From Chiloscyllium plagiosum (taxonomy: Eukaryota), in assembly GCF_004010195.1 (NCBI RefSeq), contig NC_057754.1, positions 9,349,849 through 9,369,848 of the forward strand: DNA of 20,000 bases, given 5' to 3'. A model generated the notes under the pieces. It saw only the letters and a list, made by a program, of their open reading frames with translations, was not told the origin of the DNA and did no database searches. Every line of letters begins with the position of its first letter. Position 1 is the first letter of the stretch. The translations under genes and the position numbers were made by a program. Below are positions 1-20,000 of the stretch, piece by piece.

Positions 1-7
1 AACTCAT

Positions 8-195
8 AAACAAAAACACATGTTCCTGGAAACGCTCAGCAGGTTTGGCAGCATCTGTGAAGTGAAATCAGAGTTCAGGTTTCGGGTCCAGATACCCTTC
101 CTCAGAATGTTAACTCTAATTTCACTTCACAGATACTGAGCTTTTCCAGCAACTTCTGTTTTTGTTTCTGATTTACAGCATCCGCAGTTCTTTTA
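8..195. mobile_element. Penelope-type fold-back (inverted repeat) element with hammerhead-like core on the minus strand
   Basis: Inverted arms atctgtgaagtgaaat (53-68) / atttcacttcacagat (119-134). Minus strand 105-79 reads CTGAGGA-A-GGGT-atctgg-ACCC-GAAAC. Same family as 15301-15486. Confidence 0.7.
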
Positions 196-519
196 TTGAA
201 AACTAACGTTAGGGTGAAATATTTTGCCTGATTGTGAATAGTGTAATTAAGTCTCATGCAGATACCAGGGAGAGTCAGTGGTCAGGGAGTGGAGTTCATA
301 GTGGGGACTGAAAACAATGGCTTAATTCTTTCCAATATTTCTGTTCCTACTGTACTGGATATCACACAGATCTGTACAATGTGTAACATTGTGATAAATT
401 TAGTGATGATAGAGTTAACATAAACCTTCTGCCTTCGTCCTTCTAGGAGGTTGAGAGTTTGGCTTATAAAAGCCCTCTTATTCATCTTCTGCTTTTCCCA
501 ATTATCTCTGACTCTTTCT

Positions 520-710
520 GTCTCCACCCATTGATGCAAAAGTCTTCTGTGAGTCCAGACCAAGTGACAGGGTTTCTTGCTGGAAGGACATTCGTGAATC
601 AATGATTTTCTTATGATAGTTGTCCTAACCTTTATGTATTACATTTTCTAGTTGTGGTTTCAGAAACTACCATATTTAATCAGCTCAATTTAACAATTTG
701 TTTTGTGGGC
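520..710 (-). mobile_element. Highly decayed copy of the same older SINE family
   Basis: Reverse complement gattcacgaatgtccttccagcaagaaaccctgtcacttggtctggac resembles 10555-10610. Confidence 0.45.
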
Positions 711-711
711 T

Positions 712-753
712 TCTCTCTTATTATCTTTTTCCTGTTTTCAATCAATTTCACAG
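712..753 (+). promoter_or_regulatory. Putative 3' splice acceptor of the ZNF-A terminal exon
   Basis: Polypyrimidine tract tctctcttattatctttttcctgttttc...tttcacAG (AG 752-753), then gatatcagaagaggat, which resembles the exon start of ZNF-B (agtcttgggagaggat). Confidence 0.65.
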
Positions 754-863
754 GATATCAGAAGAGGATAATTTGCAATTAGGAAATTCAAACTGACCAT
801 CACAATGGGATTTGATAAGAGTCTTCTATTTTCTGGTAACCTGAAAATCAATGCATTTTGAAC

Positions 864-1901
864 ATGGAAGGAAAAAGCATCATTTGCACTAGGGAGAAAC
901 TGTACATGTGTTCTGTATGTGGACGAGACTTCAGCCGATCATCTGGTTTATCCAGACACAAGTGCAGTCAGACTGGGGAGAACCCGTGGAAATGTGAGGA
1001 CTGTGGGAAGGGATTCAATTACCCATCTGACCTGGAGACACATCAGCGCAGTCACACTGGGGAGAAACCGTTCACCTGTCCTCAGTGTGGGAAGGCCTTC
1101 ACACAGTCATCCACCCTCCTCAAACATCAGCGTGATCACAATGGCTACAGGCCATTCACCTGTCCTGAGTGTGGGAAGGGATTCACTCAGTTTTCCAACT
1201 TCTTGGGTCATCAGAGAACTCACACTGGGGAGAGGCCATTCACCTGCGCAGAGTGTGGGAAGGGATTCACTCAGTCATCCCACCTGATGGCACATCAGCG
1301 AGTTCACACTGGGAACAGACCTTTCACCTGCTCCGAATGTGGGAAGGGAAGCTCTCAGTTATCAGATCTGCTGAAACACCAGCGGGTTCACACTGGTGAG
1401 AGACCATTCACTTGCTCTGAGTGTGGAAAGGGATTCACTCAGTCATCGCACTTGCTGAAACACCAGCGAGTTCACAGTGATGAAAGACCATTTGAATGCC
1501 TGCATTGTGGGAAGCGTTTTAAAAGTTCTGTGGAGCTGGTGTCTCATCAACGGGTTCACAGTGACGAGAGACCTTTTAAATGCCGAGACTGTGGGAAGTG
1601 CTTTAAAACTTCTGGGGAACTGGTAACCCATCAACGCGTTCACACTGACGAGAGACCGTTCAGATGCTCTCACTGTGGGACTGGGTTCAGGAAATCATCT
1701 CAACTCACTGTACACCAGCGAATTCACACTGGGGAGAGGCCGCTCAGCTGCTCCAACTGTGGGAAGAGATTTAATCATTTGTCCAATCTACTAAAACACA
1801 AGCGTATTCACACTGGGGAAAAGCCATTCACTTGTTCTGAATGTGGGAAAAGATTCACTCAGTCTTCCCATCTATTGAGGCATAAGCGAGTTCACAAGTA
1901 A
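864..1901 (+). CDS. Tandem C2H2 zinc-finger protein (ZNF-A): 1 degenerate plus 11 intact fingers, no KRAB/SCAN/BTB domain in this exon
   Basis: Uninterrupted ORF with repeated CxxC-x12-HxxxH units and TGEKP/TGERP/SDERP linkers. ATG at 864 has good Kozak context (aacATGg); the ORF track starts at TTG 858. Stop TAA at 1899-1901. Confidence 0.93.
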
Positions 1902-2007
1902 CTACCGTGATTGGGTTTGGCTGTTAGTCACATCTGAACCATGTTAATTGGGGTATATTTCTGTGGATGTTTAACAGTTCCAGCTGTTCGTGTTCTGGAT
2001 AAAGTGA

Positions 2008-2051
2008 AATAAATTAATTTTGTGTGAAACATATAACTGTTTTGTCTTTTT
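2008..2051 (+). terminator. Polyadenylation signal of ZNF-A
   Basis: AATAAA at 2008-2013, about 107 nt after the stop, followed by a GU/U-rich element ctgttttgtcttttt (2037-2051). Confidence 0.65.
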
Positions 2052-2542
2052 AATATCTCTGATACTAGTCATTTATTGTTGAAGGACTCTCCCTCTCCCC
2101 CTACATCCTCACTTCCACCAACAAGAGCTTCTTTGTTACCAAGGATGAGAGAATCTGATCAGCTGCCTTTGTCCCTTCCCTCCCCTCCCCTCCACGAGCA
2201 CTGGGTCAAACTCTCTCTAAAGTTCCTTTTCATCCAAGTCCTGATCTTGCATCTTTCTTTAGTTTCTGTCTGTCTCCTGTCTTGACGAGTCCTGTTCATG
2301 AGACCAGTTGGTCTTATTCCCACTAAACTGCCACCATCAGGTTTTCCATGTTTACAGATAATTTTCATTGTCCTGTCTGTATTATTTCTGTCCTCTCTCC
2401 TTTGGATCCAATGTCATCAACTGTCCTCAGAAATATAAACCTGAAACCTACCTTCACTGTCCCATCTCCAACCTTCCCTTCCTTTCCTTGGACTTGCTAG
2501 TCCCCAAGGATCTATCTTTGGCCTCTCCTATTTCTCCCTTGT

Positions 2543-2845
2543 GTGCAGCACAGTGGCTCAGTGGTTAGCACTGCTGCTTCACAGCACCAGGGACCTGCGT
2601 TCAATTCCGGCCTCGGGTGACTTTCTCCCCGTGTCTGCGTGGGTTTCCTCTGGGTGTTTCAGTTTCCTCCCACAATCCAAAGATGTGCAGGTCAGGGGAA
2701 TTGGCCATGCTAAATTGTCTATATAGTGTTAGGTGCCTTAGTTAGGGGTAAATTTAGGGGAATGGGTGGGTTACTCTTTGGAGGCTCGGTGTGGACTTGT
2801 TGGACCAAATGGCCTGTTTCCACACTGTAGGGAATCTAATCTAAT
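2543..2845 (+). mobile_element. HE1-type tRNA-derived V-SINE (internal deletion)
   Basis: A box gtggctcagtggt, B box gttcaattcc, V-domain gtgtctgcgtgggtttcctc, LINE-like tail and aatct repeats. Confidence 0.9.
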
Positions 2846-3226
2846 GTCTACAAGCCGGCATCAACCAAAAGCTTTACAGTTTTCACGTGAAGATCAAAAC
2901 CACCTGGCTCTACCCCTCTCAATTCCTCTACTGTTATTAAATTATCAGACAGTTCATCCCACATCTGCTACCAATGAGCAGAAATTTCCTCTGACTGAAA
3001 ATCAGGAAGACCAAGCCATTGTCTTTGGTTGCCACTGCAAATTCTATTCCCCAACTACTGAATCCATCCCTTTCCCTTGGGACTGTTTGAGTCTGGACAA
3101 CATTTAGTACCGGTGCCATGTTTGAGCCCACAATGTACTGTATTCCTGTACTTTAATACATATGAGTATAAAACCTAATTCTAATTTAAGATGAGTTTCT
3201 GAACATTTGTCCGCTTCATCATTAAC

Positions 3227-4375
3227 ACCATAAGAAATAGGAAAGAAGCAGGCCATTCAGCACATTGAGATTTACCAGAACGTTGCTGAAAATGGAGGGT
3301 TTGAGTTATAAGTATAGGTTAGGACCTTTTTCACTGGAGCATAGGAGATTGAGGGGTGACTATAGAGGTTTATAAAATCACAAGGGGTATAGGTAAGGTG
3401 GATAGCTGGTGTCTTTTTTCCCTAGGATGTGGCATTTCAAAACTAGGGGGCATATCTTTAAGGTGAGATGACAAGCTTTAGAGAAGACATGGGCAATTTT
3501 TTTTATATACAGAGAGTGGTTCGCATGTGGAATGAACTTGCAAAGAAAGTGGTGGATGCGGGTACAGCTAGAATATTTAAAAGATATCTGAATAAGTACA
3601 GGAATAAGAAATGTTTGGAGGGATATGAGTCAAGTGCCGGCAGGTGGGACTAGTTTAGTTTGGGATTATGATTGGCATGAACTGGTTGGACCGAAGAGTC
3701 TGTTTCCATGCTGTATGATTCTGAGTCTGCTCTGCTATTCAATTAGATCACATCTGATCAGATAATCCTCAACTCCACTTTCCTGTCTTTACCCCATAAG
3801 CTTTGATTTCCTTATTGATTTAAAAACTGCCTATCTCAGCCTTAATGAGTGAGCCTGTATAGCCCACTGCAGTAAAATATTCTACAAACTCATGAGTCTG
3901 AGAGAAAAACCTCCTCATCTCTGTTTTAAACAGCTGACTTATTCAGAGATTATGTCCTCTGATCTTAGACTGTCCAATAAGGGGAAAAATCCTTTCCACA
4001 ACTACCCTGTGAAGTCCCCTGAGGTTTCAGTTACATCCCCTCGTCAATTCCAATGAGTACACACCCCACCTCCTCAACTCTCCACATGAGATAGTCACTC
4101 CATGCCCAGTGCACCTTCTCCAGACTGCTTTCAATGCCAGTATACCTTTCTTTAAATAAAATGCCCAAACTGTTCACAGTATTCCATCTGTGGTCTGACT
4201 ATTGCCTTATATAGTTTTTGCAAAACCTCCCCTTCACTCCATTCTCTTTGCAATAAAGGCCAACTTTCCATTTGCCTTCCCTATTACCTGCTGAAGGTTT
4301 TGTGATTTATGGCTTGAGGATTCTCAAATCGCTCTTTGCCGCAGGTTCCTGCAGTCTTTTTCCATTTAAATACTT
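3227..4375 (-). mobile_element. CR1-clade LINE 3' fragment, interrupted by the plus-strand CR1 at 3270-3725
   Basis: Tail ccataagaaatagg...aggccattcagcacattgag (3228-3269) continues as tctgctctgctattcaattagatc from 3726, followed by antisense ORF2 C-terminal sequence. Confidence 0.7.
3270..3725 (+). mobile_element. CR1/HER1 LINE 3' end
   Basis: Encodes FFYIQRVVRMWNELAKKVVDAG...GRWD* (CR1 ORF2 C-terminus) plus 3' UTR. Confidence 0.88.
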
Positions 4376-4411
4376 AACACATTTTGATCTCCATATTATA
4401 TATTATACCTC

Positions 4412-4790
4412 CATTAGGGGACAGACAGGTGTTTATGTGGCTGTAAGTGTGACTCCAGGATGGTATGTTGCCTGGTTCCAGGGTCTCAGAGCAGCTACTG
4501 AGCATTCTTTTAGGAGAGGATAAACAGTCAGAGGTCATGATCCATGTTGGTACCAATGAGTTGGGTAGGAAGGGGGAGTACAGCAATAGGAGGATAAGGA
4601 AGATGAATGCATGGCCAGAAGGATGGCACAGGAGGGTGCATTTTAGATTCCTGGGACACTGGGACTGGCTTTTGGGGGTGATGGCAGCTGCACAAGTCAG
4701 ACGGGTTGCAGCTAAACAAACATAAGACTGAGTTACTTGCAGGGCATTTTAGAAAGCACTATCTGGAAGGCTTTAAAGTAATTTGGTAGA
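4412..4790 (+). mobile_element. CR1 ORF1 (SGNH/GDSL esterase) fragment
   Basis: Translates as SEQLLSILLGEDKQSEVMIHVGTNELGRKG ... FRFLGHWD, matching the HIGTND esterase block of CR1 ORF1; frameshifted. Confidence 0.75.
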
Positions 4791-4879
4791 GGTGAGGGAA
4801 CTAAGGGAGATTAGAAGAGAAGACAAGAGTTCACAAAATACTTAAGAGAAGAAACTGGCACTAGAATTGATAGTAGCAA

Positions 4880-5020
4880 GTGACTGTACATGTACATGAA
4901 TAACATGCAAGGGTATGGAGATAAAGCAGGAGATTGGCACTAGCTAACTGTGCTCATTTAACGATGCAGATACAATGTGTCAGATGGCCTCCATCTGTGC
5001 CAAAACACTTCTGTGATAAT
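4880..5020 (+). mobile_element. Decayed CR1 3' tail
   Basis: gggtatggagataaagcaggagattggcactag ... gatggcctccatctgtgc, typical of the ORF2 end and 3' UTR. Confidence 0.5.
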
Positions 5021-5242
5021 GTTGCTTTTCTGCACCTGATTCCAGCTCATCTGCTGCTGAAACATCTCATTCATGTCCGTGTTACCTTTAAACTTAACGA
5101 TTCCAACATATTCTCAACCAGCCTCTCACATTCACCCCACCCCAAAAATGTGAGATCATCCAAATCTCTGCTGCCCATTTTGCCTTCTAACATCAAATCC
5201 CATTCATCCATTATCCCCTGTGCTTGCTGATTTCTGGTCAAG

Positions 5243-5523
5243 TAGATTAGATTAGATTCCCTACAGTGTGGGGACAGGCCCATCGGCTCAACAAGTCCAC
5301 ACCAACCCTCTGAAGAGCAACCCACCCAGACCCATTTCCCTCTCACAAATGCACCTAACACCATGGGCAATTTAGCATGGCCGATTCACCTGACCTGCAC
5401 ATCTTTGGACTGTGGGAGGAAACCAGAGGAAACCCACGCAGACAGCCACCTGAGGCAGGAATTGAACCTGGGTCCCGCGTGCTGTGAGGTAGCAGTACTA
5501 ACCACTGAGCCATCATGCCGCCC
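5243..5523 (-). mobile_element. HE1-type V-SINE
   Basis: Reverse complement of the same consensus, with (agatt)n tail at 5243-5258. Confidence 0.9.
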
Positions 5524-5526
5524 ATT

Positions 5527-5729
5527 TAAGGTAAGTCCCCATGGTTCTTCTGAACTATAGGGCTGCTCTCAGACACAGAGACAACTGGAGATGGTTTAGC
5601 TGGAGGGTCACCATGCCTCAGGCAAGGGAAAGAGTCCTTCAAGGTTTCTTCGGCCAGCACAGGAATTGAACCCATGCTGTTGCCGTCACTCTGTATCACA
5701 AACCAGCCATTTAGCCAACTGAGTAACCA
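5527..5729 (-). mobile_element. Second tRNA-derived SINE family
   Basis: Minus strand ggttactcagttggct (A box) ... gggttcaattcc (B box), followed by a body unrelated to HE1; abuts the HE1 head. Confidence 0.65.
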
Positions 5730-5799
5730 ACCATTCCTTGATAAAGTCTCAGTTTATAATTTGCATCCTTCTTTTCAAATCCTGCCTCCTCCCCAAATT

Positions 5800-6205
5800 G
5801 GTTTTGCATCTCCCCATCTCCATGATGCAGAGAGTAGAGGGGTTAATGCAGGTCAGGGTGTATATCCACTTCCTTAACCCTGTGAGGCAGGGGACAGCAG
5901 GGTCAACACAGCTCAACATGTATCTCTCAATGGCCTCGCTCCTTCCTTACACCGGGATGTTGGGAGTGAAGAGGTTAAAAAAAGCTCAGGCTGTTTCTTT
6001 CCATAGCCCCACTCTTTCCTATCACTTTGATGTGGGGAACAGAGAGCTTAAAACAGCTCAGACTTTATTCCTACATTGCCTTGCCCCTTCCCATTCCTAT
6101 GATGTAGGGAATGAGGGGTTAATAAAGTTTAGGCTGTGTCTCCCTATGGCCTTGCCATTCTCTATCCCTGTGATATGGGGATGAGGAGTTAATACAGCTT
6201 GTTGT
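5800..6205. repeat. Degenerate ~71-bp tandem repeat, about 6 copies
   Basis: Anchor (g/c)t(t/c)aa...agctca recurs at 5842, 5902, 5974, 6047, 6118 and 6188 (periods 60, 72, 73, 71, 70). Confidence 0.8.
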
Positions 6206-6257
6206 ATTTATACAGCTTGCTCTTTATGTAATCGGAGGCTTGGACTGATGACAAGAC

Positions 6258-6815
6258 AACAATACAATACAGCACAGAGACAGGCCCTTTGGCCACCAAA
6301 CCTGTGCCAATTCCTATTCCTTATTTAGACCTGCTACTTATTACTCTTACGCAGTATCTATCCCTCTGTTAGCCTCACATTCATGCGTCTATCATGATAC
6401 ATCTTAAACTATGCTTATGTGCCTGCTTCCACCACCTCCACTGGCAATGCATTCCAGGCACCCACCACCTTCCGGGTGAGAAGTTTTCCAAGCACTTCAC
6501 CCCTAAGCTTTCCCCCCTCACCTTCAACCTGTGCCCTCTTGTAGTTGACCTTTTCATCCTGGGAAAAAGCCTTTGACTATCCACTCTATTTATGACTCTC
6601 ATCCCTTTGTGGATCTCTGTAGGGATGCCCCTCAGCCTCCATCTTTCCAATCCGAGATAAATCCAACTTCTCCTCATAACAAAAACCCTCCAGAGCAGGC
6701 AATATCATAGTAACCCTACTCTACACCCTCTCCAAAGCATCCATGTCCTTCTGGTAGTGTAGCAACCAGAACTGTATGGAATATTCCAAATGTGGCCAAA
6801 CTAACGTTTTGTACA
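6258..6815 (-). mobile_element. CR1 LINE 3' end
   Basis: Minus ORF LERWRLRG...RVDSQRLFPRMKRSTTRGHRLKVRG; (caata)n tail at 6260-6270. Confidence 0.85.
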
Positions 6816-7014
6816 GTTGATACATAACCATGAATATATCAATGGTGTTGCCAGAGGTGAAGGACCTTGTGTGTCAGACTGTCAAATATTGTATGCTCTC
6901 TCACATGCTATTGAGGTCAATACACGCTGTGCTAAAATAAACTGGACCTGAAGCTTGAGAAGTAAAGGTTTTAGATTGTAGTCATTAAGGTTAAATTGGA
7001 GTAGGGAAGTAATT

Positions 7015-7353
7015 GGTGGCACGGTGGCTCAGTGGTTAGCACTGCTGTCTCACAGTGCCAGGGTCCCAGGTTCAGTTTCACCCTGGGTGACTGTGTGGAG
7101 TTTGCACATTTTCCCATTGCCCATGATGGGTTTCCTCTGGGTGCTTCAGTTTCCTCCCACAGTCCACAGTGCCGGGTGGGTGGATTGGCTAAGCTAAATT
7201 GCCCATAGTGCCCAGGAATGTGCAGGCTAGGTGGATTAGCCATAGGAAATGCAGGTTTACAGAGATGGGGTGGGTCTGGGTGGGATACTCTTTGAAGGGG
7301 TGGTGTGGATGCAATGGGTCAAGTGGCCTATTTCCACACTGCAGGGATCCTAT
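7015..7353 (+). mobile_element. HE1-type V-SINE (variant)
   Basis: ggtggcacggtggctcagtggttagcactgct head, V-domain, duplicated gtggattggc/gtggattagcc segment, LINE-like tail. Confidence 0.9.
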
Positions 7354-8668
7354 AAGAAAGAAATAAATCATTGAGCTGAAACTGAAAATTAGAACAGCAT
7401 TGCATTATGCTAGAATGCAACTGATAGTTGGGAACATCCTGAACACTTTTGGAAAGTTTATATATTCGCAACTTTTGGTGCACTCTTCAACAATCCCCAG
7501 ATTCCATTATAACCAGCCTGCTTTCTCTCTGACTCTCAGTCATTTCCTGTAATATTTCAATGTCTCTGTGTGCTCCTGGTCTCACTTGGAACCTCTTCAC
7601 CTGTGTTGAACTCAGACTGTTATTTCTCCACCACTGCGATCCCATTCCTAAAACAGCTTGTAAAATTTAAGATCTAGGAGCCTCAAGATCCCCAAGAAGA
7701 GGGATTGATCTCATGAATGATTTAAAAGTGGTTTATTAAGAATCACCAGTTTAATGTGAGAGGCGAAACATGACCTGTCACAGATGAGGATGGTTTTACC
7801 AGTCCTGGAGGACAAACCGACAGATGGTGCAGAAAGACTGCTGCTCTATGTAGCTGATGGCAGTGTCTCCTGTGAGCCAGAATGTATGTGTTGAGTTAAA
7901 GCCAGTTTGGATAATTTTGAAAGATTTTTCTCGAGAATGTGTTTATGCCTTTACACAGTCCTAAGTTCCAACTCTATAAGGGTTGGAAATGTCTCGTTTC
8001 AGGGCGTGTACTGGAGTCACGTCCTGGACAGACAGAACAAGCCTGCCCTGCATATGTCAGACAGCAAACTGCTATGGAAGCTTCCTTCACAAGACAATGA
8101 CCGAGCATGTAATTACCAATACATTTCTAAAAATGTTATCACGGTATTAAAGTTATTAAAATATTCTCACAGAATATTACTGGAACTAAATTTGTCTCCA
8201 CTTTCATGTGGAGAGGGTTTCTCTATCCGGTGTAAGAGTGAACATTTGGAGATTCTCAATTCTCCAATTCCCATTCACTTTCTTTCTGGTGGATAATGGG
8301 AGGAGACCAACGGTTGAAATGTGCAAGTTGGTTAGAATTGTCAGCAAGGATTTGTAGCACATTCTAATTCTATTTGGCAGAATCTCTCAGACACATTGTG
8401 AAGTTCATGGTGAAATCAATTTAGGATTAAAAGTTCAGAATACTGTTGTGATATAATTTCTGCTGAGTGTCCCTGAGGTTGGGGGAATGATCACAAACAA
8501 CAGTTTTTAAAGGGACACTGCAGCATCCGCAAGGCATAGATCCTGAATATTGAACTCCAGTCCAGTTAGAGGGCTGGTTAACATCAGCAGAAACAAACAC
8601 CAGTGGTCAGAATGAACGTCCAGGATGTATTGAACAGTAACAATAACAGCAGAAACCAATACATTCAG

Positions 8669-9844
8669 TCACTTGTGACCTTGCTGGTGTCTCAGCAGGT
8701 GGGATGACTGAGTAAATGCCTTTCCACACTTGCAGGTGAATGGCCTCTCTCCAGTGTGAATTCGCTGGTGTGTCTGCAGGTGGGATAACTGAATAAATCC
8801 CTTCTCACACTCAGAGCAAGTGAATGGTCTCTCCCCAGTATGAACCCGCTGGTGCGTCAACAGGTAAGATAACCGAGTGAATACCTTCCCACAGTCAGAG
8901 CAGGTGAACGGTCTTGCCCCAGTGTGAACGCGCTTGTGCACACTGAGGTAGGAAGAAGACCTGAACCTCTTTCCACAGGAAGTGCAGCTGAACGGCCTCT
9001 CCTCAGTGTGAATTTGTTGGTGTTTTAGCACATCAGAGGTTTGTGAAAATCCTTTCCCACATACAGGGCAAGTGAATGGTCTCTCCCCAGTGTGAACATG
9101 CTGGTGTGTCAGTAGTTGGGATGATCGAGTGAATCCCTTTCCACACTTGGAGCAAGTGAATGGTCTCTCTCGAGTGTGAACCCACTGATGTTTTTGCAGA
9201 CTGATTGACCGAGTAAATCTCTTGCCACATGAGGAGCAGGTAAATTGTCTCTTTCCAGTATGAACTCGCTGGTGTCTCAGCAATTGGGAAAACTGAGTGA
9301 ATCTCTTGTCACATTCTGAGCAGGTGAATGGTTTCTCCTTTGTGTGGACTCTCTGATGTGTCAGTAGGATGGAGGACTGCGTGAATCCTTTACCACACTC
9401 AGAGCAGGTGAACGGTCTCTCACCAGTATGAGTGCGTTGATGGATCAGCAAATTGTGGGACTGAGTGAACGCTTTCCCACACTCAGAGCAGGTAAATGAT
9501 TTCTCTCCAGTGTGAACATGCTGGTGTCTCAGCAAATTTGATGAACGAGCAAACTGTTTCCCACAAACAGAACAGGTGAATGGCCTCTCCCCAGTGTGAA
9601 CACGTTGGTGTGCAGTGAGGTTGGCTGACTGCCTGAAACGCTTTCCACAGGAACTGCAGCTGAATGGCTTCTCCTCAGTGTGAATAAGCATGTGTTTCTG
9701 AAGACTAGATAATACTGTGAAACCTTTCCCACATGTAGAACAGCTAAATAGCCTCTCTCCAGTGTGACTGCGCCGATGAATTTCCAGCTGGGATGGGTAA
9801 TTGAATCCCTTCCCACAGTCGCCACATTTCCACGGTTTTTCCAT
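8669..9844 (-). CDS. Tandem C2H2 zinc-finger protein (ZNF-B): 14 fingers, last with CxC spacing, no effector domain in this exon
   Basis: 391-aa uninterrupted [22 protein letters not shown]...HLLRHQQGHK with TGERP-type linkers; clear paralogue of ZNF-A. Confidence 0.93.
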   Translation of the reverse strand: MEKPWKCGDCGKGFNYPSQLEIHRRSHTGERLFSCSTCGKGFTVLSSLQKHMLIHTEEKPFSCSSCGKRFRQSANLTAHQRVHTGERPFTCSVCGKQFARSSNLLRHQHVHTGEKSFTCSECGKAFTQSHNLLIHQRTHTGERPFTCSECGKGFTQSSILLTHQRVHTKEKPFTCSECDKRFTQFSQLLRHQRVHTGKRQFTCSSCGKRFTRSISLQKHQWVHTRERPFTCSKCGKGFTRSSQLLTHQHVHTGERPFTCPVCGKGFSQTSDVLKHQQIHTEERPFSCTSCGKRFRSSSYLSVHKRVHTGARPFTCSDCGKVFTRLSYLLTHQRVHTGERPFTCSECEKGFIQLSHLQTHQRIHTGERPFTCKCGKAFTQSSHLLRHQQGHK

Positions 9845-9952
9845 GGGGTCCTCGGGTCTCTCCCTAGTGGATGATTGATGTAAGCCTCATCCAAACACAG
9901 AACTCATGTAGACATTAGGTTTCCTTCCATATGTAAATCCTCTCCCAAGACT

Positions 9953-9980
9953 CTATGGAGTGGGGAAGAGAAAGGAGATT
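9953..9980 (-). promoter_or_regulatory. Putative 3' splice acceptor of the ZNF-B terminal exon
   Basis: Minus strand reads aatctcctttctcttccccactccatAG|agtcttgggagagg (AG at 9954-9953). Confidence 0.65.
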
Positions 9981-10092
9981 ACAAAGTCATCTGTCGGTGC
10001 AGAATGGATATTCCAAACAGACAATCGCAGTTCCTCTGCATCATTGGTTTCCTCTTGTACTCCCAAATCTGGAAGAATTGCCTTCAAAGGAA

Positions 10093-10715
10093 GCAAAGGC
10101 GTTGTTGTAATGTCACTGAGCAAGCTAATGTTCTGGAAACATGGGTTCAATTCCCACTAGAGCAGGCAGTGAAATTTTGATTCAATACCAAAATCCGTGG
10201 GCGGCACGGTGGCACAGTGGTTAGCACTGCTGCCTCACAGCACCAGAGACCCAGGTTCAAGACCCACCTCAGGCAACTGACTGTGTGGAGTTTGCACGTT
10301 CTCCCCGTGTCTGCGTGGGTTTCCTCCGGGTGCTCCGGTTTCCTCCCACAGTCCAAAGATGTGCAAGTCAGGTGAATTGGCCATGCTAAATTGCCCGTAG
10401 TGTTAGGTAAGGGGTAACTGTAGGGGTATGGGTGGGTTGCGCTTCGGCGGGTCGGTGTGGACTTGTTGGGCCGAAGGGCCTGTTTCCACACTGTAATGTA
10501 ATCTAATCTAATCAAGCTGGCCTAACCTCTGTCAACTGTTGTAAAATCACATCGGATGCACTAATGTCCTTTAGGAAGGGAAATCTGCCATCTTTTCCCA
10601 ATCTGGCCTACATGTGACTCCAGACCCACAAAGTGGGTGGTTTCACCACCTTATGGACACTGAGGGATGGACAACTAAACACAGGCCTGACCAGAGATAA
10701 CCACATCCAATTAAC
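10093..10715 (+). mobile_element. Older tRNA-derived SINE split by the HE1 copy at 10198-10513
   Basis: B box gggttcaattccc at 10143-10155. The body resumes after 10513 (cactaatgtcctttaggaagggaaatctgcc...ctggcctacatgtgactccagaccc). Confidence 0.65.
10198..10513 (+). mobile_element. HE1-type V-SINE, young full-length copy
   Basis: CpG-retaining full consensus with (aatct)n tail; nearly identical to 15628-15928. Confidence 0.93.
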
Positions 10716-10839
10716 TCAGGAAAAACTCTCTCAAACAAATAAACTGTCGGACAATTCTTCTCAATTTAACAAACTTGAGCAACTACAGACAAATCAGATT
10801 TGTTTCTGGAACCTAATTATTCCTCTCCTTCCAGCTCCT

Positions 10840-11095
10840 GTCAAGATGGTGGCCGCGCCTGCGCCCTCTGGATTAACGCCTCAGACAACTTCTGCACATG
10901 CGCTAGCGCCAGGGTGACTGACGGCGGAGTCAGACCAATAGGAAAAGGGGACTGGGCGGGACGGGTGTCAATAGGGTCCTCCAACCAATCAGAGCGCAGG
11001 CTGCGAATGGAGCATGCGTATTGTGCGAGTGCTGGAGACGGATCGGAGCGCTCGGTGTGGGCTGTGGAAACTCCCGGAGCCCCTTTTTTATGCTG
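10840..11095. promoter_or_regulatory. CpG-rich TATA-less promoter, probably bidirectional
   Basis: Local CpG enrichment in a CpG-poor window. YY1-like CAAGATGGTGGC 10842-10853; NRF1-like GCGCCTGCGC 10855-10864, TGCACATGCGCT 10893-10904 and AGCATGCGTA 11011-11020; CCAAT boxes 10935-10939 and 10985-10989; GC box GGGCGGG 10954-10960. Lies about 0.9 kb upstream of the ZNF-B acceptor. Confidence 0.75.
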
Positions 11096-11305
11096 ACCCC
11101 TCGGAAACTCGTTATTGCAGGTCAGCGATGGATTGACACACAGCAAACCTCAACTGAGAGGAATGTTTGTTTCACCTGGTCTCTCTGTCAACTCCTTTTA
11201 AAGGAAATTCAGTGGCAGGCGTTCACACGGAACAGGTCCTGTGAGCCTGCTTTGCTAATCAACATAACAAGGGGTGATCTTCTATTTCAGTGATGTGGAG
11301 AAGGT

Positions 11306-11472
11306 TAAAAAAATCACACAACACCCAGGTTACTGTCCAACAGGGTTGTTTAGAAGAACTAAATTAAATTCTGTGTCTTATGATCCTGCTCCACAGCTCC
11401 CTGATGGAGGAGCTGCATTCCGAAAGCTAGTGCTTCCAAATTAAACCTGTTGGACTATATTGTGTGATTTTC
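11306..11472. mobile_element. Penelope-type fold-back element (second family) with hammerhead-like core
   Basis: Inverted repeats aaaatcacacaa 11310-11321 / ttgtgtgatttt 11460-11471 and gtccaacagg 11335-11344 / cctgttggac 11446-11455. Core CTGATGG-A-GGAG-ctgca-TTCC-GAAA-GCTA at 11401-11429. Confidence 0.7.
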
Positions 11473-11479
11473 TCTTTTC

Positions 11480-11670
11480 AATATCATAGAGTCATACTGT
11501 TTGGAAGCAGACCCTTTGGTCCAACTCGTCCATGCTGACCAAGTTTCCCAAACGAAATTAGTCCCACTTGCCTGTGTTCGGCCCGTATCTCTCTAAACCT
11601 TTCCTATTCGTGTAATTGTCTGAATATCTTATAAATTTGTAACTGTATCTGTCACTACCGTTTCTCCTGC
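11480..11670 (-). mobile_element. CR1 LINE 3' end
   Basis: catagagtcata...gaccctttggtccaactcgtccatgctgacc matches the antisense tails at 18076 and 19644. Confidence 0.8.
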
Positions 11671-12415
11671 TTTTTCCCCATAGGAGGAGGTGTGGCTCAG
11701 GTACAGGCAGCTAGGATCAAGGGAATCCCTGGAGCTACCTGGGGAATACAGGAGTTTATTGAAGAATGAAATCAGGAGGGCAAAAAAAGGGGCACGAGAT
11801 AGCCTGAGCTGAGAAGATTAGGGTGAATCCAAATAGGTTCTTCAAGGAAAAATAATAACGAGAAAGAGAATAGGCCCCCTCAATGACAGATGTATGTGGA
11901 ACCACAGGCAATATTCTAAATGAATATGTCTTCTCTGTGTTTATCAGGGAGAAAGACATGAAGACTTGGGGAAGTTACAGGTGATATTTTGAGGACAGTC
12001 CATTTCACAGTAGTGGTGGTGTTTGATGTATTGGAATGTATAAAGATGGATAAATCTCGTGGTCCTGACCAAATATATCTAAGAACACTGCAAGAGAAGA
12101 AATTGCAGGGTCCCTGACTGATATTTTTGCATAATCGTTAGCCACAGGTGAGATCCTGGAAGGTTGGAGGGCAGCAAATGTTGTGCCCTTATTCAAGAAG
12201 GGCTGCAAAGAAACACCTAGGAACTACAGACCAGGAAGCCTAACATCTGTGATAGGTACATTACTTGAGAAGATTCTGAGAGATAAGATATCCAAGCATT
12301 GGGTAAGATGGGGTTTTGTGCATGGGGGATCATGCCTCACACATTTGTTTGAGTTCTTTGATGAAGTGACCCAGAAGTTTGACGTGGGCAGGGCGGTAAA
12401 CATAGTCTATATGGA

Positions 12416-12537
12416 GAAAGTGAGGACTGCAGATGCTGGAGATGAGAATCGAGAGTGTAGTGCTGGAAAAGCATGGCTTCCTGATGAAGGGCTTATGCCT
12501 GAAACATCGATTCTCCTGCTCCTCGGATGCTGCCTGA
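12416..12537 (+). mobile_element. 122-bp Penelope-type insertion (third family) within a CR1 reverse-transcriptase region, 9-bp TSD
   Basis: Flanked by CTATATGGA at 12407-12415 and 12538-12546; removing it restores AVNIVYMDFSKAFDEV. Confidence 0.85.
12481..12515 (+). ncRNA. Minimal type I hammerhead ribozyme-like motif (slightly decayed)
   Basis: CTGATGA-A-GGGC-ttat-GCCT-GAAAC-ATC-gattctc: intact CUGAUGA and GAAA cores, 4-bp stem II with one G-U pair, and an NUH triplet AUC at 12506-12508. Confidence 0.6.
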
Positions 12538-12760
12538 CTATATGGACTTCAGTAAGGCTTTTGATGAGGTTCTTACAGATAGGCTGCTCTGGAAGGTTAC
12601 ATTGCTTGGAATCCAGGGGAAGCTGGCAAATTGGATACACAATTAGCTTGATGGTTGGAAGCAGTGGGTAACAGTGGAAGGATGCTTGTTGGACTAGGGG
12701 CCTGTGAATAGTGGAGTGCCTCAGGAGTCAGTGATGCTCCATTACTATTTGTTATCTACA

Positions 12761-13964
12761 ATTGCAGTAAGGTACCCCTACTTCTGAACTCAAATCCTCT
12801 TGCAATAAACCAAAGCCAATAAACCATTTGCCCTCATAACTGCTTGCTGCACCTGCCTATCTACTTTCATTGACTGGTGCATAAGGGCACGCAGGTCCCT
12901 ATATAGATTACATTTCCTGATATTTCACCATTAAATAGTACTCTTACTTTCTGTTTTCACACTAAAATATATAAATTTACATTTAACCACTTTATACTGC
13001 ATTTGTCAGGTTATTTCCCACTCACTCAACTTGTCTAAATCACCTTGAAGCCTCTTTACATTCTCCTCACAATGCACAATTCTGCCTAGTTCTGTATCGT
13101 CAGCAGACTTAGAAATGTTGACTTTGCTTTTCTCATCCGGGTCAATTATAAACATTATAAATAGCTGGGGCCCAAGCACGGATTCTTGTTGTATACCATT
13201 AGGCACTTGGAAAAAGACTCACTTATGCCCATGCTGTGTTTCCTGTCTTAACCAACTCTCAACCATTGCCATTATATTACTGCTATCCCATATGTACTAA
13301 TTTGTCCAGTAAGAGATCTTATCAAAAGCCTTCTATCCACTTGTTCTTCCTTATATATTCTTCTCATTAAATCCTCAAAAATCTCCATTAGATTTCTTAA
13401 ACATGATTAGCCTTTCATAAACCCATGCTGGCTTTGCACAATCTTGTTAATGCTTTCCAACTGTTTTGTTGTCACACTTGTTTATAATAGACTCTTAACA
13501 TTTTCCCCACTGGTATTACGTTAATTGGTCTGTAATTCTCCATGTTCTTTCTCTCTCCCTTTTTAAATAGTGGGGTTACATTTTCTGCCTTCCAATTTGT
13601 GGGAAATGCTCCAGAGTCTATAGAATTTTGGGAGTTAACTGCCCAAACATCCATTATTTCCAGTGCCACTTCCCTTAGTACTCTGGGATGTATATATAAT
13701 GCCCTGGTAATTTGACAGCCCCATTAATGTCCCGAGCACTATTTTCTTTGTAATGCTGATTTCCTTCAACTCTTCTCCCTCACTAGACCCTTGGTTCCCT
13801 AATATTTATGGGAGGTTATTTGTGCCCTCTTTTGTGAACACAGAATCAAAGTATGCGTTCAATTCTTCAGCCATTTCTTTGTGGTTCATTATAATTTCAT
13901 CTGCTTCTGGTTGTAAAGGACTTGCATTTGTCTTTACTAACATTTTTCTCTTCACATATTTATA
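12761..13964 (-). mobile_element. CR1 ORF2 fragment (reverse transcriptase), degenerate
   Basis: Minus ORFs YKYVKRKMLVKTN, WKAENVTPLFKKGERKNMENYRPI and GIQQESVLGPQLF...KSADDTEL. Confidence 0.9.
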
Positions 13965-13967
13965 TTT

Positions 13968-14130
13968 AGAGAGAGTAACCTCAAACCACACATCACGTTA
14001 AGATCTGATAGAGTCACTCCATTCACCAGGACCTGAATATCATGGCCTTTGACCAAGGAAGTAAAAAGGTTTATCTGTTGTGCTATGGGAAAAGATTTGA
14101 GATCAGTGTAACTAGAAATGCCCCAGAAAA
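13968..14130 (+). pseudogene. Remnant of the 5' part of a third ZNF paralogue exon
   Basis: tcaaaccacacatcac...gatctgatagagtc...cctgaatatcatggcctttgaccaaggaagtaaaaag aligns by eye with ZNF-A 787-878 (tcaaactgaccatcac...gatttgataagagtc...cctgaaaatcaatgcattttgaacatggaaggaaaaag). Followed by a frameshifted finger-like relic (tttatctgttgtgctatgggaaaagattt). Confidence 0.6.
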
Positions 14131-14183
14131 TTCAAAATCTTGCCCAATCCATGCCTGGACAAATGTAATAACTATTTTTTTAA

Positions 14184-14273
14184 AAAATGGTGGAAGTACT
14201 CAGTAGGTCAGGTAGCACCTGTAGATGAAAAACAACATTAATATTTTAGGTCAACATGACCCTTTGTCAGAAC
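14184..14273 (-). mobile_element. Decayed single arm of a Penelope-type element with relic hammerhead core
   Basis: tggaagtactcagtaggtcaggtagcacctgtag resembles the arms at 26-58 and 15353-15385. Minus strand 14270-14244 reads CTGACAA-AG-GGTC-atgtt-GACC-T-AAAA. Confidence 0.5.
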
Positions 14274-14391
14274 AGAAAACCTATGTTCACTTTTTAGCAC
14301 CATATTTCAGGAAGGATATACTGTACTGGCTCTTGGGTCAGAGCACTGAGATAGACTCCATATATCATTGGGGTTTGAGAAAAAAAATGAT

Positions 14392-15250
14392 TCATGGACA
14401 TTATAGCACAGAATGAGGGCATTCTGCCCTTGAAGTCTCCATAGCACAATCCAGGCTGTCACATTCCACTCAATTCACAATGCCCTGCAAGGTTATTTCC
14501 TTGGGTATGGATACAATGTACTTGATAAATCATTGACCACTTTCTGAGACCACCTCTCTCTTAGGCAGTGAGTTCTGGGTACTTCCACTTGTTGCATAAC
14601 AAACATCCTCTCATCCTCCCTGCATCCTTTCCCAAAAGCCTTGTAGGGTGACACGGTGGCTCAGTGGTTAGCACTGCTGCCTCACAGCGTCAGGGACCTG
14701 GGTTCAATTCCAGCCTCAAGTGACTATCTGTATGGAGTTTGCATGTTCTTATGTGTCTGTATGAGTTTCCTCTGGGTGCTCTGGTTTTCTCTCACAATCC
14801 AAAGATGTGCAGGTTAGGTGAATTGGCCAGGCTAAATTGCCCAGTGTTGAGGGATGTGTAGGTTAGGTGTATTAGTCAGGTAAATGTAGAGTAATAGTGT
14901 AGGAGAATGGGTCTGGATGGGTTACTCTTTGGAGGGTTGTTGTAGATCTTTTTGGCCAAATGGCCTGTTCCCACACTGTAGGGATTCTATGATCTGTCTT
15001 CCATAACCCTTGGCCCATCACAGAACGAACATAATATTTTGTCTACCTCAAATAAATCTGTCAAAATCTTGCAGATCTAAAGTGTGCGGACTGAACTGGG
15101 CTCTGGGTGTGTTCTAAACAGAGCTTTATAAAAGGTCTGCACTTTTTTCCCTGCTTTTGTTCTCAACATCTTTATTTGTGACAAAATGTCCTGCTACTTT
15201 CAAAAATCTGCACACGTCAAACTCCCAGTCCCTGTGTCTTTGCACTCTTT
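14392..15250 (-). mobile_element. Highly decayed CR1 3' fragment, interrupted by HE1 at 14646-14993
   Basis: Tail-like catggacattatagcacagaatgagggcattctgccc; weak similarity to the other antisense CR1 ends. Confidence 0.4.
14646..14993 (+). mobile_element. HE1-type V-SINE
   Basis: Head, V-domain and tail as in the other copies; CpG-decayed. Confidence 0.9.
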
Positions 15251-15300
15251 ATCTCTCTGCGTTTTATATATATATATTTTTAACAACATTTTAAGTTTTT

Positions 15301-15486
15301 AAAAACCAAAACACCTGCAGATGCTGTAAATCTAAAATGAAAACAGAAATTGCTGGAAAAGCTCAGCAAGTCTGGCAGCATCTGTAAAGAGAAATCAAAC
15401 ATTTTGAGTCTGGTGAAGGGGTCACCGGATCCAAAATGTTAACTCTAATTTCTCTTCACAGATGCTGCCAGACCTGCTGAGCTTTT
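15301..15486. mobile_element. Penelope-type fold-back element with decayed hammerhead core
   Basis: Near-perfect 39-bp inverted repeat 15357-15395 / 15448-15486. Centre reads gagt-CTGGTGA-AG-GGGTC-accg-GATCC-AAAA-TGTT-a-actc. Confidence 0.75.
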
Positions 15487-15627
15487 AAGTTTTTTTTATT
15501 TCAGTTGAAGGTTGATTTCCCTGGAATTTAGTATATTAAAGCTTTGATTATATTAATTGGGAATGCAACATTAGAATGGAACTATTATTATGAATCCACC
15601 AAACCACATTTAAAAAAAATCTCCTTA

Positions 15628-15928
15628 TGGGTGGCACGGTGGCACAGTGGTTAGCACTGTTGCCTCACAGCGCCAGAGACCCGGGTTCAATTCCCGCCTC
15701 AGGCGACTGACTGTGTGGAGTTTGCACGTTCTCCCTGTGTCTGCGTGGGTTTCCTCCGGGTGCTCCGGTTTCCTCCCACAGTCCAAAGATGTGCAGGGTC
15801 AGGTGAATTGGCCATACTAAATTGCCCGTAGTGTTAGGTAAGGGGTAAATGTAGGGGTATGGGTGGGTTTTGCTTTGGCGGGTCGGTGTGGACTTCCACA
15901 CTGTAATCTAATCTAATCTAATCTAATC
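15628..15928 (+). mobile_element. HE1-type V-SINE, young copy with short tail deletion
   Basis: Near-identical to 10198-10513 but lacking about 21 nt (gttgggccgaagggcctgttt); (taatc)5 tail. Confidence 0.93.
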
Positions 15929-16096
15929 CTTGACCCCACTCTCCACTACTCTTGAAAGGTAGCTCACCTTCTCTGACCTTCCCTTGCCCTCAAAACTTCT
16001 GACATTTGATCCCCCCCCGCCACACACCAACAACCCAAGGATTTATCACTGGCACCTACTAATTCTCATCAATACACTGCCATAACATCATTCTAT

Positions 16097-17085
16097 GACT
16101 AGTGACTAGTGGTGTACCTCCGGGGTTGGTGCAGGGCCCATTGCTGTTTGTAATGTATATCAATGATTAGTAAGTTTGCAGGTGACAATAAAATAGGCAG
16201 AATTGTGGACAGTGAGGAAGGTTATCAGAAATTGCAGCAGGGGAAGTGGGCTGAGAAAAGGCAAATGGAGTTGAATACAGATAAGTGTGAGGTGTTGCAT
16301 TTTGGAAAGTCAAATCAAGGTCGGAATTTGATGGGAAGTGGTAGGGCCTTAAGGAGTGTAGTGGACCTTGGAGTCCAGGTGCATGGTTCTCTGAAAGGGG
16401 AGTCCCAGGTAGACAGGGCAGTGAAGAAGGCTTTTGGAGCACTGGCCTTCATCAGTCAGGGCATTGAATGCAGAAGTTGGGAAGTTATGTTGCAGTTGTA
16501 CAGGACGTTGGTGAGGCCGCACTTAGAAAACTGTGTTCAGTTTTGGTCACTTTGCTACAGGAAGGATGTTATTAAACTAGAGAGTGCAGAAGAAATTTAC
16601 AAGGATGTTGCTGGGACTCGAGTCTGAGTTATAGGGAGAGATTGGACAAGCGAGGACTTCCTTCTTTACAGCGTAGGAGACTTGGAGGGGGAGGGGGGGG
16701 GGGAGGAAATCTTATGGAAGTGTATAAGATCATGAGAGACATGGATAGGGTGAATGCACTCAGTCTTTTTCCCAGGGTTGGGGAATCAAGGGCTACAGGA
16801 CATCAGTTTCAGGTGAGAGGGGCAAGAATAAAAGGGAACCCAAGGCGCACAGTTTTTACACAGAGGGTGGTACGCATATGGATTGAGCTGCCAGTGGAAG
16901 TGGGTGAGGCGGGTACATTAACAATATTTAAAAGGCATAAGTACATGGATAAGTACATGGACAGGAAAGGTTCAAAAGGGTATGGGCCAAGTGCAGGGAA
17001 ATGGGGTTAGTGTGGATGGACGTTTTGGTCAGCATCAACCAGATTGGGCCGAAGTGCCTGTCTCTGTGCTGTGGGGCATGGCCTC
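16097..17085 (+). mobile_element. CR1/HER1 LINE ORF2 3' portion and 3' UTR
   Basis: SGVP..GPLLF.MYIND, ISKFAGDNKIG, KCEVLHFGKSN, LYRTLVRPHLE, FTQRVVRIW; frameshifted. Confidence 0.92.
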
Positions 17086-17649
17086 TAAGTCTCTAAAGCA
17101 CCACGATAACTTTATGTACACTGAAAAAGTCCAGCTGTCCTCACCACTATCCTCTCTATTTTCCACTTTGCTAAATTAGCAGGCTGTTTATCTGACATAC
17201 AGTATTGACTAAAGATATATTTTCCACATTATAATTTGGAAGGTTAAAGCTATTGTCTCTAATCGCTACTTTTTAAAAAGTTGTTCCCTCATGACAGAGT
17301 CCAGCCCTCTCCTAGAACTGTGCGAGGCTGGCCCTGTGGTCAGGGTGGTAGGAGGATGCAGTGAATATCTTTCATCATGGGGAGCAGCTAAATGGCCTGT
17401 CCATGATGTGAACTCCTATGTTCTTACAGTCACTGAACCATGCCCCACAGAGAGGATGAGAGAGCAGTCTCTTGTCAGTGTGAGGGAACTAATGCTCCAT
17501 TAGTTGCACTGACCTCATGAATCTCTTCCCACATATTGAGTAGGTGAGTGTCCTCTTCCTATTCAGAGTTCATGGGTGAATCAGCATGTTTACCTGTTGT
17601 GTCAATTTCAACAGGAAGAGAACCATCTCTTACCACTTCACCCACTGGT

Positions 17650-18220
17650 GTAGAAGAGATTCACCAGGACGTTGTCTTAGGTGGAGCATTTCTCTCACTA
17701 AGAGAGATTGGATAGACTGAGATTCTTTTTGTTCGAGCAGAGAATGCTGAAGGGAGATCTGATGGAAGTATACAAGGTTCTGAGGGGCCCAGATAGGGTA
17801 GATAGGGAGAAACATTTCCACTTAGTACAGGGGCCATAATGAAGGGCACAGTCTTAAGGTAAGGAATAGGAGGATAAGAAGGGGTTTAAGGAAAATGTTT
17901 TTCCCCTCAAAAGTTTGTGGGTATCTGAAACTCACTGCCTGAAAGGACGGTTGAGATAGGAACCTTCAAGACATTTAAGAATTATTTAGGTAAGCAGTTG
18001 AAATGATATAGTACACACGACTACAGGACAAGTGCTAAAAAATTGGATTAGAATAAATGGATGTTTGCTGACTTAGAGTCATAGTCATAAAGTCATAGAG
18101 GTTTACAGCACGGAAACAGACTCTTGGGACCAATTCATCCATGCTGACCAGATATCCCAACTTATGCGGACACAATGGGTGGAAGGGACATTTTCCATGC
18201 TGTAAAAACTCTATGATTCT
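17650..18220 (+). mobile_element. CR1 LINE 3' end with a short antisense CR1 tail nested at 18076-18159
   Basis: agaagagattcaccagg...agggagatcttgatggaagtatacaag ORF2 end; tail continues at 18165-18220; 5-bp direct repeat ACTTA at 18071-18075 and 18160-18164. Confidence 0.8.
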
Positions 18221-18414
18221 CATCAGTTTCCAGCTGAGAGTCCCAATCACACCAATGTTTGAAATCTCTTCCCGCAGGAACAAACAAAAACTTCTCTGTC
18301 CATACAGAAAGGCTGATGATATTATGAAGAACACGATGAACCCAGTGACTGTCAGCTTTAGACATGATAGTTTCCTGTATATGAATCCTCTCCTTAAGAA
18401 AAGTCCTTTCTATA

Positions 18415-18660
18415 ATTACATCCCAGGATTTTAATGGAAACAGTTAGAGCTAGTGTATCACTGGTAATGATCTTGTAAGAATCCTTAGATTCTGAAAAAA
18501 AATTCCAGAAGGTTAGAAAACTGTCAATATAATACCCTTATTCAAAAAGAGAGACAGAAAAGCTAACTATTGGCCAGTTAGTTTAATATCTGTCATTCTG
18601 AAATATTAGAGTACATTACAAAGGATGTATTAATAGAGTATTTAGAAATGCATAATATAA
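18415..18660 (+). mobile_element. CR1 ORF2 fragment
   Basis: HPRIL..., NIIPLFKK and NYWPVSLISV-like sequence. Confidence 0.7.
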
Positions 18661-19337
18661 TCTCTCTTGGACAGAACAACAGATCATTGTTGAAACTAAA
18701 AGTGAGGAGGTACAGCGAATATTCTAACTGGATTCCCTTTCAGGATCAGCAAGTAATTGTTGACTAAATGCATCAGTCAGTCAGATTGCACATTAACTGA
18801 ATTAATTAGCTTTGATGGAACAGTATCTTTTGTTTGAACTGTTTACATTTTATAAATTAGAAATTTGCATGACACACATGCCTGTGGCATATGATTATTG
18901 ACTTACATTGACTTTGAGAACCTAGTTGGTTGAAATCATGGAGGGAGCCTCCCTTGAACAGGATAGCCAATTACAGCTTGGTTCTGTCATTGCATTACAA
19001 ATGATCCAAGTTTTCAAATTAAATCATAAAACTATTCAGCTCTAGCTTTCACCTGTAGTGTCTCTCTGCTGATATAAATGATCTGCAACTGAGAGCGCGG
19101 GCGAGTTACTAGCAGGAAGGAAAGCGAAGTTAATGCTGTTTACTTGTCCACCAAAATAAAAGTCTTTGTGCTATCATAAATAAAAGGGGAAGTCTTCAGT
19201 TTCATATCCATAAGTGAGAGTCACAGCTGGTAACACACATTTAGTCCTTACTTCTTTACCTCTGTGTCCCTTTTTCAACAAACATATTAATGTTCCCTGA
19301 ATTTATGGCTGCAAAGTTCGAGGTACCATCTCATGGG

Positions 19338-19643
19338 TGTGATGATGCTGTCACTTTAAAAAGGTTAGTTTGTCCTTGGAATTTTTAAAGAGAGGTTGTA
19401 AAGGTAGAGGTGACAAAGAGTCCAGAGAGTTTAACAATGGAAGGAGTGTGTTTTCTTTTTTAGCTGTAGCAGTGACAAGATGTGCGAGTCCAGAAGAGCT
19501 GCAAGTTCCAGTAAAGGATTCCTCGGACTTTCTCTGAAATCTCTCTCTGGATGTTGCTCCCTCCTGCCTATAAGAGTCTGTGTTTGAATCTACCTTTTTG
19601 TCAAGGGGTGTGTTTATGGGATGATGTTACTGTGGAACAGTTA
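19338..19643. repeat. Possible LTR fragment
   Basis: Starts TGT and resembles shark LTR-like interspersed repeats from memory only; no PBS or PPT is visible. Confidence 0.25.
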
Positions 19644-20000
19644 TAGAGTCTTAGAGATGTACAGCATGGAAACAGACCTTTCGGTCCAACCCGTCCATGC
19701 CGACCAGATATCCCAACCCAATCTAGTCCCACCTGGCAGCACCCGGCCCATACCCCTCCAAACCCTTCCTATTTATATACCCATCTAAATGCCTCTTAAA
19801 TGATTCAATTGGACCAGCCTCCACCACTTCCTCCAGCAGCTCATTCCATACACGTACAACCCTCTGTGTGAAAAAGATGCCCCTTAGGTCTCTTTTATAT
19901 CTTTCCCCTCTCACTCTACCCCAGGGAAAAGACTTTGTCTATTTATCCTATCCATGCCCCTCAATTTTGTAAACCTCTAAGGTCACCCCTCAGCCTCCCA
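19644..20000 (-). mobile_element. CR1/HER1 LINE 3' end, runs off the window
   Basis: Minus ORF RGERYKRDLRGIFFTQRVVRVWNELLEEVVEAG...ARWD* plus tail. Confidence 0.92.

Follow-up and report, generated by a model that had tools for sequence, protein, structure and literature searches.

The 122-bp insert found in the window (the whole 20,000-nucleotide stretch of Chiloscyllium plagiosum DNA that was analysed) is best read, with a probability of about 0.75, as a dead two-piece stub of a Penelope-like element (PLE) in an old LINE, likely formed by twin or dual priming of both nicked target strands. It consists of two oppositely oriented segments from the 3' end (pLTR) of one abundant PLE, is flanked by a target-site duplication (TSD), and belongs to a family whose members have two preferred 3' ends and are linked to a reverse transcriptase (RT) and a GIY-YIG endonuclease. 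An earlier note, made from the letters of the window, had interpreted it as a non-autonomous, ribozyme-containing RNA mobilised in trans, an interpretation that is partly supported.

The 9-bp sequence CTATATGGA stands twice, at 12407-12415 and 12538-12546 (both + strand), with the 122-bp insert between the copies, exactly as the earlier note had described the duplication, and deletion of the insert together with one repeat copy yields the in-frame AVNIVYMDFSKAFD; the claim that excision restores VYMDFSKAFD is borne out, and in frame. A retrotransposed insertion with a true TSD, as had been proposed, is likewise upheld. The ends are not precisely delimited by the TSD as had been stated, however: the last three bases of the left TSD (GGA) are also the element's own terminal bases, a microhomology with its tail terminus, and the first base of the right TSD (C) also prolongs the forward arm.

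The host is a decayed LINE reverse-transcriptase fragment (11998-12736, + strand, sharing 64-82% identity with the best copies from the unselected genome sample), and the in-frame stop codons further on in its frame, downstream of the insert, indicate that it is dead. By its motif, this LINE would be CR1-like. Its flank falls to chordate RVT_1-type clusters at 0.95-0.96, and Pfam and PDB searches with pieces of the LINE gave nothing useful or significant. The CR1 label fits the abundance of PLE and CR1 elements in the whale shark, as outlined in 10.1101/443036. The insert was rightly regarded as foreign to the LINE: among 22 uninterrupted copies of the motif in 800 kb, a set that the motif pattern retrieves by design, none is followed by the element's tail, and the possibility that the insert is a normal part of the LINE was rejected. 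The YMDF motif of the LINE was also rejected as a preferred insertion target, with 1 of 32 pairs within 100 nt compared to 0.18 expected (P ~0.16 as worked out by hand, not significant). At L158 (~45-250), another inverted copy of the family has a LINE copy's YMDF motif ~20 nt away. In the contigs of four runs, which are swamped by repeat copies, no joint skipping exactly the insert, as expected of an empty site, was found among the best 15 of 305 joints; one contig fits the left junction without a difference, but has just 19 letters on one side, fewer than the search requires.

Other features of the window include a 178-aa stop-free frame (12135-12671, + strand) that spans the LINE RT and the whole insert and is taken as incidental, and weak Rfam hairpin-ribozyme matches within the LINE at 12153-12270 (E = 1.2 and 7.1), which are far below gathering scores and are taken as chance. 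Two open C2H2 zinc-finger array exons face each other (840-1901, + strand, 353 aa; 8669-9886, - strand, 405 aa; both measured stop to stop), with a possible third C2H2 zinc-finger remnant near 17364-17559. A SINE-like repeat of ~300 bp is present in five copies (2537-2829, 7008-7343, 10193-10495, 14640-14980 and 15623-15926).

The inverted tail arm of the insert (12413-12473, - strand, 90% identical to positions 226-286 of a 287-nt family reference) represents the extreme 3' end of the pLTR and includes the roughly 35-nt PLE tail, and the forward hammerhead arm (12478-12538, + strand, 97% identical to reference 159-219) begins at the 5'-end hotspot of the family and stops ~33 nt before the usual internal end. 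The left half of the insert lies on the opposite strand to the ribozyme, which the earlier note had missed. Two of the 61 positions of the forward arm, 12500 and 12506, depart from the reference; both are CpG sites, and the attribution of both deviations in the hammerhead core to CpG decay holds. Four bases at the internal junction (12474-12477) represent filler or else prolong the tail arm in a variant form; no matching continuation is present in any of 93 parsed unselected arms, and the 14-base junction word was seen at no other examined locus. There is no overlap between the arms, since the tail arm stops at 226 (at 222 if the junction bases are variant) and the forward arm at 219, leaving a gap of 2-6 nt in reference coordinates.

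The 9-bp inverted repeat that had drawn attention in the insert (12444-12452, + strand, with its partner at 12507-12515) is present, but it is a by-product of inversion combined with private substitutions and not a family feature: the exact 9-mer occurs in 0 of 30 parsed tail arms, on which ground it was rejected as a functional element. The repeat arises because the RNA contains two similar words, one following the cleavage site and one where the tail begins, and inversion sets these in opposition. G12444 reads C in most related contigs (four runs).

A similarity search with the insert in the window's genome returned 1,472 candidates, of which 40 were scored, and every one of the 29 best loci besides the insert showed opposed arms. 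A search with the 62-bp hammerhead arm by itself, using a program that passes over very frequent words, gave no hits. When the hammerhead region was searched by pattern, which selects consensus-like copies, 118 exact matches were obtained (0 in a reversed control); 30 of them were read, and the family reference was built from the eight with full ends (CUGAUGA box beginning at 162, predicted cleavage after 189, end at 287). An unselected sample (80 stretches, each of 10 kb, taken at round positions from 32 large scaffolds; 766,160 non-N bases) contained 139 arms touching the hammerhead or the tail, comprising 32 head-to-head pairs and 75 unpaired arms. This density, 181 arms per Mb, extrapolates to a genome total of several hundred thousand arms, diverged sister subfamilies counted in. 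The 3' ends of the arms, taken as BLAST edges (some near 242 mark subfamily divergence), fall at 282-287 in 50 of 139 and at 241-256 in 57 of 139, and the distance between these two preferred ends is that of the 30-40 nt PLE tail; eight of the 139 arms end at or before 225, and three at 221-223. Anchored direct repeats were identified at 19 of 24 full-tail pairs and at 0 of 552 swapped controls. The TSDs of the 19 pairs are 12-20 nt long with up to one mismatch (lengths that include microhomology, from a search that reported no repeats under 9), and 15 of the 19 have 1-4 nt of microhomology with the tail terminus.

The survey bears directly on the proposal that a discrete 122-nt non-autonomous ribozyme RNA, similar to a retrozyme, was moved in trans as a unit with defined ends. 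The TSD and the minimal hammerhead are real, as this proposal would have them, and animal non-LTR retrozymes are themselves proposed in 10.64898/2026.07.22.740005 to derive from PLE pLTRs. Among the 29 closest relatives (the best of 1,472 candidates), however, none shares the right end of the insert, none has a hammerhead arm that stops by 225, and none contains the junction word, which is also absent from all 80 unselected 10-kb stretches; junction sequences differ from copy to copy in the family. Thus, there is no 122-bp family. Nor is there a tandem array, and one half of the insert runs antisense to the strand of the ribozyme. The 122 bp combine a forward hammerhead arm with an inverted tail arm, both from the 3' end of a protein-coding PLE, and a discrete RNA mobilised in trans is largely refuted, being extremely improbable at this locus.

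The minimal type I hammerhead core at 12481-12508 (+ strand) has the CUGAUGA box, an extra A, a 4-bp stem II (12489-12492/12497-12500), the GAAA box and no loop 3, with predicted cleavage after 12508. Its identification in the earlier note was correct, a descriptor finding one site in the window, this one, and so was its assignment to the minimal type I form of PLEs, with a stem III that is palindromic in the family. In this copy neither the G10.1-C11.1 pair nor the stem III palindrome is intact: T at 12500 weakens the closing pair of stem II, which is now G-U, and A at 12506 breaks the palindrome. Because it also has no tandem partner, the copy is predicted to be inactive, and the ribozyme here, single and decayed, would be a passenger.

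The descriptor for minimal hammerheads has 43 hits in 800 kb of unselected sequence, compared to 0, 0, 0, 0 and 1 in five shuffles, and these hits match the motif definition that PMC4209133 gives for minimal PLE hammerheads. The extra A is present in 39 of the 43, and the 15.2/16.2 pair is palindromic in 28 (CG in 24, GC in 4). The stem II sequences of other families differ yet still pair, whereas inside this family stem II exhibits decay, not covariation. Among the 95 arms covering the core, the family state is retained at five key positions in 28, and 30 are unparsed; four have the same double CpG change as this copy. No Rfam hammerhead was found in the window at E values up to 10, and none in an intact-core copy either, so these Rfam models do not see the minimal form. 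Single-strand folding gives no active hammerhead fold in the copy or in the reference, the core boxes pairing together; this outcome is what a minimal motif would be expected to give and does not test its activity.

The window contains other repeats of similar build. A PLE-type inverted insertion of a different family (11295-11471) has two arms in opposite orientation (11335-11361, 11428-11455) and, at 11401 (+ strand), a decayed hammerhead core; it gave 26 BLAST hits in the 800-kb sample. A third hammerhead-bearing, roughly palindromic repeat (1-195, core at 105 on the - strand, 36 BLAST hits in the 800-kb sample) is cut by the start of the window. A fourth short inverted stub (15315-15486), with its tail-side arm on the - strand, its forward arm on the + strand and a decayed core near 15410, distantly resembles the family of the 12407-12546 insert.

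Coding sequences are associated with the family. Endonuclease-like words are present upstream in 7 of the 30 loci read, and 14 of the 30 have runs of N there. A query from the endonuclease region returned 127,089 candidates, of which 150 were scored and 20 loci fetched; a hammerhead arm lies downstream in sense at 19 of the 20 and a tail arm at the other, a rate that is biased because the query was taken from a locus with a downstream hammerhead arm. Eight further places were chosen for long open frames. One of these, L082, has a 590-aa stop-free frame with RT motifs (Pfam RVT_1, E = 2e-8, above the cut-off), a C-x4-C-x2-C linker that is found in other frames as well, and an endonuclease region, followed 156 nt after the frame by an arm (4828-4887, 92% identical to that of the window). 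At L070 a GIY-YIG match falls just under the cut-off (E = 2.6e-4, 21.7 bits versus 22.6); L077 gave RVT_1 below the cut-off, L071 nothing, and four short endonuclease pieces no relevant Pfam family. The 659 homologues include proteins of 800-900 aa with RVT_1 (PF00078), some of them also with GIY-YIG (PF01541), and the closest named homologues are those of sharks and rays. No intact full-length parent was recovered among the loci read, L082 being 5'-truncated and apparently shifting frame internally. According to the classification in PMC8557442, a CX2-5CxxC zinc-finger linker between RT and endonuclease (EN) marks Neptune and Nematis. The linker of the shark parent conforms to this Neptune/Nematis definition. 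Going by host range, the parent may be Neptune rather than Nematis. Judged by these sequence features, the insert is a 3' fragment of an EN+ PLE with a Neptune/Nematis-type linker.

The insert may have formed in the following way. The GIY-YIG endonuclease would have cut the old LINE with a 9-nt stagger, after which the top-strand end would have paired through three bases with the end of the RNA tail and been extended by ~60 nt. The bottom-strand end would have paired through a single base with the RNA internally, at reference 219, which is upstream of the usual site at ~252, and its extension by ~60 nt would have run as far as the hammerhead's front edge, the point at which most family copies stop. 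The two cDNA ends would have been joined without clear microhomology, and CpG decay would afterwards have altered two ribozyme bases. That each target strand primed one arm is the simplest reading. A gap without overlap between two arms is the pattern described for L1 twin priming in PMC2837659, where twin priming (on one RNA) and dual priming (on two RNAs) are presented as indistinguishable from sequence. An internal end like that of the insert recurs in the family at L120, where the forward arm stops at 221, nearly the same point, with an 18-nt TSD.

Two observations count against this account. Arms without overlap were found in none of the 24 tight pairs of the unselected sample (gap up to 15, eight looser pairs left out), which counts against twin priming at insertion, and, at 9 nt, the TSD falls below the 12-20 nt range of the 19 family pairs. 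These leave room for a later deletion: an ordinary inverted copy, with a forward arm to ~252 and a TSD of 12-20 nt, could have lost ~35-40 bp at its right end, an event that would explain both the short forward arm and the short TSD. In agreement with a deletion, the hammerhead arms of all 29 closest relatives run past 225, and a C stands on either side of the would-be deletion. Such a deletion would, however, need an endpoint only a few bases from the TSD and, in RNA coordinates, 2-6 nt from the beginning of the other arm. Three of the 139 arms do end at 221-223, one of them (L120) with an intact 18-nt TSD. A deletion is on balance unlikely, and priming from both nicks is preferred.

Self-priming, in which a cDNA folds back and copies itself into an inverted pair, has been proposed for rotifer PLEs in PMC3846280, and many junctions of the shark family are short palindromes with 1-4 nt of overlap, as fold-back would produce. 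The two arms of this copy have no sequence in common (159-219 versus 226-286), which means that neither is a fold-back copy of the other. Elsewhere in the family, 6 of the 24 tight pairs have a forward arm whose 5' reach exceeds that of the tail arm by more than 8 nt, and a forward arm extending past the tail arm in this way is not a copy of it. At this locus fold-back survives only in combination with a later deletion and is very unlikely.

Priming of both strands would accord with what is described for known PLEs. The typical layout of EN+ PLE insertions, Pen2a_Av included, as presented in PMC3846280 and PMC8557442, is one of inverted, head-to-head pLTR pieces with the tail on one arm, surrounded by a TSD (9 bp for Pen2a_Av as well, according to PMC3846280); strong 5' truncation and a parent with RT and C-terminal GIY-YIG are also shared, but the insert is far shorter (122 bp, no ORF), its arms do not overlap and its forward arm stops upstream of the usual internal end. 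In the in vitro work described in PMC11167929, the lizard element PAc (Poseidon of Anolis carolinensis) introduces nicks in both strands and extends them, starting at two RNA positions that flank the tail, much as the shark family has two RT start sites bounding its tail; hammerhead cleavage was not needed for insertion in those experiments, and RNA reads ending at the cleavage site are lacking in both cases, as far as that report describes them. These in vitro data concern a Poseidon element, of another clade than the shark parent, which has the C-x4-C-x2-C linker, and shark junctions often have 1-4 nt of target microhomology, whereas the PAc start site is described in PMC11167929 as non-homologous to the cut DNA. 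L1 twin priming, as characterized in PMC2837659, likewise yields two inverted segments from one RNA that are enclosed by a TSD and show a small internal deletion; unlike L1, the insert has no poly(A) and depends on a different endonuclease, and in contrast to classical L1 inversions the arms of most shark family copies overlap by ~90 nt.

The ribozyme, too, has close counterparts. The minimal hammerheads of metazoan PLEs set out in PMC4209133 share with the shark family the CUGANGA box, the extra base before stem II, the G-C closing pair, the absence of loop 3 and a palindromic stem III, and dispersed single motifs and nearby opposite-strand pairs are already described there; this copy differs in that its closing pair is G-U, its palindrome is lost and its stem I has ~2 bp. 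The non-LTR retrozymes of 10.64898/2026.07.22.740005 also have a type I hammerhead and a proposed origin from PLE pLTRs, but are depicted there as head-to-tail tandem arrays with one ribozyme per unit, in contrast to the single head-to-head stub of the insert.

The 5' ends of the family are concentrated at the front edge of the ribozyme. In the 24 tight pairs, 35 of 48 5' ends fall at 151-168 and 3 of 48 at 186-195, and in the contigs of another sample, loose ends with unrelated upstream sequence peak at reference 157-159 (520, 645 and 426). With its position ~30 nt upstream of the predicted cleavage site, the hotspot is not accounted for by cleavage; candidates are the start of a short pLTR transcript, a splice boundary, or a stop of RT at an RNA structure. 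The hotspot word (reference 156-162; first read base, window 12478) fits the initiator consensus, YYANWYY. A pyrimidine tract ending in YAG is located ~20 nt upstream of the hotspot, and a start site and a splice acceptor could each be relevant to the hotspot. The Penelope element of D. virilis is described as having an internal promoter (PMC2377424) and, in PMC4209133, an intron that ends at helix I of the hammerhead. In the open literature that was searched, neither the 5' hotspot nor twin priming by PLEs was found stated; supplementary figures of PLE ends may show the pile-up.

The short RNA acting in trans that the earlier note had envisaged has a mixed outcome here: the family pile-up (35 of 48) at the front edge of the ribozyme could fit an RNA initiated in the pLTR, but one RNA run contains no such end. 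In that poly(A) single-cell run (~2% of the run sampled, with 3,945 reads over the element), reads cover both strands, 94% continue into unrelated sequence, and no pile-up of RNA starts or ends is reported; a second RNA run placed 0 reads on the element. The RNA-end result is a weak negative, both for the short-RNA idea and for cleavage. It is conceivable, though doubtful, that the stubs are copied from an RNA of ~130 nt, initiated in the pLTR and twin-primed by the RT and endonuclease of the element, and that here the second primer blocked the first RT. If so, this RNA would start at the initiator-like front edge of the hammerhead and end at the tail, constituting a built-in non-autonomous template, and this copy would represent twin priming on a single RNA, with arms abutting without overlap.

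The insert is an ordinary truncated, inverted PLE stub, one of very many in the genome and of a kind already described. As a dead repeat within a dead repeat, the locus has its value as a fossil of the still unsettled insertion step of PLEs: its non-overlapping arms argue for priming from both nicks and against self-priming, and the pile-up of family 5' ends ~30 nt upstream of the predicted cleavage site argues that ribozyme cleavage does not set the template's 5' end.
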